Shown: piece after piece, positions 1 to 64,000 of the stretch
Layout of the letters: each line of letters starts with the position of its first letter
How positions within the stretch are numbered: the first letter of the stretch is position 1
Source: a bacterium
GTDB lineage: Bacteria; Patescibacteriota; Saccharimonadia; Saccharimonadales; SZUA-47
DNA: 64,000 bases
Direction: 5' to 3'
Assembly: GCA_030428125.1 (NCBI GenBank)
Contig: JAUIBF010000001.1
Location: 490,383-554,382 of the forward strand
The notes under the pieces: generated by a model
Database searches by the model: none
What the model saw: the letters and a program-made list of their open reading frames with translations, nothing else
What the model was told of the DNA's origin: nothing
Made by a program: the position numbers and the translations under genes

Positions 1-29
1 CTTACGGGTTTCATTTACTTAAATTCTTC

Positions 30-965
30 TTAGTTATTTAATAACTTCTTAATAGATTTCGGTACGAACGGATCTGCCTCCTTTTTAGAAGCCAGGATAC
101 TGGGTGCATGGTTGGGTATTACTGCAACATGCTCCGTAAAGTTATTGTATATAACTCTTAAGTGTTGCTCAACTATAGCGTGATCAAAGTATTGGTCATT
201 GTCCACCGATATGTGATGTACGGGTAAATTAACTTGTTTTTTACAGTTATCCAGCGTGAGCATTGCGTGTGACGTTTCCATATATGTTCGAATTTCATTA
301 TCACGCCACAGCATTACCTCGAATTCTATAGCGGCCTTTTTTTCTTCTGGCGTTAGGTTCGCGAGTTTTTTCTTTGCGTTATGAGTCTTGGAGTACGTGG
401 CGCGAATAACTGAAGGGTGCAGACAGACATTGTAAAAGAATTTTGATGTGAGCCTTCCGGAAAAAAACTTAGCGAACGATCTGTAAAACGTGTATCTAGG
501 CTTGGAGAAAGTTAAATCATATTTGTGAGAAAAGCCTACAACAGACACAACCAAATCCACTTTTCTTACAAGCTCAGGATAGCGCTGTAGCATACGGGTA
601 ATCATCACAAAGCCTAGCGACATTCCCACTATGGTAACTTTTTTACCACGATACTTAAGCTTAACGAATGACGCTAGATAATCTGCAAAATTATCGAGAG
701 TTGGCTTCATGCCGATTTTATAAAAGCTATCCATACCACCGAATCCTGGTAGGTCGGGCATTGTTACTGCTCCGTATTCGTTCAGGGCTTCGGCGATGCC
801 GTACATGCGCTCAAGGCTTGAGTGGTGTCCGTAAACTAAGAGTATCTCTCGTTTTTTATTTTTAGGAGCTGACATCCGCAACATTCGTCCATTTAAGCCA
901 TTCATGTTCAATGGCTTGATGTCCTTCTGCATAGGAATTAAAACTGAGTCGTATGCCTTACTCAT
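30..965 (-). CDS. alpha/beta-fold hydrolase
   Basis: 311-aa ORF; nucleophile elbow G-M-S-L-G (IVGMSLGF), LLVYGHHSS oxyanion-type region, PDLPGFGG loop typical of alpha/beta hydrolases. Confidence 0.7.
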   Translation of the reverse strand: MSKAYDSVLIPMQKDIKPLNMNGLNGRMLRMSAPKNKKREILLVYGHHSSLERMYGIAEALNEYGAVTMPDLPGFGGMDSFYKIGMKPTLDNFADYLASFVKLKYRGKKVTIVGMSLGFVMITRMLQRYPELVRKVDLVVSVVGFSHKYDLTFSKPRYTFYRSFAKFFSGRLTSKFFYNVCLHPSVIRATYSKTHNAKKKLANLTPEEKKAAIEFEVMLWRDNEIRTYMETSHAMLTLDNCKKQVNLPVHHISVDNDQYFDHAIVEQHLRVIYNNFTEHVAVIPNHAPSILASKKEADPFVPKSIKKLLNN

Positions 966-1082
966 CCGGTAAAATCAGCTTGCTGTATTGTTTTCATTGA
1001 TATTCTGTAACAGAGAGTCTCTACTTATGTGAGACTCAATTTGTTTACCTAACTTTAACTTATTTTTGCAATTTCAGCAAGC

Positions 1083-1979
1083 CTACTCAGCGTAGAGTAC
1101 CTCTGTTCCAACCCAAACATACTCCCAGGCTTCGGGGTTAGGGCCCTGCAAGTCCGCATCAGGTGGATAGCTTGGTATAAAGCCATGTTCCTTAGCAACC
1201 CTATAGTTATCGTTGGACATCCAGTCAAAACATGGAGAATTTCTGAAGTTTTCAAAGGCATATCCTGCACAAACAAAATCTAGAGTGTAGCCAGTATGAT
1301 GCTTAGAATACCCTGGTGCAGCTGTAGTTTTAAGTGTCTCGTCGATTTCATCATCAGCTAAACCGTTAGCGATATCAGCATAACTCACACCCAATGCCGT
1401 CAGGCGACTAGTAAATAGTTGCCTCTGCGCTTCTACGGAACGGTATGCTGATGTAATCGACATGCTTAATCCTGCTTGAGCTGATTCTTGCTTTAGTTCT
1501 CTCCACGACATTGATACGCTTGGTTGCATTAAATAACCGTCAACGTACGGCAGGGCTGACGTAGGACTACTTCGCAGTCTATAGCCTCTTGCTTCTGCAA
1601 TTTGTCTGATTCTAGTGTCCGCTATATCGTTACCGGTGATGGCAGGAGGTGTGTCGACTTTATCCAGATTAGGTTGAAGTAGTTGGTCATAAAAAATCCT
1701 GAACTCGTTACCACTAAACTCTTGCAAACCAGGGGTAGCTTGCGTGGGCGAATTATTTTCATCTTGATTGCTGGCTACTGTCGGATCTTCAGATATTGGA
1801 GCTTCGGAATTATTCGATAAAAATAAGAAAAACCCGACGAACATCATAACGCCGACAGCAAGAATAAAAACAGGGCGCTTAAATCTGCTTTTTGGCTTCT
1901 GTTTTTGCTCAGAAACAGAGTTAGTCCTTTTTGGTTCCACAATCCTCATACGCTTACACCTATAGTACAACAAAAACAC
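1083..1979 (-). CDS. VanY / peptidase M15B-like D-alanyl-D-alanine carboxypeptidase, membrane anchored
   Basis: SAYRSVEAQ, SKHHTGYTLDF (H..D zinc ligands) and EAWEYVWVG motifs match the VanY family pattern; N-terminal TM segment; true start may be the internal MRIVEPK. Confidence 0.7.
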   Translation of the reverse strand: MFLLYYRCKRMRIVEPKRTNSVSEQKQKPKSRFKRPVFILAVGVMMFVGFFLFLSNNSEAPISEDPTVASNQDENNSPTQATPGLQEFSGNEFRIFYDQLLQPNLDKVDTPPAITGNDIADTRIRQIAEARGYRLRSSPTSALPYVDGYLMQPSVSMSWRELKQESAQAGLSMSITSAYRSVEAQRQLFTSRLTALGVSYADIANGLADDEIDETLKTTAAPGYSKHHTGYTLDFVCAGYAFENFRNSPCFDWMSNDNYRVAKEHGFIPSYPPDADLQGPNPEAWEYVWVGTEVLYAE

Positions 1980-2021
1980 CTGAAAGGTTTTATCCCAATC
2001 AGGTGTTTTGTAGTTTTTATC

Positions 2022-5000
2022 TTAAGCTTCTGAGTTCTGACTATTTCGATATAAGCTGTAGGCAATTACTGCAACAATCAGTAATACTAGCACCCACAAC
2101 CACCAATTACTTGAGTCAGATTTTTCGTCTTCATCTGCAACAGCAGATTCAGAAGTATTCTCGTCAACTGCTTGAGCTACCTGAGGTTCAGATTCTATTT
2201 CTTCAGGTTCTTCATTTTCACTCGCAACAGCAACATTCTGAGAAGTACCACTAAAGCTGGTCGCTACAATTACACTGTTTCCTTCATTTTGCTGACCACC
2301 TATTGGCTCGTCTTTTTCTGCTTCGCTGCTTGGGTTGCTTCCACTGTCCGTACTTACACCGGCAACCGTTCCCGAGTCAGTGACTTCAAAGGTCGTTGTC
2401 TCGACTGCGACATTACCCGCTGAATCAGTCGCCGTTGCTGTAACGTTATGAATTCCCACGGCAAACCCACTAAAATCTATACTCCAATTACCGAGAAGAT
2501 CTACGAACGCATCACCAAATTTAGAGTCGCTATTTACTTCAACATATACTGTAGTCCCTGGTTCAGTTGTGCCTGAAATCGTCCTGAATGTATCAGGGTT
2601 TGATGCAACAGTACTTATAGTAAACGGCAAAGGCGCAGTTGTATCTACTTCTACGTCAACATAGTGATACTTCCAGTTTCCAGCATTATCAAAGGCTTGA
2701 ATTCTTAGTCTATAGAACCCATCTTCTAGACCATAGACTTCGTAAGTGAATGTCTCCGATACCGAGTTGTAAACTGCTGTTCCATCAGCAATATTTGCTA
2801 CATATACACCACCAAGTGCAGTAATCTCATTAACTCTATACTCGATTCTATCTATACCACTGGTTGCATCACTGACTAAGCCCTCAACTGTTATATCTGG
2901 TGAGCTCAGAAGTGAGTTGTCTGTTGGTGATGTTATTTCAGCAATTGGTTTTGTGTTATCTATTGCAAACTGCCTGGAAATAGTTTTGTTATTACCAGCC
3001 ATATCCGTAGTCCCTGCTCGTAGCGTGTAAGTGCCGTCTGCGTGCAGTGTAGTGTCAAGTGTACAGCTAAATTCATATGTACTTAGTCCACCTACAGAAC
3101 TGTTGGATCCGCAGCTTTTAATTAGCGGGTTTGTGTTTGTCTCATTATAAAGATTGATCGCCACCGTTTTAATCCCCGAACCACCAAGCGAGTCAGCTAA
3201 AACTTTTGCTTCCGTGTCTCCTGACACAAACTCACCATCGTTTGGCGTAATAAAGCTTAGTCCAGGTCGCGTATTGTCAACCTGTACGTCAACATAGTGG
3301 TACTTCCAGTTTCCAGCATTATCAAAGGCCTGAACCTTCAGTCTGTAAAAACCATCCGTCAGCCCATTAACCTCAAAATCGAAGCTACCTGAGCCATAAT
3401 TTGCTGTTCCGCTATCAACGCTAGACACATAACTACCACCAAGCGCATTAATCTGTGTAACTGTATAGTCAACTCTATCTATATCGCTTGTTGCATCTGA
3501 GGCTGTACCTTCAATTGTAAATGTGCCTTTATGCGCTGAATTGTTAACCGGAAATGTTATTTGCGTGTTAGGTTTTGTGTTATCAAATATCACTCTTCGC
3601 GAAATGGTTTTGTTATTGCCCGAAACATCAGTTGCTCCAGCTCTTAGGTAATAGTAGCCGTCAGTAAATGAAGTTGTATCAATCGTGCAATCAAGTACGT
3701 ATGAGTCGGTATTTAGACCACTGATTGTCCCACAACTTCCTAGATGGGCTGAATTATTTTCGTCTTTTATATTTACTGTTACTGCGTTGAGCAGGTTATT
3801 GTCGGTTGCTTCAAAGCTTATTGACGCATCTCCACTGAATGCTTGATCGTCAACACTTGGATTAATAAATCCAACTACAGGTTTTGAAACATCTGGCTCG
3901 AAATCGTAGGTAGTAACATCGCTAATGTTTTTTAGCACTACATTATCAAAATATCCGTCTAACCCCGCATCGGTTGCGTTCGTATCGCCCATGTTAATTG
4001 CAAACATTCTAATTGTCGCTCCTGCACCCATGTCAGCAGGCACAGAAGGACATGATGCTGGGTGTGGAGTATTCCACGTTTGAGTTGCCTTAGTCACCGG
4101 ATAGCTTTGTGTCGGGTCAAATACTACTGTCGTCCAACCAGATGAGGTAGTAAGCACAACATCGTACTTACAGTCGTAGTATTTGTTATAAGCAGTTCCG
4201 TCGTAGTTAGCATAAACGTTTAGGTAAAATTCGTTCGCGTCAGAAACTTCGTCACCACCAGGCCCTACCATGAAGTCATAGCTAAAGCTTTCTAGTTCCG
4301 ATATATCTTGAAAGGCAAAGAACTCTCCGATAAATTTTTTCGCAGGCGTAGAGCTTAGTGGCTCAACATACAGACTTCCGTTACCGATGACAGCTTCGTC
4401 TGTGGTGAATTCGATTGGAGTTGTGTTGTTAGGGTCACGATTAAACAGCCATCCAGGATAGTTTTCATCGGCAGCAGTGTCACCATAAATGTCAACTTCT
4501 GTTTCTGCTCTAGGTGGCAATCCGTTCAAAATAGTATCGTCAACAGCTAAACCATCAAAGTCATTCGTAACAAACCATAAGTATCTGTGGCCACCAACAG
4601 TTGCTCCAATTAAGTCAGAAGCGTCTGTCCTATTCCAGGACCCTATAACGTTACTCGACTGGTCGACTACAGATATATCTACAGAAAGCTGACCACTTAC
4701 GTTATTGAACTCAAAAATAAAGTCATACCAACCGGTTGTAGTTAGTGCAACATTCCCTGAGCCACACGGATGTCCTGGAGCATTATTTGTAGCATTAACA
4801 CACCACTCACCAGCAACAGAAGGGTTAGTGCCTGCGTGAGCGATAAAGTCTCTGCGATGAGAACCCGCAGTGTTGTTTACGGCAGAAGACAAGTCAAATC
4901 TTAAATCCGACACACCATCAGCTAGAGTCGTGTCTATATAAACCGATTGCGAAACTGTGTATCCACCAAAAGGAAACACGCTTTCATAACCTCCTAGCTG

Positions 5001-5360
5001 ATTGTACGGCCCCATTCTTTTACCAGCGTAAGTACCACTGGCTACAACGTCTCCTTCACCTAGCAAGGCGTGATTAGCGCCAGAATTACTGACTATTCCG
5101 TTTGTACCAGAAGCAACCTGAGTGATCGTGCTTCCTAAGTAGTCTGTCCATCCTGAAGTATCAACTTCAAAGTCGTTACTGTAGCTCGTGGCTGCATCTA
5201 CTCTATTGTTAAATAGGGCAGGCAAGGCAAACGTCAGGCCCTGCAATATTAAAATAGCGCTCAGTACTATAGCGCTTATATTTCTTATATCCCACCACGA
5301 TTTATACTCGTTCAATTTATACACTAAAACTCTCCCGCAACTTTTATTTCTCTCTACCAC
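2022..5360 (-). CDS. giant cell-surface protein with Ig-like repeat modules, N-terminal signal/anchor and C-terminal TM anchor
   Basis: 1112-aa uninterrupted ORF; hydrophobic segment at aa 28-50; two tandem ~207-aa modules; acidic linker then WWLWVLVLLIVAVIAYSLY anchor at C-terminus. Confidence 0.8.
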   Translation of the reverse strand: MVERNKSCGRVLVYKLNEYKSWWDIRNISAIVLSAILILQGLTFALPALFNNRVDAATSYSNDFEVDTSGWTDYLGSTITQVASGTNGIVSNSGANHALLGEGDVVASGTYAGKRMGPYNQLGGYESVFPFGGYTVSQSVYIDTTLADGVSDLRFDLSSAVNNTAGSHRRDFIAHAGTNPSVAGEWCVNATNNAPGHPCGSGNVALTTTGWYDFIFEFNNVSGQLSVDISVVDQSSNVIGSWNRTDASDLIGATVGGHRYLWFVTNDFDGLAVDDTILNGLPPRAETEVDIYGDTAADENYPGWLFNRDPNNTTPIEFTTDEAVIGNGSLYVEPLSSTPAKKFIGEFFAFQDISELESFSYDFMVGPGGDEVSDANEFYLNVYANYDGTAYNKYYDCKYDVVLTTSSGWTTVVFDPTQSYPVTKATQTWNTPHPASCPSVPADMGAGATIRMFAINMGDTNATDAGLDGYFDNVVLKNISDVTTYDFEPDVSKPVVGFINPSVDDQAFSGDASISFEATDNNLLNAVTVNIKDENNSAHLGSCGTISGLNTDSYVLDCTIDTTSFTDGYYYLRAGATDVSGNNKTISRRVIFDNTKPNTQITFPVNNSAHKGTFTIEGTASDATSDIDRVDYTVTQINALGGSYVSSVDSGTANYGSGSFDFEVNGLTDGFYRLKVQAFDNAGNWKYHYVDVQVDNTRPGLSFITPNDGEFVSGDTEAKVLADSLGGSGIKTVAINLYNETNTNPLIKSCGSNSSVGGLSTYEFSCTLDTTLHADGTYTLRAGTTDMAGNNKTISRQFAIDNTKPIAEITSPTDNSLLSSPDITVEGLVSDATSGIDRIEYRVNEITALGGVYVANIADGTAVYNSVSETFTYEVYGLEDGFYRLRIQAFDNAGNWKYHYVDVEVDTTAPLPFTISTVASNPDTFRTISGTTEPGTTVYVEVNSDSKFGDAFVDLLGNWSIDFSGFAVGIHNVTATATDSAGNVAVETTTFEVTDSGTVAGVSTDSGSNPSSEAEKDEPIGGQQNEGNSVIVATSFSGTSQNVAVASENEEPEEIESEPQVAQAVDENTSESAVADEDEKSDSSNWWLWVLVLLIVAVIAYSLYRNSQNSEA
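2634..3884 (-). repeat. intragenic tandem duplication (2 x ~620 bp) encoding two ~207-aa modules
   Basis: aa 493-699 and 700-909 align throughout (e.g. FYRLKVQAFDNAGNWKYHYVDVQVD vs FYRLRIQAFDNAGNWKYHYVDVEVD); near-identical DNA stretch acgtcaacatagtgRtacttccagtttccagcattatcaaagg at ~2663 and ~3283. Confidence 0.9.
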
Positions 5361-5420
5361 ATACTATACGCGTATTACCTTAAGTCGTCAAAGAATTTAA
5401 CCTGTAAAGTTTAGCGAATT

Positions 5421-6062
5421 CTACTTTTCTAGAACCGAAAATGAATGGTCCCAGGTTTTGTTCAAAACTCCATATTCAATCCACAAAAGACATAAAGGTT
5501 CCAGGAGTCTGCTTTTTTCAATGCCTCCGATATCCTGTATGTTACTCCAGCCCATCTCGCTCAACATATCACTAATGTGGTTTTTTGCCGACTGGTTGTT
5601 GCCACACATGAACATAACTGGGCTGCCATCTTTGTATTTTGGCTTAACCATATTTTTGTAATTTATAGTATTGAGCGTTTTAACAACGTGGCTATCAGCT
5701 AAAGTCTGCTGCACCAACTCACCAGCACTTATATCATGTCCGAATACCAATTCTGGGGTTCCATTTTCGTCATAAGTTAGCGGATTTGTCACATCTACGA
5801 CAATTTTTCCAGACAGCTCAGGACGAATTATCGCAAGGACGTTCTCTGCTGCGTGCCAAGCAACTGCAAGTATGGCTATTTCACCGAAATCAGCAGCTTC
5901 GGCAAACGAACCGAGTTGTAGCTTGCTTTTATGCTTTTTTACCCACTTCAAATCCTTTTTACTAGTGTCACGAGTTCCAATCATCACTTTGTGGTTTAGA
6001 TTTACTAAACCCTTGGCTAGTGCTTGCCCAACGTCGCCGGAACCTATAATCGCTATTTTCAT
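5421..6062 (-). CDS. NADP oxidoreductase, F420-dependent/ProC-like family
   Basis: N-terminal Rossmann motif MKIAIIGSGDVGQALAKGL and overall ~210-aa size typical of NADPH-dependent F420 reductase-like proteins. Confidence 0.6.
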   Translation of the reverse strand: MKIAIIGSGDVGQALAKGLVNLNHKVMIGTRDTSKKDLKWVKKHKSKLQLGSFAEAADFGEIAILAVAWHAAENVLAIIRPELSGKIVVDVTNPLTYDENGTPELVFGHDISAGELVQQTLADSHVVKTLNTINYKNMVKPKYKDGSPVMFMCGNNQSAKNHISDMLSEMGWSNIQDIGGIEKSRLLEPLCLLWIEYGVLNKTWDHSFSVLEK

Positions 6063-7207
6063 AACCCTATCTTACGATACTTTTTAGACTTACGCCTAGT
6101 TCTAGCTTTTTTCTTAGTCTCACTAGTTTGAATTGGCGCCTTTTTAGGATTAACTTTTTTTCTTTTACCGGACTTTTTAGGCGTACTAGAAGATAAGCCG
6201 GCCTTTTTAGCTACCTCTGCGTAGATATTCTCAGGACGGCTCATTTTTTCAATGATTAGTACGGTTGCGCCTACAGAAACCAAGACGATTGAAATGTTTA
6301 TAACCACTATGTCTAAGTTCTGTAAAAACTCTTCTATTACGTTATTAAAAAGTCTAGGCAAACCTTCGCCCTGTACCGAAAATGTGTCCGTAAAATGAGG
6401 TAACACAAACCCGAAAACCAAAGTTAGAAGTGCGATAAATACTGCAGTAGTGACCATATCACTACCAATTCTCTTAACTCCACGTCTCCTGGATCTGTGC
6501 AGTAAAATAAACAGAATTCCTGATATAAAAATTACCAAGATACAAATTACAGGCAATAAACGAGTTGCCCTATAAGTCTCTGGCAGAAATTCTAAATCGT
6601 CTTTTTGGTCTTCGCTGCTGAAAATTGTCTCGTCGCTCAAAACAGGATTGTTCAAGAAATCCTGTTGCATCAAATCATCCTTAGAATATTGTCTGATTAA
6701 TTCTGCGCTCGACCCGGAAGGCTGACAGGTTAAATTAAATACCGTTGCACTTACATTATCTATTGCCGTGCAGGGTGGTAGTGATTCGTACTTATTTACT
6801 GCGTACGCACTCATTCCTTCGATGAATTTATCTACTTGGGCACTAAAGTTAATCTCGAACTCAAGTTCATCTTTTGAACCCTCAACCCAGTCATATACAC
6901 TGTCCAGCACATGATCGCCAGCTGACTTTAAAACTTTACTATCAAAAGATTCATTAGCAATTTTAATTACCTCTGGATCATCAAAGGGAAGTGAATTAGG
7001 CTCACCCTGAGATTCATTAGCGGCTGTCAGCACGAAAGCATCAACAAACTCATCATACACACCAGAGTCGTCGATTACTGCCTTGGTGCTATTTCGGTCG
7101 CCTAGCAGTAGCACTAGGCTGACTGTAGATATTAAAAAGATTATCGACAAATGAAATATGAAAAAGAAAAGCCAGCGACCAAATGCTTTTAAGGTATACA
7201 TAAGCAC
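6059..7207 (-). CDS. membrane protein with extremely basic C-terminal tail
   Basis: 382-aa ORF, 4-nt ATGA overlap with downstream gene; several TM segments; last ~50 aa Lys/Arg rich (KKSGKRKKVNPKK...KKKARTRRKSKKYRK). Confidence 0.5.
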   Translation of the reverse strand: MLMYTLKAFGRWLFFFIFHLSIIFLISTVSLVLLLGDRNSTKAVIDDSGVYDEFVDAFVLTAANESQGEPNSLPFDDPEVIKIANESFDSKVLKSAGDHVLDSVYDWVEGSKDELEFEINFSAQVDKFIEGMSAYAVNKYESLPPCTAIDNVSATVFNLTCQPSGSSAELIRQYSKDDLMQQDFLNNPVLSDETIFSSEDQKDDLEFLPETYRATRLLPVICILVIFISGILFILLHRSRRRGVKRIGSDMVTTAVFIALLTLVFGFVLPHFTDTFSVQGEGLPRLFNNVIEEFLQNLDIVVINISIVLVSVGATVLIIEKMSRPENIYAEVAKKAGLSSSTPKKSGKRKKVNPKKAPIQTSETKKKARTRRKSKKYRKIGL

Positions 7208-7259
7208 ATTATTACATTTTCTGTACTTTGAGCCTATTTACATATAAGCTTATGGGGAT

Positions 7260-7976
7260 ATGGGTAAGTTTAAGCGGAATACATTTTACTGCTTCTCGGC
7301 TCCAGTAATGCTCGCAACATTCATTATTGAGTTTGCATTAGCTACGTATCTACTGCTTACCCGGAAGCAAAATGCAACGACTAAACTTAGCGTAACGATG
7401 CTTGTGCTATTAGGCACTTTTCAATTAGCTGAATACGGGATTTGTGAAGCTTGGGGATTTAGTTCTGATGCATGGGCCAAAATAGGTTTTGTAGCTATAA
7501 CATTCCTACCTCCTATCGGCCTACACCTAGTCCACACAATATCTAGGCAGAAAATAACTGCCATGGTGCCACTGGCTTATTGCTTCGCTGCAGTTTGGTC
7601 ACTGTTCTTCATTTTTGGCTCACTGCTACAAGGATCAGTATGTACCGGAAATTACATTATATTTAACATCCCTGAACCATTTGAAGGCCTGTACTACATG
7701 TACTACGACATTACGATTGCTATTTCGATTGCGCTTGCATACGCCTATTCCAAAAGGGCCGAAACCAAGAAGATCGTCAAAGCTCTACAGTGGTTCATTA
7801 TCGGATACCTGCTATTTATTATACCGTCGATAATCTTTGTCATGATTGATACATATCAAGGCGTTGATAGTCCTCTGCCATCAATCATGTGTGGCTTTGC
7901 GCTACTTATGGCATTAATTTTGACCTTCATTGTAGTTCCGAACTCCACAGAAAAGAAGCCTATCAAGAAAAAATAA
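7260..7976 (+). CDS. polytopic membrane protein, function unknown
   Basis: 238-aa ORF, about 7 hydrophobic segments, no catalytic motif recognised. Confidence 0.5.
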   Translation: MGKFKRNTFYCFSAPVMLATFIIEFALATYLLLTRKQNATTKLSVTMLVLLGTFQLAEYGICEAWGFSSDAWAKIGFVAITFLPPIGLHLVHTISRQKITAMVPLAYCFAAVWSLFFIFGSLLQGSVCTGNYIIFNIPEPFEGLYYMYYDITIAISIALAYAYSKRAETKKIVKALQWFIIGYLLFIIPSIIFVMIDTYQGVDSPLPSIMCGFALLMALILTFIVVPNSTEKKPIKKK

Positions 7977-8056
7977 TGTCACCCAAACTTCGTTGATATA
8001 GACTAAGTTTTGATATATTGTGTCCTCATAGACTAAATACGATTTGGAGAGGCACC

Positions 8057-10267
8057 TTGACTATAATTCTATATAAATTCGGAAAGCTACTAGCGCGACA
8101 CTCAGTAATAGTTTTTGTTTTGTTTGTGATCGGCGTAGCCTCGCTAATCTATTGGGCGAAGGATAGTCAATCCACGCTGCAGAATAGCTTGAACTTACCC
8201 GGCACTCAATCACAAGCAGCCCAAGATATATTAAATGAAAATTTTCCTCAAATCGCCGGCACCAGTTCAACAGTAGTTTTTCAAACTTCAGATGGCGATA
8301 TCACAGAATCGAATAAGCGCGCATATGTTGGTCAGGTTTTAAGCTCATTAAACAACCTCGATAACGTCGCAGCTGTTTCAAATCCGTATCAGGAAACAAA
8401 TGGCCAAACGCCAAATATTTCTAGTGACGGCACTACAGCGATTTCGACGATTAATTTACAGAACGGTCTAGAAGTAACTACGGAGGTTACAGACCAGCTA
8501 ACCGACACAGTAAATCAGTTTGCGTCCGAAGGACAATCAATAAATACTGTGGCTGTTGCGGGAGGTAACGCGTTTTTTGTTACTGCAAACTCCGGAACAA
8601 ATGATATAACCTCCGAAATTATTGGTGTAGCAGCTGCAATCGTAATCCTCTTGATTGCTTTCGGTTCAATTGTAGCTATGGGCTTACCTTTGGTTAACGC
8701 ATTTATTGGGTTAGCTCTTGGCATATCGATCGTTCACATAATTGCAAGTTGGGTCCAGATATCTTCGATCGGACCAACAATAGCAACGATGCTCGGTTTA
8801 GGCGTTGGTATTGATTACGCGCTATTTATTACAAACAGATACCGCGAAAACACTCAGAGTGGATATAAAAACGAGGAAGCTGTAGGTCGAGCGTTGGCGA
8901 CTGCAGGTCAGGCCGTCATTGTCGCGGGGCTTACAGTAATCATTTCACTGATGGGACTGGTACTTATTGACATACCTATTTTATCTTCAATTGCTTACGC
9001 AGGTGCAGTTTCAGTTGCAGTTGCAATAATGGTTTCTATCACAATTTTGCCAGCGTTTTTAAGTCTTACTTCAAGGTGGATCGAAAGATACAACATACAT
9101 CATTTGTTTGGTAGATCTGGCTTTAAGACAGAAATAGCAAAAGGGTGGGGCAAGACAATCACTAGACACTCTCTGCCGATCAGTGCATTTGCGTTGTTTA
9201 TACTTGCAATTTTAATCATACCAATTTTCAGTATAGAGCTTGGACCTCCTGGCGAAGACACGATACCACCTGACAACCCACAGCGTACCGTGTATAGCAT
9301 AATTGAAAACGAATTTGGCCCGGGCTTTAATGGACCGTTACTACTTGTCGAACAAATTCCTAGTGAGCAACCAGTTGCACAAACCCAGGAGTATTTACAA
9401 AAAATTTCAACAGCAGTATTGCAATCAGATGACGTTTTATCCATAAGCCCTCCTACATTCAACCAAGATAAAACTATTGCAGTTCAGGCTGTTATTCCGA
9501 AATCAGCACCGGATAGTGTTGACACTATAAACTTAGTTAATAGCTTGCAGGAAAATATACTGCCAAATGCCACATCTGATACTGGCATCCAAATTTACGT
9601 CGGTGGTTTTACGGCTACTTTTGTTGACATGTCTGAGAAGATCGCAGACCGTATGCCAATATTTATTGTTTCTGTTGTTTTAATGGCATTCATTCTTCTG
9701 GTGCTTGTTTTCAGGTCAATCTTCGTCCCCCTTATAGCAGCCCTGGTTCTATTGTTATCAGCTTCGGCTACATTTGGAGTGTTGGTAGCTGTATTCCAGT
9801 GGGGCTGGGGAGGTGAGCTAATTGGATTAGATTCTACAGGACCTTTGGTGTCGTATGTCCCAATTATGGTATTCGCTATCCTGTTCGGCCTAACAATGGA
9901 CTATGAGATTTTTCTAGTCTCGCGCATTAAGGAATCTTTTCTAGAAAATTCTGACAACAAAAAATCTATCGTTGGAGGAATTAGTAAGTCCTCTAGAATA
10001 ATAATCGCGGCAGCATTGATAATGTTTGCTGTATTTTCATCATTTAATTCGCAGGTAAATGTTGTTGTTAAGATGTTTGGAACCGGTCTTGCGGCTGCGA
10101 TTATAATCGATGTATTTCTCTCGAGGATGATACTGGTCCCAGCCATTATGAAGATGGGCAACAAACTAACATGGTGGTTTCCGAAATGGCTAGAATGGTT
10201 GCCAAACCTACATTTTGAAGAAAGTTCAGTTATAGACAGTTATAATAAGCAAACTAGATCAAAATAA
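8057..10267 (+). CDS. MMPL-family (RND superfamily) membrane transporter
   Basis: ~736 aa with two 6-TM bundles separated by large extracytoplasmic loops; DYALFI / DYEIFLVSRI motifs typical of MMPL. I prefer the TTG at 8057 because GGAGAGG lies 5 nt upstream; the ORF track starts at TTG 8018. Confidence 0.8.
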   Translation: MTIILYKFGKLLARHSVIVFVLFVIGVASLIYWAKDSQSTLQNSLNLPGTQSQAAQDILNENFPQIAGTSSTVVFQTSDGDITESNKRAYVGQVLSSLNNLDNVAAVSNPYQETNGQTPNISSDGTTAISTINLQNGLEVTTEVTDQLTDTVNQFASEGQSINTVAVAGGNAFFVTANSGTNDITSEIIGVAAAIVILLIAFGSIVAMGLPLVNAFIGLALGISIVHIIASWVQISSIGPTIATMLGLGVGIDYALFITNRYRENTQSGYKNEEAVGRALATAGQAVIVAGLTVIISLMGLVLIDIPILSSIAYAGAVSVAVAIMVSITILPAFLSLTSRWIERYNIHHLFGRSGFKTEIAKGWGKTITRHSLPISAFALFILAILIIPIFSIELGPPGEDTIPPDNPQRTVYSIIENEFGPGFNGPLLLVEQIPSEQPVAQTQEYLQKISTAVLQSDDVLSISPPTFNQDKTIAVQAVIPKSAPDSVDTINLVNSLQENILPNATSDTGIQIYVGGFTATFVDMSEKIADRMPIFIVSVVLMAFILLVLVFRSIFVPLIAALVLLLSASATFGVLVAVFQWGWGGELIGLDSTGPLVSYVPIMVFAILFGLTMDYEIFLVSRIKESFLENSDNKKSIVGGISKSSRIIIAAALIMFAVFSSFNSQVNVVVKMFGTGLAAAIIIDVFLSRMILVPAIMKMGNKLTWWFPKWLEWLPNLHFEESSVIDSYNKQTRSK

Positions 10268-10299
10268 TACTGTGCTGCAGTTGCTATAATTAATGGGTA

Positions 10300-11286
10300 A
10301 TGGCGCGCAAAATAAAAATCTATCGTTACGATGAATCTATAGCTAAAAAATCAAGTTTTAGAAAGTATGTTTTCGTAATTTCTGCAGTGCTCTTTATGGG
10401 TATTGTGTACCTAGCAATTTCTTCAGACGCAGAACAGTCCAGTCAGTTTTCGGACAGCCCAGGGACCGAAACCAGTGAAGCAATAAATACGCCTCACGTA
10501 CTAGATGATATGATTCTGCCGGATGGCGTCGAATCAGCAGTCGGGACCATAAGTGACGGCGTTGTTACCTCTAAAGAATCCGGCAGTCAAATACCGATGG
10601 CAAGCATCACAAAAATTGTAACTTCACTGGTTGTGCTTGAGAAAGCACCTATTGAGCCCGGTGCACATGGCGACACTATTGAACTTCAAGCAAAAGACGA
10701 AGATTACTACTGGAAGTACGCCGCTATTCAAGGCACAATTACACCAGTTACTGCCGGATACACTATGACCCAGTACGAGGTTTTACAGACTTTACTGCTA
10801 CCTTCGTCTAACAATATGTCCGACACGCTAGTAGATTACTACTTTGAGTCAATGGATGAATTCCTAGATGTTGCAAACAAGTACTTAAACGAAAATGGGA
10901 TTACAAATACTAGAATCGTCGACGCAACAGGATTCTCGCCGGAAAGCGTTTCTACCCCCTCAGACTTAATTAAACTTGGACAACTTGCACTAAACAACCC
11001 GATTGTCGCAGAAATAGTAGCCCAACCTAAAGCGACTGTTGCAGTTGCAGGAGAAATACAAAACTATAATATCTTAATTGAAGAACCTGGCATCACCGGT
11101 ATTAAGCCAGGCTTCACCGATGAGGCTGGTATATGTTTGCTATTCTCGTCAAAAATACCTACAGCGAGTGGAGGAGAGGTAGATTTAATAGCTGTGGTAA
11201 TGGGAGGCAAAGATCGTGGTGAGTTTTACAAGAACACCCAATTAATCCTGGACCAGGCTAAAAAACTCTACGCCAACCAACCCTAG
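10300..11286 (+). CDS. serine-type D-Ala-D-Ala carboxypeptidase (peptidase S11, PBP5-like)
   Basis: SxxK (ASITKIV), SxN (PSSNNMS) and K[TP]G-like (IKPGFTDEAG) motifs in correct order; N-terminal membrane anchor. Confidence 0.75.
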   Translation: MARKIKIYRYDESIAKKSSFRKYVFVISAVLFMGIVYLAISSDAEQSSQFSDSPGTETSEAINTPHVLDDMILPDGVESAVGTISDGVVTSKESGSQIPMASITKIVTSLVVLEKAPIEPGAHGDTIELQAKDEDYYWKYAAIQGTITPVTAGYTMTQYEVLQTLLLPSSNNMSDTLVDYYFESMDEFLDVANKYLNENGITNTRIVDATGFSPESVSTPSDLIKLGQLALNNPIVAEIVAQPKATVAVAGEIQNYNILIEEPGITGIKPGFTDEAGICLLFSSKIPTASGGEVDLIAVVMGGKDRGEFYKNTQLILDQAKKLYANQP

Positions 11287-11287
11287 A

Positions 11288-12937
11288 CTAGTCCATTAAT
11301 CCAAAATGAACGCTTTTTTGACCACTAAAAATCATTATCAGTTGTCTTTCTGTACCGTATCTTCTAAACACATCATTAATTTCACGGATTGCTCTCCTAA
11401 CTGCTGAACTGTTGATTTCTTTTAAGTCTCCAAATCTTGGGTCCTTTAATTTTTCAAGCATAGTTTCGAGATTCATTCTCGTCCCAGGTTCTTCTTCTGC
11501 GGCGACGTATAGTAAAGCTGCGGCTTGATCTGAAAGCCCATACTGTGCATTACCTTTGATACTTACTGTTGGCGCTTCTTCCTCATAAGTCTTAAATGAT
11601 AAACCCCATTCTTCATGTCTCTCAAAACTAGTAGGTTCAACTGTAGCTTCTGGCACTGCTGCCTCAGCATCTTTAGTAACTTTTGGCCTGTCAGGTACGA
11701 TAACTTTAGGCTTAGCGACAACAGCACGTCTTTCAATAGGTGGTGTATCGGGTTCTTCGGTTGCTTCTCGACCTCTTAACTGCGCAAGTCTGGTCGATAA
11801 ATCTCCTAGTCTACCAACGAGCTCATTTGCTCGTCCTTGTGCTTCTTGTAATAACTCCGCCATCACTGGAGTTACTTCTTCGTCTCTAGATAAAGAAGCG
11901 TCAACTCTTTCTATAACATTTTCTATGGTTGTTGCTGCGGTTGCCAATACTGCGCCACCTTTATATCTTGGATCGTGCCGTCTTCTTAGTGCTTTTTTCG
12001 TAGTCTCTCCATATGCCGGCTCCCACGTATCCCAGTTGATATCAGAGATAAAGGCAGCAGCAGCCTCAACTGTTTCATAACCACCTACGCTTTTACACAG
12101 AGCTTTAACCTTTGGTCCAGTTAAGTTCCGTTGCATCGCAGCAGACATAACCAGGTTTTGCATAGGGAAATTATCTGGTAACTCTTCTGAAAATATTTTA
12201 ATTATTGCTTGAGTAGGTGCATCTAGAGTTTTTCCGTCTTTTTTCTCTCGTGTTGAGTGAACGAGAGCAGGGTCGACATGTTCTGCTATTTTCAAATGAC
12301 TATGGATTGTCATAGCCTTCATTTGCCACTGTTGCTCTTTACGTTCTGCCCAAGCTTTTGCTTCTGCAACTACATCTGCATCAAGTCCTAATTTTGAGCC
12401 ATCAGTCTTAAATCTATATAACAATACAGCTTGTTCAACGGACAATTGCTCAGACATTTCTGTAAGTGCCCAAACTTCACGTATCCACGAAACAACTCTA
12501 GAGAACCTTACGTGAGCATGGTCTTTGGCGGTAAATATTCTTAAATCAAATAACTCATCCCAGTCAGTCTGCTTTATAGTTGCATAAATACGCTCTTCGC
12601 CATTTCGTTTTAAGCTAGCGTCTCTGTGAAACCCGTCAATAATCTTTAAAGTTTCTTCGCCTTCGATTTCACCAAGAATAATGGGTGTCAACTGCCCACT
12701 ACCACCATCGCGCTCGTTAATGGCGCGCATATCTGCGGCTAGCGAATCAACCCATTCTTCTTTTACCGGAACTTCTTCGTGGTCGATAAGTTCAGTTGGA
12801 ACCCAACAATCTACTAGACCACCTTCGCGGATGCCGATAACTTCAACTTGAGATAATAGTCCAAAATGTGCGTGCTGTGGCGGGGCGTGTCGTTCTGGAG
12901 CGGTATCTAATTCGGAAGTCCATGGCTCAGCACTCAT
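11288..12937 (-). CDS. ParB/sulfiredoxin-fold (ParB-like nuclease domain) protein, long C-terminal extension
   Basis: N-terminal region PVKEEWVDSLAADM...LTPIILGE...LKIIDGFHRDASL matches the ParB N-terminal domain pattern with DGxHR box; remaining ~400 aa unassigned. Confidence 0.55.
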   Translation of the reverse strand: MSAEPWTSELDTAPERHAPPQHAHFGLLSQVEVIGIREGGLVDCWVPTELIDHEEVPVKEEWVDSLAADMRAINERDGGSGQLTPIILGEIEGEETLKIIDGFHRDASLKRNGEERIYATIKQTDWDELFDLRIFTAKDHAHVRFSRVVSWIREVWALTEMSEQLSVEQAVLLYRFKTDGSKLGLDADVVAEAKAWAERKEQQWQMKAMTIHSHLKIAEHVDPALVHSTREKKDGKTLDAPTQAIIKIFSEELPDNFPMQNLVMSAAMQRNLTGPKVKALCKSVGGYETVEAAAAFISDINWDTWEPAYGETTKKALRRRHDPRYKGGAVLATAATTIENVIERVDASLSRDEEVTPVMAELLQEAQGRANELVGRLGDLSTRLAQLRGREATEEPDTPPIERRAVVAKPKVIVPDRPKVTKDAEAAVPEATVEPTSFERHEEWGLSFKTYEEEAPTVSIKGNAQYGLSDQAAALLYVAAEEEPGTRMNLETMLEKLKDPRFGDLKEINSSAVRRAIREINDVFRRYGTERQLIMIFSGQKSVHFGLMD

Positions 12938-13019
12938 GTATCTGAGATTAAAGCATAACGTGTAAATTACAAAATTATTTTCTAATTTAGCTGAATTTTC
13001 CTAAGTAAGGACAACGATT

Positions 13020-13832
13020 TTAGTTAACGTTTTTCTTACGGTATACATAAGCAGCGATTGGAATTGACAGCACAATCGCTCCAACACACCATGCGACTGA
13101 AGTCCATAAGTAATTTTCAACAGGGAAGCCTAAGAACAATGCGCGCACTGCTTCAATGACTTGTGTTATTGGCTGATTTTCAGCAAAGACTTTCAGTGCC
13201 CATGGCATACCTTCTGTTGGTACGAACGCCGAACTCGCGAATGTTAGAGGAAAGATTATTATGAAGGTTAACCACTGCACAGCCTCAACGCTTTTAGCAA
13301 TGATTCCCATAATCGCCATCAACCACGAAAAGGCGAGAGTGAATAGCAATAATATTCCTGCGATAACCAACCACTCAACAAAATTTGCTTGAGGCCTAAA
13401 CCCAATAATAATTCCGACAATTATCATGACAGCTGTTGAGAAACCATTTCTAAATACATCAGATATCACGTGTCCGTTTAGTACTGCTAAATTATTCATT
13501 GGCAGGGAACGAAATCTGTCTACGATACCTTTCTGCAGATCGTTACAAATCGCAATCGCTGTTGTGGTAGAACCGAATGCTACAGTCTGAACAATAATTC
13601 CAGCCATCAAGAAACTTAAATAACTGACTCCCTCCGGAAGGCCCAGTTCGATAGCCCCTCCGAAAACGGCAACGAACAGAACCAAAAACATTATAGGCTG
13701 GAAGAATGTTCCAAGTAACTGGTCAATGTTCCGTAATATATGCCGGCTACTACGTTTAATCATTATTAAGCTATCACGAAAAGCCAAAGATGCTTTAGAA
13801 GCCTCAACGAATTCAAGTTTTGTCTTCATCAA
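13020..13832 (-). CDS. ABC-2 type exporter permease
   Basis: 270 aa, 6 TM segments, 4-nt overlap with the upstream ABC ATPase; DrrB-like organisation. Confidence 0.75.
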   Translation of the reverse strand: MMKTKLEFVEASKASLAFRDSLIMIKRSSRHILRNIDQLLGTFFQPIMFLVLFVAVFGGAIELGLPEGVSYLSFLMAGIIVQTVAFGSTTTAIAICNDLQKGIVDRFRSLPMNNLAVLNGHVISDVFRNGFSTAVMIIVGIIIGFRPQANFVEWLVIAGILLLFTLAFSWLMAIMGIIAKSVEAVQWLTFIIIFPLTFASSAFVPTEGMPWALKVFAENQPITQVIEAVRALFLGFPVENYLWTSVAWCVGAIVLSIPIAAYVYRKKNVN

Positions 13833-14764
13833 TCTTCCTTTCCTTTACCCGTAACACTCAAGAACACGTCATCTAGTGTCGGTTTGTGTATGCCCATGCT
13901 ATCAATCTTGATTTTATCTTTTGCTAACTTATCTAAAATTCCACGTACGTCTTTGTTGGTGTCTTTTATCGGCAGAGACAATTTCAGTTCTTTTTCATCG
14001 ACCTCTAGGCCTTTAGCTTTGATAACTGAGGTTGCGTTATTTAAAACTTTTATGGTGTTGAACGTCAACTCTAATCTGTCACTGCCAATCTTACTTTTAA
14101 GTTGATTAGCACTTCCTTCTGCAATAACTTTACCGTTATCGATAACTATGATGTTATCTGCAAGCTGATCAGCTTCTTCTAGATATTGTGTCGTGAGCAA
14201 TATGGTTGTTCCGTCTTTAACGAGTTGCTCAATAATTCGCCACATTGCCAAACGAGAACGTGGATCTAGCCCAGTCGTAGGTTCGTCCAAAAAAATTAAT
14301 GGTGGCGCAGCAATTAAGCTAACGGCCAAATCTAGACGCCTTCGCATGCCTCCAGAATAGGTTTTAGCTGGTCTGTCGGCCGCATCAACCAAATCAAAAT
14401 CTTCTAACAATTCTTGTGCTCTCTCTTTAGCGCTATTGTGTGTCAGACGATACAAACGACCCATCATTATCAAGTTTTCTCGGCCTGTTAACAGTTCATC
14501 TACAGCAGCGGCCTGACCTGTGAGCCCAATCATACTCCGAACTTTATCAGCATCCTTTTTAACGTCATTCCCACCAACTTGCACAGAGCCCTTGTCGTAA
14601 CTTAGCAGTGTACTTAGTATGCGAACTGTGGTTGTTTTACCAGCGCCATTTGGCCCAAGCAACGCCAGAATTGTACCTTTTTTGACAGAAAAGTTAACAC
14701 CCTTAAGAACTTCTACTTTTCCATAACTTTTATGTAAATTATTAACCGTAATCGTGTCAGCCAA
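13829..14764 (-). CDS. ABC transporter ATP-binding protein (DrrA-like)
   Basis: Walker A GPNGAGKTT, signature YSGGMRRRL, Walker B IFLDEPTTGLD, H-loop region. Confidence 0.9.
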   Translation of the reverse strand: MADTITVNNLHKSYGKVEVLKGVNFSVKKGTILALLGPNGAGKTTTVRILSTLLSYDKGSVQVGGNDVKKDADKVRSMIGLTGQAAAVDELLTGRENLIMMGRLYRLTHNSAKERAQELLEDFDLVDAADRPAKTYSGGMRRRLDLAVSLIAAPPLIFLDEPTTGLDPRSRLAMWRIIEQLVKDGTTILLTTQYLEEADQLADNIIVIDNGKVIAEGSANQLKSKIGSDRLELTFNTIKVLNNATSVIKAKGLEVDEKELKLSLPIKDTNKDVRGILDKLAKDKIKIDSMGIHKPTLDDVFLSVTGKGKED

Positions 14765-14852
14765 TTTTCTTATCCCTGTTATTACTATAAATAGTATAAA
14801 GCACCACCTAAAAGTTTCCTATGTGATTTTACTTGTTGCTAATATATATCTA

Positions 14853-15977
14853 ATGACAAAGAAAATTTTAATTCTAGCACTGATAATTGTTGCCGCGTTG
14901 GCGATTACAATTTTTTTGTTCCGCGACAAAATTTATAAGCAATATTTCAAACCAACAGACACTACCATTCCTCAGGGTCTAGTCAACGAGGAAGTCGAAG
15001 AAGAATTGGTAATTCTAGCAGAAAATCTAGACGTGCCCTGGGACGTCATAGAGCTGCCTGGGGGTGACTTACTGGTTAGTGAACGAAGTGGTTCGATAGT
15101 GCGCATAAGTGATAATCAAACTTATTCAGTTGACGGAGTCATTGAAAGTGGCGAGGGAGGACTTTTAGGTATAACTTTGGATCCCGACTTCGAAAGAAAT
15201 AGCTACATATATATTTACAGCACTACCGAAACCGAAAACGGACTAACAAATAGGATTGAAAAATACACTTTTGACAATAATTCTCTCGTCAACCAAATGA
15301 CACTACTTGATGAAATCCCAGGTGCCAGCTATCACGACGGTGGGGCATTAGCTTTTGGACCAGATGGCTACCTTTACGCAACAACTGGCGATGCGGGCAT
15401 ACCTGATTCAGCTCAAGACATTGATTCACTTTCGGGTAAAATTTTGCGAATGGATTCTGAAGGCAATCAGATACCTGACAATCCGTTCAATAATTATGTG
15501 TATAGTTATGGTCATCGAAATCCTCAAGGAATTGCCTGGGATAACGAGGGCAGGCTCTGGTCTACTGAACACGGCCCATCAGGGTTAGAATCTGGATATG
15601 ACGAAATTAATCTAATTCAAGCTGGCGGTAATTATGGCTGGCCGGAAATTAAGGGCGATGAAGCTCAAGACGGAATGATTCGACCAGTTGCTCATTCTGG
15701 AGCAGATGACACTTGGGCTCCGGCTAGCTTGACCTTTGTAGATGGTTCTCTATTTTTTGGTGGCTTGCGTGGCCAAACTCTGTACCAAGCAAAAATAGCA
15801 AGCAGTGGCAAGCTTGACCTTGTTGGTCACTTCAGAGAAGAGTTTGGCAGGCTCAGAAACGTAACTGCGATTGATTCTAGACTTTTATTTACAACTTCAA
15901 ACACCGATGGCCGTGGTGATGAAAACCCGAACGATGACAAACTCTATAGTGTCAGTTTGACTCAATTCAATCGATAA
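14853..15977 (+). CDS. PQQ-dependent sugar (glucose/sorbosone) dehydrogenase-like beta-propeller, membrane anchored
   Basis: GLLGITLDPDF, HDGGALAFGPDGYLY, GKILR, GHRNPQGIAWD, NYGWP motifs; start moved to MTKKILILAL (signal/anchor) because the longer ORF overlaps the divergent ABC gene. Confidence 0.7.
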   Translation: MTKKILILALIIVAALAITIFLFRDKIYKQYFKPTDTTIPQGLVNEEVEEELVILAENLDVPWDVIELPGGDLLVSERSGSIVRISDNQTYSVDGVIESGEGGLLGITLDPDFERNSYIYIYSTTETENGLTNRIEKYTFDNNSLVNQMTLLDEIPGASYHDGGALAFGPDGYLYATTGDAGIPDSAQDIDSLSGKILRMDSEGNQIPDNPFNNYVYSYGHRNPQGIAWDNEGRLWSTEHGPSGLESGYDEINLIQAGGNYGWPEIKGDEAQDGMIRPVAHSGADDTWAPASLTFVDGSLFFGGLRGQTLYQAKIASSGKLDLVGHFREEFGRLRNVTAIDSRLLFTTSNTDGRGDENPNDDKLYSVSLTQFNR

Positions 15978-16025
15978 TCTTTTCTTGGCTGAGTCGGAGG
16001 GATGGATAACAGAACTACTAGTAAG

Positions 16026-16100
16026 TGGCTGGGATGGAGGGATTCGAACCCCCGAATGCCAGGACCAAAACCTGGTGCCTTACCACTTGGCCACATCCCA
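16026..16100 (-). tRNA. tRNA-Gln (anticodon UUG), CCA encoded
   Basis: Hand-folded cloverleaf: 7-bp acceptor with U1-A72, G73 discriminator, 5-bp anticodon stem CCAGG/CCTGG, loop TTTTGGT (anticodon TTG), T-arm GGGGG-TTCGAAT-CCCTC, 3' CCA. Confidence 0.9.
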
Positions 16101-16256
16101 ATGTAGCCACTTATTAATATTCCTTATTGTTAACGTTTGGATGGCTGAGTATACTCGGCGAAACGAGTCACCAAACGCCTCAAGATTATACCGAAAACAG
16201 AGATAAAAAGCTAGTGTGGTATTGACTTTTTATTCCGTTTATGCTATTATCAAGTA

Positions 16257-16715
16257 ATGAGTCAGGACACTTCTCTAGAATTAAATGGCTTGGGGTTTAA
16301 AGACGTTGTTGACTGCGACACATGCACATCTGCCTGTTGCAGATCTGGGGTAAAAATACCCCTAAAAACTGCAGAGAAAAAACAGCTAGAGGAGCGAGGA
16401 ACTACATTTGGCGAGGTAGAGCAGCCACATTTCGGTACACGTACGCGCAAGTTTAGCAGAGCAATTACTGCCGTTGCTGTACACATCAGACCGAAACAAG
16501 AAGAACCTATTTACTACGAGATGCTAAGCGACTGCGGGAACTTAACGGTAGATGCTGAAGGGCAGAGCATGTGCAGCGACTACGATAACAGACCCGACAT
16601 CTGTCTATCTTTTCAGGCTGGCAATTTTGCTTGTCGCTCCTTGAGAGTCAAAGCAGGAGTGGACACTCCACGTGAACTTGAAATCTGGAAAGATTTCAAA
16701 AAAATTGACTGCTAG
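16257..16715 (+). CDS. YkgJ-type cysteine-cluster (putative Fe-S/zinc) protein
   Basis: CDTCTSACCRSG (CxxCxxxCC) near N-terminus plus C-terminal Cys residues, as in the UPF0153/YkgJ family. Confidence 0.5.
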   Translation: MSQDTSLELNGLGFKDVVDCDTCTSACCRSGVKIPLKTAEKKQLEERGTTFGEVEQPHFGTRTRKFSRAITAVAVHIRPKQEEPIYYEMLSDCGNLTVDAEGQSMCSDYDNRPDICLSFQAGNFACRSLRVKAGVDTPRELEIWKDFKKIDC

Positions 16716-17188
16716 TTTGTTGACGCGTCAGGCGTTTGTTGCGTAGTGGTGTCACTTGAATCATCTTCTGCGTCTTCTAACTGTTCACGCAGATCTGTGT
16801 TTTCTTGCTCTAGACGGGCATTCTCTTGCTGAAGTTCGCTAATTTCGTTATCTTTTTCCTCCAGCATAGAGTCACTAGCACCATCTCTAGCTTCTTGCAA
16901 TTGACGATTCAGATCATCCACCTGACTCTGCAATGCTTCGTCGCCAGAGTTGCTTGAACCATCATTATTTCCAAAGATATAACCAATACCTCCGCCTATC
17001 AGGAGCGCCAACACAACCAACACTACCCATACTGCTTTACCACCACCAGAGCTAGCTTGAGCTTGACTGTTTTTTTCAGGCATTTGCTCCTGCACTGGCT
17101 CGTTAGGTGTACTGGTCATTTCTGTTGACCTGGTTTCTTCTAAGCCCATGTCTGTTTCTGTGTTTGGAGTTTTTGATTCATCTTCCAT
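16712..17188 (-). CDS. membrane-anchored coiled-coil protein
   Basis: 158 aa; central TM (VWVVLVVLALLIGGGIGYIF) followed by heptad-like acidic coiled coil (LQQENARLEQENTDLREQLED). Confidence 0.45.
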   Translation of the reverse strand: MEDESKTPNTETDMGLEETRSTEMTSTPNEPVQEQMPEKNSQAQASSGGGKAVWVVLVVLALLIGGGIGYIFGNNDGSSNSGDEALQSQVDDLNRQLQEARDGASDSMLEEKDNEISELQQENARLEQENTDLREQLEDAEDDSSDTTTQQTPDASTN

Positions 17189-17252
17189 AACTCACATCCC
17201 TCTAATTATTTGTAACTAAAGTATAACGCTAATGTAAAATGTATGTAAACAC

Positions 17253-18254
17253 ATGAAAAAACACACCAAGTATTCACATTACCGTCCGATGGTGTTTGCT
17301 GGATTTGTATCAGGATTGCTCGTAACAGCTACAGCAGGCGCTCTTTTATGGTTTATCGCTCCGTCTAAAACTGCTGACTTTTCTGCTGAACCTGAGTCTG
17401 AGTCACTAATCAAGCTTGAAGAAACTGCAGCGGCAGAAAATATCGAAGAAAAACCGATTGAATTATTCTTTGGTGGCACAGAACTATCGGACGATTTTAG
17501 GTTCTTGGCGCTATATGGGAACCCTGAATATAAATCTTTAGGTGCACTGGGTGAACAACCCTTAAACGATACTTACGATCGCGTAAAAGCTCTCGCTAAA
17601 CAATACCAGGCCTTAACCGATAGTAATGTAATTCCAACGCTAGAGCTGATAACCACCATAGCCTCTGCAGGCCCAACTGACGACGATGATTACTCACAAG
17701 AAATTGAAGCCGACAAGATACTATCCTGGGCTAAAGATGCCGAAAAGAATGATGTTTATCTAGTACTTGATTTGCAACCCGGTAGGGCAACCTTTCTAGA
17801 GCAAGCCAAGGCTTACGAGGAAGTTTTGAGGCTTCCAAACGTTGGTCTGGCACTTGACCCCGAATGGCGGCTACAAAAGAAGACTGACAGACACCTCGTA
17901 AAAGTAGGTAGTGTTAGCTCCAAAGAGATTAATCAAACCAGTGAATGGCTAGCTAATTTTACAAAAGATAATAAACTCCCCCAGAAGATGTTCATAGTTC
18001 ATCAGTTTAAAGATTCAATGATTACCGATCGTGAAAAGCTACGGACTGACAGGGAAGAGTTACTGTATGTTTTACATATGGATGGCCATGGTTCCATGGG
18101 GCAAAAAATTGAAACTTGGAATCGCTTAAAAAAAGATTTACCACAAAACATGCAAATGGCTTGGAAAAACTTCTATGACGAAGACAAGCCGACGCCTACT
18201 CCAAAACATACTATGCTACAAGACCCTCAGCCGGTGTTTGTAAGCTACCAGTAG
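17253..18254 (+). CDS. hypothetical secreted/membrane-anchored protein
   Basis: 333-aa ORF with N-terminal TM; no motif assigned; 3' end overlaps the convergent ORF by 44 nt. Confidence 0.4.
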   Translation: MKKHTKYSHYRPMVFAGFVSGLLVTATAGALLWFIAPSKTADFSAEPESESLIKLEETAAAENIEEKPIELFFGGTELSDDFRFLALYGNPEYKSLGALGEQPLNDTYDRVKALAKQYQALTDSNVIPTLELITTIASAGPTDDDDYSQEIEADKILSWAKDAEKNDVYLVLDLQPGRATFLEQAKAYEEVLRLPNVGLALDPEWRLQKKTDRHLVKVGSVSSKEINQTSEWLANFTKDNKLPQKMFIVHQFKDSMITDREKLRTDREELLYVLHMDGHGSMGQKIETWNRLKKDLPQNMQMAWKNFYDEDKPTPTPKHTMLQDPQPVFVSYQ

Positions 18255-18924
18255 AAACTGCGCCACCCGGTAAGCGTGCGATTTGAACTTTTGCAAAATC
18301 AGGAACTTCGGCAGCTCTTGAACGTAACATGTTACGTCTTGTACCTAAATCAGTCACAACAGACCCAACTATCGTTGCGGGAATAACTTCTATGCCTGCT
18401 ACATCTTCAACCATCCCGGAATACTCAACAGCACCTTCTTCGAATCTTTCTAACCGTTCTTGAAATACACCTTCACCGAATGTTCTAACCCGGCTAACTA
18501 ACCTGTCATCATAAATGCTATTTATCTGCTGCGACATGTCGTTTAATAGCACCTCTAGCCTAGTCAGCGTATTCGATTCTTCGAGCCACCGAACTGCTGC
18601 CTCTTCCCGCATTAGTCTCGTATATTTATATAAATTATGCCATGCTGTTGGATGCACCGAGTTGTGACGGCAACGAGCCATCGTTATGATCGAATGACGG
18701 TCATTAACAAGCTCATTATAAGGATATCCTAATGCTAAATGTGCTAAGTGTTCAAAAAATATATGATGTCTTGTAGGTCCACAGTCTCTGGTTTCAAGAT
18801 AAGGACATTCTTCTCCCACACAGCCTCTTTTTCGTGGAGGCACAGGCGCCAAGGTAGGTTCGTAGTAAGGAGCTGGTTGACCCTCTCGAACAACTTCTAA
18901 ACTTTTTGTTTTCCAATCCGACAC
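18211..18924 (-). CDS. hypothetical protein with HNH-like Cys/His motif
   Basis: CVGEECPY...TRHHIFFEH...NDRHSIITMARCRHNSVH resembles CxxC...HH...N...CxxxxxH of HNH nucleases; C-terminal half unassigned. Confidence 0.35.
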   Translation of the reverse strand: MSDWKTKSLEVVREGQPAPYYEPTLAPVPPRKRGCVGEECPYLETRDCGPTRHHIFFEHLAHLALGYPYNELVNDRHSIITMARCRHNSVHPTAWHNLYKYTRLMREEAAVRWLEESNTLTRLEVLLNDMSQQINSIYDDRLVSRVRTFGEGVFQERLERFEEGAVEYSGMVEDVAGIEVIPATIVGSVVTDLGTRRNMLRSRAAEVPDFAKVQIARLPGGAVSTGSLQTPAEGLVA

Positions 18925-18967
18925 TTTTGAGTGTAAAACACAAGCTTGTTACGTAAAGTGATTTATC

Positions 18968-20044
18968 TCACAAAACTAACATTGCATCGCCGAAACTATA
19001 GAATCTATACTTATTTGCGATTGCATGGTCGTAAATTTTCTGCATTTCAGACTCACTTCCAACCAATGCCTCCACCATCAAAAGCAGAGAAGTGCCCGGC
19101 AAATGGAAGTTAGTAATCAATGAATCAACTTTTTTGAACTCATATCCTGGCTGAATAAAGATATCTGTATCCCCAGACACCTCACTGTACAAGGTCGGTC
19201 CCGAAGAAATCCGGTGTATTTCTGAGTTCTCTATGCTCGGCTGAGCGAGATGCTTTAGCTCTCGAGCGAGCATTAAAGCTGGTACATTACTTCTGTTAGC
19301 AAAGGTCTCAAGCGTACGCGCACTAGTAGTCCCTACGGCTGTGATATGACCAGCTTCAGCAATTATTTGGTGATTTTCTGCATCTACCACGAACCACTCA
19401 CTATGCAGTTTGCCGGTTTTGTAATTATCGTCTGTCAGGTTAGCAAATGTTCCGAGCCCCACGTGCAGAGTTACTTCTGCGTATCCAAAATCACTTTTAA
19501 GTTTTCCTAGCAAATTATCAGTGAAGTGCAGCCCTGCAGTAGGTGCTGCCTTAGAACCTAGGGGTTTAGCATAAATCGTTTGGTAATCTTCTGCCAACTC
19601 ATCGTTTTGCATTATGTAAGGAGGCAAGGGAACATGTTCGATTTCTTTTAGTCTTTCATCCTCGTGAGTAATATTCAGTTTTAGTGTACGTATTCCATCT
19701 TCATCAATATTTGTGACTTCAGCAGACAAGAACTCATTAACCTCAACATTAACTCCAAGTTTAAACTTCTTACCCGGACGCACTAACGCTCTAATGGTAT
19801 GAGTATCCAACTTTTCTAATACGAATATCTCGGTTTTACCTTCGTCAAAAAGCCACCTACAATGTTCCACCTTAGAATTATTAACAACTAAGGTAGTATC
19901 TTTTTGCAAATAGGTTGCAATTTCAGAAAACACCGTATCTGTTATTTGACCACTTTTACGGTCATACACCAACAACTTCGCTGAATCTCTAGGATTTGAT
20001 GGCTCTTGTGCTATCAATTCCTCTGGTAGTTCAAAATCTATCAT
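18968..20044 (-). CDS. queA: S-adenosylmethionine:tRNA ribosyltransferase-isomerase
   Basis: N-terminus MIDFELPEELIAQEPSNPRDSAKLLV and C-terminal FYSFGDAMLV are characteristic QueA signatures; length 358 aa. Confidence 0.9.
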   Translation of the reverse strand: MIDFELPEELIAQEPSNPRDSAKLLVYDRKSGQITDTVFSEIATYLQKDTTLVVNNSKVEHCRWLFDEGKTEIFVLEKLDTHTIRALVRPGKKFKLGVNVEVNEFLSAEVTNIDEDGIRTLKLNITHEDERLKEIEHVPLPPYIMQNDELAEDYQTIYAKPLGSKAAPTAGLHFTDNLLGKLKSDFGYAEVTLHVGLGTFANLTDDNYKTGKLHSEWFVVDAENHQIIAEAGHITAVGTTSARTLETFANRSNVPALMLARELKHLAQPSIENSEIHRISSGPTLYSEVSGDTDIFIQPGYEFKKVDSLITNFHLPGTSLLLMVEALVGSESEMQKIYDHAIANKYRFYSFGDAMLVL

Positions 20045-20116
20045 TCAATTGTTTATAACAGATTGTATAGCAAGTGTATAATTGACTTTTTTATATATTT
20101 ATGTCATTGTGTATTG

Positions 20117-20650
20117 ATGAAAACCCCTGTTTTTGACTCCGGCTATCTAGGTCCAGACACTGTGACAGAATTATTACATATATGCGACCTAACTGTTCGT
20201 AGGGCTTTGTACACTGACCTAAGAATCGATGGGCTAAAAGATCAAATCGGCGCTAGTGTACTTCCCTATCTTGTCTCTGGTGGAGCAACAACACTGCAAG
20301 TTGAAATAGATGGCGTGGGCTATCCAAGATATGCTGCAGCCGTTAACTCCATAGCTAGACAAGTCACAAAAGAAAAATACTATCGTCGAATGGGTATAAA
20401 CTACTACCTCGGACCAGATGACAGAGAGGCTTTTCAGGCGATTCATTTTGATAGCAGCTATGCTGAAGTTTTGACCTTGGAAGGAATCGGTGGGGTCGCA
20501 CTGTTTGATCGAGAGACCGATGTCCGGAATGCTACCCCAGCAGATGCAATTGCAACTTTAGATTGTGAACCAGGCGACCGTTTTACAGCAGGATCTTTGC
20601 CTCATGCCGGATTCGGAATCGGAAATCGCACCAGCATATACTTTTATTAG
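20117..20650 (+). CDS. hypothetical protein
   Basis: ORF 20063-20650; internal ATG at 20117 (MKTPVFDSGY) preferred; no motif recognised. Confidence 0.4.
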   Translation: MKTPVFDSGYLGPDTVTELLHICDLTVRRALYTDLRIDGLKDQIGASVLPYLVSGGATTLQVEIDGVGYPRYAAAVNSIARQVTKEKYYRRMGINYYLGPDDREAFQAIHFDSSYAEVLTLEGIGGVALFDRETDVRNATPADAIATLDCEPGDRFTAGSLPHAGFGIGNRTSIYFY

Positions 20651-20667
20651 ACTGTATACTTTAAGTT

Positions 20668-21192
20668 ATGAAAGATATCGTTCTAGGTGGAGGTTGTTTC
20701 TGGTGTACAGAGGCTGTATTCCAGCGAGTTAAAGGTGTTTCTGAAGTTGTTTCTGGTTTTGCAGGTGGCGGAGCAGGTGGCAACCCTGACTATTGGAGCA
20801 TTCACGGTAATGACAGCTCTCACGCAGAAGTAGTTCAAGTAACTTATGATGAACAGGTCATTACATTAACCGAACTTCTTGATATATTCTTCGGAACGCA
20901 CGACCCAACAACCACAAATCAGCCAGGTACTGCAGATATGGGCTCAGAATACCGTTCAATTATTCTTTGTGGTGAGGACGAATTAGAGACTGCAAACAAA
21001 GCCAAAGACGAAGCTCAAAAAAACTGGGACAAACCGATTATTACAGAAATCAAAGTCTTAGATAAATTCACTCCTGCGGAGGAACACCATCAGAACTACT
21101 ACAACAATAATCAGCAGGCTGGCTACTGCCAGGTCATCATCAACCCCAAGCTCGAAAAGTTCCAAAAGAAATTCACGGACTACCTTAAGTAG
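20668..21192 (+). CDS. msrA: peptide-methionine (S)-S-oxide reductase
   Basis: GGGCFWCTEAVF active-site motif, HDPTT, YR... typical MsrA. Confidence 0.9.
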   Translation: MKDIVLGGGCFWCTEAVFQRVKGVSEVVSGFAGGGAGGNPDYWSIHGNDSSHAEVVQVTYDEQVITLTELLDIFFGTHDPTTTNQPGTADMGSEYRSIILCGEDELETANKAKDEAQKNWDKPIITEIKVLDKFTPAEEHHQNYYNNNQQAGYCQVIINPKLEKFQKKFTDYLK

Positions 21193-21252
21193 CTTAAGCT
21201 TGCAATTTAACAACCCCCTTGTCATATTTAGTTAGATTAACGGAGTAGCAGC

Positions 21253-22068
21253 ATGGCAATCATAAACCCTGGACTAGAAAGAGCACTTAGAAGAGATGCT
21301 TTAGACGTACTAATCGAAAGAAATCACAAACAAAGAGTAGACGATGCCGCGGGTGTTCTTGCCGGTGCGCTACATGTAGCAACACTCGAGCAAGTCGAAG
21401 AAGTTCTTAGACACACAGAAGATACGACAGGTAGAGCGACAGCACGTGTTCATATTGCCGGATTACTAAGTTTAAACGGTGTCATAGCACCACTTGCAGG
21501 CAACCGAGGCTCAACTGGAGGGTTTTTTTTGGGCTCTTCAGGTGACGCAGCTGTATTTCCAGTTAAACTAGCAGACAGCCAGGTTGTTGATATGGTGGGT
21601 ATAGGAAAAGTCGAATACACCGATATCAGAGCTTCTGTGACCAGGATAAACCACAAACTTGACACTAAGCAAGCGATGGATAAGGATTGGAACCCAAATG
21701 GAGTAACTCCATATGACATCTTAGAAGCAGGACTGGTAGTTACTGCGTCAACGGATGAAAAACCAAACAGGTACATTAGCGCACAGCATACATGGTTGGG
21801 AATAGACCAAATGCCTCCTAAGTGGGAAGCAGCCAGACAAAATTACGTTAGACCTAAGTCTCTAATGGGCACGCTACGTTTGATGTACGGTGCGCTTGGG
21901 GATCCAGAATTAAACCCAGAAGCCCATACTGCAGACTACCTAAAAGCTTACAATCCAGACTTCATGGATCCAGTAAGTAATTATGCAGCGGATCCAGAAT
22001 CTGTCGTATTGGCTAATGTAGACGTTCGCGAATTTATGCCAGCATGGCTAACTAGTTACGCCGAATAG
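21253..22068 (+). CDS. hypothetical protein
   Basis: 271-aa ORF between msrA and the helicase, same strand; soluble, acidic; no motif recognised. Confidence 0.4.
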   Translation: MAIINPGLERALRRDALDVLIERNHKQRVDDAAGVLAGALHVATLEQVEEVLRHTEDTTGRATARVHIAGLLSLNGVIAPLAGNRGSTGGFFLGSSGDAAVFPVKLADSQVVDMVGIGKVEYTDIRASVTRINHKLDTKQAMDKDWNPNGVTPYDILEAGLVVTASTDEKPNRYISAQHTWLGIDQMPPKWEAARQNYVRPKSLMGTLRLMYGALGDPELNPEAHTADYLKAYNPDFMDPVSNYAADPESVVLANVDVREFMPAWLTSYAE

Positions 22069-22105
22069 GCTATAAACATCATTCATTCACGTATACTGTC
22101 AGTAA

Positions 22106-24916
22106 GTGAGTGAGATTAAGCTAAATCAAAGTCAGCAAAAAGCAGTCGACCATATAAACGGCCCATTGCTAGTTGTGGCTGGTGCAGGAACCGGCAAAAC
22201 CAGTGTTATAACAGAGAAAATCAACGCACTTCTTGACCAAGAAATAAGCCCGTCATCTATTCTGGCTGTTACTTTTACAGAAAAGGCGTCGGCTGAGATG
22301 CAGGAGAGGATTCTGGAGCGCAGGTCTGGGCTGATGCTTGATTTGCCGATTATGACATACAACGGCTACGGCGACAGCATTTTGAAAGAATTTGGTGTTC
22401 ACATAGGGCTACCTAGAACCTATAAAGTCCTGACCCCACAAGCAGCCATCGTTTTCTTGCGTGAGCGAATCGAGAGCTTCAATCTAGATTATTTCCTGCC
22501 GCTAACTACAGTTCCAGATGCAATTATCGAAGATATTCTGAAGTATTTCTCTAAACTCAAACAAAACGTAGTCACCCCAGAAAAATACTTGGATTTTGTC
22601 AAGAAAATGCCAGAAGGTGACGTGCCAGAAAATACAGAAAAGCTAATGCACAAGCAATTAGCTGACGCTTACCGAACCTACATATCCTTATGCAGGAAAG
22701 AAAACGTCATAGACTATGATGATCAGATTTACTTGTCTATTCAATTGCTTCAAAAGCGACCAAACGTCCGACAAATCCTTCAGGAACGCTATCACACCGT
22801 GTTGGTTGATGAGTTCCAGGACACCAACCCCATGCAATCTATGTTGATAGATTTAATTGTGCCGGAGTCTCAGAATTTAGTCGTTGTAGGTGATGACGAC
22901 CAAGCAATCTACGGGTTCCGTGGTGCGACGATCAGTAACATTTTAAGTTTCAAAGAACGCTATCCGGACGCATCAGAAGTTGTTTTGAGCGAAAACTACC
23001 GCAGTCACCAATCAATTCTTGATGCTGCTTATAAGCTGATTCAGAACAATAACCCTAACCGTTTAGAGGCAAGCCTAGGGTTAAATAAGCGCCTAACCAG
23101 CGATCAACCAGGTTCCGACCCAGTGCTCAGACATTTTGCAGACCCTACCCAGGAGCTAGACTGGCTGGCCGAGAATATCAAATCCAAACTCGAAGCACAC
23201 CCCGATGAACAGAGTGTCAGCATAGCCGTACTTACGCGTAGCAACAACAGCGCAGAAGCCGTTCATCGAGCTCTAGATGCATACGACATCAAACACCGAG
23301 TTGTCGGCTTGAGTCCAGATCTCTACAGCCAGCCAGTTGTTCGAATGTTGATTGAGCTACTGCGGACTATTATCGAGCCAGACAACAACGCCAGTTTGCA
23401 TCACACACTTATTAGTGACTTGTTCGGCATCAGCAACTCCTTTGTATCACCATATGTTAAAAAAGCTCGCTACGAACACGACTCACTAGAAAATTTGCTA
23501 GAGGATACAGATGAAACTAAAGACGCCATTCAGCTCATTAGAAAGTATCGCGAACCAGCTGCCAGCGAATCGGTAGGACGTTTGCTGTGGCAATTACTAT
23601 CAGAGCTTGAATATTTAGACAAGTTACTAGAGCAGGCACAAACCAACAACAATTCAGCCCATGCTCTAGGTCACATCACGCAATTTTTCGACACCCTGAA
23701 GGAGTTTGAAAACATTGCAACTCAACCAACAGCTGTGCAGTACCAGCTGGCATTGCCTGCACTAATGGCAGCAGGGGAGTCTACAGATGACACCCTTCAG
23801 CTAACAGAGCAAGAAGTGATTGTAACCACCGTACACAAAGCCAAAGGTCTAGAGTGGGACACAGTATATTTACCAGGTCTAACAGAGCAAAAATTCCCAA
23901 TGTGGCGGCAGGGTGGTGGTATAGATTTGCCTGAGCAGCTACGCGATAACGACGTAAATGATACAGATGAACACTATTCTGAGGAGAGAAGGGTAATGTA
24001 TGTTGCACTAACACGTGCTCGCCAGAACCTGACGTTAAGCTTCTCTGACGGTCCTCGCAAACCTTCACGTTTTATTGACGAGATGTTCGGCGAAGGTGCA
24101 GCAGAGAGTACTGATTACACGGAGGCTACTGAAAGAAGAGTTCGCTTAGAGATTAGCGCAGACGATGTACCCAAAGTCCCGATTCCTGACTCTATTTACG
24201 ACGGCAAGCGCGTCAAACTGGACGTTACTAAGGCTCAGACTCTTCTCAACTGTCCACTAAATTTCTATTACAAATATATCCTAGAAACTCCTCGTGAACC
24301 TCGTCCATCTGCTGATTACGGAACGCGAATGCACGCATTTATTCAGGAAATCAACGAAGCACGTCATAAAAACTCCGAGTTACGTCCACTCCCAGAGATG
24401 TTGAAGGATTTAGAAAAAGGCTGGCACAAATCCGGCTACGCTAGCAAGACGCAACAAGAACGGGCGTTAAAGCAAGCCAAGCAAACTCTAACAACTTACT
24501 ACCAGCACGCTAAAGGTGCTGATGGTCCGATAGCTATTGAAGATCCATTTGCCGTAGAAATAGCCGAGGACATAATTCTAGATGGTCGAATTGACGCTGT
24601 CTATGCTGACGGTGACGACGTAGAAATCCGTGATTATAAGACAGGATATGCCGCTCGTGATGAAGAAGGGGCTAAGAAATTAGCCGGTAGCAGCAAACAG
24701 CTGGAGCTTTATGCACTGGCTTGGCTGACCAAAACCGGTAAATTGCCGTCCAAACTTAGCCTGCATTATGTTGATTCAGACGTGATTGGTTATGCCAACA
24801 AACGAGAATCTACTATTGAAAACCGCCGTACACAACTTATTAAAGCTGCTAATGATCTAAAGGATGGGCATTTTCCGCTAGGTAGTAGTCATACTTATTG
24901 CGTGCATCCCGAATAG
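22106..24916 (+). CDS. UvrD/PcrA-family helicase fused to C-terminal PD-(D/E)XK (AddB/Cas4-like) nuclease
   Basis: Walker A AGAGTGKTS, motif II VDEFQDT, GDDDQAIYGFRGA, VHKAKGLEW, ALTRAR; C-terminus DGRIDAVY...EIRDYKTG plus terminal Cys; GTG start. Confidence 0.85.
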   Translation: MSEIKLNQSQQKAVDHINGPLLVVAGAGTGKTSVITEKINALLDQEISPSSILAVTFTEKASAEMQERILERRSGLMLDLPIMTYNGYGDSILKEFGVHIGLPRTYKVLTPQAAIVFLRERIESFNLDYFLPLTTVPDAIIEDILKYFSKLKQNVVTPEKYLDFVKKMPEGDVPENTEKLMHKQLADAYRTYISLCRKENVIDYDDQIYLSIQLLQKRPNVRQILQERYHTVLVDEFQDTNPMQSMLIDLIVPESQNLVVVGDDDQAIYGFRGATISNILSFKERYPDASEVVLSENYRSHQSILDAAYKLIQNNNPNRLEASLGLNKRLTSDQPGSDPVLRHFADPTQELDWLAENIKSKLEAHPDEQSVSIAVLTRSNNSAEAVHRALDAYDIKHRVVGLSPDLYSQPVVRMLIELLRTIIEPDNNASLHHTLISDLFGISNSFVSPYVKKARYEHDSLENLLEDTDETKDAIQLIRKYREPAASESVGRLLWQLLSELEYLDKLLEQAQTNNNSAHALGHITQFFDTLKEFENIATQPTAVQYQLALPALMAAGESTDDTLQLTEQEVIVTTVHKAKGLEWDTVYLPGLTEQKFPMWRQGGGIDLPEQLRDNDVNDTDEHYSEERRVMYVALTRARQNLTLSFSDGPRKPSRFIDEMFGEGAAESTDYTEATERRVRLEISADDVPKVPIPDSIYDGKRVKLDVTKAQTLLNCPLNFYYKYILETPREPRPSADYGTRMHAFIQEINEARHKNSELRPLPEMLKDLEKGWHKSGYASKTQQERALKQAKQTLTTYYQHAKGADGPIAIEDPFAVEIAEDIILDGRIDAVYADGDDVEIRDYKTGYAARDEEGAKKLAGSSKQLELYALAWLTKTGKLPSKLSLHYVDSDVIGYANKRESTIENRRTQLIKAANDLKDGHFPLGSSHTYCVHPE

Positions 24917-24964
24917 TCTTGCACTATTGACTTTTGTGCCATTTTCATGTTATAATATAGTATT

Positions 24965-25396
24965 ATGGCTAATAATGCATCTGTAGAGTTCAGGACTGGA
25001 GTTGCTGATCTTGATATGCATCTAAATGACGTTAGACCCTTTAGTCTATTCTTTAATTACGTCGTTGGGAGTTATCTAGAACGTCAAGCAAGCGAGCAAG
25101 AACAGGTAGCTGTCATGCCTACTCACATTACTGTAGCTCCATTTAATGATTTCGAACACGACCTGGCATATGACATCACTTCAGCCGTTGATTTAGAGCA
25201 CGGTCGAATGATTAGTGATGAATTCAAGCTTAAGCAAAAGTGGTTAGGTAGAGATCCGTACCAAACTCTTGGAATTGTTGATGCTGAAGACAGAGTTATT
25301 ATGGACAACGTAGGTAGAGCATACCTGGGTTCTTTGATTTTGTTGAAAGGGATGTATGAGGCTGCTCATAACCCCGATTTTCGTGGTACGAGCTAA
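24965..25396 (+). CDS. hypothetical protein
   Basis: 143-aa ORF downstream of the helicase; no motif recognised. Confidence 0.4.
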   Translation: MANNASVEFRTGVADLDMHLNDVRPFSLFFNYVVGSYLERQASEQEQVAVMPTHITVAPFNDFEHDLAYDITSAVDLEHGRMISDEFKLKQKWLGRDPYQTLGIVDAEDRVIMDNVGRAYLGSLILLKGMYEAAHNPDFRGTS

Positions 25397-25823
25397 TTCA
25401 ACAATTTAGTAATATTCTACTTTCTTAGACGTAATAGAGTAGCAAGAAACGACTCCCCGGCACCACGTTAGAAAAACAGGCTCTGCATCTGAATTAATTC
25501 ATATATACTTTTTTGGGGAGCTCGCTTTTAGCTCAAACAGTCCTCGGAAAGTCCAACAAAATAACCCACCCGCAACCAGGTTTTAGCCGGATGGGTATTA
25601 AGCAAATAATCATCACCATTGATTTTATCGATGATGACAATTTGTTCATCAACTTCATCTTAGGGTACTAATATCCAAGAGAATATACCCCCCCTTAATC
25701 GAATTAGGCCCAGGTTGCACTTAGTTATTAAAATTATACTTATCCACAAAAAATAAGATGTAACTAATTTTTGCGACAGTATTTGTTTGACAGTAAAGAG
25801 TTAATTATTTAAATTGTTAACGC

Positions 25824-26870
25824 ATGAGGGTTAAGCATAAATACAACGTAATTGACTTATTTTCTGGCATTGGAGGCTTCAGCAAGGGTTTTGAGAATGA
25901 AGGATTTGACATAAAACTTGGAATTGATAATTGGCCAATTGCTTTAAAAACATTCAAGACGAACCATAAAAATACCGAGATATTACTTGAAGATTTAACA
26001 AAAATAAAGAAAAATTATTATGAGGACCTACCATATAAGGTCGACATTATTATTGCAGGCCCTCCTTGCCAGGGATTTTCCATGGCAGGGAAGAGACAAG
26101 AAGACGATATACGTAATAGGCTTTTTAATGAGGTCGTTAGGGCTGCAAAATACACTAAAGCTCCTATTGTGATAATCGAGAACGTAGTTGGGCTAGTTTC
26201 AATGAAAGACATTGATGGAAATTCTGTCAAAGATAGAATAATTCATTCTTTGAAGGAAGTAGGTTACGACGTAGATTATAAAATTTTAACTGCTTCAGAT
26301 TATGGGGTGCCACAAAATAGAAGAAGAGTTGTGTTTGTGGCACATAAAAACAATAAGGCGTTTAGCTTTCCAAAAGAATCGGTAAAGAAAGTAACAGTTG
26401 GCGAAGCACTCGGTAACTTACCTGATGTAGAAAGTAAAAAATACACTAAACCTGAAAATAATTTCCAGCAATACTTAGAATCATCATCAAAAAAGATATA
26501 TAACCATACAAAAATGAACCACAGCAAAGCTGTTTCTGACCGTATTGCACTAGTTCCTGAGGGCGGGAATTGGCGAGATATACCGCCGGAGCATTATCGG
26601 GTAGGAGGAACTCATAGTAATAACTACCGTAGGCTCGATAGGTCAAAACCTTCAATAACAATTAAACATGCTACTAAGTCAATGATAATTCACCCAGTTT
26701 ACGACAGGGTAATAACTGCCAGGGAAGCAGCTAGGCTTCAATCTTTTCAGGATGACTTCTTCATTGAGGGTAGTAGCTTCGAACAGCATCAACAGCTTGC
26801 GAACGCCGTTCCGCCACTTCTTGGGGCGGCTATCGCAAAAGCTGTGAGGGAGTACATCGATAATGAGTAG
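25824..26870 (+). CDS. DNA (cytosine-5)-methyltransferase 1
   Basis: Motif I DLFSGIGGF, IV GPPCQGFS, VI ENV, VIII QNRRR, IX REAARLQSF, X NAVPPLL. Confidence 0.92.
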   Translation: MRVKHKYNVIDLFSGIGGFSKGFENEGFDIKLGIDNWPIALKTFKTNHKNTEILLEDLTKIKKNYYEDLPYKVDIIIAGPPCQGFSMAGKRQEDDIRNRLFNEVVRAAKYTKAPIVIIENVVGLVSMKDIDGNSVKDRIIHSLKEVGYDVDYKILTASDYGVPQNRRRVVFVAHKNNKAFSFPKESVKKVTVGEALGNLPDVESKKYTKPENNFQQYLESSSKKIYNHTKMNHSKAVSDRIALVPEGGNWRDIPPEHYRVGGTHSNNYRRLDRSKPSITIKHATKSMIIHPVYDRVITAREAARLQSFQDDFFIEGSSFEQHQQLANAVPPLLGAAIAKAVREYIDNE

Positions 26871-27846
26871 TAACGTTAAATTCATTGATCTATTTTGTGG
26901 GTTAGGTGGTTTCAGGATAGCCTTAGAAAATCTTGGGGGGACTTGTGTTTATAGCAGCGATAATGATAAGTATGTTCAAGACATATATAACCTAAATTTT
27001 GGAGAAATACCCGACGGAGATATAACTAAAGTCTCACCGAAAGAAGTTCCAGATCACGATATACTCTGCGCCGGTTTTCCATGTCAACCATTTTCTATAG
27101 GAGGATTACGTAAGGGCTTCTTAGACACCAGAGGAACCCTATTTTTCGATATTGAAAGGATTTTAAGGGCTAAAAAACCCAAGTCTTTTATTCTCGAGAA
27201 CGTAAAAGGCTTAACTAATCACGATGAAGGTAGAACTCTGGAAACCATACTGAGGACACTTGCTAAAACCGTTAACGGAAAGCCTTATGATCATGAAGGC
27301 AACTTAGGTTACGACGTATACTATAAAGTTTTAAATACAAAAGATTTCGGAATCCCACAAAACAGGGAAAGAATCTATATCATAGGAATTAAAAATTCAA
27401 AGAAAACTTTCGAGTTCCCTGCGACAAGCAGTAACAGTATGGGTCTGGATATATTGCTGTCTAAAACTACTAATAAGGAAGAGTACCGGGTGTCAACTAA
27501 CGTCTGTTCACAGATTCTGCATCATCTAGACTTAAAAAAAGATAGGTATTCAACCCTAATGGATGAACCATTAATAGCATACGAGGTCAGGCCTTCTAGG
27601 TGCTCATTTCGTCAAGATGGCGCAAGCCCTACTCTCACTGCAAAAATGGGAACCGGGGGTAATAACGTTCCTATTTATGTCCAAGAGATGAGAAAGTTAA
27701 CATTAAGAGAGTGTCTAGATTTGCAAGGATTCCCTGACAACTACGTATTTCCGGACAGGGGGATGCAAAGTTACAAACAGATAGGAAATAGTCTCACCGT
27801 ACCTGTTGTCGAGGCAATTGCGAGTAAGCTAATTCCGGTAATCTAG
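26863..27846 (+). CDS. DNA (cytosine-5)-methyltransferase 2
   Basis: Motif I DLFCGLGGF, IV GFPCQPFS, VI ENVKGL, VIII QNRERIYIIG, IX RECLDLQGF, X GNSLTVPV; 8-nt overlap with MTase 1. Confidence 0.92.
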   Translation: MSSNVKFIDLFCGLGGFRIALENLGGTCVYSSDNDKYVQDIYNLNFGEIPDGDITKVSPKEVPDHDILCAGFPCQPFSIGGLRKGFLDTRGTLFFDIERILRAKKPKSFILENVKGLTNHDEGRTLETILRTLAKTVNGKPYDHEGNLGYDVYYKVLNTKDFGIPQNRERIYIIGIKNSKKTFEFPATSSNSMGLDILLSKTTNKEEYRVSTNVCSQILHHLDLKKDRYSTLMDEPLIAYEVRPSRCSFRQDGASPTLTAKMGTGGNNVPIYVQEMRKLTLRECLDLQGFPDNYVFPDRGMQSYKQIGNSLTVPVVEAIASKLIPVI

Positions 27847-28592
27847 CGCTCCTTGCTAAGCTTATAAACGAGCTGATATTTCCCTTTACTTCGACCTGAC
27901 CCTGTAGTAACTATTAGTTTTTTTGTATTATTTGGTACAATCTCGTTATTAACTAGCAACCATGGAGCGTAATAAGGATCGTCAAACATTCCTATTCCAG
28001 AAAAAAACAGTGCCGAAATACTTTCGTTATTATTGGTTAAGTCTTCAATAATCTTATTGCTTAAAGCTTTTACCTTATTACAATATTCGAGATTTGATAT
28101 TTCTCCCGAAATACCATGATTGACCTCGAAGTAAGTTTTAAATTCTTCTTCTGTAGCACCCCAGCCCTTTATTACGTCAGTGTTCTTAACTAGCCCTTCC
28201 TGATTCTTGCAGTAAATTGAAGCTCCTGCACCTAGTTCTAAGTCTTTATATATCCTTTTAAACGCATCGGGGGAAATTTTTTGAATCGTAGAAGTATAGT
28301 CAGTGTTTAACTTAACGCTAATTCCACTTTCTGGGATCGGAAATACTCCGATTTTTTTAGCCTCGTCTTCATTAATATATTCTTTCAGATCACTTTTAGA
28401 TAAATTACTTGGCAATAACCCAAGATAAATATCTGATTTTGGCCTAACATTTCTCTTATGGACTTTGGAGTACTGAACAGTATTTACATGAACTGCTATG
28501 TAATTTCTATTGCCAAAAACAGACGGCACCAAGATCATGCCTTTATTAATAAGTTCCACTGATTCGACCTCATTTTCGTCCCCACTAATCAA
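27843..28592 (-). CDS. putative restriction endonuclease (second subunit or second enzyme)
   Basis: 249-aa ORF convergent with the MTases; stop codons overlap in CTAG; 8-nt overlap with the upstream nuclease candidate; shares an E/D...ISVK element (PESGISVK) with its neighbour. Assignment rests mainly on context. Confidence 0.45.
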   Translation of the reverse strand: MISGDENEVESVELINKGMILVPSVFGNRNYIAVHVNTVQYSKVHKRNVRPKSDIYLGLLPSNLSKSDLKEYINEDEAKKIGVFPIPESGISVKLNTDYTSTIQKISPDAFKRIYKDLELGAGASIYCKNQEGLVKNTDVIKGWGATEEEFKTYFEVNHGISGEISNLEYCNKVKALSNKIIEDLTNNNESISALFFSGIGMFDDPYYAPWLLVNNEIVPNNTKKLIVTTGSGRSKGKYQLVYKLSKER

Positions 28593-29313
28593 ATTGCATC
28601 TCCATGATATCCCTCTGTAATTTACCCCATTTGAATTGAATTTCTCCTCGTTTTTTTTCGGTACTATTCTTTTTATTTTCTAAATTTCTATTCCACGCTT
28701 GAAAAGTAAGCCCCCCCAAGCCAGGACAGGTAGACTTGCTAGATAAATATTCTATGGCTGTATCCATATCTACAATGTATCCATTAGACTTATCGCCATA
28801 ATATAAATAGTCGGCCTCCACTAAGTCGTCTTTTACTCCAACTTTTAAAACCCTTTTTAATATGTCTTCCTTGTGTAGATCTATGAATCTCTGAAAGTTA
28901 ACAATCTTATCCTTATGAAGCTTCTTAATTTGAGGAACCGACATCCTATCTACGGGATTACCCTTGCCGTCAAGTGTTAAGTCACCCCATATAAAAAATT
29001 TCAGATCATCACATACTGTTTGTGGTGCATTAAATTCAGATTTCAAAAATTCTACAAAATCCTCAATTGGCTCTTGGTGCACACTGTTGCCTGATCCTTT
29101 CTTGATGCTTACACCTAGCTTTTTATTCTTTACAGATATTTCAATATCTGCCTTCGAGCCACTGTTGGGCCTGGTGCATTTAATATTGTCAGCCAATCCA
29201 ATCTCGGGGAATAAGGCAATTACTATTCTTTTCAAATTGCTATTTAAGTTGTCGTAACTACAGTTCAATGCCGAAAGAAGCTGCTTTTCGTTTTCAAACC
29301 CAGTGATTTCCAT
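28585..29313 (-). CDS. putative type II restriction endonuclease (PD-(D/E)XK-like, MspI/HinP1I-like pattern)
   Basis: KADIEISVKNKKLGVSIKKGS resembles the D-x(n)-(N/S)-x-K catalytic arrangement, and the C-terminal ...KKRGEIQFKWG resembles what I recall of the MspI C-terminus. From memory only, not a database result. Confidence 0.5.
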   Translation of the reverse strand: MEITGFENEKQLLSALNCSYDNLNSNLKRIVIALFPEIGLADNIKCTRPNSGSKADIEISVKNKKLGVSIKKGSGNSVHQEPIEDFVEFLKSEFNAPQTVCDDLKFFIWGDLTLDGKGNPVDRMSVPQIKKLHKDKIVNFQRFIDLHKEDILKRVLKVGVKDDLVEADYLYYGDKSNGYIVDMDTAIEYLSSKSTCPGLGGLTFQAWNRNLENKKNSTEKKRGEIQFKWGKLQRDIMEMQFD

Positions 29314-29373
29314 AGAGTAATACTAACACAGTTGAGTGTAAATTATTTATTCGATAATATTTCTTAAGTATTT

Positions 29374-29793
29374 TCAATATTTATTCTGCATTATGTCTAG
29401 TTCATCTTGCAATTGGAATAGGTTTTTTCTTAGGTCTATTTCGCGCCAGGAGGTTAGTTTTCCTGCTACTTCAAGCGCTCTGCGCTCACCCCAGAGGCAG
29501 TCGTCGTCGTACCAGAGGAAGGGAACAGTCATATCAATCGCATCTGTTTTAGCAAGCGACCAAGCCGTCGGCTTAAATTTCTTAAGCCACGGGGTTAAAT
29601 CCTCATCTGAAGCTCGATTCACATACTCAACAGCGTGTTCAGGATCTCCATGCATGCAGTGTGTAGTCAGCCAATAAACTTCAAAATTATCAGCTACATA
29701 CTTGATAAAGTCAGCAGCTCCTTCAGCCAGATTATTTTCGTTGGCTAGCAGAACCCCATCAATATCCAAAAAAATCCTCGGCAACCTCTTCAT
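29374..29793 (-). CDS. small HAD-superfamily hydrolase-like protein
   Basis: Motif I FLDIDGVL at N-terminus and WYDDD near C-terminus; G+C resembles the core genome. Confidence 0.5.
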   Translation of the reverse strand: MKRLPRIFLDIDGVLLANENNLAEGAADFIKYVADNFEVYWLTTHCMHGDPEHAVEYVNRASDEDLTPWLKKFKPTAWSLAKTDAIDMTVPFLWYDDDCLWGERRALEVAGKLTSWREIDLRKNLFQLQDELDIMQNKY

Positions 29794-29856
29794 ACCCTAG
29801 ACTATACCACCCAGCCACAATTCCTTCTCGACTTCTTAACATATCAACCTCCTAAC

Positions 29857-29886
29857 TCCTTACTGTACAAGGACGTTCCTTGTACA
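29857..29886. repeat. left copy of a 30-bp perfect inverted repeat (itself a 9-bp-stem hairpin)
   Basis: TCCTTACTGTACAAGGACGTTCCTTGTACA; its reverse complement is identical to 34067-34096; internal stem TGTACAAGG/CCTTGTACA with 5-nt loop. Confidence 0.95.
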
Positions 29887-29904
29887 TAAGTGAAAGCGCT
29901 AGCT

Positions 29905-30528
29905 CTAATAACTCAAACGGTTTACGGCATCAGAATAATGCGGCTCACCACGAATATCATCCGGATACAAAATCCTCATTACTGCTTGAGTCTGTCCGTG
30001 AATATCGCTGACGTGTATCGCATTGTTAACTACTGGCAAAAACAGCTCTTCAAACTCTTGATTGTTTAGGCCCGCTGAATCTTCCCCGGAAACAAATTGA
30101 TATGGCTTGCAAGTCATACCTCTAATACCTAATTGTCGATCTACTATTTCGCCGTCCATATCAAAAGTCTCTGTTGATCCTTTTATATTTTCGAAGAGCA
30201 CTGAGGGATCTTCAGTTCTATAGACAAAGGGTATAAATGCAACTCTTCCTAGATACTCTCGCATTATCATAGGGTAATACCTTCTGTCTGATTTGTTCGC
30301 ATAAAATATCTCGAGTATTTTTCTGCCGTAAGGTACCGATCTTAAGTCCCTGATTATTGGAGATAACAACTGAATTTCCGATATCCTTCCATGTAATGGG
30401 TCATCAGCAACGAGTAAATCATGAGGGTAATTACCGTGAAGAGTTTCGACTATCAGTGGATCTAAAGTCTCGTCTAGTGCATGAGGCTTTATCATTATCA
30501 AACTTGTACCACTGACCAACTCAGACAT
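29905..30528 (-). CDS. divergent nucleoside-diphosphate-kinase-like protein
   Basis: SLIMIKPHAL (cf. NDK IIKPDGV), REYLGRVAFIPFVY...IKGST (cf. FMTSGPVV...LGAT) and NNAIHVSD (cf. NxxHGSD catalytic His); 207 aa, longer than typical ~140-150 aa NDK. Confidence 0.55.
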   Translation of the reverse strand: MSELVSGTSLIMIKPHALDETLDPLIVETLHGNYPHDLLVADDPLHGRISEIQLLSPIIRDLRSVPYGRKILEIFYANKSDRRYYPMIMREYLGRVAFIPFVYRTEDPSVLFENIKGSTETFDMDGEIVDRQLGIRGMTCKPYQFVSGEDSAGLNNQEFEELFLPVVNNAIHVSDIHGQTQAVMRILYPDDIRGEPHYSDAVNRLSY

Positions 30529-30530
30529 TG

Positions 30531-32549
30531 CTAAACCATTTCCTCTTCTGCTAACACAAAATTGCCAGTTTCTGCATCTACGATAACGTCAGCTATTTCT
30601 TTTGGGCGTGCATTCTGTTCGTAGATCCATTGTGCGGGCATGTATTTTCTGAGATATTTTCTAACTACTTCAATACCAAGTTTCGGAACATCGCGCTCTA
30701 TGGCACGACTAAGCATTTTGCCTATCGCTAAATCAATGTGAACCTTGTAATCGAATTCATCAACTAATTCCTCTCCAAAGAGAAAAACCCCTTCAACTAA
30801 TATCACATCAGGTCTAACATCATATGACTTTAGATAACTCATACCCGTAACAGGGTTTATATGCTCAAGAATCACCATATCACTCTGATCCCGTGCAAGG
30901 GTCGCAATTAGTTGTTTTAGCTTTTTTATATTAAAGGTGTGTTCTAGATAATTTAAGATTGGGTTATCTGAAGTATGTCTTACTTCTGAGTCATTTGAAA
31001 AATCATCAATTTGTATTTCTGTCACTCGTAGACCACTCTGTTCTAATTGACTCTTTAGTTCACTTGATAGTGTTGTTTTTCCAGACGTATCTACGCCACT
31101 TACACCAACGACACAACATTCATTAACTTCGCTCAGTTCCGCTATCTCTTGTGTTAAAAACTCTACGACATTTCGACCTTGCAGAGTATTAGTTGTTTCC
31201 GCAGAACCATCAACTAGCTTATTGATGCCCAGAATATTTATTTCTGGTAAGTGCTCCTGTAGGTATTTAAGAAGTGACTCTAATTCGTCAGGTTGAGTTT
31301 TAATGATTTTGTCAATTTGGGCTATCATGATTCGCAGTGCTTCTTTAAACTCAAGCCTATTATCAACCGGCTCCTCTTGGCTAATAAAGTTATCGAGGAT
31401 ATGCGCAAATGAAACTGACGGGCCGCTATTTGACCCTTTTTGGTCAACAAGTCTATCGACATCAACCTCATTACCATTCATAATCGCTTCCAGTTTAAAC
31501 CACAATAGATAACCGGGCAGTTTATCGGTTACGAACTTTGACTCGACTCCAATCTGATGTTTTACACACCACTCCCTAATTAATTCCTCCCAAACTGTAA
31601 ATACTTCAGTATTTAATTCACGACCTCCGAAATTTTCATATAGCTGCTTGGAGTGTTCGCGAAGGTCAATAAATGCATACCCTCGATCCGACTGCTGCCA
31701 ATACCCTAATTCAGTGGAAACACTATTTTCAAAAGGGTAGAGTTTATTGGGCAATAAGACCTTGTGATATGGACTTTCTAGTGCTCGACTTTTTGGGTCG
31801 CAACCAATTGTACTCAAGCAATCTTTCTGTAAAGTTCCACCAAAAGCCTTAAGCACAACAGCTAGTGTAAATAATGTTCTGCCCCTATAGAATAGATCGT
31901 CAATAAAATGTACAGGTTTATCGCTAGCTAGAATTTCCGCCAATCGTGTTCCTCTAAGAACAGCCTGAATGAGGGCCAAGCTAGGCAGCCTTTCCTCGAT
32001 TGTCTCAATCATTTCAATACATTTATCAAGTTCCTGCGACAACTGCGAATCATCCGTAACGTGCTTGAAGGGCCCTGGCACTGAATAGCCAGCAAGGATT
32101 GACACAACTTCACCTCTTGTCATGCCTTTATGTATTAAACCTGTGTCTTCCTGTGACTGAGCAATAAAATTAAATGTACTTTCAGATAACTCTTCATCTT
32201 TTTCATCATCCGATAAAAGCGTAAGCAGCTGGACAGATAGAGGTGCTTTTTCGATAGACATCAGTTTCATGTCTGTATAATCTTCCCCTAATGCCAAAAT
32301 ATATTCTGACACATACCTATTTCCACCCTGAATCACGACTCTGTGTCCGGCAGTCGTATCATCAACCCATCGATCCACCGTCGTCATTAGTTCTGATTTT
32401 GATATGCGCTCGCCCGAGGCAAAAGTGTTACTTCCAGGACGAGGAGGCTGAACAAGATAATTAAGATCTGTGCCGTTTATGGTTTCATACGACATAGGGC
32501 TTTGCTCCCTAACAGAAGCTAGTTCAGCATTTTCACCTATGGAATTCAT
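30531..32549 (-). CDS. fusion protein: phosphoribosyltransferase-like N-terminal region + uridine kinase/PRK-family P-loop kinase C-terminal domain
   Basis: PRPP-loop-like KPVHFIDDLFYRGRTL (aa ~215-230). C-terminal VVGVSGVDTSGKTT (P-loop), DVILVEGVFLF, DYKVHIDLAIGKMLSRAIERD and ADVIVD match uridine kinase family landmarks. Confidence 0.55.
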   Translation of the reverse strand: MNSIGENAELASVREQSPMSYETINGTDLNYLVQPPRPGSNTFASGERISKSELMTTVDRWVDDTTAGHRVVIQGGNRYVSEYILALGEDYTDMKLMSIEKAPLSVQLLTLLSDDEKDEELSESTFNFIAQSQEDTGLIHKGMTRGEVVSILAGYSVPGPFKHVTDDSQLSQELDKCIEMIETIEERLPSLALIQAVLRGTRLAEILASDKPVHFIDDLFYRGRTLFTLAVVLKAFGGTLQKDCLSTIGCDPKSRALESPYHKVLLPNKLYPFENSVSTELGYWQQSDRGYAFIDLREHSKQLYENFGGRELNTEVFTVWEELIREWCVKHQIGVESKFVTDKLPGYLLWFKLEAIMNGNEVDVDRLVDQKGSNSGPSVSFAHILDNFISQEEPVDNRLEFKEALRIMIAQIDKIIKTQPDELESLLKYLQEHLPEINILGINKLVDGSAETTNTLQGRNVVEFLTQEIAELSEVNECCVVGVSGVDTSGKTTLSSELKSQLEQSGLRVTEIQIDDFSNDSEVRHTSDNPILNYLEHTFNIKKLKQLIATLARDQSDMVILEHINPVTGMSYLKSYDVRPDVILVEGVFLFGEELVDEFDYKVHIDLAIGKMLSRAIERDVPKLGIEVVRKYLRKYMPAQWIYEQNARPKEIADVIVDAETGNFVLAEEEMV

Positions 32550-32555
32550 AATAAG

Positions 32556-33578
32556 CTACTCTTTCAAATCACTAAGAACTCTGAGTAATAATTCATTTTC
32601 TTCAGAGCTTCCTACTGTTACCCTTATGCAATCGTTGAAAGTCCCTAGAATACTTCTAGGACGCACAACTATTGAATTTTCACTTAATATCCTAGCCATA
32701 TGGTCTGATTTACGAGATTTAATAATCAAGAAATTTGTTTGCGTATTTTCTACTGAGTAGCCCATTGTTGATAACCTTTCAAAAACTAACGACTTTTGTT
32801 TTAAGACACTTTTCACTTCTGATTCAAGTTTATCCATCTGTGTCATAGCCGACACTGCAGCCTCTAAGCCAATGCTGCTTACACTGTATGGTTGCTTTAG
32901 AGCTTCAAGTGAATCTTTGTGTGAACTTTCGCATAGAACGTAACCAATTCTGGCGCCTGCCAAACCCCATGCTTTGGAGAAAGTACGTAGAACAAAAATA
33001 TTTTGATTTTTTATCACTTGTTTATAGTATGAGTAATTCAGCCCTGAGTATTCTATATAAGCTTCATCGATTATAATTTTTCCTTTAAATTCTGCAATCA
33101 ACTGTTGTAGTTTAGAGTAGTCCATTAAATTGCCGGTTGGATTGTTTGGATGAATTAATACGAGTAAGCTAGCTTCGTTATTTAATTTAAGAATTTCTTG
33201 AACGTCAGGCTGGTAATCCGCATCTAGCTGAACAGTTAATACTTTCTTATTTTTTGCTACTGAACGCTGACTATATAAATCATATGTCGGCTTATTTAGT
33301 ATTACGGTCTCGGGGTTAACATAGTCAATAAGTAAGTCTATTCCTGCTATAGATCCTGCCGTCAAAACTATATTTTCACTTGACAAGCCTTTATTATTTT
33401 TAGCAATTAAATCTACTAATATTGAATTGAGTTTGCTGTCTGGATATCTATTAAGGTTCAAAAGTGCACTGACGTGTAATGATGCCCATTGGGTTGGATG
33501 TTCGTTAGCGTCAAGTAACATGCTGTCTTTTGTTGCGTTGTCTCTGTCTGTTCTATAACGCTGGAGTACTCTTTGCAT
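32556..33578 (-). CDS. class I/II PLP aminotransferase (HisC/CobD-like)
   Basis: NPNNPTG, IIDEAYIEY, LRTFSKAWGLAGARIGY (PLP-lysine motif). Confidence 0.8.
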   Translation of the reverse strand: MQRVLQRYRTDRDNATKDSMLLDANEHPTQWASLHVSALLNLNRYPDSKLNSILVDLIAKNNKGLSSENIVLTAGSIAGIDLLIDYVNPETVILNKPTYDLYSQRSVAKNKKVLTVQLDADYQPDVQEILKLNNEASLLVLIHPNNPTGNLMDYSKLQQLIAEFKGKIIIDEAYIEYSGLNYSYYKQVIKNQNIFVLRTFSKAWGLAGARIGYVLCESSHKDSLEALKQPYSVSSIGLEAAVSAMTQMDKLESEVKSVLKQKSLVFERLSTMGYSVENTQTNFLIIKSRKSDHMARILSENSIVVRPRSILGTFNDCIRVTVGSSEENELLLRVLSDLKE

Positions 33579-33657
33579 GTTTATATTTTATAATATAGTT
33601 TGTTTTTTTACTATTTTGTTTTATCTTATTTTTTTATATGGCAGGTACATCTTAGGG

Positions 33658-33667
33658 TTGATATAAT
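33658..33667 (+). promoter_or_regulatory. extended -10 promoter (TGaTATAAT) directly abutting the NUDIX start codon; predicts a leaderless mRNA
   Basis: TTGATATAAT ends 6 nt before ATG 33674; no Shine-Dalgarno in between. Confidence 0.35.
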
Positions 33668-33673
33668 CAAGCT

Positions 33674-34051
33674 ATGCGAAAAAGAGCTGGTGCATTAATT
33701 ATCTCTGATAAGAAACTTTTACTTATTAACGAAGGAGATCAGGGTTTTTTCTGGACGCCAGGCGGAGGACTAGAGGGTAATGAATCCTTCGAAACTGCCC
33801 TTAAACGAGAGTTGCATGAAGAACTCGGGGCTAAGACAGAATCAATAGAATTGTTTTTTCAAATGCTAGACGAAAACGAAAAAGAAGAAGTTAAATATTT
33901 CATTATAAATAAGTTCGATAAACTTGAGGTGCCTAATGATACAAAAATATTATGGTACAGTCGCGAAATGTACGAAAATGATTCAGTACGAATATCTAAA
34001 AGGGTGCACAAGCACGTCGTCCCGAAGCTGATTTCGGAAGATTTTTTATAG
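33674..34051 (+). CDS. NUDIX hydrolase
   Basis: Nudix box GGGLEGNESFETALKRELHEELG (Gx5Ex7REUxEExGU). Confidence 0.85.
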   Translation: MRKRAGALIISDKKLLLINEGDQGFFWTPGGGLEGNESFETALKRELHEELGAKTESIELFFQMLDENEKEEVKYFIINKFDKLEVPNDTKILWYSREMYENDSVRISKRVHKHVVPKLISEDFL

Positions 34052-34066
34052 GTATATCATGAAAAC

Positions 34067-34096
34067 TGTACAAGGAACGTCCTTGTACAGTAAGGA
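34067..34096. repeat. right copy of the 30-bp perfect inverted repeat
   Basis: TGTACAAGGAACGTCCTTGTACAGTAAGGA is the exact reverse complement of 29857-29886. Confidence 0.95.
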
Positions 34097-34104
34097 TAAG
34101 TTAA

Positions 34105-34524
34105 CTAGTTTACTAGTTCGCCACCCATATCAACAACTGCGGTATAAGCACCTAGATTAACTACCTCTCCGTAATTAGCCTTGTCCAGAATTGCTTTTGC
34201 AACTGTAGATCTGCTACCACTTCGGCAGTAGACATATATTTTACTGTCAGAGGGGATATCGGGGTATCTTCCAGACTGCAAATCCTGCAGAGGTAAGTTC
34301 TGGGCGCCACCAATATGGCCGTCATCGAACTCTTCGATTGTCCTGACATCAAACAGATAAGCAGTACCTGCACTAATTTCGCTTTCTATCTGAGCAAAAT
34401 CAACTACTCCATCATTCCGAGCCTTAACGATATCAGAATCGTTACTATTGCTGTTATTGCCAACGTATAGTCCGATTCCCAGTATCGCTAATAAAACTGC
34501 AGTGATTATAATTGCTATCTTCAT
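34105..34524 (-). CDS. membrane-anchored rhodanese-domain sulfurtransferase
   Basis: N-terminal TM; DVRTIEEFDDGHIGGAQNLP and active-site loop YCRSGSRS. Confidence 0.8.
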   Translation of the reverse strand: MKIAIIITAVLLAILGIGLYVGNNSNSNDSDIVKARNDGVVDFAQIESEISAGTAYLFDVRTIEEFDDGHIGGAQNLPLQDLQSGRYPDIPSDSKIYVYCRSGSRSTVAKAILDKANYGEVVNLGAYTAVVDMGGELVN

Positions 34525-34526
34525 TT

Positions 34527-34916
34527 TTACCCTCGTAATTTTACTTTACATTTTTCGCATTCGCCCTGAATAGTTAGCCTACCAGAAACCCTACAACCAC
34601 CTAAAGCTTCTACTATGGTCGGCATTACATCATCGACAACGTTAATATCCTTGATGCCACCACAAACACGACATATAAAATGGTCGTGAGGGGAAGTATT
34701 TATATCAAACTTCATTGACCCATCTGACTCTGGTGGGGCTAAAGCTAAGGCCCCACTATCGACCAGTCGTGATGTAACTCTATGCACCGTGGTTGCACTC
34801 AAGTCAGGGAATTCTAATCGCAGTTTATCGATTAGTTCGGCATTACTAGCATGGCCAAGCTCAGTAATTGTATCTAAAACTGCTTTGGAATATTTAGTTG
34901 CCCTTGACGAAATCAT
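34527..34916 (-). CDS. Fur-family metalloregulator
   Basis: Winged-helix N-terminus (TVHRVTSRL), HDHFICRVCG and CEKC structural zinc CxxC pairs. Confidence 0.8.
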   Translation of the reverse strand: MISSRATKYSKAVLDTITELGHASNAELIDKLRLEFPDLSATTVHRVTSRLVDSGALALAPPESDGSMKFDINTSPHDHFICRVCGGIKDINVVDDVMPTIVEALGGCRVSGRLTIQGECEKCKVKLRG

Positions 34917-34972
34917 GGCTCTTATTGTAAATTATTTACATTAAGATATCAATATGTAAGTGTGGAGAAGCA

Positions 34973-35233
34973 ATGAAAAGAATTTTTATCGATGTACGTG
35001 AGCCATTCGAGTTCAATATGGGGCATGTAGAAGGGGCGATAAACGTACATCCCGCAGAACTAATGGCTGGAGCGCCTAGTTTAAATGACATCGATAAAGA
35101 TACCGAGCTAATCCTTTACTGCAGAAGTGGCGCCAGATCTAACGCCAGCATGCATTATTTGCGTGATATGGGCTTCACAAACCTGGTTAACGGTATAAAT
35201 CAAGCACAAGTTGAAGCTAAATACGACGTCTAG
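34973..35233 (+). CDS. single-domain rhodanese
   Basis: IDVREPFEFNMGHVEGAINV and active-site YCRSGARS. Confidence 0.8.
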   Translation: MKRIFIDVREPFEFNMGHVEGAINVHPAELMAGAPSLNDIDKDTELILYCRSGARSNASMHYLRDMGFTNLVNGINQAQVEAKYDV

Positions 35234-35236
35234 AGA

Positions 35237-35563
35237 CTACGCAACATCTCTTTTTTCGAGTTTTTGTTTCGCATCTGCTCTGCGTTTAATCGCAGTTAGG
35301 TCATCTGCATGCACGGGCATGCCTAGCTCATAACGCTCGTCTTCATCCATACCAGCCCAAACCCCAACTTCTTCGTGCTCGCTAATATAGTTCAAACATT
35401 CATTGAATACTGGACAAGTTGCACAGATTGCTTTAGCAGCAGCTAGGCGCTTCTCCCTTGAGCTGAGTCTCTCGCTAAATGACGCCTGAAAAGGATTTTT
35501 CGGTCTTTTGTATGCGTCTATACACGCTGCCTCATCACGCCAGCTAGCTTCTATCTCAGACAT
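35237..35563 (-). CDS. WhiB-like (Wbl) Fe-S transcription factor
   Basis: W..EAAC ... AKAICATCPVFNECLNY ... VGVWAGMDEDER reproduces the Wbl pattern C-x(n)-CxxCxxxxxC followed by the G[VI]W[GA]G turn. Confidence 0.7.
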   Translation of the reverse strand: MSEIEASWRDEAACIDAYKRPKNPFQASFSERLSSREKRLAAAKAICATCPVFNECLNYISEHEEVGVWAGMDEDERYELGMPVHADDLTAIKRRADAKQKLEKRDVA

Positions 35564-35607
35564 AATAGTGGTATATTATAGTACTTTTTTGATATATTAG
35601 CTATTTT

Positions 35608-35916
35608 CTAGAAGTCTTCTTCGGGGTTATCTGAGTCTTTTTTGCCCCAACGCCACTTCGGTTTTGGACCTAAACTTGCAGAGATGTAGATTAAAATTCC
35701 AGCCCCAATAAACACAAAAGCTAGATAGTACAATACTTTTGAATTAAAAGTGTTATCAGGTACGTCTGCCAGGAACCAGAAAGCCCCTAAAACCACCAAA
35801 ATTAGATAAACAAGCACAACTATCCATCCTAGTGGCGATGTAGGCACCCAGCCATAACCGTAACGCTTTCTCTTGAATTTCAATTGTTTTTTGCCCATTA
35901 CAGACAATTTTAGCAA
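35608..35916 (-). CDS. small membrane protein (2 TM)
   Basis: 102-aa ORF with two hydrophobic helices and charged termini. Confidence 0.45.
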   Translation of the reverse strand: MLKLSVMGKKQLKFKRKRYGYGWVPTSPLGWIVVLVYLILVVLGAFWFLADVPDNTFNSKVLYYLAFVFIGAGILIYISASLGPKPKWRWGKKDSDNPEEDF

Positions 35917-35959
35917 TTATAAGGTGTAAATGTAAATTGATAATCATTTCATAATGGTA

Positions 35960-35988
35960 TTGCTTTTTTGTGTAGTTTGTACTATAAT
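35960..35988 (+). promoter_or_regulatory. sigma-70-like promoter TTGCTT-17-TATAAT
   Basis: -35 at 35960-35965, -10 at 35983-35988, ~30 nt upstream of the GAGG Shine-Dalgarno and ATG 36019. Confidence 0.4.
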
Positions 35989-36018
35989 ATAGCTTGAAAA
36001 CTGAGGTATTTTTAAGTT

Positions 36019-37740
36019 ATGAACGCAAAAACACCACTGTTGGAGCGACAGTTAGACGGTCTAATGACCAGCTATGAAAATGCACAAGTTGCAGCTGCAC
36101 AAGCTCCTGACCTTGCACGGGCTACCCTTAATAGCCAAGTTGAAGTTATCCAAACTCAGATAGAGGAGTTCTTCGCAACAGATGCAGTAGTTGCAGCCCT
36201 AGACGAGCTACGAGACCTTAGGACTGCCGAATATGAAAAGATAGGTGAATTGTTTGCTGACGGTAAAATAACCGATTCTGAGCTAGATGAGCGTATTGAG
36301 GCTATTGAAAACAGCCCTAAATACCGTCTATTAGGCCTTGCAACGGAATTAGGCGCTTTTGCCCTTGATGACGTGTCCGTTGAGACAGTAGAAGATACTC
36401 CAGAGGATGATGTCGAGTTTGTGCCATTTATCCCTGTAGAAATCACCACTGAAAAGCTTGATGCTATCTCAGAATCAGCGGATTCTGATCTTGAACCTGA
36501 AGAGCTAGAGCTAATCGGTGAAGTAGTGGAAGATTTTGAAGCGTTAGAGCCTGAAACCATTATTTTTACTGAAACCGAGGCTGACACAGATGATACAGGT
36601 TTGACGTTTAATGCTCTAGATGACGACACTGAAGAGGTAGACATTCTAGAAAACGCTACACTTGATGCTATTGATGTGGCATTTGAGGCTATAGAATCAG
36701 ATCCAGCAGATCCTGAAGAAGTGTTTTACGACGAAGAGATTGTTGCCTCCGAAGAACCAATGCTTCCAGAGGTAGAAGATGATTCAACTTTAGACACCAT
36801 AGCCGAAGAAAGGCCTATAGAACTAGAGCCAACCACGGATGAGGTTACTGTTGAGCACGCACTGATCTTTGCCGAGGAGGTTGCTGACCTTACAAAAGAC
36901 AGAGATGAATTAAAAGTAGTTGCTCCAAAGTATCTGCTCAAGAGCACCTTGCGCAAAGCAGCTGACACCGATTTGCGCTACGTTACCCCAGAAATGCGCA
37001 GGGAGGCCATTACATCCATTTTATCAATTCTAGACAGCGAAGACCCTCTGATTTCATTCATGACTGATGCCGAAAGTAGTCAAGCGATGTTTGATTTTAC
37101 TGATTGGTCTGCGTCGGTAATCGAAAGTCCAAAATGGGCAGCTGTTAAGAGCCAATTGATTGATTCTGTAAGAATCGTCGAGGAATCACCAGCGCTACCA
37201 GCAACTACTGCGACAATTAGCGCTGAAGAAGAAATAGCAACTCCTCTTGTTGCTGAAGAAAACGGAGTAGCCGAGGAAACTACTGCTAAAATCGTTGAGT
37301 TACCGATTAAGTCGGAAATTGAACCGGAAGATACTAAACACGAAACAGATGAAGATACAGAAGATGCTGAAATAATTGATGTAAATTCTCGAATCGAGGA
37401 AAAAGTTGAGAAAGAAGCTGTTGCAAGTGCTGTCGAAGTATTAGTTGAGACAGACAACCTATTCGAGGGTGAAATCAGCTTAAGCGAATTTCGCTCAAGA
37501 ACCGGCATAGACACTGAGGTGTTCGTGGAAGTTTATCGCACGGGTATCTTAGAGTTGGATGAAAAAGAAAAGCATGTTGCAATCAAAGAGATAAAGATCA
37601 ATGCGACAGAGGCAATATTGCTACAGATGCACGCATCAAATCGTAACTTGATAAACAATGCAGACAACACAGTAAAAGCCAGAATCCTAAGCTCAGTTAA
37701 GTCCGAGATTAGCCGTCAAGAAGCTCTAAAAGTAGCCTAA
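36019..37740 (+). CDS. very acidic (Glu/Asp-rich) protein, function unknown
   Basis: 573-aa ORF; long low-complexity acidic stretches; C-terminal ~90 aa less biased. Confidence 0.5.
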   Translation: MNAKTPLLERQLDGLMTSYENAQVAAAQAPDLARATLNSQVEVIQTQIEEFFATDAVVAALDELRDLRTAEYEKIGELFADGKITDSELDERIEAIENSPKYRLLGLATELGAFALDDVSVETVEDTPEDDVEFVPFIPVEITTEKLDAISESADSDLEPEELELIGEVVEDFEALEPETIIFTETEADTDDTGLTFNALDDDTEEVDILENATLDAIDVAFEAIESDPADPEEVFYDEEIVASEEPMLPEVEDDSTLDTIAEERPIELEPTTDEVTVEHALIFAEEVADLTKDRDELKVVAPKYLLKSTLRKAADTDLRYVTPEMRREAITSILSILDSEDPLISFMTDAESSQAMFDFTDWSASVIESPKWAAVKSQLIDSVRIVEESPALPATTATISAEEEIATPLVAEENGVAEETTAKIVELPIKSEIEPEDTKHETDEDTEDAEIIDVNSRIEEKVEKEAVASAVEVLVETDNLFEGEISLSEFRSRTGIDTEVFVEVYRTGILELDEKEKHVAIKEIKINATEAILLQMHASNRNLINNADNTVKARILSSVKSEISRQEALKVA

Positions 37741-37763
37741 AAGTCATATCGGTAACGGTTATT

Positions 37764-37791
37764 TTGAATTTATACCGTGACTCTTTATAAT
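37764..37791 (+). promoter_or_regulatory. sigma-70-like promoter TTGAAT-16-TATAAT
   Basis: -35 at 37764-37769, -10 at 37786-37791; followed by GGAGGG Shine-Dalgarno and ATG 37815. Confidence 0.4.
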
Positions 37792-37814
37792 ATTATGTAG
37801 AAATTGGAGGGTCT

Positions 37815-39341
37815 ATGGCGAAGGATAAACATCCTACCGAAAAGGTGGGGCGCAATCCTAAAATTCACCAAAACGCAGAAACAGCAGATAAGCCTGCTAG
37901 GCTTAAGCATGCAAAACCGGAAGCCAAAAACGCAACAAAACCTAATAAGAAATCACCGGTGAACTCACTAAAATCATACCCTGCATTAGCGTGGGCCAAG
38001 TTCAATGGATTGAGCAGAAATGTGAAACTCGCTAGCATATTGACAGTAATTTTGCTGTTGGTTGGAATTTTCGCATTTGCCCTATCAACCGACAGTTCAT
38101 CTAATAACGAATTCGCAAACGAAGACCATGTCGAAATTGATGATTCAGCGCCTAGAATGGGTATAGCAGTCACCTTACAGCAAGGAACGTTAGAAACAAA
38201 AGACGAAGACGGCAACTGGGTGGACGCGCCAGATGACTTCCAGCCAGAAGAAGGCGATGCCCTTAGAACCGTGGGTGCTACCTCGCGCTCAGTCCTGACC
38301 TTTGACGACGGAAGCGCTCTACGGCTTGATGCAAATTCTGAAGTTGAGTTGATTTCACTTAATAACGAGCGAATTGTGATAAGGCATCTAGAAGGCTATA
38401 CCTACAGTCGGGTTATACCATCAGACAACCGAGCTTATATAGTCGAAAGCAAAGATGCCCAATACGAAGCGCAGGGCACTGCGTTTAAGACATCCTCTAG
38501 TGGCGATGAACAGGCTGTAGAAGTATACCAAAGCAAAGTTCATGAGACCTCTCTTAATAAAATCCCGGAAGAAGGGGAAAAGCTGACCGTTAAAAGCTTA
38601 GCTGAACCAAGTAAGGACGGCACTATCCAGAAACTAGATGTCGAAGAAGTTAAGCAAGATCAGTTCATGTTATGGAATAAAAACCTGGACGAACAAGATG
38701 ACAATTTCAAAAACGACTTAGGATTTCTAAAAGATTTTGATGCACCAGACATTAACATTACCTCCCATAAAGACGGGGAAACCGTCTTGCTAGACTCAAA
38801 CGCACAACAAGGAACGATTGAGTTCAAAGGAAATACGGAAAAAGGATCGACCCTAACGGTGCAGTCTAAGTCAAAAGGCGGCTCATCGCCCGAGTCAGTA
38901 TCTGTAGGAGCAAATGGCGACTTCACGACACCGGTACTATCCGCGCCATTAGGCAGTTCAGTGTTCGAATTTGTGTCTAAAGACCGAGCTGGCAATAAAA
39001 CTACCAAGAACATTCGTATTAATTTCCAACGCAAGAGCGCGCCAGTCAGTGGATCTGGAAGTATTGTGCTAGAGGCAGAATACAACTCGGTAGATGACAA
39101 GATTGAAGCGACTTGGGCCGTCACAGGTGGCCTGGAAGCAGAAGATGGATTTAAATTTGTCTATAACAAGTCAGGAAACCCTACTTATGGCAGTGACAGT
39201 TCTCAATTAATTAACACCATGTCCGCTTCGATTACAAATCCAAAGAGTGGTGAATCATACTACATTAGAGTTTGCATCTATAACAGTAGCGACAATGAGT
39301 GTGCTAACTACTCAAATCAGATTGAAGTAAAAATACCTTAA
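37815..39341 (+). CDS. membrane-anchored extracytoplasmic protein with FecR-like and Ig/FN3-like regions
   Basis: Basic N-terminus, single TM (aa ~75-95), segment SVLTFDDGSALRLDANSEVEL resembling the FecR domain, beta-rich C-terminus. Confidence 0.45.
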   Translation: MAKDKHPTEKVGRNPKIHQNAETADKPARLKHAKPEAKNATKPNKKSPVNSLKSYPALAWAKFNGLSRNVKLASILTVILLLVGIFAFALSTDSSSNNEFANEDHVEIDDSAPRMGIAVTLQQGTLETKDEDGNWVDAPDDFQPEEGDALRTVGATSRSVLTFDDGSALRLDANSEVELISLNNERIVIRHLEGYTYSRVIPSDNRAYIVESKDAQYEAQGTAFKTSSSGDEQAVEVYQSKVHETSLNKIPEEGEKLTVKSLAEPSKDGTIQKLDVEEVKQDQFMLWNKNLDEQDDNFKNDLGFLKDFDAPDINITSHKDGETVLLDSNAQQGTIEFKGNTEKGSTLTVQSKSKGGSSPESVSVGANGDFTTPVLSAPLGSSVFEFVSKDRAGNKTTKNIRINFQRKSAPVSGSGSIVLEAEYNSVDDKIEATWAVTGGLEAEDGFKFVYNKSGNPTYGSDSSQLINTMSASITNPKSGESYYIRVCIYNSSDNECANYSNQIEVKIP

Positions 39342-39350
39342 ATACGTGTG

Positions 39351-40004
39351 TTATTTCTTTTTCTTAGATGCTTTTAGACTCTCACGTGGAGCGATAAATA
39401 GACTGTATAGGTTCATTCCAAGTACAGAACCTAGCAGTGGTGCTAATACTGTGGTTTTATCCCAAGCGTTATTAGCAAGTGCCACAGCCGGATTTAGGAA
39501 CCCTGGAGCAGCGATAGCGGCGATAAATACGCCAAGAGTTAGAGAAAATCCGATTGTGAGAGCAGCCTGTGCCCCTTCGACTTTCTGCATCACCACAGAA
39601 GCAACACCGAAACCAAATACTGCAGCCCCAACCATTTCAGCAACAAATATTCGCAAATCAAACGTGCTCATTCCGGCATTTAGCACTTCAGAGTCTGTAA
39701 CATATTCTACAAACATGAATGCCGTAGCTCCTCCTAGAATTTGTGCTGCCATATAGACAATCGCTTGAGTTGCTTCAATTTTTCGCAGTGTCCACAATCC
39801 CAATGTAATCGCTGGGTTTACATGCGCACCAGATATTTTGCCGATGGTGGTTACCAATACCATAAGTGCAAAGCCAACTGCTAGCCCTACGTACCAAGGC
39901 GCTGTAAAGTTGAAATAGCGTGCAGCACCCATCGCTGTTAGCGCGAGTATTGCTGTGCCAAAAAACTCAGCAACAATCATACCTATTTTTTTCCTGTCAA
40001 ACAT
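39351..40004 (-). CDS. MIP-family channel (aquaporin/glycerol facilitator)
   Basis: Two NPA boxes (SGAHVNPAITLG and FLNPAVALAN), 6 TM, 217 aa. Confidence 0.85.
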   Translation of the reverse strand: MFDRKKIGMIVAEFFGTAILALTAMGAARYFNFTAPWYVGLAVGFALMVLVTTIGKISGAHVNPAITLGLWTLRKIEATQAIVYMAAQILGGATAFMFVEYVTDSEVLNAGMSTFDLRIFVAEMVGAAVFGFGVASVVMQKVEGAQAALTIGFSLTLGVFIAAIAAPGFLNPAVALANNAWDKTTVLAPLLGSVLGMNLYSLFIAPRESLKASKKKK

Positions 40005-40052
40005 AAACCCTCCGTTGTTTATGCCCCAAGTATAACCTAAGTCTTAAAAAAA

Positions 40053-41573
40053 CTAAGCCTTTTTCTCTGTAATATCTGTTCTGGTTCGAACGATTTTCTC
40101 TTCGCTTTTTAGAAGTTGTCCAAATTTCTTAATCAAGGCAGGCGATATAAAGGTAGTGATGATTACTACCAGCACAATTGTGCTAAACAATTCGCTATCA
40201 AGAACTCCTATGGATGCTCCAGTTGCGGCAAAAATTAATCCTACTTCGCCACGAGGAACCATAGAAAATCCTACCAAAAGCTTTTCATACTTTGTACCTT
40301 GAGCACCTATACCTGCAACAAGTTTGGCGCCTACAGCTACTACAGAAATAATTGCGGCTATCAAGTATAGCTTAGGCTGCAACAGCGAACCAAAATCTAT
40401 CTGCATCCCTGTGTACACAAAGAATACTGGAATAAAGATTAGACCAATTGAATTGATTAAATCCTCTACATGGGCATGACGATGCTTCTTGATAAAATCA
40501 ACCATTGATTGACCATGTTTTTCATCTGTTTCTAGATATTTTAGCTCTTCTAGAATTTCCGGGTCAGAGAATGACTCAAAGTGAACAGCATCAAGTAGTA
40601 GACCGGCCGCAAAAGCACCAATAATTGGCTCTAAACCGAACAATTCAGCTAGATATCCAAAGAGCAGGGCAAACCCCACTGCTAATGTTAGTTTCATGCC
40701 AATTCCGGTATGAATTTTGCTAAAGAACTTAGATATGTAAGGTGCCGTCAGGGTCCCGATTAGTAACGCACCTCCCAGGAACCCGAATGATTTTGCTGCT
40801 AGCTCTATTACCAATCCAGCCGACAAGGTTCCTCCCGTTGCCAACGCCGACACAATAGCTAATACGATTAGACCTAGGACGTCATCAATTACTGCAGCAC
40901 CTAGCACAGTTTGCGCTGCACGACTTTTAGTGAGCTTTAGTGAGCGAAATACACTGGCTGTAATACCTACGCTAGTTGCAACCAATGACGCGCCTAGGAA
41001 TAGACGAGCGTTTGAATCAGCATCTCCGAAGAATATCGGACCTAAAATGAACGAACCCAACACAAAAGGCACTACCACACCAATTAATGCAACTATTAGA
41101 GCGCGCACGCCGACCTTTTTCATTTCTTTAATGTTGGACTCTAGACCTATAGAAAAGAGCAGCAGAACAGCTCCAAACTGTGCTAGATAAGCGATTATTT
41201 CATTAGATGTAATGTCGCTAATAAAATCCCAGCCGTAGTATCCGATTGCACTTAATGCGACACCTGCTAGTAGCTCACCGATAACAGCTGGTTGACCGTA
41301 TTTTTCGACAAAATTACCGAGTTTACCTGCAATCAAAACAAGCGCAAACATAGCAAATACAATTCCAAAGTGATGCGCCCCTCCTGAATGTTCTTCATCG
41401 TGCGCTTCCTCGTGATGTTCTTGTGCTGGGACCGAATCTACGCTTTCATCGTACACTTCATGCGATTCCTCATGGTGATGTGAGGTATCTGCTAAAACTG
41501 GCTTTTCTGTAAAACTGTTAATTCCGAATGTTGTGGCCGCAACTAGAGCAAGCGCGATAAAAAACTTTTTCAT
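40053..41573 (-). CDS. cation:proton antiporter (CPA2/Kef-type Na+/H+ exchanger family) with His-rich N-terminal extension
   Basis: ~12 TM, LIAGKLG, VPRGEVGLIFA motifs; signal-like N-terminus then HHHEESHE...EHHEEAHDEEHSGGAHH. Confidence 0.8.
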   Translation of the reverse strand: MKKFFIALALVAATTFGINSFTEKPVLADTSHHHEESHEVYDESVDSVPAQEHHEEAHDEEHSGGAHHFGIVFAMFALVLIAGKLGNFVEKYGQPAVIGELLAGVALSAIGYYGWDFISDITSNEIIAYLAQFGAVLLLFSIGLESNIKEMKKVGVRALIVALIGVVVPFVLGSFILGPIFFGDADSNARLFLGASLVATSVGITASVFRSLKLTKSRAAQTVLGAAVIDDVLGLIVLAIVSALATGGTLSAGLVIELAAKSFGFLGGALLIGTLTAPYISKFFSKIHTGIGMKLTLAVGFALLFGYLAELFGLEPIIGAFAAGLLLDAVHFESFSDPEILEELKYLETDEKHGQSMVDFIKKHRHAHVEDLINSIGLIFIPVFFVYTGMQIDFGSLLQPKLYLIAAIISVVAVGAKLVAGIGAQGTKYEKLLVGFSMVPRGEVGLIFAATGASIGVLDSELFSTIVLVVIITTFISPALIKKFGQLLKSEEKIVRTRTDITEKKA

Positions 41574-41580
41574 ATTTCCT

Positions 41581-42447
41581 TTACTTAATAATTACTGGCA
41601 TATCTGCACTACACAAGACTGAAGCAGTAGCAAGATTCCAAACTGTTAATATTTTTTTAGTTGTTTCAACATCCCTTGATAATGCTTCGGCAGTCTTACC
41701 GAATGACCATTCGTGAACTATGAAGCCTTTTAGACCTGTAGCCTCGAATATCTTTTGAACGTCTGGGCCTTTTCTGTCCCGTGACCAAATAATAAATTCT
41801 CCATCGTGAGGACCGACGAGCATTTCGTTGCCAGCTCCTGCTTCAACTCCTGCGTTTGTCGCATCTTTACGAGGATCCGCAAAAAAATCAGAGTTTTCTA
41901 GGCGACTTGTAGCATTTGCTACATATAGTCCAGCCTCTGATTGAGTTATCTGATAACCTAGGGCTGCATTTGGAATATTAACTATGTTTGCGATATTTTC
42001 TACTAGCTCTTCCTGAATTTCACGAGTTTTGTTTGTTTCACCACATCCGCATTCAGAATGATTATCTCCATGCACGCAAACACCAGGCTCTACATCAACA
42101 AGCAGGGAAGTAACGTCTTTAACAACATCTACTTCGCTTTCGCTGCCGTTTTCATTTACTAAATCTACTGCGTGTGCAACACCTGCAGGACCACCCGCCG
42201 TACGTGGGAGCGGGGGTCTTGTGCCGTCAGCTGTAAATCGCTCATCGATACAGATTGACGCTACGGTATCAGGATACTCTACATCAAATTCTCCACTTGC
42301 AATGCGCTCGAATATTTCTCTTTTGTCGTCTGTTAAAACAAAACCTTCGTTAATAGAACCTTTGCCCAGACCTAGCTCACCCAGAGTTGGGTATCCTGTT
42401 TTTTCCATAAATGCCTCAAAGATTACTTTGTGATTTCCATCATACAT
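41581..42447 (-). CDS. hypothetical protein with Cys/His cluster
   Basis: 288-aa ORF between atpC (36-nt gap) and the antiporter (7-nt gap); VCVHGDNHSECGCGE cluster; otherwise unassigned. Confidence 0.45.
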   Translation of the reverse strand: MYDGNHKVIFEAFMEKTGYPTLGELGLGKGSINEGFVLTDDKREIFERIASGEFDVEYPDTVASICIDERFTADGTRPPLPRTAGGPAGVAHAVDLVNENGSESEVDVVKDVTSLLVDVEPGVCVHGDNHSECGCGETNKTREIQEELVENIANIVNIPNAALGYQITQSEAGLYVANATSRLENSDFFADPRKDATNAGVEAGAGNEMLVGPHDGEFIIWSRDRKGPDVQKIFEATGLKGFIVHEWSFGKTAEALSRDVETTKKILTVWNLATASVLCSADMPVIIK

Positions 42448-42483
42448 TTTACATGATTTATATCACAAAATATAGAGTGATTT

Positions 42484-42909
42484 TTATCTTCTTCGGTGAC
42501 GCTTTAGTTCGGCAATTTTTAGTCTTGAGGCTTGTCTGTCAACTAAACTCTGTGCTTTATCTAGTGAAACTTGATCTCTTGCTTCTGAGCGAAGCTGCTT
42601 AGCACGTTTTAGAGCCTCTTCTGCCTCTTTGCTACTGACTTCGGTGTCTTTGTCGGCTTCGTCAACAAGAACGCGTACGGTATCGTCTGATATCTCTATA
42701 ACACCACTATCTATAGCGTAGTGTTCCATCATGTCATCGGGATGGTTATCTTTCTTGCGAACACTTATAACTCCGGTTGACGCCAAGCTTACAAGTGGTG
42801 CATGGTTTCTAAATACTGCTATTTGTCCCTGTGGAGTAGGCAAAAGCACCTCGTACACAGATTCACGAAGCTTAACTCCAGTTAGCGTTACTAATTCTAG
42901 ATGAATCAT
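42484..42909 (-). CDS. atpC: F1 ATP synthase subunit epsilon
   Basis: N-terminal beta-sandwich pattern (LELVTLTGVK...VLLPTPQGQIAVFRNHAPLVS) and C-terminal helical hairpin; position after atpD. Confidence 0.85.
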   Translation of the reverse strand: MIHLELVTLTGVKLRESVYEVLLPTPQGQIAVFRNHAPLVSLASTGVISVRKKDNHPDDMMEHYAIDSGVIEISDDTVRVLVDEADKDTEVSSKEAEEALKRAKQLRSEARDQVSLDKAQSLVDRQASRLKIAELKRHRRR

Positions 42910-43273
42910 GATAGGCCTGGACCTCCGTCATGGGTTGATGGGCCCCTGGAAGGACGATAGTCATATCCTGGATGTGCATCAACAGACGATGCTCTTACCA
43001 CTGGATACTCTGGAGTAACGGGTTGCCAAGAACCAACTTGCAAGTCTTTTGTTGACTTTCCTCTCGCCATTTCAACCAACACTTCACTTGTAGTTGATAG
43101 CACTCGACCAGAAATCTTTGCAAGCGATAGCGCCCCAAAAACTGCACTTCCGCCGATATCCGCACAACGTTGACCAAATGGAGAGTGAAGCACTTCAGAT
43201 ACTGCACCTACAATACTTAGAGCTTTTTCTTGTGTCCAGTCGACAACTGATAGGTCTGGTTGACGTTGAACCA

Positions 43274-43274
<1 letters not shown>
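42906..43274 (-). CDS. operon-embedded hypothetical protein (122 aa) between atpD and atpC
   Basis: TAATG overlap with the atpD stop, ATGA overlap with the atpC start, AAGGAAG Shine-Dalgarno ~10 nt upstream; no motif recognised. Confidence 0.6.
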
Positions 43275-44689
<1,415 letters not shown>

Positions 44690-44726
44690 TTATAATTTAT
44701 TGCTATTCCTGTCGGTCTTACTGTTA

Positions 44727-45029
44727 TCATTTCGCCGCCCCCGTATCAATATATTCTTGGATTTTTCCACGCAACCATTCGTCTGCTAGCATACCTGCTG
44801 CTGCACTCTCCTTGGCCAAGCCTTGATGATGATTACCTGATGCAATTCCGGCAGCAGCAACTGCGGCATCTTCCGGAGTCTCACCGAACTGAACTGTCCC
44901 TGCAATAGCAAACTGTACAAATTCATAAACCATTGTTGGTGGTTGGTGGGGGTGATCCATCGCAGCTACTGCCGCTGCATGATCTTTTATACCGTCAATT
45001 AACTCTGACTGCTCTACATGTGTTGTCAT
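44727..45029 (-). CDS. operon-embedded hypothetical protein (100 aa) between atpG and atpD
   Basis: ATGA overlap with the upstream 114-aa ORF, GGAGGC Shine-Dalgarno; Ala/His-rich; 73-nt spacer to atpD. Confidence 0.6.
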   Translation of the reverse strand: MTTHVEQSELIDGIKDHAAAVAAMDHPHQPPTMVYEFVQFAIAGTVQFGETPEDAAVAAAGIASGNHHQGLAKESAAAGMLADEWLRGKIQEYIDTGAAK

Positions 45030-45370
45030 TTCATAGCCTCCACACCAAAGAAGGTTCTATTAGCCATATTTCGGCCCACAAGAAATTGTCCTGCAATTCT
45101 TATATCGTTGCCAAATAATCTTTCTGCTTCATTGGAGGCCAGTAGATAATTTGCAGACATTGCTACAGCAACCAATCCACCAAGTGTTTCCGGTATCTGG
45201 AAGCTACTTCTCCTGGCTTCAGACTGAGGATCATGACTCTCGATTCTAAATATATGTACTGATGTACCATCCTCATATTCCGTTAACACCCTGGCACTAT
45301 CTGCAAACCAACGATCGTCACGACCGTCACCCATACCAACCAATAATGTAGTTTCTGGTAAATCTGCCAT
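45026..45370 (-). CDS. operon-embedded hypothetical protein (114 aa) between atpG and atpD
   Basis: TAATG overlap with the atpG stop; GGAGCGGAGG upstream; no motif recognised. Confidence 0.6.
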   Translation of the reverse strand: MADLPETTLLVGMGDGRDDRWFADSARVLTEYEDGTSVHIFRIESHDPQSEARRSSFQIPETLGGLVAVAMSANYLLASNEAERLFGNDIRIAGQFLVGRNMANRTFFGVEAMK

Positions 45371-46236
45371 TATTTCATTGCCTCCGCTCCACCGGTTATT
45401 TCTGCTAATTCCTGGGTAATTGCTGACTGTCGAGCTGTGTTGGCAGCCAGAGTCAAATCATCTATCAAATCACCAGCATTATCACTTGCTGTTTTCATAG
45501 CCAACATTCTCGCGCTCTGTTCTGATGCCTGGCTCTCAAGATATGCCTGCCACAACTGCACATCAATTAACCGTTCAGCAATGGTTTTTAACACCTCTTC
45601 TGGGCTAGGTTCAAAAATCGCGTCAGCCAAATTATGCGAAACTCTAGCTTCTTGAAACGCAGCAGGGAGCAGTCTAGTGCTAGTGACTTCTTGCAGAACA
45701 CTGGACTTGAAGTCCGTGAATAGAATATCAACAGCATCAGTATCTGCAGACTTAAAAGCTTCTTTGATCGTCTGCAATATAGGTGACAACTCGGAAATTT
45801 CTGGCTTTTCTGGCATATTATCGTAGCTTCCTAGAATATTTAGTCCTTCTACACGCGCCACAAACCTAGATGCTTGCTTACCAACTAAAATCAGACTGGT
45901 CTTTGTACCGTTTTCTTCGTCTGATTTAAGTTCTTTCGTCAATTGACGCAAAACATTTGAGTTATAAGCGCCTGCCAGACCTCTATCGGATGTAATGACA
46001 ATGATAATCCGACTTTTTACTTCGCGAGTCGTAAACAGTGGATGCTTAGAAACGTCTGTTAAATCACGTAAGCGTGTCAAAATCTGACGAGCAGTTAAGG
46101 TATAATCTCGGCTAGCAAGTGTCGTCTCCTGAGCACGACGCATCTTCGATGCAGCCACAAGCTCCATTGCTTTGGTGATCTGCTTGGTGCTTTTGACGCT
46201 TTTTATGCGCGCCTTAATCTGCTGAGTACTAGCCAT
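45370..46236 (-). CDS. atpG: F1 ATP synthase subunit gamma
   Basis: MASTQQIKARIKSVKSTKQITKAMELVAASKMRRAQ N-terminal helix and C-terminal ITQELAEI..GA helix are gamma hallmarks. Confidence 0.92.
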   Translation of the reverse strand: MASTQQIKARIKSVKSTKQITKAMELVAASKMRRAQETTLASRDYTLTARQILTRLRDLTDVSKHPLFTTREVKSRIIIVITSDRGLAGAYNSNVLRQLTKELKSDEENGTKTSLILVGKQASRFVARVEGLNILGSYDNMPEKPEISELSPILQTIKEAFKSADTDAVDILFTDFKSSVLQEVTSTRLLPAAFQEARVSHNLADAIFEPSPEEVLKTIAERLIDVQLWQAYLESQASEQSARMLAMKTASDNAGDLIDDLTLAANTARQSAITQELAEITGGAEAMK

Positions 46237-46402
46237 TTAGTTCGTCCTCTCTGACCTTACACACAATTTCACAAATCGGCCTGCCGAACTGACCAAACCG
46301 AGCGTAGTTACATATGTTATCAGCGCTATAGGCAGAGTAGCATCGAAAATCAACTCTTGCAGTTACCTCTCCTGAAACCGGTATACTTCGCTCCTGTGTC
46401 AT
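46229..46402 (-). CDS. candidate micro-ORF (57 aa, 4 Cys) filling the atpA-atpG spacer
   Basis: My own translation: MTQERSIPVSGEVTARVDFRCYSAYSADNICNYARFGQFGRPICEIVCKVREDELNG. ATG lies 3 nt after the atpA stop; the stop overlaps the atpG start by 8 nt. Below the ORF-track length cut-off; weak Shine-Dalgarno. Confidence 0.35.
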   Translation of the reverse strand: MTQERSIPVSGEVTARVDFRCYSAYSADNICNYARFGQFGRPICEIVCKVREDELNG

Positions 46403-46405
46403 CTA

Positions 46406-47938
46406 TTAATCTCTGTATTCCTTTGCGACTTTTTCTGCTTGTTTGATGATTAGGCTACTCATCTTATCGTCGACTTTGCCGCCTTTTTCAAGCTCTTGCA
46501 TGTCTTTTTTCTTTTCAGACCAAAGAGAAGTCAGTAGGGAAGCTTGCGCTTTCTTAATCTGTTCAACTGGTACAGAGTCAAATGCTCCGCCCGTTGCAGC
46601 AATAAGGCTTGAAACCTGTTCCCAGGTGCTTAATGGTGAATACTGAGGCTGTTTCAGAAGTTCAGTTAGTCTCTGACCTCGTTCGATACGAGCTTTGGTA
46701 TCTGCATCTAAGTCTGAGCTGAACTGTGCGAAAGCTGCGAGTTCTCGGAATTGTGCTAGGTTGATTCGGAGTGAACCTGATGCACCCTTCAATGCTTTTG
46801 TTTGAGCAGAACCACCAACACGTGACACTGACAAACCAACTGAGATAGCTGGTCGGATACCTTGGTTGAACAAGCTAGTCTCCATGAAAATCTGACCGTC
46901 AGTAATCGAAATCACGTTAGTAGGAACAAATGATGAAATATCTCCAGCCTGAGTTTCGACAATAGGTAGGGCAGTCAACGAACCACCACCTTCGGCGTCT
47001 GACAACTTGGCTGCACGCTCTAGAAGTCGAGAGTGCAAGTAGAACACATCACCAGGGTAGGCTTCACGTCCTGGAGGTCGTCGAAGCAAGAGTGACATTT
47101 GTCGGTAAGCAACAGCGTGCTTAGATAAATCATCATAGGTAATCAACGCGTGTTGTGAGTTATCACGGAAATATTCACCCATGGCAGCACCTGAGTATGG
47201 TGCTAGGTACTGAAGGGAAGCAGGGTCGTTTGCACTAGTTGCAACGACGATCGTTTGCTCCATCACACCTTCACGCTCAAGTCGTTCTACTAGTCGAGCT
47301 ACTTTGCTCATTTTCTGACCTACAGCAACGTAAATGTTAATGATTCCGGTCTTTTGCTTTGCCTGGTTAATCATTGTGTCTAGAGCAACGGCAGTCTTAC
47401 CGGTTTGACGATCGCCAATGATAAGCTCACGCTGACCACGACCGATAGGCACCATAGCGTCAATCGCCATAAGGCCAGTCATCATTGGTTCATGTACAGA
47501 TTTACGCTGCAATACGCCTGGCGCGGGCTTTTCTACAGCTCCGGTTAGCTTTGTCTTGATTGGACCCTTGTCATCTAGTGGGTTTCCTAGCGGGTCAACC
47601 ACACGTCCAACTAGCTCAGGGCCAACTGGTACTTCTAGAACTTTTCCAGATAGAGTAACCTTTGCTCCAGCTTTAACTTTGACGTCAGAATCGAGCAACA
47701 CAGCACCGATTTCGTCTTCCATCAAGTTCAAGGCGAATGCGCTAACTGTTCCACCGTCTGCAGATTCGATATCTAACATTTCTGAATATCCGGCAGCAGA
47801 TAAGCCATAAATCCAAGCCACACCGTCACCAATACGTGTGACTATTCCGGCTTTTTCTACGCCGCTTGATACTTTCAGTTCTGCAATTGCCTCGCGGACT
47901 TCTGCGCTTAAATCTTTTACTGATACATCTGTCGCCAT
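46406..47938 (-). CDS. atpA: F1 ATP synthase subunit alpha
   Basis: Walker A GDRQTGKT, strong overall family resemblance, 510 aa. Confidence 0.97.
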
Positions 47939-47940
47939 TT

Positions 47941-48468
47941 TTACTCCTGGTTACCAATCCTTTTTAAAATTCCTCTGAAACTACCTAGCCATTTTGCAGC
48001 CTTCGTTGGATCTGTTGCTATTGGGTCAAAATCCTCGTCGACTGCTTTATCGATGACAGCTCTCAAATTCCGTGCTCTTACAAATTTTGGTTCGTTGCTG
48101 CCAGTTATGTCTAGAGCTGCATCAACTCTACCCTGAACATATGCAGAAGCTGCTAGGCCTGCCATTACAACCCTTATCGAGTCATGAAGCTCATCTAAGT
48201 CTACAGCTACCACCTCGACTTCACGTTGACGCCCATGAGATGACGTATACGTTCCGACGTTAAATTCATCAAGCTCAACATCTCCTCTGTCTAAAGGAGC
48301 CGCGGTAAACACTTCAACCACTTGAGGCATATCTGATATAGCTAGGAATGCGAGGTCGTGTGCCATCTCACGCGCCACATCAGTGTGAGCATCAACCATA
48401 TCAGCCAATGGCCCTTCATGAAACACCACCGGAAGAGTACTCTCAACTACACTTTCTTGTCCTGCCAT
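47941..48468 (-). CDS. operon-embedded hypothetical protein (175 aa) between atpH and atpA
   Basis: 2-nt gaps to both neighbours; GAAGGAG Shine-Dalgarno upstream; acidic; no motif recognised. Confidence 0.6.
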
Positions 48469-48470
48469 TA

Positions 48471-48746
48471 CTAACTCACTCCTTCACTTACAGGCTCTGT
48501 AGCCATTGCTTTATCAATTAATCCATAAACTCCACTAACAAATACGCCTGCGGTTTCAATGTCTGCACCTGACCTAACGAGAACATCAGCAATGTCGTCA
48601 ATTGCTTCTCTAACCTCTGCTAATCTATTAAATCCTGCTCGCTGAACAACCTCAGAAAGACCTTCTGACGCATCAGGGCTACCAGTTATTGAATATGCAC
48701 TTGCATGAATCTTTGCAAAAGGTGAATCGGAGATAGAGCCGGGCAT
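48471..48746 (-). CDS. operon-embedded hypothetical protein (91 aa) between atpH and atpA
   Basis: TAATG overlap with the atpH stop; GGAGA upstream; no motif recognised. Confidence 0.55.
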   Translation of the reverse strand: MPGSISDSPFAKIHASAYSITGSPDASEGLSEVVQRAGFNRLAEVREAIDDIADVLVRSGADIETAGVFVSGVYGLIDKAMATEPVSEGVS

Positions 48747-49135
48747 TAATTTGTCTCCATAACTTTTGCTTTAAATCTATTTAATCGTGCTCGAACAGTT
48801 AGGTCGATTTCTGATTCCATACCCTGGGCCTTAACTCCTCCGATAACTGAGCTATCGATAACTTCTGTAAATACCGGCTTTTCTGCTCCAAGAAGTTTTG
48901 CGAGTACTTCTTTGACATCATCAGAAACTGAATGAGCACTCGTAACTGTTACTTGAGTAGTGCCGCGTGAGTTTAGCTCTGCTTCTATCGCACGCGTTAG
49001 CTTACCAAGCTCTTTAGTCTGACGAGTGTCTAACAAATAAGCAGCAAGTTGTTGCGCTAGAGCAGGGGCTTTCGTTCCACTTTCCAGCTGGTCAACAGCG
49101 TATTTAGCCAATTCGCTAACAGTTATCTTAGCCAT
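48746..49135 (-). CDS. atpH: F1 ATP synthase subunit delta (OSCP), unusually short
   Basis: C-terminal SSVIGGVKAQGMESEIDLTVRARLNRFK matches the delta pattern (IGG...D.S....L..L); only 129 aa against ~175-185 aa typical. Confidence 0.7.
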   Translation of the reverse strand: MAKITVSELAKYAVDQLESGTKAPALAQQLAAYLLDTRQTKELGKLTRAIEAELNSRGTTQVTVTSAHSVSDDVKEVLAKLLGAEKPVFTEVIDSSVIGGVKAQGMESEIDLTVRARLNRFKAKVMETN

Positions 49136-49451
49136 AAGTAATCACCTCATCCGTTCCTGGCATTGGACCAATATCACCTCTAGCGGCCAACATGTCACCA
49201 TAAGCAAGGATAGCTACAGCAGCTACGTTATCGTCAGCATTAGGTACATCAGGTAAAAAATCACTCCACATCTCATGCGTACCCATCCAAGCAAGAGCCA
49301 TGTACTTTTCATCATCCTCAACTAGCACCTCTCGCATCTTTGCCCTTTTACTGTCCACAAACTCGATTTCCGCAACAAGCTCTGCGATTGACTCTCGGAT
49401 AGAATTAGAAATTCTGCGTCTTTGTTCTTCTAAATCAATAACTTCGCTCAT
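49128..49451 (-). CDS. operon-embedded hypothetical protein (107 aa) between atpF and atpH
   Basis: TAATG overlap upstream with AAGGAGG Shine-Dalgarno 8 nt before the ATG; 8-nt overlap (ATGGCTAA) with the atpH start. Confidence 0.6.
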   Translation of the reverse strand: MSEVIDLEEQRRRISNSIRESIAELVAEIEFVDSKRAKMREVLVEDDEKYMALAWMGTHEMWSDFLPDVPNADDNVAAVAILAYGDMLAARGDIGPMPGTDEVITYG

Positions 49452-49891
49452 TACACAACCTCCTTTTCTGTAAACCCTTCAACAGAGGGTAGCTCTAAGA
49501 TTAAAGTTTTATCCCTCCTCGCAATGTCTAGTACTTCACTTAGACGATCTGCATCCTCAAACCAAACAGTCCATCCTTCCGGAAGATGAATTTCGTCAAC
49601 AACCCCCGCATTTACACCACCAAGTAGGGCATCGATTGAATCAGTTTCATCTGGATTTACACCAAAAGCTCTCATGACTTCGTTAGGTACCGTACAACCA
49701 TCAAATACAGAGTTTAAAGCTGACTTTGTCCCAAATATAACTGCACCATCATCGGCTAGCTCCCGTGCATAGGACCCACCTAATGCATCAGAAACAACCA
49801 GGGGTGCAATTACTCTTGCTGCAAAAAACATATCTTCTGACTGAACTCTGTAAGGGAACCTGACAACATCGTGAGCTTCATGAACCAACAT
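49451..49891 (-). CDS. operon-embedded hypothetical protein (146 aa) between atpF and atpH
   Basis: TAATG overlap with the atpF stop; AGGAG 12 nt upstream; no motif recognised. Confidence 0.6.
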   Translation of the reverse strand: MLVHEAHDVVRFPYRVQSEDMFFAARVIAPLVVSDALGGSYARELADDGAVIFGTKSALNSVFDGCTVPNEVMRAFGVNPDETDSIDALLGGVNAGVVDEIHLPEGWTVWFEDADRLSEVLDIARRDKTLILELPSVEGFTEKEVV

Positions 49892-50553
49892 TACTTCATT
49901 GCTCCTTTGAGGTAATCCTCGACTAGTTTCCGGTCGGATTTGTCATCAAGTTTTTGGTCAAGGATAGCTTCGGTTGCTTCTGTAATTAACCCAGCCATTT
50001 CTGCCTTCAAGCCATTTCGAGCATCGGCGATATCTCGCTCGATTTTACCCTCGGCAGCACGCATGATTTCTTCTGCTTTACGATTAGCAGTATCTTCTGC
50101 TGCGTGGATAATCTTGCCAGATTCTGCATTGGCTTCAGCCAAAATTACGTCAGCGTCTTTGCGAGCAGTTTTTAGGACTTTTTCGACACGCTCATCAAGC
50201 TCAGCTTTCTGCTTATCCATTTCGGCAGTTAAATGTAGCCCGCGATTGATATCATTGTGTCGCTTATCTAGATTTTTAACAATTCCATCTAACGCAAATT
50301 TCTTCACGGCCCATAGTAAAACTAGGAAAGTTATCAGCTGTGCACCGATAGCGAAAACGTCTAGCCCAAGAGCGCCAATGCCTTCGGACTCGCTAGCATG
50401 TGAATCTTCCGTAGTGTGTGCGTCACCAGCGTGTTCTTCGCCAGAATGGTCGTCTGTTGCATGTTCGTCAGAATTTGATGTATCACTAGCAGCAAGCACC
50501 ATTCCGACTCCGGTGTCTTCTGCATCTATGACTGCCAAGATTGTCTTACTCAT
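49891..50553 (-). CDS. atpF: Fo ATP synthase subunit b with ~60-aa His/Asp/Glu-rich N-terminal extension
   Basis: TM segment FAIGAQLITFLVLLWAVKKF followed by a long charged helix (b-subunit architecture); GAAGGA Shine-Dalgarno supports the long N-terminus. Confidence 0.8.
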   Translation of the reverse strand: MSKTILAVIDAEDTGVGMVLAASDTSNSDEHATDDHSGEEHAGDAHTTEDSHASESEGIGALGLDVFAIGAQLITFLVLLWAVKKFALDGIVKNLDKRHNDINRGLHLTAEMDKQKAELDERVEKVLKTARKDADVILAEANAESGKIIHAAEDTANRKAEEIMRAAEGKIERDIADARNGLKAEMAGLITEATEAILDQKLDDKSDRKLVEDYLKGAMK

Positions 50554-50582
50554 ATTTTCCTTCTAATTATATCCTCTGTGGT

Positions 50583-50679
50583 TAGAACAACCATAACTGT
50601 TAACATGCCTTCACTAACAGATGTCGTTGTTCTAGATTGTTAAATTTAGTTGTAGAGGCCAGTTAAACCGACCTCTACA
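50583..50679 (-). promoter_or_regulatory. structured atpE-atpF spacer: nested 9-bp/6-bp stem-loop plus separate 8-bp hairpin
   Basis: TAGAACAAC (50583-91) pairs with GTTGTTCTA (50626-34), enclosing CTGTTA (50597-602)/TAACAG (50615-20). TGTAGAGG (50651-58) pairs with CCTCTACA (50672-79) immediately 3' of the atpE stop. Confidence 0.4.
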
Positions 50680-50686
50680 GGTGTAG

Positions 50687-50938
50687 TTAGAGCAAAAACG
50701 CTCCAAGAAGAAACGCTAGCAAGGCTGTAACTTCGATCATCGCTGCGATGATGATAATTTGGCTTGCTGCCTTTCCAGCTTCTGGATTGCGACCTAGTGA
50801 CTTCATGTAGTTTGCACCTACAAGAGCTAGGCCAAATGCTGCAAGTCCCAAAGCGATGCCGAGCATAATGCTCTTTGACCATGCTTCAGCAACTTGAACA
50901 TCAAATTCAGTAGCTTGAGCTAGTATTGTGTTTAACAT
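50687..50938 (-). CDS. atpE: Fo ATP synthase subunit c
   Basis: 83-aa helical hairpin, polar loop GRNPE, ion-binding Glu in AAMIEVTALLAF; AAGGAGA Shine-Dalgarno. Confidence 0.9.
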   Translation of the reverse strand: MLNTILAQATEFDVQVAEAWSKSIMLGIALGLAAFGLALVGANYMKSLGRNPEAGKAASQIIIIAAMIEVTALLAFLLGAFLL

Positions 50939-50977
50939 ATTTTTCTCCTTAAAACCGTAGTTCTGTGGTTACTTTTT

Positions 50978-51820
50978 CTATGCAACATCTGGAAGCTCCT
51001 CGACCTTAATAGCTTCGTCGTGATGTTCTTCTTCAGGGTGCGCATGAGAAATCGCCAGGGCGAGGTAGGTAGCACTAAGCACGGTAAACACATACGCCTG
51101 TATACCGGCTACAAGAACTTCAAACAAAATAATCGGGATAACTGCGACTGGAGTCCGTCCACCACTGAGGATAAGGCTGGTGAATACAGCTATCAGAATT
51201 TCACCAACAGCAGTGTTAAGGAATAAACGGAGGGCCAGGGAAAGGATACGGGTAAATTCACCGAATACTTCCAAAATACCGATGAAAAAGTTAATCGGAT
51301 TCCACGGTTTATCACTAAAGTAGTGCGTCAAGTGGCCTTTCAAACCTTGTGCACGAATCGACATAACCTGAACTGCAACAATGGCTATAACTGCCATTAC
51401 TAGCGTTCCGTTTAAATCTGCTGTAAATGGTCGGAAAATAGGGATGTGGTTAACATGAATTCCAGGACCAACAATCGGTATCAAGCCTAAGATGTTGCTG
51501 AATAGAATGAACAAGAAAAACACCGAGAAAATCGGCGCGTACTTGATTGCTTGTTTGCGATTACCAAACGCTCCTTCTAAGACTCCAATAATGAACTCTA
51601 CTAGAAACTCCAGTATAGCGATTGCGCCTTTTTTAGGCTTCACGGATGATTTTTTTGCAAGAGCATACAGGACAAAGAACATAAAGATTGCCACCAGTAA
51701 GCCATAAATCATGGAGTTAGTTACAGTAACCCCACCGATAGTAAATACTTCTTCGGCTTTTAGGGATACGTGAATACCACTATCACCTTCGGCTAAACGT
51801 GAAAATAGTGTGCTTAACAT
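50978..51820 (-). CDS. atpB: Fo ATP synthase subunit a
   Basis: Conserved Arg helix LSLALRLFLNTAVGE and late Q/Y helix. ATG at 51820 preferred (GGAG 5 nt upstream) over GTG 51826. C-terminal SHAHPEEEHHDE tail. Confidence 0.9.
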   Translation of the reverse strand: MLSTLFSRLAEGDSGIHVSLKAEEVFTIGGVTVTNSMIYGLLVAIFMFFVLYALAKKSSVKPKKGAIAILEFLVEFIIGVLEGAFGNRKQAIKYAPIFSVFFLFILFSNILGLIPIVGPGIHVNHIPIFRPFTADLNGTLVMAVIAIVAVQVMSIRAQGLKGHLTHYFSDKPWNPINFFIGILEVFGEFTRILSLALRLFLNTAVGEILIAVFTSLILSGGRTPVAVIPIILFEVLVAGIQAYVFTVLSATYLALAISHAHPEEEHHDEAIKVEELPDVA

Positions 51821-52005
51821 GCACACTCCATGAATTCGTCGGCTGTAAAGTCGGCGGCGTATCTCATATTTGATTTTATTTTATCAAGTACCCCTGGGTT
51901 TAGACAATAGTAATCTGAGGCAATAGAAGTTTTGCCATTACAATGTTTTTAGTTTATAATATTATTACTATGTATCTTGGTGTTCGGAAAGTTTTAGGTG
52001 AAGCA

Positions 52006-52791
52006 ATGCCTGCTGTCGCGTCTGAACTTGAGCATCACGGATATCAATACGCTCTAAGAACACTTTTTATTTATGGACTTACTCCAGATGAATATAACGC
52101 AGGCTCTGTCGTCGACCCTGATATCACGAGACATTCTGGATTGAGAGCGTTAATACATGCTCATAACTTTTTATTGGGCGAAACAGTTAAAGTTGACGGG
52201 GCTGTTGAAATAAGTGCAGATTTTGGGCACACTAAACCTTCTGCTTGCTCTAGCGCGGAACACTATTTCTTAACACTGACCGGTAACATCAATCAGGATT
52301 TCGACACTGGATTTTCTGAAAGGCATTTTGACGATTTTTTGAGGAGAGCTACTGTCGCAACAGATGCATCTGGTGAACCAGTTATCATAAAAAAATACTA
52401 CGAAAGCGAATCAGCGCTAACACTCAAGCCTATTTCGCTTAAAGGATTCCCGATACCCGCCGGAACCATTCTTGGGATTAATTTGGCAGGACAAGAGCAC
52501 GGTTACACTGGTTTTGCAGACGACGCTACTGAAAGTGAACAGCTAGTAGAAACTCTTGGCGGAGGACTACTAAGACTGATCGATGTTGATGATGTAGACA
52601 AAGTTAGACCAATACGCTTAGTATCATTCGCTGGGAGAAGGCAGATTGAAAGATTTGGATTACGAAAAAACTATTCAAGTTTTAGAAAAGCCTGGGATTT
52701 ATCAAAATTCGGAATAGGACAAATTGATACAGCGATTAGTGACGCTATTGGAACTGCCAAACCCAGCGCGCCTATTTCTGCTATTCGTTAA
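52006..52791 (+). CDS. hypothetical protein
   Basis: ORF 51943-52791; ATG 52006 preferred (AGGTGA Shine-Dalgarno); divergent from atpB; no motif recognised. Confidence 0.4.
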   Translation: MPAVASELEHHGYQYALRTLFIYGLTPDEYNAGSVVDPDITRHSGLRALIHAHNFLLGETVKVDGAVEISADFGHTKPSACSSAEHYFLTLTGNINQDFDTGFSERHFDDFLRRATVATDASGEPVIIKKYYESESALTLKPISLKGFPIPAGTILGINLAGQEHGYTGFADDATESEQLVETLGGGLLRLIDVDDVDKVRPIRLVSFAGRRQIERFGLRKNYSSFRKAWDLSKFGIGQIDTAISDAIGTAKPSAPISAIR

Positions 52792-53404
52792 AAATTCCAG
52801 TCGCTGCTTTTACTCGCTCCCAGAATGTAAATGGCTTGCCACCAGAACAAGCGGATGGGTCTTGTCGTTCGTTGTATTCGTGAGCGTCTTTTTGTATCTC
52901 ATCATACTGCGCTTGCAAGTCTCCGTCTGTTGGCTCTCCAATACTCACCAGCATGGCATCTTCATCACCGATCACTCTGTTAGCGATAGTATCGACCTCT
53001 CCACCATTTAATATGAATTTAATTTCAGTATCACCGTCTTCTATCAGGACTTTGTCTTCATACGCAAACAGGTTGTCACCCAGTGTCATGCCGAGATTCG
53101 CGAAAAAATGCCCCCAAGTGGCTGCATCACGATGAACATGCACAACATGGTTTACTTGATCATGCATGTGAACCCTATCTTGTGGTCGGGCTTCTTCGCC
53201 TCCGAAACAGGCTGCAACTTCCTCGTAATACAAGAAATTTTCAAAAGGCAGTCTTTCACCGTCAACAAAAACAGCAAAGTTCGCATGATAATGGGTTTCT
53301 TGTTTTTCAACTAGGACAAATCTCATGGCAAAGAGCCAGAATGCCCCCATGAAAAAAGCTAGCGCAACCAGCAAAGTTTGTTTTTTAGACACCCTTAACC
53401 TCAT
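52781..53404 (-). CDS. membrane-anchored His-rich extracytoplasmic protein
   Basis: N-terminal TM; ETHYHANFAVFVDG and RVHMHDQVNHVVHVHRD histidine clusters suggest metal binding. Confidence 0.45.
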   Translation of the reverse strand: MRLRVSKKQTLLVALAFFMGAFWLFAMRFVLVEKQETHYHANFAVFVDGERLPFENFLYYEEVAACFGGEEARPQDRVHMHDQVNHVVHVHRDAATWGHFFANLGMTLGDNLFAYEDKVLIEDGDTEIKFILNGGEVDTIANRVIGDEDAMLVSIGEPTDGDLQAQYDEIQKDAHEYNERQDPSACSGGKPFTFWERVKAATGIFNE

Positions 53405-53445
53405 GCAATTAAGTATAGCAGTTATTATTTGCTACAATTTAGCTA

Positions 53446-53757
53446 ATGATTACACAGATTCTAGCTCACGCAGGGGAAGACCACGGCTCAGAGGCAGCTG
53501 CGACTATTCATGAACTAGCGTGGTATTACCAATTGCCAATATTTTTCCTGGTATTTTTGGGCATATGTACGCTTATCTGGCTGATAACTAAGAAACTTGA
53601 TTTGGTAATTTTAATCAGTTCAACAATGATGCTAATTACAGGATTTCTGGTGTTTCAGGTTGCACCACTAGTCAGTATCATTTCGATTACGCTAGGCTTA
53701 ATAGCAACTTTAGCAGTCACTTTGATCGGTCTCGGTGGACCTGCAGCTAAAAAATAG
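53446..53757 (+). CDS. small membrane protein (3 TM) with HAGEDHGSE N-terminus
   Basis: 103-aa ORF, three hydrophobic helices. Confidence 0.45.
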   Translation: MITQILAHAGEDHGSEAAATIHELAWYYQLPIFFLVFLGICTLIWLITKKLDLVILISSTMMLITGFLVFQVAPLVSIISITLGLIATLAVTLIGLGGPAAKK

Positions 53758-53838
53758 ATATATCTCACATACGCGTTGTGAAGCACTTCACTGCACAAAG
53801 TGTAGTAACTTGATAATCTGTAGTGCCCTGGAGGTATT

Positions 53839-54444
53839 ATGGGTCTACCAGCAGCAGTATTCGAACAAGATTTAATGTACGTACCCAGACGTGCGTTTGA
53901 GGTAATTGAAGGGGATCAGACTGCTGAAGTTTTTACTGATTTATATCGTTTTGTTTCAGATAGCGCCGGGCAAAGGTTTTGGTCGGTCGAAGTTATTGAT
54001 GAGTTTGATTCAACTGGGCATTTGGACATTCTAAAAGGCTCTATTAGGCGCATCCCGGGCATAAGCAGCATAATGGAACATACAGCGAAATTGCCATCGG
54101 GCGATATAGCCTTTAATGCCCACGACAACCTGATTAGAGATGTACCCGACATCACATCGAGGCGAAACGCAAAAGGTCAACATACAAGTCTAGGCGTAAC
54201 TTATGAAGTCGCACATAACAATCCAGCTATTAGATTCGCTGCCGTTAACTCCTTGAGGACCGAAGGCGACCCCACCATAGAAACAGTACGTGCTTTTGAA
54301 GGCTGGCGTTATGCAAATGATTTTCAGATATCCGCAGAGCGGCTAGAACTAGCCAGGTTAGCTTACAAAAATTTTCTTTTTGGAGTTGGGTCTAGTACGT
54401 TTATGCCAGCGCTAGGGTATGCTGCAACTGCATATCTAAAATAG
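53839..54444 (+). CDS. hypothetical protein
   Basis: 201-aa ORF upstream of cobO-like gene; GGAGG Shine-Dalgarno (ctggaggtattATG); no motif recognised. Confidence 0.45.
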   Translation: MGLPAAVFEQDLMYVPRRAFEVIEGDQTAEVFTDLYRFVSDSAGQRFWSVEVIDEFDSTGHLDILKGSIRRIPGISSIMEHTAKLPSGDIAFNAHDNLIRDVPDITSRRNAKGQHTSLGVTYEVAHNNPAIRFAAVNSLRTEGDPTIETVRAFEGWRYANDFQISAERLELARLAYKNFLFGVGSSTFMPALGYAATAYLK

Positions 54445-54481
54445 CTTAGAATTGTCGTGCGATAGAGGTTATACTTCTTAT

Positions 54482-55057
54482 ATGGCGTTTGAGGACTTTA
54501 AACAAAAAGATTCAGTAGTGGTGGTTTACACCGGAGAAGGAAAAGGCAAGACCAGCGCAAGCGTTGGACTTCTAGCTCGTGCACTGGGCAGGGAGTGGAG
54601 TGTTGCTTACATTCAATTCGTGAAAATGTGGGAAACCGGCGAGTCAAAATTTATCGAAAAAATAATGTACAGCGACACTTTCAAGGATAAACTCTACTAT
54701 TTCCGTGGAGGAAAAGGGTTTTTCAACGCAGGTGATTTGAGCGCAAAAAATGTAACTGAAAACGAACATAAAGCAGCAGCCGAGGAGACATTTGAACAAG
54801 CATACGAAAAAGCAACTTCAGGTGAATGGGATTTAGTTATTTGTGACGAGATCTGTAACTCGGTTCATGACGGGTTGCTAGCGAAGTCTAAATTAAAAAA
54901 GCTCATCAAGGATAAGCACAAAAACACTAGCCTCTGCTTAACCGGAAGAAATTTCCCGGAAGACTTAATAGCTTTAACAGATATTGCGACCAATATGACT
55001 AAATTAAAACATCACTTTGACGACAAATTCTTAGCAAACAAAGGAATTGACTACTGA
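54482..55057 (+). CDS. cobO: cob(I)yrinic acid a,c-diamide adenosyltransferase (CobA/CobO/BtuR family)
   Basis: VVVYTGEGKGKTSASVGLLARALG P-loop, IQFVK, WDLVICDEI; start at MAFEDFKQ preferred. Confidence 0.8.
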   Translation: MAFEDFKQKDSVVVVYTGEGKGKTSASVGLLARALGREWSVAYIQFVKMWETGESKFIEKIMYSDTFKDKLYYFRGGKGFFNAGDLSAKNVTENEHKAAAEETFEQAYEKATSGEWDLVICDEICNSVHDGLLAKSKLKKLIKDKHKNTSLCLTGRNFPEDLIALTDIATNMTKLKHHFDDKFLANKGIDY

Positions 55058-55827
55058 TCGGCAGGGGTAACTACACCTTGTGGCGCAAGTCTGTAAGGCA
55101 TAAATTTATCAACGTTTAGTTCACGAAAATCTGTCTCTTTGGCTAGAGTATCTAGGATTGCTCTTACAGGATCAATGTCGTCATCTAGAGTAGGGTAAGG
55201 TCCTTCAAGTTCGTGATAAAGAGACATGGCACCGAGTGTGAACACCTCCTTAGGTTGAGGTAGTTCTTCTATTGGGCTATGCATAATGTCGAGTGGGTTT
55301 GCACCACTATCCGTAAAATCAAACAAGTCCTCAGTTGTGTACGTTGCCAATAGGGCGTCTGTTCCAAAGGCTTTAGTTACAACAGGACGACAGAAGCCAC
55401 AACAATGGAGTGACTCCATATGTTTTGATGTACCTACTAAATCTTTTATGTCTCTTTTGGCAGCCAGCATTAAAAGTCTCATGGATATATCATTAGGTCT
55501 TGCGCGTAGAGCTAGCATACCTCGTTCTCCACAGACACGTGTTAGCGAGCCTTTATATGGTTTTAAGTTAGAGCTAGAAATTATCCTAAATGGATTAGGA
55601 TGAGTATCTGTAAGAATCGGTGCGCTTGCAGCTACAGGGAAGTTTTCTTCATCAACGCCATAGTGTTGAGCTTGAGTTAAAGCATTGAACAAATCAAACA
55701 TCGAGTTGCGATATAAATCTTCTACACTCATTTCATGAGCGAATCTACTACCCGGTGTTCTACGATACGAGAACTCAAATCCAGGCTGATTCAGTCCACC
55801 ACCATATACAAAATCAGAGTTTGTCAT
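55051..55827 (-). CDS. cytidine-deaminase-fold-like protein (divergent zinc motifs), double length
   Basis: RVCGERGMLALRA (cf. C/H-A-E-x-x-A) followed ~45 aa later by HCCGFCRPVV (cf. PCGxCRQ); 258 aa against ~130 aa for tetrameric CDA. Confidence 0.4.
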   Translation of the reverse strand: MTNSDFVYGGGLNQPGFEFSYRRTPGSRFAHEMSVEDLYRNSMFDLFNALTQAQHYGVDEENFPVAASAPILTDTHPNPFRIISSSNLKPYKGSLTRVCGERGMLALRARPNDISMRLLMLAAKRDIKDLVGTSKHMESLHCCGFCRPVVTKAFGTDALLATYTTEDLFDFTDSGANPLDIMHSPIEELPQPKEVFTLGAMSLYHELEGPYPTLDDDIDPVRAILDTLAKETDFRELNVDKFMPYRLAPQGVVTPADQ

Positions 55828-55857
55828 TTAAATTATTATAGCACTTTTTAATTGATT

Positions 55858-56157
55858 TTACAATTCTTGTGAAAGTCGTTCAACGGCATCGAGTACTCTT
55901 CTGAGAGGCCTTTGGTGTTTATGAAGTGTATAAAAGACGCGCAGGTGATCATGAGATTTATCGGGTGCTACTAGCTCAAACTGAGTAAGGAGCTTCAGTT
56001 TCTTAGACAGGGTAGAAGGATTAATATGCAGATTATCTCTTAGCTGCGTAAATGTTTTTTCTCCGTAACGCTCCAATTCAAAAAGAATCTTAAGCGACGT
56101 GTTGTCTCCAATAACAAAAAATGCTTGGTACAACTTGATTAGTTCTTTCTCGTTCAC
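55858..56157 (-). CDS. ArsR/SmtB-type winged-helix transcriptional regulator
   Basis: SLKILFELERYGEKTFTQLRDNLHINPSTLSKKLKLLTQFELV helix-turn-helix pattern; 99 aa. Confidence 0.65.
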   Translation of the reverse strand: MNEKELIKLYQAFFVIGDNTSLKILFELERYGEKTFTQLRDNLHINPSTLSKKLKLLTQFELVAPDKSHDHLRVFYTLHKHQRPLRRVLDAVERLSQEL

Positions 56158-56257
56158 ACTTAAATCCTTTCTGTTTATTTTCTATACTACTTGTGTTTAT
56201 AGATTACTATACTTTTTATACAACTGTAAACGTAAACTTTTTGATGTTACTATTTGA

Positions 56258-56893
56258 TTGATGAACCAGAGGAACTTCAACATTTTTACTTGGACAGTCC
56301 TGCTAGTTTCTATATTGATACCGTTTTACGTGTGGGGAAATTACGTTGGTTGGGAAATATTTGATGTGTCTTTGTACCAGCTTTTCCCGTTGTTTGGATT
56401 GCTGGCATGGATGATAATGTGCACACACTATTTTACAGGTGCAGTACGGATCAAAACTGGCCTAAAAAAATCTAAATATTACGGAGGGGCTACCGGAGCA
56501 TTAGTGCTAGCATTTCTGCTTCTACATCCAGGAATTCTTGCGTACGCACAACACGACAATGGCTTCGGGACACCTCCAGAAAGTTTTGTAGATTACTACG
56601 GCGAAGCTTTAATCTTGGCCGGAATGCTCGGAACTATATCGTTACTAATTTTCTTAAGCTTTGAGATATTTGACAGACTAAAAAATAATAAAGTTATCAA
56701 CAAATACTGGATTCTTGTAAGTATCTCTCAGTCATTAGCGATGACATTTATTTTTGTTCATGGGCTACAACTGGGTACAAATCTGAAGTCGGGATGGTTT
56801 ATCTACATCTGGCTACTATACGGACTCGCCTTGATACCGTGTTTTTATATAATTCACAAACTAGATTTTGAAAATATTCAAAAAAACAGATAA
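56258..56893 (+). CDS. polytopic membrane protein (6 TM), divergent from the ArsR-like regulator
   Basis: 211-aa ORF with conserved-looking His residues in TM helices; function not assigned. Confidence 0.45.
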   Translation: MMNQRNFNIFTWTVLLVSILIPFYVWGNYVGWEIFDVSLYQLFPLFGLLAWMIMCTHYFTGAVRIKTGLKKSKYYGGATGALVLAFLLLHPGILAYAQHDNGFGTPPESFVDYYGEALILAGMLGTISLLIFLSFEIFDRLKNNKVINKYWILVSISQSLAMTFIFVHGLQLGTNLKSGWFIYIWLLYGLALIPCFYIIHKLDFENIQKNR

Positions 56894-56940
56894 CTCTCGT
56901 TTCTTTTAAACAGTTGACATCATGCTGTAAACTGTTATTT

Positions 56941-57447
56941 ATGAGTCAAGCAACTCTACATTTACTGATGGGTCTACCAGGGTCTGGAAAAACTACCTTA
57001 GGCAAACTTTTAGAAACGGAAACGAAGGCAACTTACTTATCTTCTGATGAATATCGGCTAATGCTGTTTAAAGAACCCTGTTTTTCTCAAGAGGAACACG
57101 ACATGCTTTACGCCACACTAGACCACAACGTACTTCATCTACTAGAAGCCGGTCGTGACGTCATATATGATGCAAACTTGAACCGGAAAATTCATCGACT
57201 AGAGAAGTACGAACTAGCTAAAAACTACGGCGCGAAAGTAAGGTTATGGTGGGTTCAAACACCAGAAAAACTAGCAAAACAACGCAGAATCGATGAACAG
57301 GACCATTTGCTAATCCCAGAAAACGAAACTCCCGAAAATATGTTTGATAGGATTGCCGGAGTATTCGAACCACCTGAAGAAGATGAAGATTTTACAGTTG
57401 TAGATGGTACTAATATCACAAAAGATTCTGTGGTAGAAGAACTTTAA
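56941..57447 (+). CDS. P-loop kinase (AAA_33/polynucleotide-kinase-like ATP-binding protein)
   Basis: LLMGLPGSGKTTLGKLL Walker A, IYDANLNRK; start at MSQATLH preferred. Confidence 0.6.
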   Translation: MSQATLHLLMGLPGSGKTTLGKLLETETKATYLSSDEYRLMLFKEPCFSQEEHDMLYATLDHNVLHLLEAGRDVIYDANLNRKIHRLEKYELAKNYGAKVRLWWVQTPEKLAKQRRIDEQDHLLIPENETPENMFDRIAGVFEPPEEDEDFTVVDGTNITKDSVVEEL

Positions 57448-57981
57448 ATGCAGCAAATTTTATACATTCCAGGATTGGGCGACGCTGAGGCGACCAAGTT
57501 TCTGGCTGACAGATGGGAAAAACCAGATCGAGAGGTTGTAACCTTTGATACACGCTGGGCCAGCAACGAACCATACACAGAAAAGTATCAGAGACTTCTG
57601 GGTGTTTTCGGTGATTTAAGCCTTGTAGACGATATAGAGGTGATTGCCCAAAGTGCTGGTGGAGCACTAGCAACCAGGCTAATATCAGAAAAACCGGAGA
57701 TAAATCAAGCCGCCATAATTTGCGGTAAACTGAGAAACGCCGAAACTATCGGAGACGACTATCGTAAACGTGGGCCTGCCTTGTACGACGCCGTAGTAGC
57801 CAGCGAAAAAGCGCTAGAAACATCTGACGATTTTGCTTCGAAAGTGACCGTTTATCGGCCCCTACGTGAATGGGTAGTACCGATGGACGACATGATTATA
57901 GAAGGGGCCAGAATTAAAAAAGTCCCCATTATCGGACATGCTGCATGCATTGGTTTTACAATGCTGTTTTATGTCCCTTAA
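57448..57981 (+). CDS. small alpha/beta hydrolase-like protein
   Basis: LYIPGLGD N-terminus, nucleophile elbow-like IAQSAGG, C-terminal IIGHAA; TAAATG junction with the upstream kinase. Confidence 0.45.
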   Translation: MQQILYIPGLGDAEATKFLADRWEKPDREVVTFDTRWASNEPYTEKYQRLLGVFGDLSLVDDIEVIAQSAGGALATRLISEKPEINQAAIICGKLRNAETIGDDYRKRGPALYDAVVASEKALETSDDFASKVTVYRPLREWVVPMDDMIIEGARIKKVPIIGHAACIGFTMLFYVP

Positions 57982-58505
57982 AGTTCAGACAAAATTAGTG
58001 CTGTTACGTACCGATTGTCACCTATGTCTATTGTCGAATAACCCACAAAACTAAGCCGCTCATCAAGTAAGCACTCTTTATGATCCGGGCTGCCCATCCA
58101 TGAGCTGATGGTTGTCGCTATATCATCTGTTTCTAATAGATTGAGGTTTTCGCAACTATAACCCTTTGAACCCTGAAAGTAGGCATTGTAGGTTAATCCG
58201 TCCGGATTTGTGTGAGCATAATACTGACGAGTTTTCATGTCCTCGCTACGAGTTACGGCAATTTCCGTCAGCTCATTGTCCATAGTAATTCTGCTCTGGT
58301 TATTTTCAAGCCTGACTTGATTAATAATATTAATCATTTCGTCAGTTTCTTCTATGCTTAGGCCTGCTACCTGGGCAGGGAAGTCCGTTTCATTAAAGTT
58401 TTTGTTATAGGCAAAGCCAACAAACACTAAAAACAGCACGACACCAACAAGAATCATCCCTTTTCTCATGATAGTTATTTTACAACTTTTATTATGTTTC
58501 GTCAA
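57978..58505 (-). CDS. CAP/SCP/PR1-like domain protein, membrane anchored
   Basis: YYAHTNPDG, GYSCENL, WMGSPDHKECLL motifs of the CAP family; N-terminal TM. Confidence 0.7.
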   Translation of the reverse strand: MTKHNKSCKITIMRKGMILVGVVLFLVFVGFAYNKNFNETDFPAQVAGLSIEETDEMINIINQVRLENNQSRITMDNELTEIAVTRSEDMKTRQYYAHTNPDGLTYNAYFQGSKGYSCENLNLLETDDIATTISSWMGSPDHKECLLDERLSFVGYSTIDIGDNRYVTALILSEL

Positions 58506-59356
58506 TCAAACCAAGTTTGAATTCTCAACAGTTTTACTGCAATGAAGTCTACAGGGAAAAATATTAGGCTACAAAGAGCACCGTAAAGTGCAGGCAGGAG
58601 CGCTAATAGAAGCGCTAAAGCCCTTAAACGCCATGCTATCCGAACTTTAGCAGGAGCGGGTAAGTTATTTGCTCGCCTGTGAAAAGATTTGGTTGAACCT
58701 CTGAGTCGCGTGTAGTGCCATAATTTCGGCAGATATCTAAACGACTGGTTAGCACTAGTAATTAATACGTCGTTTGCTTGAATAATCTTTAATTCAGCTC
58801 CTGCCATCCAAAGAGCAATATCTTGATCCTCATGCACTACATTGTCATCAACACAGACTTTATCCTTTACAGTCTCCCAGGCAGTTTTTCGTACTGCCAT
58901 AGTAGCTCCCCAGGTGGTAATTGTGCCGAACGTAGCGTGTACAAACCAATAATAGGTACGTGTTATCAGGGTGGACATGGGGTGGGTCAAAATTGGCAAT
59001 ATGGGTGTTTTTGCGAGCCCAGTGAGTCCAGATAGTTTATCGTCGTTTTCAAAATGCGACTTAACAGTTTCTACCCAATTTGTTTTGAGCTCCGAATCTG
59101 AATCAATTCTAGCCAGAATGTCGCCTTTGGCAAAATTAAAGCCCTTGTTACGTGCATATCCTCGCCCTTGATTTAGCTCTTGTACAACAGTTACGAACTC
59201 ATAGTGGTTGGCAATGTCTATGCTTCTGTCACTGGAATTATTATCCACAACTATCACTTCATCGGGCATAACAGTCTGTGCAGCAACTGAATCTAAACAC
59301 TTCCTGATGTGGCGTTCCTCGTTATAAACAGGTATAATCAAACTAAGCTTAAGCAT
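58502..59356 (-). CDS. family 2 glycosyltransferase
   Basis: LSLIIPVYNEERHI, VIVVDNNSSD, RIDSD (DxD-like) motifs; C-terminal TM helices. Confidence 0.85.
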   Translation of the reverse strand: MLKLSLIIPVYNEERHIRKCLDSVAAQTVMPDEVIVVDNNSSDRSIDIANHYEFVTVVQELNQGRGYARNKGFNFAKGDILARIDSDSELKTNWVETVKSHFENDDKLSGLTGLAKTPILPILTHPMSTLITRTYYWFVHATFGTITTWGATMAVRKTAWETVKDKVCVDDNVVHEDQDIALWMAGAELKIIQANDVLITSANQSFRYLPKLWHYTRLRGSTKSFHRRANNLPAPAKVRIAWRLRALALLLALLPALYGALCSLIFFPVDFIAVKLLRIQTWFD

Positions 59357-59376
59357 AATATTTATAAATTACTATC

Positions 59377-60516
59377 TTGAAGAATAGCAAATCAACCAAA
59401 AAAAGCGCTAATAAAAAGCAGTCTAACCCTAGTAAATTTTCTTGGGGATGGGCAAAACACTTTGTATCACATGTGTTGTGGTCTAATCGAACCTGGATTG
59501 GTAAAGCTGGCGTAATACTGGCCTCGATTCTTGTATTACTAACAACTTCTGCTTTCGGCGTGGGACAGTGGTATCGCAATAAGCATGCTGATGAGCCACT
59601 TATTCTAGGCGCTACTTTTATCCCCAATTACGCTGAGTTCTTTGAGCTAGACGCTAAAGAAACGCTTGAAGCAATGATTAATGACTTGGGATTTAAGAGA
59701 TTTAGACTGGTCACTTATTGGAAAGATTACGAACCAGTCGAGGACGAATACGACTTCACTAATCTAGACTGGCAAGTTGACATGGTAGAAGAAGCCGGTG
59801 GAGAGATTGCCCTTACTTTAGGTTTACGTCAGCCACGATGGCCAGAATGCCACGGACCAGAATGGGCAATGGAAAAGCCAATCGAGCAATGGTCTGCAGA
59901 CTTGAATGAATATATGGGAGTGGTAATTGATAGATACAAGGACAGGGATGTTATCATCGAATACCAACTAGAAAACGAATATTTCTTAAGTGTATTCGGA
60001 GAGTGTCCAGACTTTTCTAGGGAACGACTAGTCAATGAGTTTAACTATGTCAAAGAAAAAGACCCGACTAGACCAATAGTGGTTAGTCGTAGCAATAACG
60101 CAACTCCTAGCTGGCCAATTGGCGAGCCTAGAGCAGATGTGGTTGGAGCATCAATCTACAAGAGAGTTTGGGACAGAACCGTGACCAAAAGGTATTTTGA
60201 GTATCCATATCCAGCCTGGTTCTATGCTTTCCTAGCCGGTGCTACAGAGTTAACAACTGACAGAAATACCGTCATACATGAGCTACAAACTGAGGCGTGG
60301 TTACCGGACGGAATAAGCATGAAAGATGCTCCGTTAGAAGAAATGTATAACACCTTTGGGCCTGATGATGTTGGACCAAGAATTAAATACGGAGTAGACA
60401 CCGGAATTCGCAATATTGATTTGTGGGGTATGGAGTGGTGGTACCACCTTAAAGTTAATCGCGATGCACCAGAAATCTGGGACAACGCTAAGGAAGCTCT
60501 TAAAGAGTATCGATAA
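59377..60516 (+). CDS. membrane-anchored clan GH-A (TIM-barrel) glycoside hydrolase-like protein
   Basis: WKDYEPVEDEYDFTNLDWQVDMVEEAG and YQLENEYF (acid/base NE) resemble GH5/GH42-type enzymes; TTG start. Confidence 0.5.
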   Translation: MKNSKSTKKSANKKQSNPSKFSWGWAKHFVSHVLWSNRTWIGKAGVILASILVLLTTSAFGVGQWYRNKHADEPLILGATFIPNYAEFFELDAKETLEAMINDLGFKRFRLVTYWKDYEPVEDEYDFTNLDWQVDMVEEAGGEIALTLGLRQPRWPECHGPEWAMEKPIEQWSADLNEYMGVVIDRYKDRDVIIEYQLENEYFLSVFGECPDFSRERLVNEFNYVKEKDPTRPIVVSRSNNATPSWPIGEPRADVVGASIYKRVWDRTVTKRYFEYPYPAWFYAFLAGATELTTDRNTVIHELQTEAWLPDGISMKDAPLEEMYNTFGPDDVGPRIKYGVDTGIRNIDLWGMEWWYHLKVNRDAPEIWDNAKEALKEYR

Positions 60517-61171
60517 AAGGTCTGGTTTCTTCTAAAACTTGTCTAGACTGGAAGAGTATTCTGTTGTGCGGACCTGTAAAAATTCCTACCCCCACACCCG
60601 TTTGTCGTAATTCTTCCAAAACACTATCGTCAGGAGTAAAACCAAAAGAATCAGCATCCGACCACAAAGCTGCTCTTCCGCCAGAGAATGCGTCAGAATT
60701 ACCGAGTGTAGTTCCTAGGAACTTTGCTGTGGAAAACTTTCTAACTCTTCTTGGGATCCATTGTGTAGTTGCTAAGTGCTTCTCAAGTTCTCTTGCAGGA
60801 TGTCGCATAGAAGTAATGCCATCAGGCAGCTCTTCTTCTAGCTCAATCTTTTCACCAGCAACTTTTAACGCACCCAATCCCTGTCGCAGAAGCTTAGTTG
60901 GTTCTACGCCGTTATAAGCTGCTACGCTACTATTTCTATATTTTCTGGGATCACTGTAGAAACTCTCAGCAAGCGCGATTATGCCTGCAGAGTGGGTACC
61001 AAAGCACGTTTCTGCTGCTGCAGCATCACTAAGGGGTGTTCTTCGATATTCAGCTGCTGTCATGGCAGCACCGTCTGTAAATAGCCCAGTTGCGATTGCA
61101 GCTTCAACTGTGGGCTCCATAACTATTAGAGATTCAGAAAATCCACCTATTGCTACAAAATTTCTACTCAT
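60500..61171 (-). CDS. hypothetical protein
   Basis: 223-aa ORF; 17-nt convergent overlap with the GH-like gene; no motif recognised. Confidence 0.4.
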   Translation of the reverse strand: MSRNFVAIGGFSESLIVMEPTVEAAIATGLFTDGAAMTAAEYRRTPLSDAAAAETCFGTHSAGIIALAESFYSDPRKYRNSSVAAYNGVEPTKLLRQGLGALKVAGEKIELEEELPDGITSMRHPARELEKHLATTQWIPRRVRKFSTAKFLGTTLGNSDAFSGGRAALWSDADSFGFTPDDSVLEELRQTGVGVGIFTGPHNRILFQSRQVLEETRPFIDTL

Positions 61172-61234
61172 CTTTACATTATATCATTTTATTTCGTCAT
61201 TGTCAATAACCATAACCTCTGTTAGAATAGTAGA

Positions 61235-61702
61235 ATGGCCAAGAAAAAACCACAAGCCAAAGGTATAATCCGGAATAAACGAGCACGGTTCGACTATGAA
61301 CTGGGCGAAACTTTTGTATTGGGGATTGTTTTAAACGGACGCGAGACCAAAGCATTACGTCTAGGGCATGGTCAGTTGACCGGCTCTTACGTAACTGTTA
61401 AGGACGGAGAACTGTGGTTACTGAATTCAAATATTTCAGGCACAAATGGAATTCCAATTGATGAGACTGAGCAAGTACGAACTCGTAAATTACTAGCAAA
61501 CAAGCGTGAAATAAAAGAAATTATTGCTGCCAAACAGCAGGGGAGTCACATAATCCCAACCGAAATCCAGACAAAGGGTAAATTTATAAAAGTCAAAGTT
61601 GCTCTTGGTAGGAGTAAGAAGCTTCGCGATAAACGCCAAACCATAAAGCAAAGAGAAGACGACATTGAAGCCGGACGGCAGATGCGCAACACCTGGCGCT
61701 AG
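61235..61702 (+). CDS. smpB: SsrA-binding protein
   Basis: IRNKRARFDYEL, LLNSNI, RKLLANKREI are SmpB signatures. Confidence 0.9.
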   Translation: MAKKKPQAKGIIRNKRARFDYELGETFVLGIVLNGRETKALRLGHGQLTGSYVTVKDGELWLLNSNISGTNGIPIDETEQVRTRKLLANKREIKEIIAAKQQGSHIIPTEIQTKGKFIKVKVALGRSKKLRDKRQTIKQREDDIEAGRQMRNTWR

Positions 61703-61707
61703 TTAAG

Positions 61708-62019
61708 CTAGTAGTTTGTCGCAATCGTTAACAAAGTTGTGGGCCCAAAAGATAACGCAACTCCAGCAGACGCAAATACTGAATAGCCCACTTTACGACA
61801 AAGAGTCGTGTCGGATATACCCAGTAGAGCTTTGTTGGTTTCTATTTCAGATTCACCAGGCCTAGTGGAGCCTAACCAAAATCTTGCTGGCACTAGGGCG
61901 GCTTTACCTGTCGCTTCAGCAAACGCGTGAAGGTTTTCGGGAGTAGCTACTCTCTCACAGACCTCATAAGTCACGTGTGCCAAGTATTTATAGGCCATTC
62001 CTATGGATGGATAACTCAT
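61708..62019 (-). CDS. hypothetical protein (103 aa) downstream of pyrH
   Basis: ORF in the position usually occupied by frr, but without any RRF-like sequence. Confidence 0.35.
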   Translation of the reverse strand: MSYPSIGMAYKYLAHVTYEVCERVATPENLHAFAEATGKAALVPARFWLGSTRPGESEIETNKALLGISDTTLCRKVGYSVFASAGVALSFGPTTLLTIATNY

Positions 62020-62040
62020 GAGGAATGATTATATAACAAG

Positions 62041-62745
62041 TTAAGAAATTGTGGTACCGACTGTTTCGCCACTTGCAACTTTGGCGATATTTCCTGATGG
62101 TTCTAGGCAGCAAATGACAATAGACATATCTTGTTCCATAGCAAGCCCCATTGCAGCTTTATCCATGACTTTAATTTGCTCGTTTTCAACTGCTTGTTGA
62201 TGGGTGAGACTGTCGAACTTATTAGCGTCTGGGTTTTGTACTGGATCGCTGTCATAAACTCCATCAACTTTAGTGGTCTTGATTACTACATCACAATCAA
62301 TTTCTAATGCTAGGACTACTGCGGCCGTATCCGTAGTGACGTATGGTCGGCCACTTCCACCACCGACGATTACTACACGACCTCGTTCTAGATGTTTTTC
62401 TGCCAGACGGTGAATGAAAGGCTCGGCAACTTGTTCTGCAAAAATATTGGTCAAACAACGAGTAGGCAAACCTTGTTCTTCGAAAATATCTGTAACTGCT
62501 AGGGCGTTCATCATAGTTCCAAGCATACCCATTTGGTCTGCAGTAACTCTTTTAATGCCATGTCCGGCTATTTGAGCTCCACGGACGTAGTTACCACCCC
62601 CCACCATGATTACTACTTGAGTTCCTGAATCTGTCACTTGCTTAACTTCGTTAGCTAACCATTTTGCAATTTCCGGGTCCAAACCACTCTCATGTTGACC
62701 AGATAGTTGCTCCCCAGAAATCTTTAAAAGAATTCGTTTATACAT
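62041..62745 (-). CDS. pyrH: UMP kinase
   Basis: YKRILLKISGE, MVGGGN, VVIVGGGSGRPYVTTDTAA, VDGVYDSDP. Confidence 0.92.
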   Translation of the reverse strand: MYKRILLKISGEQLSGQHESGLDPEIAKWLANEVKQVTDSGTQVVIMVGGGNYVRGAQIAGHGIKRVTADQMGMLGTMMNALAVTDIFEEQGLPTRCLTNIFAEQVAEPFIHRLAEKHLERGRVVIVGGGSGRPYVTTDTAAVVLALEIDCDVVIKTTKVDGVYDSDPVQNPDANKFDSLTHQQAVENEQIKVMDKAAMGLAMEQDMSIVICCLEPSGNIAKVASGETVGTTIS

Positions 62746-62837
62746 CCCGTTAATACTCCTCCTACATTAAAAAGTCCCGAGTAAAATCTCTTGGTTTGAG
62801 CTTTAACGGGATACATTAAGGATATTTTAACAGAAAT

Positions 62838-63344
62838 TTAGGCAACTCTACTCATTTCTGCTTTTAGAGCAGAAAGCACCGGGTTAGAATCATTATCAAG
62901 TTGTACTAACTTTGCGCAGAATTGCATACCTATTGCCGGGATTATTGAATCACCAGCAACACGACTTACTCTCTGCGAAATCGACTCGCCAGAATTAAAT
63001 AATTTAACTAAACCACCATCTTCGTCAGAAATTATGATTTCATCAAATCCTTCAGGAACTTCTGTCTTTTGAACTGCGCCTCTGTGCGTGTAATAAAATC
63101 CCTGGAAAACATCATCTTTTGATTTGTAGCCTACACGAATTGGAGTTTCTAGATCCATTGGATCCATACCCAGAAGCTCTATACTAGCTTCCCCCGAAAC
63201 CGATCGCACCTCGTCGCTACTTTTATTCATGCCAAGCAGAACGAAACCTCCAATATGTGGGATGTTTTGCTCCCAAGTGTTTACCAACCCTTCAGTAAAG
63301 GCAAATTCTCGAACTGTTGCGAATTCGTTACGGTATAGTCCCAT
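62838..63344 (-). CDS. hypothetical protein (168 aa) upstream of pyrH
   Basis: ORF in the position usually occupied by tsf, but without any EF-Ts-like sequence. Confidence 0.4.
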   Translation of the reverse strand: MGLYRNEFATVREFAFTEGLVNTWEQNIPHIGGFVLLGMNKSSDEVRSVSGEASIELLGMDPMDLETPIRVGYKSKDDVFQGFYYTHRGAVQKTEVPEGFDEIIISDEDGGLVKLFNSGESISQRVSRVAGDSIIPAIGMQFCAKLVQLDNDSNPVLSALKAEMSRVA

Positions 63345-63396
63345 CTTTTTATTATAGCACTAACGCTTACTTTTGTCAATGTGCTAGACTTTAGAT

Positions 63397-63576
63397 ATGG
63401 GAAACACAGCCATCACATTTGGAGCTAGATTGACTTATACCTTCGAGAAACGTAACGAAACGTATTTTATATACGAAGACGTGAGTATCACAGAAGTAAA
63501 AGCGAATATAGCCCAAAAAATCTTTCGGCGCGACCAGCGCAGCAGGCCGGCAGTAAGGGTTGGTGTCTGGTTGTGA
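63397..63576 (+). CDS. candidate small ORF (59 aa) coupled to xth
   Basis: My own translation MGNTAITFGARLTYTFEKRNETYFIYEDVSITEVKANIAQKIFRRDQRSRPAVRVGVWL; the stop overlaps the xth GTG start (GTGA). Confidence 0.25.
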   Translation: MGNTAITFGARLTYTFEKRNETYFIYEDVSITEVKANIAQKIFRRDQRSRPAVRVGVWL

Positions 63577-64000
63577 AGCTGTACTCTTGGAACGTGAATG
63601 GGATTCGTGCAGTCTGGAACAAGGGCGCACTGCAGGAATTTATCGAAAAACACGACCCGGATATTCTGTGTCTGCAAGAAACCAAAGCTCAACAGGACCA
63701 GTCACCAGTGGATTTAGAACAGTACGAGGAATTCTGGAATAGCGCAGAGAAAAAAGGCTATTCCGGTACTGCAATCTTTACTAAGATATCCCCTCTGAAC
63801 GTAATCCGCGGATTTTCTGATGAAATTAGTTCTAAGTATGATTTCAAAGACCAGTTTGGCGACACATCAAAAGAAGGAAGAGTACTAACACTAGAGTTCG
63901 ATGATTTTTTTGTTACTACCGTATACACACCAAACAGCAAGAACAAACTGGAACGACTTACGATGCGCGAGAAAATTTGGGGACCAGCATATCAAGACCA
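63573..64000 (+). CDS. xth: exodeoxyribonuclease III (partial, continues beyond window)
   Basis: VKLYSWNVNGIRAV...DPDILCLQETK...GYSGTAIFTK... read directly from the sequence; GTG start; no stop before the window end. Confidence 0.85.
   Translation, partial: MKLYSWNVNGIRAVWNKGALQEFIEKHDPDILCLQETKAQQDQSPVDLEQYEEFWNSAEKKGYSGTAIFTKISPLNVIRGFSDEISSKYDFKDQFGDTSKEGRVLTLEFDDFFVTTVYTPNSKNKLERLTMREKIWGPAYQD

What the first reader, a model, noticed from the sequence alone, without database searches (positions are those of the whole stretch)
25824..29313. Four-gene restriction-modification module: two overlapping m5C methyltransferases facing two overlapping small nuclease candidates
Both methyltransferases have complete motif sets (I, IV, VI, VIII, IX, X) but different target-recognition regions, and they overlap by 8 nt. 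Convergent to them are two ORFs of 242 and 249 aa that also overlap by 8 nt. They share a D/E...ISVK element (KADIEISVK and PESGISVK).

Two m5C methyltransferases plus two nuclease subunits is the layout I recall for heterodimeric type IIT systems recognising asymmetric sites (Bpu10I/BbvCI). The alternative is two nested, independent type II systems.

The 242-aa protein resembles what I recall of MspI/HinP1I-type catalytic and C-terminal segments. That comparison is from memory, not a search. The module is markedly AT-rich (25-40% G+C in spot counts), which suggests horizontal acquisition.
Basis: partly seen in the sequence, partly recalled or inferred. Interest (0 to 1): 0.55.

Follow-up and report, generated by a model that had tools for sequence, protein, structure and literature searches.

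The report
Split two-subunit AciI-type restriction-modification system
This is a real four-gene bacterial defence module, a relative of the commercial restriction enzyme AciI (cuts CCGC) whose nuclease and methylase are each encoded as two separate genes instead of one; it is a variant of a known enzyme family, not a new kind of system.

Summary
The four ORFs exist exactly as described: two C5 cytosine methyltransferases (M1, M2; 8-nt overlap) facing two small ORFs (RA 242 aa, RB 249 aa; 8-nt overlap). RA and RB are the N- and C-terminal halves of the AciI nuclease. They are 37% and 30% identical to residues 12-257 and 306-525 of the 527-aa R.AciI of Arthrobacter citreus. AciI is a published type IIT enzyme (CCGC), single-chain with two catalytic domains and a composite M1~M2 methylase. 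AlphaFold models of RA and RB (pLDDT 94) match only HinP1I and MspI in the PDB, and each keeps an invariant E...D...SxK site. M2 is 48% identical to the C-terminal half of M.AciI, with a near-identical recognition segment. M1 is a non-orthologous C5 methylase in that slot. The same cassette occurs in distant bacteria and archaea, with R-R and M-M gene fusions in some lineages, which argues against two nested independent systems. CCGC/GCGG is the second most depleted tetranucleotide in the window (O/E 0.58). The Bpu10I/BbvCI comparison holds for layout only, not ancestry. Ordinary biology, with a modestly novel split architecture.

The parts
25787..25815 (+). promoter-like site (TTGACA-17-TAAATT) ending 8 nt before the M1 start codon
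   Evidence: 10 of 12 consensus matches. This is a consensus match only: fewer sites were found in the region than in shuffles.
25824..26870 (+). M1: C5 cytosine DNA methyltransferase (348 aa). Presumed to protect one strand. Not orthologous to the N-terminal half of M.AciI.
   Evidence: PF00145 E 9e-71; PADLOC MTase_II E 2.3e-110; only 27-29% core-level identity to M.AciI. Orthologues occupy the same slot in archaeal, Firmicutes and Caldisericota cassettes and are fused to M2 in L016 and L025.
26863..27846 (+). M2: C5 cytosine DNA methyltransferase (327 aa), orthologue of the C-terminal half of the composite M1~M2.AciI
   Evidence: PF00145 E 1.7e-91; 48% identity, E 5e-102 to residues 387-701 of the 703-aa M.AciI; full-length match to M.HhaI E 8.5e-72. 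The M2-type methylase is present in every methylase-bearing cassette.
27574..27681 (+). target-recognition segment of M2 (about residues 238-273, ...RPSRCSFRQDGASPTLTAKMGTGGNNVP...)
   Evidence: Near-identical to the M.AciI C-terminal half (RPSKVGFSSTGISPCLTAKMGTGGNNVP). Differs from the M.HhaI recognition loops.
27843..28592 (-). RB: nuclease subunit B (249 aa, TTG start), homologue of the C-terminal half of R.AciI
   Evidence: 30% identity, E 3e-18 to R.AciI residues 306-525; PADLOC PDLC03402 positions 306-525, E 9.5e-16; AF2 pLDDT 94.0. The only fold hits at E <= 0.005 are HinP1I and MspI (E 3.9e-4 to 4.7e-3).
28311..28433 (-). RB active-site segment D54 ... S92-V-K94 (plus E8 at 28569-28571)
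   Evidence: Invariant in 56 homologues. E-D-S-K-K is kept in 116 of 116 single-chain clusters.
28585..28603 (-). RA stop / RB start junction: GGAG, 7 nt, then TTGATTAG (8-nt overlap). Likely translational coupling.
   Evidence: Sequence read directly. The same tight junctions occur in homologous cassettes.
28585..29313 (-). RA: nuclease subunit A (242 aa), homologue of the N-terminal half of R.AciI
   Evidence: 37% identity, E 4e-42 to R.AciI residues 12-257; PADLOC PDLC03402 positions 12-257, E 1.7e-39; AF2 pLDDT 93.9; fold hits HinP1I E 2.9e-10 (TM 0.62-0.65) and MspI E 2.4e-6.
29101..29148 (-). RA active-site segment D56 ... S69-I-K71 (plus E9 at 29287-29289)
   Evidence: Invariant in 64 homologues. 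hhalign places them on HinP1I positions E18, D62, Q81 and K83 (those catalytic roles are recalled, not read here).
29370..29399 (-). weak promoter-like site upstream of RA (TAGACA-18-GAAAAT)
   Evidence: 9 of 12 matches, not significant on its own.

Best explanation
This is a type IIT restriction-modification cassette of the AciI family in which every activity is encoded as a separate polypeptide.

Proposed mechanism (inferred from AciI, not shown here):
- RA and RB are made in roughly equal amounts from overlapping, translationally coupled genes.
- They assemble into a heterodimer equivalent to single-chain R.AciI.
- Each subunit has a HinP1I/MspI-type PD-(D/E)XK fold with one active site (E...D...SxK) and cuts one strand of an asymmetric site.
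- The site is most likely 5'-CCGC-3'/5'-GCGG-3', cut C^CGC / G^CGG to leave 2-nt 5'-CG ends.
- M1 and M2 each C5-methylate one strand of that site to protect host DNA. M2 is the orthologue of the C-terminal half of M.AciI. M1 is a non-orthologous methylase recruited to the other slot.
- The R and M operons converge with overlapping stop codons and no controller protein.

Shown here: homology to R.AciI and M.AciI, the fold, the invariant catalytic residues, the conserved cassette, the gene fusions and the CCGC depletion.

Inferred: heterodimer formation, which subunit cuts which strand, the exact site and cut positions, and which cytosines are methylated.
For: (1) Direct homology to the characterised enzyme.
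- RA is 37% identical (E 4e-42) to R.AciI residues 12-257, and RB is 30% identical (E 3e-18) to residues 306-525.
- R.AciI here is P0283: 527 aa, on A. citreus plasmid CP053690.1, named AciI by UniRef.
- The 527-position PADLOC model PDLC03402 is hit by RA and RB in the same two halves.

(2) The AciI locus has a 703-aa double C5 methylase, a 75-aa HTH protein and the 527-aa nuclease. This matches the published description of AciI as a single chain with two distinct catalytic domains, plus M1~M2.AciI and C.AciI (PMC4081073).

(3) M2 is 48% identical to the C-terminal half of M.AciI, with a near-identical recognition segment.

(4) Both AF2 models (pLDDT 94) hit only HinP1I and MspI at E <= 0.005. 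hhalign maps RA E9/D56/S69/K71 onto HinP1I positions E18/D62/Q81/K83.

(5) The catalytic sets are invariant in both families and in 110 of 116 (RA) and 116 of 116 (RB) single-chain clusters.

(6) The cassette RA-RB facing two C5 methylase genes (the M2-type one next to RB) recurs in Nanoarchaeota, Woesearchaeota, Methanobrevibacter, Clostridia, Bacteroidota, Campylobacterota and Caldisericota. RA-RB is fused in 8 loci and M1-M2 in 2 loci.

(7) CCGC was predicted before the test (note).
- In the window it is depleted to 124 observed against 214 expected (z -7.8, rank 2 of 136).
- It is the only depleted NCGN word, and it is depleted in all eight 8-kb bins.
- In 241 kb of other host flanks O/E is 0.64 (P 1e-5).
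Against: - Identity to R.AciI is only 30-37%, a range in which restriction specificity can drift.
- M1 is not the orthologue of the N-terminal half of M.AciI, so protection of the second strand rests on inference.
- ACCGC is depleted beyond CCGC itself (13 observed against 36 expected), which could mean a longer or flank-sensitive site, or a second system.
- Several hosts carrying the cassette show no CCGC depletion (for example L003, L005, L014).
- No cassette-free control genome was analysed.
- In Sulfurovum other GC-rich 4-mers are equally depleted.
- No heterodimer model or biochemical data are available.
- RA and RB show no significant sequence similarity to each other.
Confidence: 0.72

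Rival explanations
1. Same AciI-family split type IIT system, but with a diverged recognition sequence: a related asymmetric site, or a longer one containing CCGC such as ACCGC/GCGGT, rather than plain CCGC.
For: Only 30-37% identity to R.AciI. M1 belongs to a different lineage from the AciI N-terminal methylase half. ACCGC is the most depleted pentamer in the window (13 observed against 36 expected).
Against: The M2 recognition segment is almost identical to that of M.AciI. The plain tetramer CCGC is itself strongly and uniformly depleted, while the other three NCCGC words are not depleted. CCGC is also depleted in other hosts.
Confidence: 0.18
2. Two nested, independent type IIP systems: M2 with a monomeric HinP1I/MspI-like RB, and M1 with a monomeric RA, each acting on its own palindromic 4-bp site.
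For: HinP1I and MspI, the only structural relatives, are described as monomers acting on palindromes (PMC4081073). RA and RB lack detectable sequence similarity to each other. In L025 RA and RB lie on opposite strands.
Against: RA and RB are one polypeptide in characterised R.AciI and in more than 100 clusters, always in the order RA-RB. M1 and M2 are fused in L016 and L025. RA and RB co-occur in essentially every locus. The palindromes CCGG and GCGC are enriched, not depleted, in the window.
Confidence: 0.03
3. A decayed system: the nuclease gene was split by a frameshift and is inactive, leaving two functional orphan methylases.
For: Degraded copies do exist elsewhere: RB is broken in M. ruminantium M1 (L005), and RA is broken or truncated in L019, L032, L034 and L035.
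Against: In the window both ORFs are full length relative to 64 and 56 homologues, with all invariant residues present. The split form is the commonest architecture (92 of about 250 scanned clusters). It has its own Shine-Dalgarno-like motif and start codon at the junction. All 120 listed word-index homologues of RA are 236-275 aa.
Confidence: 0.05

Closest known systems
AciI restriction-modification system of Arthrobacter citreus (type IIT, CCGC, cut C^CGC -3/-1; R.AciI 527 aa, M1~M2.AciI 703 aa, C.AciI)
   Same: RA and RB are homologous to the N- and C-terminal halves of R.AciI and keep both E...D...SxK active sites. M2 is orthologous to the C-terminal half of M.AciI with a near-identical recognition segment. 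Both systems have two C5 methylase activities. The host genome is depleted in CCGC.
   Different: The nuclease is two polypeptides, not one. The methylases are two polypeptides, not one. M1 is a non-orthologous C5 methylase replacing the N-terminal half of M.AciI. There is no controller (C) protein. The R and M genes converge, whereas in the AciI locus all genes are co-directional. Identity to R.AciI is 30-37%.
BbvCI / Bpu10I heterodimeric type IIT systems (two R subunits plus two m5C methylases)
   Same: The four-gene logic is the same: two different nuclease subunits, each presumed to cut one strand of an asymmetric site, and one m5C methylase per strand. The evolutionary logic also parallels that proposed for BbvCI (PMC6326814): a chimaera of two palindrome-cutter half-sites, here C^CGG (MspI) and G^CGC (HinP1I) giving C^CGC.
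   Different: There is no sequence or fold relationship. No Pfam family matches RA or RB, and BbvCI structures are absent from both fold-search lists. The predicted site is 4 bp with a 2-nt overhang, against 7 bp with a 3-nt overhang.
HinP1I (G^CGC) and MspI (C^CGG), monomeric type IIP endonucleases
   Same: They share the fold (the only PDB matches). The catalytic residues align in the same order (E on helix 1, D at the start of strand 2, S/Q/N-x-K on strand 3). The cut geometry is expected to be the same (after the first base, leaving a 5'-CG overhang).
   Different: HinP1I and MspI work as single-site monomers on palindromes with one methylase. Here two diverged copies are obligatorily paired (or fused) and act on an asymmetric site with two methylases. 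Sequence similarity is below Pfam and phmmer detection.

Membership tests
AciI family (R.AciI-like type IIT endonuclease) | Sequence homology to R.AciI over both halves of the protein | tested here: met
   RA against residues 12-257: 37% identity, E 4e-42. RB against residues 306-525: 30% identity, E 3e-18. PADLOC PDLC03402 (527 positions) is hit in the same two halves.
AciI family (R.AciI-like type IIT endonuclease) | Two distinct catalytic domains, each with an intact active site | tested here: met
   RA E9/D56/S69/K71 and RB E8/D54/S92/K94 are invariant and are kept in R.AciI and in 110 of 116 and 116 of 116 single-chain clusters. The two-domain description comes from PMC4081073.
AciI family (R.AciI-like type IIT endonuclease) | Single polypeptide chain | tested here: not met
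   There are two ORFs with an 8-nt overlap. The split is the common natural state. This makes it a variant of the family, not a typical member.
AciI family (R.AciI-like type IIT endonuclease) | Recognition of CCGC and cleavage C^CGC / G^CGG | not testable with these tools
   Indirect support only: CCGC O/E 0.58, rank 2 of 136 in the window, and the M2 recognition segment conserved with M.AciI.
AciI family (R.AciI-like type IIT endonuclease) | Partner methylase orthologous to both halves of M1~M2.AciI | tested here: inconclusive
   M2 is orthologous to the C-terminal half (48% identity). M1 is not orthologous to the N-terminal half (27-29%, core only). The true N-half type is found in Bacteroidota cassettes.
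AciI family (R.AciI-like type IIT endonuclease) | Controller (C) protein | tested here: not met
   There is no HTH-like ORF in the 427-nt region upstream of M1 or next to RA. The AciI locus has a 75-aa HTH_3 protein.
Bpu10I/BbvCI heterodimeric type IIT family | Sequence or fold homology of the R subunits to Bpu10I/BbvCI subunits | tested here: not met
   No Pfam family matches RA or RB at E <= 0.1. No PDB sequence hit. BbvCI structures are absent from both Foldseek lists.
Bpu10I/BbvCI heterodimeric type IIT family | Four genes: two m5C methylases plus two different R subunits | tested here: met
   The resemblance is in layout only.
HinP1I/MspI structural family of PD-(D/E)XK endonucleases | Shared three-dimensional fold | tested here: met
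   RA: HinP1I E 2.9e-10 and 4.1e-8 (TM 0.62-0.65), MspI E 2.4e-6. RB: HinP1I E 3.9e-4, MspI E 4.7e-3, TM 0.35-0.42. There are no other hits at E <= 0.005.
HinP1I/MspI structural family of PD-(D/E)XK endonucleases | Catalytic E / D / (Q,N,S)-x-K at equivalent positions | tested here: met
   For RA, hhalign over 219 columns (E 8e-4) maps E9/D56/S69/K71 onto HinP1I positions E18/D62/Q81/K83 (HinP1I sequence verified). The catalytic roles of those HinP1I residues are from my recollection, because the structure papers were not held. For RB only the pattern and its position in the predicted secondary structure agree; hhalign is not significant.
HinP1I/MspI structural family of PD-(D/E)XK endonucleases | Detectable membership of the curated sequence families | tested here: not met
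   No Pfam or NCBIfam match at E <= 0.1. A profile search of PDB sequences does not reach HinP1I or MspI.
HinP1I/MspI structural family of PD-(D/E)XK endonucleases | Acts as a single-site monomer on a palindrome | not testable with these tools
   The genetic evidence points the other way: obligatory RA-RB pairing, gene fusions and two methylases.

The most novel reading that the evidence does not exclude
The split form is a natural heterodimeric AciI. Its two HinP1I/MspI-fold subunits are separately encoded, strand-specific half-enzymes. The family then records how monomeric 4-bp palindrome cutters (C^CGG, G^CGC) gave rise, by duplication, divergence and fusion, to an asymmetric-site enzyme (C^CGC). 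None of the papers I could search describes this relationship or the two-subunit form. If true, inactivating either subunit would give a natural route to CCGC-specific top- or bottom-strand nickases.
Probability: 0.5. Interest if true: 0.5.

Novelty: new variant of a known kind. Interest (0 to 1): 0.38.

Why it matters
For annotation: RA, RB and several hundred relatives are labelled 'hypothetical protein' and match no Pfam or NCBIfam family. Linking them to AciI and to the HinP1I/MspI fold names a widespread dark family: 699 clusters at 50% identity, found in bacteria and archaea.

For enzymology: a naturally two-subunit AciI would parallel BbvCI. It offers subunit-level engineering of 4-bp nicking enzymes and a test case for how monomeric restriction enzymes evolve asymmetric specificity.

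For the host: it predicts m5C at CCGC/GCGG and explains the strong CCGC avoidance in this genome.

It does not change any general principle of restriction-modification biology.

Tried and rejected
Searches that gave nothing:
- Pfam, NCBIfam and PDB sequence searches with RA and RB, single sequences and profiles.
- BLASTP and hhalign of RA against RB found only a short N-terminal helix match at 15% probability. Paralogy of the two subunits therefore rests on the shared fold, not on sequence.

Ideas rejected:
- Frameshift artefact, because all listed homologues are stand-alone proteins of about 245 aa.
- Inferring GCGC specificity for M2 from its strong match to M.HhaI, because the recognition loops differ.

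Attempts that failed:
- M1 specificity from PDB relatives (3g7u, HaeIII, 8yf3): only the catalytic core aligns. The paper search for 8YF3 was not followed up.
- The literature gave neither the AciI sequence nor its fold. The HinP1I structure papers were not held. One search was swamped by starch-synthase 'SSII' papers.
- The host organism could not be named: the window's proteins are on record only from an unnamed Logan assembly and an NCBI contig of 558 kb.
- No tRNA gene or flanking repeat marks the cassette boundaries.
- Promoter-like sites are no more frequent than in shuffles.
Full report
**1. Observation**

The four ORFs are present exactly as reported:
- M1, 25824-26870 (+), 348 aa.
- M2, 26863-27846 (+), 327 aa.
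- RB, 27843-28592 (-), 249 aa, TTG start.
- RA, 28585-29313 (-), 242 aa.

M1 and M2 overlap by 8 nt (ATGAGTAG). RA and RB overlap by 8 nt (TTGATTAG), with GGAG 7 nt upstream of the RB start. The two operons converge and share 4 nt (CTAG) at their stop codons.

Both methylases match the C5 cytosine methylase family end to end (PF00145, E 9e-71 and 1.7e-91; TIGR00675).

The cassette has 37.6% G+C against 42.2% for the rest of the window, which is within the lowest 0.8% of same-sized windows.

**2. The nuclease candidates as first seen**

RA and RB match no Pfam or NCBIfam family and no PDB sequence, and they are not similar to each other by BLASTP.

The first informative result was PADLOC model PDLC03402 ('REase_II', 527 positions). 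RA matches positions 12-257 (E 1.7e-39) and RB matches positions 306-525 (E 9.5e-16). The two ORFs therefore correspond to the two halves of one longer protein.

This is not a frameshift artefact:
- All 120 listed homologues of RA (of 134 found) are 236-275 aa, and nearly all of the 87 homologues of RB are about 250-270 aa.
- The two families come from the same contigs and carry adjacent locus tags.
- Both window ORFs are full length and hold every invariant residue of their families.

**3. Conserved cassette and gene fusions**

Context look-ups and a scan of GTDB species genomes gave 39 loci. I scored their ORFs with profiles of RA and RB and with the window's M1 and M2 sequences.

- The arrangement RA-RB facing two C5 methylase genes (the M2-type one next to RB) recurs in Nanoarchaeota, Woesearchaeota, Methanobrevibacter, Clostridia, Bacteroidota, Campylobacterota, Ignavibacteriota, Dojkabacteria and Caldisericota.
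- RA and RB are fused into one ORF of about 500-557 aa (stop to stop) in eight loci.
- M1 and M2 are fused into one protein of about 690 aa in two loci (L016, L025).
- In L025 RA and RB lie on opposite strands, which shows they can be expressed as separate subunits.
- Several copies are decayed, for example RB in M. ruminantium M1 (L005).

**4. Fold and active sites**

AlphaFold2 models built on the family alignments are confident: RA pLDDT 93.9 and RB 94.0.

Foldseek against the PDB returns the same three structures for both, and nothing else at E <= 0.005:
- RA: HinP1I (2fkc E 2.9e-10; 1ynm E 4.1e-8; TM 0.62-0.65) and MspI (1sa3 E 2.4e-6).
- RB: HinP1I (E 3.9e-4 and 1.1e-3) and MspI (E 4.7e-3), TM 0.35-0.42.
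- BbvCI, whose structure has been solved (PMC6326814), does not appear in either list.

I verified my recollection of the HinP1I sequence against PDB chain 1ynm_A (247 of 247 residues). hhalign then aligned the RA family to HinP1I over 219 columns (E 8e-4). It places RA E9, D56, S69 and K71 on HinP1I positions E18, D62, Q81 and K83. The catalytic roles of those HinP1I residues are from my recollection, because the structure papers were not held.

RB has the same pattern (E8 on helix 1, D54 just before a strand, S92-V-K94 on a strand). Its sequence-level alignment to HinP1I is not significant, so the RB assignment rests on the fold.

In RA the conserved counterpart is S69-I-K71, not the coincidental 'EISVK' at residues 58-62.

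**5. Identification as AciI**

HinP1I cuts G^CGC and MspI cuts C^CGG. I therefore noted the hypothesis that a pair of such modules would suit the hybrid asymmetric site C^CGC/G^CGG of AciI (note).

The type II review (PMC4081073) describes AciI as a single-chain type IIT enzyme with two distinct catalytic domains. It is accompanied by a composite double methylase, M1~M2.AciI, and a controller, C.AciI.

A homologue search with a fused Sulfurovum protein then returned P0283. This is a 527-aa protein on Arthrobacter citreus plasmid CP053690.1 that UniRef names AciI (E 5e-81, 99% coverage). A Sulfurovum protein (P0238) is also named AciI. The length of 527 aa equals that of the PADLOC model.

Direct comparisons:
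- RA is 37% identical (E 4e-42) to R.AciI residues 12-257.
- RB is 30% identical (E 3e-18) to R.AciI residues 306-525.
- Motifs such as GSGNSVHQEP, SGISVK and TTGSGRSKG are shared.

The A. citreus locus encodes an HTH protein, a 703-aa double C5 methylase, a 75-aa HTH_3 protein and the 527-aa nuclease, as published.

**6. The methylases**

- M2 is 48% identical (E 5e-102) to the C-terminal half of M.AciI. The recognition segment is nearly identical: RPSRCSFRQDGASPTLTAKMGTGGNNVP against RPSKVGFSSTGISPCLTAKMGTGGNNVP.
- M2 also resembles M.HhaI over its full length (E 8.5e-72), but its recognition loops differ.
- M1 shows only core-level similarity (27-29%) to either half of M.AciI.
- The true counterpart of the M.AciI N-terminal half is the alternative methylase found in the M1 slot of Bacteroidota and Campylobacterota cassettes (33% identity, E 3e-42, conserved recognition segment).
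- The window's M1 is therefore a non-orthologous replacement. Its fusion to M2 in L016 and L025 supports a functional partnership.
- Which strand and which cytosine each enzyme modifies remains an inference.

**7. Independent test of the site**

I used a maximal-order Markov expectation on both strands.
- In the window, CCGC/GCGG is the second most depleted of 136 tetranucleotides: 124 observed against 214 expected, O/E 0.58, z -7.8. Simulated z values have sd 1.0 and a minimum of -2.7.
- It is the only depleted NCGN word (CCGG O/E 1.32, GCGC O/E 1.26).
- It is depleted in all eight 8-kb bins.
- In 241 kb of flanks from other cassette-bearing hosts O/E is 0.64 (P 1e-5). CCGC is the only non-palindrome among the five lowest O/E words.
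- In 57 kb around the single-chain homologues it is 3 observed against 38 expected.

Caveats:
- Several hosts show no depletion.
- No cassette-free control genome was analysed.
- Sulfurovum also lacks GCGC and GGCC.
- ACCGC is depleted beyond CCGC itself in the window (13 observed against 36 expected).

**8. Family size and architectures**

An exhaustive profile search finds 699 clusters at 50% identity (532 at E <= 1e-10). Domain parsing of the roughly 250 fetched proteins P0208-P0456 gives:
- RA alone: 92 clusters.
- RA-RB: 116 clusters of 450-600 aa, including R.AciI (RA 9-259, RB 264-527).
- RA-RA-RB: 27 clusters of about 780 aa.

The catalytic sets are kept in 110 of 116 (RA) and 116 of 116 (RB) single-chain clusters. 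In the triple form the middle RA-like domain has lost them.

**9. Regulation and mobility**

- A promoter-like TTGACA-17-TAAATT ends 8 nt before the M1 ATG. This is a consensus match only.
- No controller-like ORF is present.
- No tRNA gene or flanking repeat marks the boundaries.
- The low G+C and the cross-domain distribution at 36-58% identity support horizontal transfer.

**10. Verdict**

This is a genuine type IIT restriction-modification cassette of the AciI family, in a fully split form: two nuclease subunits and two methylases.
- It works like AciI, and in genetic layout like BbvCI/Bpu10I.
- It is not a member of the BbvCI/Bpu10I family.
- Structurally it belongs with HinP1I and MspI.
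- CCGC is the most likely recognition site, at roughly 0.6-0.7 given family membership.
- Novelty is modest. The enzyme family and the system type are known. The two-subunit architecture, the swapped M1 and the HinP1I/MspI ancestry of AciI are not described in any paper I could search, although REBASE may already list such systems as putative.

Noticed in passing
L024, L026, L030, L031, L033, L042 (Sulfurovum and other Campylobacterales); for example L042 10001-11485: Single-chain AciI homologues (about 494 aa, catalytic residues intact) sit in a conserved chromosomal context: an AAA+WHD ATPase upstream and UPF0102 and YajQ downstream. No DNA methyltransferase lies within 5-10 kb. CCGC is almost absent there (0 observed against 15 expected in 21 kb), but so are GCGC (0 against 18) and GGCC (12 against 64). 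Either the cognate methylase is elsewhere in the genome or this is a solitary nuclease; not resolved.
   Followed up: partly
proteins P0256-P0282, P0328-P0336 (771-822 aa; metagenomic): A triple-domain RA-RA-RB architecture in 27 clusters. The first RA domain and the RB domain keep full catalytic sets (27 of 27 each). The middle RA-like domain has lost them (QRSFE, ADSFE and similar), which suggests a non-catalytic extra DNA-binding or effector domain and possibly a different specificity.
   Followed up: partly
L010 7430-8380, L017, L018, L019, L021, L027, L034, L037-L039 compared with window 25824-26870: The first methylase slot of the cassette is swapped between lineages. Bacteroidota and Campylobacterota carry the true M.AciI N-half type (33% identity, conserved recognition segment). 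The window, the archaeal cassettes and the Clostridia and Caldisericota cassettes carry an unrelated C5 methylase. The nuclease subunits and M2 stay orthologous throughout.
   Followed up: partly
whole window 1-64000: GATC is the most depleted tetranucleotide (236 observed against 473 expected, O/E 0.50), which suggests a GATC-specific restriction pressure on this genome. ACCGC is the most depleted pentamer (13 against 36), beyond what CCGC depletion alone explains.
   Followed up: no
L005 6749-7521 (Methanobrevibacter ruminantium M1, CP001719.1); also L019, L032, L034, L035: Decayed copies of the cassette. RB is broken into 193 and 64 aa in M. ruminantium M1, although it is intact (257 aa) in a related metagenomic contig (L006). 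RA is truncated or split in four other genomes while the methylases persist.
   Followed up: partly
L025 280-4200 (Caldisericota MAG): Here RA and RB lie on opposite strands (RA on +, RB on - together with a fused 691-aa M1~M2). The two nuclease subunits are therefore transcribed independently in this lineage.
   Followed up: no
L041 (Arthrobacter citreus plasmid CP053690.1, 9871 bp): The AciI system itself lies on a small plasmid of 33% G+C next to a resolvase. NCBI labels R.AciI 'hypothetical protein'; only UniRef names it AciI. CCGC is not depleted on the plasmid (13 observed against 10.9 expected).
   Followed up: partly
window 22106-24916 (+) and 24965-25396 (+): Immediately upstream of the cassette lies a 936-aa UvrD-type helicase with a C-terminal PD-(D/E)XK nuclease domain (AddA/PcrA-like; Pfam families listed), followed by a 143-aa ORF with no family match.
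   Followed up: no
window 26260-26327 and 27305-27372: A 68-nt direct repeat at 75% identity lies between M1 and M2. It is the conserved stretch encoding GYDV.YK.L...D(Y/F)G(V/I)PQNR in the two paralogous methylase genes, not a mobile-element repeat.
   Followed up: yes

Follow-up and report, generated by a model that had tools for sequence, protein, structure and literature searches.

Does a bacterial protein that joins a PRPP-binding-loop-like motif to a uridine kinase-like domain serve ordinary salvage of bases and nucleosides, or does it do something else? The question was raised by an ORF in a 64 000-nt stretch (hereafter the window) of contig JAUIBF010000001.1 from a Saccharimonadales genome. 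An earlier note, made from the letters of this DNA, had read the ORF as a reversed-order fusion of a PRTase-like region with a uridine-kinase-family domain, the two separated by an 'unknown linker' of ∼260 aa. Saccharibacteria rely on salvage, which counts in favor of such a reading. Like other CPR bacteria, they exploit host bacteria and have very small genomes in which many genes lack annotation.

Gene and domain layout

A real ATG-to-stop frame of 672 aa occupies positions 30531-32549 of the minus strand and holds, in place, every motif quoted in the earlier note. This ORF is a genuine gene and not a chance frame, because it has 18 homologues (E-values from 1e-31 to 1e-133), an exhaustive profile search returned 51 representatives, and the AlphaFold2 model of the full 672-aa protein has a mean pLDDT of 83. 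The AlphaFold models rest on shallow alignments of only 8-19 sequences. Profile searches with the whole protein against Pfam, NCBIfam, PHROGs and PADLOC gave matches in the kinase part only; the remainder belongs to a family that no Pfam or NCBIfam model covers.

Residues 1-447 form one conserved module of ∼450 aa (the N-module). It consists of a divergent type-I-PRTase-like core (aa 36-300; 31650-32444, minus strand, as are all features of the ORF given below) with a helical insert (aa ∼100-210; 31920-32252), and then a conserved domain made wholly of helices (aa 296-447; 31209-31664). The supposed linker and the first 200 aa, left unassigned earlier, are both conserved and confidently folded parts of this module (pLDDT 81-83 in the full-length model and in that of the module alone). 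The true inter-domain linker is confined to aa 448-459 (31173-31208), where pLDDT drops below 50 in both models and where stand-alone homologues stop.

The kinase domain

An intact P-loop kinase of the PRK/uridine-kinase/PanK superfamily makes up residues 460-666 (30552-31172); it is nearest to the uncharacterized protein 1rz3 (Geobacillus stearothermophilus RBSTP0775, a 'possible uridine kinase' of the family PRK07667). For PF00485 the score was 24.5 bits, above the gathering score of 22 (aa 480-627). The best matches among solved structures were 1rz3 (E 1.6e-12 by sequence), UCK2 (E 5e-6) and the Thermus thermophilus uridine kinase; Foldseek also matched 1rz3 (E 3.4e-12, TM-score by target 0.76), and the alignment extended over the full length. 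Placement of the C-terminal ∼200 aa in the uridine kinase/PRK family, first proposed from short motifs, is supported by these matches.

The Walker A segment GVSGVDTSGKTT (aa 482-493; 31071-31106) includes a P-loop, GVDTSGKT (aa 485-492), that fits GxxxxGK[ST]. It is followed by IDDF (aa 514-517; 30999-31010), which fits the catalytic Asp after strand 2 of uridine kinases, and by ILVEGVFLF (aa 583-591), DYKVHIDLAIGKMLSRAIERD (aa 600-620) and ADVIVD (aa 653-658). The R-x-x-x-RD lid lies within aa 612-620 (30690-30716), with RAIERD at aa 615-620. Walker A, the IDDF aspartate and the lid are kept across the kinases of the gene cassette described below.

Membership in the broader family did not extend to Udk: the kinase groups with UK-family kinases and not with Udk proper, which counts in part against the earlier reading. 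Its scores of 49.9 bits for TIGR00235 and 53.2 bits for NF004018 are far from the respective cut-offs of 220.3 and 180. It is not a member of the 1rz3 family either (PRK07667, 66 bits versus 221), an uncharacterized family in which, unlike in the window protein, no PRTase-like module is attached to the kinase. In a HMMER alignment at ∼22% identity, which makes the comparison tentative, Tyr112 and His117 of UCK2, its pyrimidine-recognizing residues, align with Ile and Gly, at positions not conserved among the cassette kinases.

Similarity of the N-module to type I PRTases

Foldseek searches with the full-length model were dominated by kinase matches uninformative on the N-module, and the module was therefore modelled alone. 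Of its best 50 PDB matches, ∼45 were HGPRT, APRT or XPRT structures (probability up to 0.97). This list is PRTase-specific and not a mixture of Rossmann-like folds; the PRTase matches had E-values of at least 0.039, TM-scores (by target) of 0.45-0.51 and rmsd of 7-12 Å, for a model built on a shallow alignment. The Foldseek viral library gave no meaningful match.

Sequence comparisons pointed in the same direction. PyrR was the sole match of an N-module profile (A4) among PDB sequences (E 0.09), aligned on the PRPP loop. PF00156 (Pribosyltran) was the commonest weak Pfam match in the family, seen in 3 of 23 members with a best E-value of 0.0082; the family threshold was not reached, the window protein had no match to this model at E ≤ 1, and no UPRT or Pribosyltran model matched it. 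An hhalign comparison of the family profile with single HPRT and Apt sequences gave a probability of ∼2%, with the best local Apt alignment again on the PRPP loop. Another profile (A2), built from stand-alone homologues, matched only coiled coils of coronavirus spike proteins among PDB sequences; these matches were discarded as spurious. None of the N-module's matches to PRTases, whether by sequence or by structure, is significant, and we tentatively assign the module to this superfamily on several agreeing but individually sub-threshold signals. For the N-terminal half, a PRTase-like fold (a five-stranded parallel beta-sheet core flanked by helices) was seen at a sub-threshold level only.

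Conserved motifs fit the assignment. The segment VHFIDDLFYRGRTL (aa 213-226; 31872-31913) has the pattern of a PRPP loop: two acidic residues close a hydrophobic strand, and after four further residues G-x-T leads into a helix (VHFIDDLFYRGRT at aa 213-225; modelled strand 213-220, loop, helix 224-235). It aligns with VDDVLYTGRT of PyrR, the nearest loop, and with VVDDLLATGGT of Apt. Its near-invariance, its strand-loop-helix setting, the structural matches to type I PRTases and the PyrR alignment together suggest that the motif behaves as a PRPP loop and would bind PRPP, which strengthens what had earlier been called a PRPP-binding-loop-like motif. A candidate PPi-binding loop, QGGNR (aa 74-78; 32316-32330), stands in the model at the end of strand 69-74, just before helix 78-86; we take it to be the counterpart of the L-K-G-G (PPi) loop of HGPRT. 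Across 39 representatives the QGGNR and DD-FYRGRT segments hardly vary, and each occupies a strand-loop-helix element, the setting that such loops have in PRTases. A sister family has more canonical versions of the two loops, E-(A/S)-G and D(D/E)xxSRGRT.

The segment YPFENS..TE.GYW (aa 271-284; 31698-31739) is invariant across the family and probably takes the position of the PRTase hood or base-binding region. In the helical domain (aa 296-447) D369, Q370, G376, Q391, E392 and R398 are invariant; this domain had no structural match. Compared with type I PRTases (HGPRT, APRT, XPRT, PyrR/UPRT; PF00156), to which the predicted alpha/beta core is most similar and with which it shares the PRPP-loop pattern and an earlier G-G loop after the first strand, the N-module is more than twice as long (∼450 versus ∼180-230 aa). 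It differs from them in a ∼110-aa helical insert between the loops, an extra helical domain of ∼150 aa and invariant segments of its own (YPFENS..TE.GYW, DQ(K/R) and QEE), and ∼60% of it (the insert and the C-terminal domain) has no counterpart in PRTases.

A gene cassette around the N-module

The fusion gene stands between two cassette genes of the same strand. The first (32556-33578, minus strand) ends 6 nt before the start of the fusion ORF and encodes a HisC-like PLP aminotransferase with a domain of fold type I (PF00155, E 2.5e-39; TIGR01141 hisC, 241.1 bits, below the cut-off of 276.55). Its best PDB matches are HisC enzymes; the PLP lysine motif is kept (SKAWGLAG, SKAFALAG in HisC), as are two arginines aligned to the pair that binds the substrate phosphate in E. 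coli HisC. The last gene (29905-30528, minus strand) starts 3 nt after the stop codon of the fusion ORF and encodes a divergent NDK-like protein of 207 aa with 35-45% identity to a ∼200-aa cassette family. Residues K14, R136, N169, H172 and D175 are invariant; N-x-x-H-x-(S/C)-D matches the catalytic-His motif of NDK (N-x-x-H-G-S-D), and both this motif and IKPHA, which fits the N-terminal K-P-D/H-A strand motif, are invariant or conserved in 7 members. Profile alignments place N169-x-x-H172-x-S-D175 and IKPHA collinearly with NDK. The PF00334 match stayed below the gathering threshold (E 0.02; 15.2 bits versus 27), and profile matches to NDK in PDB had E-values of 0.2-1.4.

A NUDIX hydrolase gene (33674-34051, plus strand; PF00293, E 7e-11) is oriented divergently from the cassette; its product has a canonical Nudix box and weak matches to NTP and RNA pyrophosphohydrolases. 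Cassette and NUDIX gene are bracketed by a perfect 30-bp inverted repeat. The left arm, itself a hairpin, lies 19 nt past the stop codon of the NDK-like gene (29857-29886), and the right arm lies 16 nt past that of the NUDIX gene (34067-34096). A gene for a 139-aa HAD-like protein was rejected as a cassette part, being absent from other loci and outside the inverted-repeat block. Consensus scans for promoters and terminators were uninformative.

In Saccharibacteria the conserved cassette order is HisC-like aminotransferase, N-module, UK-like kinase, CYTH and divergent NDK-like protein. This order, with or without the kinase, recurs in 10 related loci, where genes overlap or abut and the aminotransferase gene is directly upstream of the N-module. 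The aminotransferase is always present, CYTH and the NDK-like protein usually. A gene for PRPP synthetase directly follows the cassette in one locus, L009. The parts list of the cassette is not fixed, because three loci (L003, L004 and L014) have no visible UK-like kinase and the window has no CYTH gene, searched for throughout its length; the NUDIX hydrolase may possibly be a functional stand-in. Cassette CYTH proteins keep ExExK, the basic residues of the tunnel and the C-terminal ExE pair, and the partner enzymes (CYTH, NDK-like and aminotransferase) look active, judging from conserved residues. No oxidoreductase or isomerase that could make a keto group for the aminotransferase is encoded in the cassette. 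An analogy with assembly of the cobalamin nucleotide loop (CobT/CobD/CobU/CobC) was dropped, given that the HisC model gives the aminotransferase a higher score than the CobD model does and that cobalamin genes are not found nearby.

Distribution and fusion network

The 51 representatives of the N-module came from 1.84 billion proteins, and all so far are from CPR bacteria. Scans of metagenomes and genome collections added four loci only, and viral contigs, phages and plasmids yielded no relatives. We found no description of the cassette in the literature searched. The module occurs alone, with the UK-like kinase or with an unrelated AdkA-like kinase, sometimes together with CYTH. Among 39 representatives, 12 end in the UK-like kinase and 13 begin with the AdkA-like kinase (3lw7/3h0k, E ∼3e-9), two of the latter with CYTH as well. 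At other loci the UK-like kinase has a gene of its own or forms a fusion with CYTH. This network shows that the N-module family gained two unrelated kinase families and CYTH as fusion partners independently.

Several known systems share features with the cassette. Eukaryotic UCKL1/UKL proteins also combine a UK-family kinase and a PRTase-fold domain in one polypeptide; their order, however, is UK then UPRT, whereas the window protein has it reversed, with a PRTase-like part other than UPRT and a kinase that is no orthologue of Udk or UCK. Unlike UCKL1/UKL, the window protein is encoded in an operon, and genes for an aminotransferase, CYTH and an NDK-like protein belong to its cassette.

Plant TTM1 and TTM2 consist of a UCK-like kinase and a CYTH/TTM domain (PMC9582702), a pairing seen in the cassettes too, where kinase and CYTH are fused in this order in L009 and L016. 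The plant kinase has trace uridine kinase activity only, its real substrate not being known, and the tunnel of AtTTM1 is catalytically inactive (PMC9582702), whereas cassette CYTH proteins retain ExExK. The window protein differs from the plant proteins in having neither CYTH nor a membrane anchor, and no particular sequence affinity of its kinase to theirs was seen.

The pairing with a HisC-like aminotransferase, and that of the sister family with a divergent HisRS/HisZ-like paralogue, recalls histidine biosynthesis, in which HisZ is the partner of the PRTase HisG. Yet HisG is not a type I PRTase, other his genes are missing and the scores do not reach the cut-offs for hisC, hisS and hisZ; we regard the connection as no more than a lead.

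Proposed function and alternatives

We propose, with a probability of about 0.5, that the fusion belongs to a rare, CPR-restricted cassette in which a PRPP-dependent ribotide-forming enzyme and phosphotransfer steps together serve a pathway dedicated to a non-canonical nucleotide-like metabolite. The domain boundaries, conservation, fold similarity, cassette and fusion network are observations; PRPP use, the sequence of steps and the kind of substrate are proposals. The N-module would transfer 5-phosphoribose from PRPP onto a non-standard base or amine, yielding a ribotide and PPi, and the C-terminal domain, which we take to be an active small-molecule kinase, would phosphorylate the matching riboside or ribotide. 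The translationally coupled HisC-like aminotransferase would make or edit the amine- or keto-bearing substrate, probably in phosphorylated form, and the divergent NDK-like protein would raise the phosphorylation state. A triphosphate-cleaving enzyme, CYTH in other genomes and possibly the adjacent NUDIX hydrolase in the window, would then act on the end product. The kinase step may run parallel to the PRTase step, as a riboside route, and not after it, because UK-family kinases normally phosphorylate hydroxyls and a PRTase product needs no phosphate at 5′. The net outcome would be a pathway of its own, separate from housekeeping salvage of uracil and uridine.

The alternative that survives best concerns biological role and is compatible with this chemistry. 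The cassette would be an accessory, horizontally moved conflict or anti-phage module that produces a nucleotide-derived toxin or signal, or drains PRPP or NTPs when infection occurs, in the manner of the PRTase-like effectors of retrons; we consider it a possible but rather unlikely role. Genes of restriction-modification or Abi systems are found a few genes at most from the cassette at 4 of ∼11 loci (the window, L003, L004 and L014). The distribution is rare and patchy, with modular, shuffled content; the GC content of the window is lower at 25-34 kb, the inverted repeat surrounds the block, and in L020 the CYTH and NDK-like pair adjoins a recombinase. In addition, the PRTase-like effectors of Retron-Eco11 deplete PRPP (PMC12746101). 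These type III-A3 effectors resemble the N-module in being PRTase-like, divergent and equipped with a PRPP motif that serves outside classical salvage, and some of the cassette loci are defence-adjacent; the cassette, however, has no wHTH domain and has different partner genes.

A retron-type effector was rejected, since the cassette includes no reverse transcriptase or ncRNA and the motif Gx14PNNxP occurs in no member; a sensor is missing as well. Searches against PADLOC-DB v2 assigned no cassette protein to a defence system: a lone match to VakA (E 0.008) was confined to the P-loop, and nothing was found for the aminotransferase or the NDK-like protein. The absence of relatives from phages, plasmids and viral contigs also argues against a conflict role, as do housekeeping neighbors at seven loci, in a small sample.

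The cassette could be a self-contained line to a new nucleotide signal, toxin or nucleic-acid precursor used by these ultra-small epibionts in conflict with phages or host bacteria, a speculative extension that we think has a modest chance at best. Here the HisC-type transaminase would supply an unusual amine or imidazole-type 'base' for ribosylation with PRPP by the PRTase-like enzyme; the fused kinase and the NDK-like protein would bring the product to the triphosphate, and CYTH (NUDIX in the window) would cyclize or trim it.

Should the PRTase-like module be non-catalytic, it could bind PRPP or a nucleotide as a sensor and control the attached kinase along with the cassette, much as PurR does and, in part, PyrR. 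PyrR, the source of the sole sequence-level matches, is a regulator with a PRTase fold. Reuse of PRTase folds as sensors is documented (PMC12746101) and familiar from the family at large, and in plant TTM1 the neighboring domain was proposed to regulate the UCK-like kinase (PMC9582702). Regulation of this kind is nevertheless improbable: the module is often a separate protein translationally coupled to an enzyme gene, it has no nucleic-acid-binding domain, and the near-invariance of QGGNR, the DD pair, YPFENS..GYW, DQ(K/R) and QE is typical of a two-substrate active site.

It appears still more doubtful that the N-module is a generic Rossmann-like alpha/beta core whose phosphate-binding loop serves another phosphorylated ligand, such as a nucleotide. 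Such a core would account for PRTase matches that are all sub-threshold, for low TM-scores and for the ∼60% of the module that lacks a counterpart, but not for the PRTase specificity of the structural matches, the two hallmark loops in the right order on the right secondary-structure elements or the PRPP synthetase gene in L009.

Least probable of all is the original reading, a reversed-order UPRT-uridine kinase fusion for salvage of pyrimidines (or of other canonical bases and nucleosides) in which both domains lead to the same standard NMP, as in UCKL1/UKL: although the kinase is in the uridine kinase family, the PRPP loop is closest to that of the UPRT-related PyrR and fusing a base route with a nucleoside route toward one NMP has a known rationale, it is disfavored by the Udk scores (50-53 bits against cut-offs of 180-220), by the missing UPRT or Pribosyltran match, tentatively by the UCK2 base-recognition positions, by a rarity unexpected of a core salvage enzyme, which should be phylum-wide, and by the constant linkage to an aminotransferase, usually with CYTH and the NDK-like protein, partners that salvage does not need.

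Significance

A family of ∼450-aa proteins outside the Pfam and NCBIfam models is hereby tied, tentatively, to the PRTase superfamily. If the window protein were an odd salvage enzyme after all, an annotation gap would be closed and the interest would be local. If the proposed chemistry is true, the cassette would represent a novel PRPP-dependent pathway leading to a non-standard nucleotide and the N-module a new enzyme family in nucleotide metabolism. It would also provide a bacterial counterpart to the kinase-CYTH proteins TTM1/2 of plants, and might lead to a hitherto undescribed small molecule that acts between epibionts and their hosts or between bacteria and phages.

The fusion gene and its N-terminal module

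The 672-aa ORF on the minus strand (ATG at 32549, stop codon ending at 30531) is a real gene, given homologues with E values down to 1e-133, 51 family representatives and an AlphaFold2 model with a mean pLDDT of 83. Every motif quoted from it in the earlier note was found at the residues reported. The reading of it as a PRTase-like region joined to a uridine kinase (UK)-family kinase also stands; the linker placed between them was wrong, and the suggested function probably was as well. Both the '260-aa linker' and the 'unassigned' first 200 aa lie within a single folded, conserved unit of ~450 aa, the N-module. In an alignment of 19 homologues, conservation is unbroken over aa ~36 to 447, with invariant residues within QGGNR (74-78), F-DDLFYRGRT (215-225) and Y-FENS-E-GYW (271-284) and further ones at D369-Q370, G376, Q391-E392 and R398. 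Seven homologues (445-562 aa) consist of the N-module alone, and their ends coincide with the drop in pLDDT of the window protein at aa 448-459. Because conservation is continuous and the stand-alone homologues stop there, we regard the whole segment as one unit; modelled separately, it has a pLDDT of 81 and a pTM of 0.78.

Profile searches and structure prediction had been proposed in the earlier note as checks. The former supported the kinase domain (PF00485 was matched above its gathering score) but not the N-module, which is matched by no curated profile; a profile of the stand-alone homologues found nothing relevant among PDB sequences. Structure comparison pointed, below significance, to a PRTase-like fold: about 45 of the top 50 Foldseek PDB matches of the N-module model were type I PRTases (HGPRT, APRT, XPRT), with probability up to 0.97 but with E >= 0.039 and TM (target) of 0.45-0.51. 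A broader core profile that includes the sister family had PyrR as its sole PDB match (E 0.09-1.5), with PyrR VDDVLYTGRT aligned against IDDLFYRGRT of the N-module family. PF00156 was the commonest weak Pfam match among N-module members (3 of 23). In the model, both hallmark loops occupy the elements expected of a PRTase: QGGNR follows strand 69-74 and precedes helix 78-86, and DD ends strand 213-220, after which come YRGRT and helix 224-235. QGGNR can be likened to the L-K-G-G PPi loop of HGPRT; this element and the PRPP-like loop are near-invariant across 39 representatives. Comparison by hhalign with single HPRT and Apt sequences was without power (a probability near 2%), its best Apt alignment falling on the PRPP loop. 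Since four weak lines agree (Foldseek, the PyrR match, PF00156 frequency and placement of the two loops), a divergent PRTase-like core is likely rather than proven, at roughly 75-80%. Nothing known corresponds to the helical insert (aa ~100-210) or to the helical domain (aa 296-447).

The C-terminal kinase domain

The UK-family kinase domain covers aa ~460-666. It just exceeds the gathering score of Pfam PF00485 (PRK/uridine kinase; 24.5 bits vs 22), whereas its NCBIfam scores are far under the cut-offs: 66 bits vs 221 for PRK07667 'kinase', 53 vs 180 for uridine kinase NF004018 and 50 vs 220 for TIGR00235. The closest solved relative, matched over the full length at 1.6e-12, is the uncharacterised 'possible uridine kinase' 1rz3, followed by UCK2 (5e-6) and then T. 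thermophilus uridine kinase, UCK1 and NRK1. With the full fusion model, Foldseek returned 1rz3, PanK, UCK2, phosphoribulokinase and a putative fructose-transport kinase. Walker A (GVDTSGKT), the Asp-containing IDDF after strand 2 and the lid R-x-x-x-RD are kept in all cassette kinases. Positions Tyr112 and His117 of UCK2, which read the pyrimidine, are not kept in the HMMER alignment, a tentative result at ~22% identity. The PF00485 match and conserved motifs, set against the sub-cut-off NCBIfam scores, characterize the domain as an intact small-molecule kinase of the PRK/uridine kinase superfamily that is not a Udk orthologue.

Distribution and domain architectures

The N-module is very rare. 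An exhaustive HMMER search of 1.84 billion proteins gave 51 representatives at 50% identity, several of them sister-family proteins. Among 185,579 species genomes the N-module was detected at two loci, both from Candidatus Saccharibacteria/Saccharimonadales MAGs; a metagenome collection added two more, and viral contigs, phages and plasmids yielded none. The NCBI source name of one member is 'Patescibacteria group bacterium'.

Among 39 long members, 12 have the arrangement of the window protein, with the UK-like kinase after the N-module; a P-loop domain precedes the N-module in 11, this P-loop domain and a C-terminal CYTH domain flank it in two, and it is alone in 11; the other three have different N-terminal extensions. 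The N-terminal P-loop domain matches archaeal AdkA-like/UPF0200 kinases over its full length (3lw7, 3h0k, E about 3e-9), so the N-module has been joined to two unrelated kinase families. The triple fusion of AdkA-like kinase, N-module and CYTH (P0019, 872 aa; locus L012 6264-8882, L013 531-4172) is without an aminotransferase neighbour and is directly followed by a DUF1846 (PF08903) gene.

A sister family of ~447-474-aa proteins (P0056, P0059-P0063, P0076, P0077) has more canonical loops, F-x-E-(A/S)-G and (I/F)-D-(D/E)-x-x-S-R-G-R-T. Two of these, P0061 and P0077 (Gracilibacteria and relatives), lie in a conserved cluster (L021 5826-13665, L022 5825-13660) with genes for an SsuA/NMT1-type binding protein, two sulfatase/phosphodiesterase-like proteins, an ABC permease and ATPase, and a divergent HisRS/HisZ-like paralogue under both the hisS and hisZ cut-offs.

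The gene cassette

Ten related loci (L001, L003, L004, L006, L008, L009, the L011/P0021 type, L014, L015 and L016) share a gene order: HisC-like aminotransferase, N-module, UK-like kinase, CYTH and a ~200-aa protein, with the end of the aminotransferase gene usually overlapped by the N-module gene. Placement of the kinase varies: it is fused to the N-module, separate (L001) or fused to CYTH (L009, L016), and was not seen in the cassettes of L003, L004 and L014. In the window, the aminotransferase gene (32556-33578), the fusion gene (30531-32549) and the gene of the ~200-aa protein (29905-30528) follow each other in transcription order with gaps of 6 and 2 bases (stop codons included in the ORFs); a CYTH homologue is absent from the entire 64 kb.

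The aminotransferase is closest to HisC enzymes (E 4.7e-30), under the hisC cut-off, and retains the PLP lysine and two arginines aligned with those of E. coli HisC that contact the phosphate of the substrate. The cassette CYTH proteins retain ExExK, the tunnel Arg/Lys residues and the C-terminal ExE pair. The ~200-aa family, including the 207-aa window protein, is divergent NDK-like, with sub-threshold scores and three collinear NDK motifs, among them the catalytic-His motif N169-x-x-H172-x-S-D175; it is as rare as the N-module. Outside the full cassette, it occurs as a CYTH + NDK-like pair beside a serine recombinase (L020 6779-9477) and alone (L017-L019; L017 8694-9687) beside a 34-aa Nudix-box remnant, on a contig with archaeal-type mevalonate pathway genes.

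A 4.24-kb block holding exactly the window's NDK-like, fusion, aminotransferase and NUDIX genes is bounded by a perfect 30-bp inverted repeat (arms 29857-29886 and 34067-34096), the sole such pair in the 64 kb, where chance alone would give none. Both arms are hairpins in their own right, each 16-19 nt beyond the stop codon that comes last on that side. They may act as twin terminators, or mark the limits of a block that moved as a unit; the block has no transposase inside and no clear target duplication, and the repeat is absent from the related loci.

Just beyond the left arm lies a gene with its own GGAGG ribosome-binding site (29374-29793, minus strand), whose 139-aa product carries a HAD-type DxDGV motif and has weak Pfam matches only; the gene is present in no related locus. 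Just beyond the right arm (34105-35563) is a compact gene group that encodes a rhodanese, then a Fur-family regulator, another rhodanese and a WhiB-family regulator. A 573-aa protein (36019-37740, plus strand; 26% Asp plus Glu) has no Pfam match; the long Ser-rich antisense ORFs overlapping its gene are probably a compositional artefact. Two overlapping minus-strand ORFs (27843-28592 and 28585-29313) correspond to 12-257 and 306-525 of the 527 positions in the PADLOC REase_II model; this apparently split type II restriction enzyme may reflect an inactivating frameshift or a genuine two-subunit enzyme. Tandem C5-cytosine DNA methyltransferase genes (25824-26870 and 26863-27846, plus strand) adjoin it.

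Possible function

The cassette is accessory: rare, patchily distributed and of variable make-up. This character, together with restriction-modification or Abi genes close by in 4 of ~11 loci and a low-GC stretch at 25000-34000 (0.33-0.42 vs 0.42-0.47 either side) that spans the window's restriction-modification genes and cassette and is lowest over the aminotransferase gene, makes it plausible that the cassette serves in conflict with phages or hosts. PRTase-like effectors that deplete PRPP are known in retrons (PMC12746101). However, PADLOC models match no cassette protein, the retron motif is absent from N-module members, the cassette lacks a sensor component, and housekeeping genes adjoin it at most loci.

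The fusions recur and the operon is tight, which shows that the PRTase-like, kinase, NDK-like phosphotransfer, CYTH triphosphate-handling and transamination steps are parts of one process. In the simplest chemistry, the N-module would convert PRPP and a base or amine to a ribotide, whose phosphorylation state the kinase and NDK-like protein would raise; the polyphosphate would be hydrolysed or cyclised by CYTH, or perhaps by NUDIX in the window genome, and the transaminase would make or edit the aglycone or a phosphorylated precursor. The PRPP synthetase gene that directly continues the L009 cassette fits PRPP use by the N-module. Partners differ between the families, a HisC-like protein for the N-module and a HisRS/HisZ-like paralogue for its sister. 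Both partner families have histidine-type ligands, and a PRTase, HisG, is the partner of HisZ; this pairing is one lead toward the compound involved.

The 473-aa UK-like kinase-CYTH fusions (L009 9295-10716, L016 4354-5775), whose CYTH retains the catalytic ExExK motif, have the same domain order, kinase then CYTH, as plant TTM1/TTM2; a 2022 paper called this tandem unique to plants. TTM1/2 are the characterised analogue of the pair: with a kcat of about 0.1 per min, the uridine kinase activity of their UCK-like domain is no more than a trace, and what this domain truly phosphorylates is not known (PMC9582702). The window gene and its relatives form a branch of known enzyme superfamilies that is new and divergent; their arrangement is also new, and their cassette had not been described before.

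Follow-up and report, generated by a model that had tools for sequence, protein, structure and literature searches.

The 169-nt spacer between atpA and atpG in the ATP synthase operon studied here, which belongs to a member of the Saccharibacteria, is filled by a 57-codon open reading frame, o57. On balance, the data favor the view that o57 is a translated bridge (coupling) ORF whose peptide is unselected and which lies in a lineage-specific insertion. A translated ORF with an irrelevant peptide fits the observations better than either a real protein or an untranslated spacer. We infer that o57 is translated and that its translation is important for the expression of atpG, atpD and atpC.

Position and geometry of o57

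The window (the whole 64-kb stretch of DNA that was analyzed) contains a minus-strand F-type ATP synthase operon in the order atpB, atpE, atpF, o146, o107, atpH, o91, o175, atpA, o57, atpG, o114, o100, atpD, o122, atpC. The features that matter here are as follows.

42906..43274, minus strand: o122, insert ORF between atpD and atpC
44727..45029, minus strand: o100, second insert ORF between atpG and atpD
45026..45370, minus strand: o114, first insert ORF between atpG and atpD, with gene-like codon statistics and its own Shine-Dalgarno site
45370..46236, minus strand: atpG, F1 gamma subunit, 288 aa, the downstream cistron
46229..46236, minus strand: 8-nt overlap ATGGCTAG, holding the atpG start codon and the o57 stop codon
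46229..46402, minus strand: o57, 57-codon ORF and proposed bridge ORF, filling the 169-nt atpA-atpG spacer
46245..46252, minus strand: AGAGAGGA, the atpG Shine-Dalgarno site, within the last o57 codons
46400..46408, minus strand: UAA-UAG-AUG junction, made of the atpA stop, a second in-frame stop and the o57 start
46406..47938, minus strand: atpA, F1 alpha subunit, 510 aa, the upstream cistron, 72-88% identical to Saccharibacteria atpA
47941..48468, minus strand: o175, insert ORF between atpH and atpA
48471..48746, minus strand: o91, insert ORF between atpH and atpA
49128..49451, minus strand: o107, insert ORF between atpF and atpH, with an 8-nt ATGGCTAA overlap with atpH
49451..49891, minus strand: o146, insert ORF between atpF and atpH

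An earlier sequence-only reading of this DNA had proposed a 57-codon minus-strand ORF at 46229-46402, and both the coordinates and the peptide (MTQERSIPVSGEVTARVDFRCYSAYSADNICNYARFGQFGRPICEIVCKVREDELNG, 57 codons without a stop) were reproduced exactly. The minus strand reads AGA GAT TAA at the 3' end of atpA, then TAG, then ATG at 46402, which places the o57 start 3 nt past the atpA stop and o57 in the atpA frame with two stops between them. The atpA C-terminus (...KVAKEYRD, then the stop) ends at the same place as in relatives. At the other end, o57 finishes with AAT GGC TAG at 46229, which is 8 nt inside atpG (ATG GCT AGT, start 46236), and the fit to the spacer and the ATGGCTAN overlap are as that reading had described them. 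It had also likened this overlap to the one between the 107-aa ORF and atpH, and the likeness is there, with ...TAT GGC TAA lying over ATG GCT AAG in the 8-nt overlap. The four cysteines were correctly placed at positions 21, 31, 44 and 48, a spacing of C-x9-C-x12-C-x3-C. It was also right that no F1 junction in the operon lacks an insert: o114 and o100 separate atpG from atpD, o122 separates atpD from atpC, and o91 and o175 separate atpH from atpA.

The seven larger inserts are gene-like in codon usage (z=3.7-5.8 versus random, atp-trained model). Each of the operon's eight inserts is a singleton known from one 558-kb contig, and o114 has neither a Pfam family nor a homologue.

Taken by itself, the open frame of the o57 gap is suggestive and not decisive. 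One given 57-codon frame is open in 3.9% of sequences under the window background model, and 3.3% of atpA-atpG gap shuffles contain a same-strand ORF over at least 90% of the gap. In the o57 stretch, each of the remaining five frames is interrupted by 1-7 stops. For this gap alone, the chance probability of about 3% is not negligible, and it is a point against the bridge ORF.

It must be asked, then, whether the spacer is simply untranslated and its open frame a coincidence, which we regard as improbable. About 3% of gap shuffles yield an equally complete ORF, o57 has no Shine-Dalgarno site and is random-like in codons and amino-acid composition, atpG has a Shine-Dalgarno site of its own, and the Logan-derived gene calls include the seven other inserts and miss o57. 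However, coincidence does not account well for an ATG exactly 3 nt past the atpA stop, nor for what is seen at the same junctions in related genomes. The o57 frame is clearly non-chance only as part of that lineage-wide pattern.

Junctions across Saccharibacteria atp operons

The atp genes were located in 131 Saccharibacteria loci and every junction was measured. Gaps of at least 150 nt were found at atpA-atpG in 48 of 112 loci, at atpG-atpD in 58 of 90 and at atpD-atpC in 48 of 84; the counts were 4 of 79 at atpF-atpH and 2 of 83 at atpH-atpA. At the remaining atpA-atpG junctions the two genes lie close together, with gaps between -8 and about +18 nt, and in some of these tight operons atpA itself ends at +8 into atpG (gap -8). 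F1 junctions hold hypervariable orphan ORFs in about half or more of the 131 operons.

These gaps are almost entirely covered by open frames. Across the first set, which comprised 67 loci, the median same-strand ORF coverage of F1-junction gaps of at least 100 nt was 0.99, and no F1 gap of this size was left largely untranslated among the relatives, which argues against a coincidental frame in o57. The open frame is thus maintained at these junctions even at 20-60 codons. Short F1 gaps in that range keep their frame, and their starts and stops overlap closely with the neighboring genes. The sequence-only reading had called a long untranslated spacer unusual for such an operon, and such a gap at an F1 junction would indeed be an exception among relatives.

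The bridging test used de-duplicated gaps of 40-260 nt, counted a gap as bridged when one same-strand ORF covered at least 90% of it, and took shuffles as the expectation. Bridging was found in 13 of 17 atpA-atpG gaps (expected 0.91, P=1e-15), 13 of 18 atpG-atpD gaps (expected 1.9, P=7e-13) and 23 of 24 atpD-atpC gaps (expected 0.77, or about 0.8; P=2e-38), and antisense bridging at the same three junctions was seen in 1 of 17, 2 of 18 and 3 of 24. The controls gave 9 of 44 at atpB-atpE (expected 5.5, P=0.08) and 8 of 40 at atpE-atpF (expected 2.5, P=0.002). The Fo junctions are close to chance and behave as ordinary spacers. The alternative that the o57 gap is a long untranslated spacer, which had been left standing beside the ORF, is unlikely given that about three quarters of the relatives' short atpA-atpG gaps are bridged, whereas about 5% would be expected to be.

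Fillers tend to begin at -1, -4 or +1 relative to the stop of the preceding gene and to end at +8, +4 or +1 within the gene that follows. The +8 stop offset, the one seen in o57, is the commonest in filled F1 gaps (14 cases).

With the lineage as prior (about 75% bridged versus about 5% by chance), a bridged gap is maintained with very high probability by our own estimate, which counts against coincidence. Even when the absence of a Shine-Dalgarno site and the random codon usage are allowed for, we hold it highly probable that the o57 frame is maintained and not coincidental.

The sequences that fill these gaps are otherwise diverse. The 172 insert peptides from all junctions of the first set (67 loci) fell into 153 BLAST clusters. 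Pfam matches were obtained for 3 of 136 non-redundant inserts, namely two 23S rRNA intervening-sequence proteins and one Crp regulator, and the other 133 of 136 had no family. For inserts of at least 73 aa that could be compared between related genomes, dN/dS was 0.10-0.35, and for the atp genes it was 0.004-0.07. Judged by sequence comparison, the larger inserts are real, fast-evolving proteins under purifying selection, with gene-like codons.

Coding signals and composition of o57

The larger inserts raise the question of whether o57 is a smaller member of the same kind, a functional micro-protein such as a four-cysteine metal-binding or disulfide peptide acting with ATP synthase. We consider this distinctly unlikely. 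The larger F1-junction inserts do lend it some plausibility, with their dN/dS values and gene-like codon usage, and so do the open frame of o57 and its tight packing between cistrons. Its 3-periodic Markov score is also not clearly random (0.047 per codon, 7th percentile of true chunks and 93rd of random ones; the likelihood ratio of 0.8 is uninformative), and the purine fraction at codon position 1 is gene-like (0.65). These last two values may point to a young or weakly selected protein.

The codon usage of o57, however, is near random. Under the window-trained model (53 genes) it scored -0.035 per codon with a likelihood ratio of 0.35, which ranks at the 2.5th percentile among real chunks of 57 codons and at the 89th among random stop-free sequences, and under the atp-trained model for the same locus it had z=0.2 versus random. 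The amino-acid composition (Cys 7.1%, Arg 10.7%) is likewise random-like. Four cysteines in 57 residues have P=6e-4 at the proteome cysteine frequency of 0.68% and P=0.11 for random codons, which means that the cysteine count matches random codons and not the host proteome, a point against a functional peptide.

Initiation signals also set o57 apart from the rest of the operon and weigh against the micro-protein. A Shine-Dalgarno site lies 7-13 nt upstream of all other inserts and atp genes, atpB excepted (its start is uncertain), whereas o57 has none at -5..-13; the AAGGA at -21..-17 of its start is part of conserved atpA codons. The site of atpG has a duplex energy of -6.5 kcal/mol and lies 9-13 nt 5' of the atpG ATG. 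Both facts bear on the bridge ORF too. With no site of its own, o57 would depend wholly on reinitiation for its translation, and with a good site of its own, atpG may not need a relay to initiate; each is a point against the bridge.

An AlphaFold2 model of o57 made with no alignment had a pLDDT of 57 and a pTM of 0.34, values to be read with the caution that single-sequence models are unreliable. In this model, subject to the same caution, the only structure was a helix at residues 37-56 in the C-terminal part, residues 1-36 were unstructured and the cysteines did not cluster, which gives the micro-protein no help.

Two classes of short filler

Fillers shorter than 70 aa split by codon usage into a protein-like and a random-like class. 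The protein-like fillers have 0.5% Cys, are rich in Asp and Glu, and resemble the large inserts. The random-like fillers have 2.7% Cys, 9.7% Arg, 10.9% Ser and 10.4% Leu, as translated random sequence would, and 45% of them carry a Shine-Dalgarno site versus 6% of random positions. With its cysteine and arginine content and its codon z of 0.2, o57 falls in the random-like class.

A tiny atpG-atpD filler of 38-42 aa is common to three related genomes. Its copies differ by 2-7 non-synonymous and 0 synonymous changes, and its length has changed in frame with the frame still open.

Homology and relatives

A word-indexed search of o57 against 5.8 billion clustered proteins returned the self-match only. 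Full HMMER against 1.84 billion representatives returned o57 itself and two spurious matches, a translated tandem repeat and a fish Ig-repeat protein, whose E-values are due to internal repeats. No Pfam family, those of known ATP synthase subunits and accessory proteins included, matched o57 even at E<=1. Searches of o57 with tblastn and blastn against 160 related atp loci found no match, and gap peptides compared with the spacer in six frames gave chance-level matches only. A profile of an insert family found at atpA-atpG (loci L004, L020, L030, L032 and L066) gave E=0.17 against the spacer in 24 sequences, which is not significant.

The nearest atpG has 76% identity in genomes and 73% in metagenomes, an exact-sequence contig lookup for closer relatives gave no match, and a metagenome scan with o114 returned nothing, with no species-level relative found. 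In the four nearest relatives the atpA-atpG spacers are 172, 711, 308 and 44 nt long and wholly unrelated, and the flanking atpA 3' and atpG 5' ends are highly conserved. The nearest relative (L001) has at this junction an unrelated 59-aa filler with zero cysteines.

The four cysteines, whose conservation in related genomes had been suggested as a check, are not conserved: homologues to carry them are lacking, and the L001 filler has no cysteine. As to the frame, the relatives compared have unrelated spacers at this junction. As far as these searches reach, o57 is not a conserved protein, and the micro-protein loses on three further counts, namely no homologue in any search, no Pfam family and an unrelated, cysteine-free filler in the closest relative.

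The proposed zinc or disulfide knuckle of four cysteines was not supported. Paired CxxC or CxxH motifs are absent from o57, and its cysteine spacing is not of the CxxC...CxxC type expected by the micro-protein reading. Since homologues are missing, the codons are random-like, there is no Shine-Dalgarno site, the spacing is not that of a knuckle and the structural model is weak, the zinc or disulfide reading is without support; the absence of a Pfam match and a cysteine content that fits random codons agree with this. Small zinc-ribbon and zinc-knuckle proteins resemble o57 in small size and four cysteines, but unlike them o57 has no CxxC pairs, homologues, Pfam match or confident fold.

The spacer was also considered as something other than a reading frame. 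It had no Rfam match at E<=10, its minimum free energy of -42.6 was less stable than that of shuffles (mean -46.3, z=+0.95), and neither a promoter nor a terminator was found in it; a structured cis-regulatory RNA or a small RNA was ruled out by these results. Repeats, whether tandem, direct or terminal inverted, were also absent from the spacer, and neither the rest of the 64-kb window nor the 160 related loci contained a further copy of it. A mobile repeat, MITE or MIRU-like unit was ruled out on the grounds that the spacer is non-repetitive and single-copy in the window.

The four cysteine codons among 57 could suggest a leader-like regulatory ORF that senses Cys-tRNA supply and tunes atpG-D-C expression. 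There is a precedent in the Cys-rich polycysteine short ORFs of mycobacteria, which are reported to act as attenuators (bioRxiv 10.1101/834739). However, the cysteines of o57 are scattered and not consecutive, nothing in o57 ties ATP synthase to cysteine supply, there is neither an alternative RNA structure (fold z=+0.95) nor a terminator, and the fillers of relatives are not Cys-rich as a rule. With scattered codons and no attenuator structure, a Cys-sensing leader peptide is very unlikely, the least probable of the readings considered.

A proposed role for o57

The bridge ORF could work as a relay between atpA and atpG. Ribosomes that end atpA at UAA would reinitiate at the AUG 3 nt farther on, a spacing that suits termination-reinitiation and a step for which a Shine-Dalgarno site would not be needed. 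The reinitiated ribosomes would then translate the 57 codons of o57 and stop at its UAG, which shares bases with atpG codons 2-3 and lies next to the Shine-Dalgarno site and AUG of atpG. Such continuous translation would keep ribosomes on the atpA-atpG mRNA and deliver them to atpG, and the bridge would avert a long untranslated tract exposed to Rho-type polarity or to masking structure. Selection would act on the open frame and the geometry of its ends; the o57 peptide is probably not under selection and is probably a by-product. We propose that selection purges insertions that break continuity, so that the inserts that survive are always in phase and otherwise unrelated.

The atp cistrons of E. 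coli are separated by short untranslated spacers, and we know of no extra ORFs between the F1 genes in that organism. As summarized in a review, the central part of the E. coli operon is translationally coupled at atpH-atpA and neighboring pairs (Hellmuth 1991, Rex 1994, via PMC12548453). The operon in the window is the same one, and translation of the upstream cistron would affect the next in a like manner.

The same review describes short ORFs that may serve only to bring ribosomes to a downstream gene with which they are coupled (PMC12548453). Like them, o57 is on the same strand, has a stop that overlaps the downstream start and encodes a peptide that is not conserved, and its proposed function is the act of translation. 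Unlike 5' ORFs of this kind, o57 lies between two cistrons and would be fed by reinitiation from atpA, which would make it a relay, and the gene downstream of it, atpG, has its own Shine-Dalgarno site. Mycobacterial interspersed repetitive units (MIRUs) offer another comparison. As the review reports them, they insert at start codons (Supply et al. 1997, via PMC12548453), and their internal ORF is coupled at -4, with insertion doing little harm (PMC12548453). By analogy, o57 may be inserted DNA at an operon gene junction whose ORF overlaps the flanking signals with little harm to expression. However, MIRUs are repeated, often tandem and recognizable, whereas the o57 spacer occurs once in the window, lacks repeats and shows no relation to the spacers of related genomes.

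Implications for the Saccharibacteria atp operon

A broader and more tentative proposal, one we would not yet call likely, is that the F1 junctions (atpA-atpG, atpG-atpD and atpD-atpC) form a lineage-wide landing zone in which unrelated DNA is inserted time and again and survives only if it can be translated in phase with the genes beside it. Inserts in Saccharibacteria atp operons were not found described in the searchable literature, where absence is not proof of novelty. By Tn-seq, all ATP synthase components were dispensable in one cultured Saccharibacterium (PMC10633639), and it may be speculated that relaxed constraint on the atp operon helps to explain the tolerance of insertions.

Alone, o57 is of minor interest, as it is most likely a translated filler and not a new protein. 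The in-phase orphan inserts at the F1 junctions of Saccharibacteria are the more noteworthy result. If the landing zone is real, there would be a continuum from bridge ORFs indifferent to their sequence, such as o57, to newly arisen, rapidly evolving proteins produced alongside ATP synthase. The larger orphan inserts could then be partners of ATP synthase specific to the lineage, or proteins driven by conflict, and o57 would represent de novo gene birth at an early stage in an essential-looking operon. These junctions offer a natural data set on how strict translational continuity in an operon has to be and on how non-coding insertions turn into proteins.

Insert ORFs in the atp operon

The atp operon with inserts lies at:
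42484..51826, minus strand, window

It holds seven insert ORFs (o146, o107, o91, o175, o114, o100 and o122) besides o57, the 57-codon ORF that fills the atpA-atpG spacer. None of the seven had a Pfam family or a detectable homologue. Each of them is preceded by a Shine-Dalgarno site and uses codons as genes do, and their start/stop spacing to their neighbours runs from -8 to +2, except that 73 nt separate o100 from atpD. The lineage seldom has inserts at atpF-atpH (4 of 79 loci) or atpH-atpA (2 of 83 loci), but such inserts occur in the window operon and in the relatives L002 and L066.

A small protein family of 87-101 aa, shared by five genomes, is specific to the atpA-atpG junction.

Members of the atpA-atpG family (coordinates within each locus)
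L004, 5719-5997
L020, 5724-6008
L030, 5745-6008
L032, 5730-6008
L066, 5695-6000

Their common core is Ala/Gly-rich (e.g. GDxFAGAxAAG...), and membership of o57 in this family was not detectable.

Peculiarities of the atp subunits

In the window, the delta subunit (atpH, 48746..49135) is short at 129 aa and matches the OSCP profile only at positions 59-171 of 172; the short form seems to be a feature of the lineage. The b subunit (atpF, 49891..50553) is extended at its N-terminus by ~60 residues that are acidic and rich in His. For atpB (50978..51826), no Shine-Dalgarno site precedes the listed GTG start (-2.4 kcal/mol), so translation may in fact begin at another position. The atpG match is 936-984 nt long versus 864 nt in several relatives (L003, L032, L081-L088), which suggests insertions within the gamma subunit gene itself in this set of loci.

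Expansion, possible exchange and mobility of inserts

Some loci have F1 junctions of several kb filled with chains of ORFs, so expansion of atp junctions can be very large.

Expanded junctions
L020, atpD-atpC gap, 3786 nt
L021, atpG-atpD gap, 1731 nt
L025, atpG-atpD gap, 1226 nt

Two inserts were compared between the related genomes L019 and L097.

Inserts compared
L019 6864-7802 with L097 4864-5799
L019 9202-9621 with L097 7199-7618

Their dS values of 0.06 and 0.03 are far below the 0.22-0.28 of the atp genes around and between them. This alternation of low and high dS suggests that the inserts were recently exchanged or, alternatively, that their synonymous sites are constrained.

An insert family of ~130 aa sits at different atp junctions among Saccharibacteria.

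Members of the ~130-aa family
L027, 3617-4009, atpD-atpC
L146, 6920-7315, atpD-atpC
L064, 8432-8800, atpD-atpC
L083, 491-886, atpA-atpG
L050, 1315-1524, atpA-atpG, shorter copy of 69 aa

The Pfam scan covered two members of this family, and both matched PF05635 (23S rRNA intervening-sequence protein). At least some inserts are thus discrete mobile genes rather than products of divergence in place.
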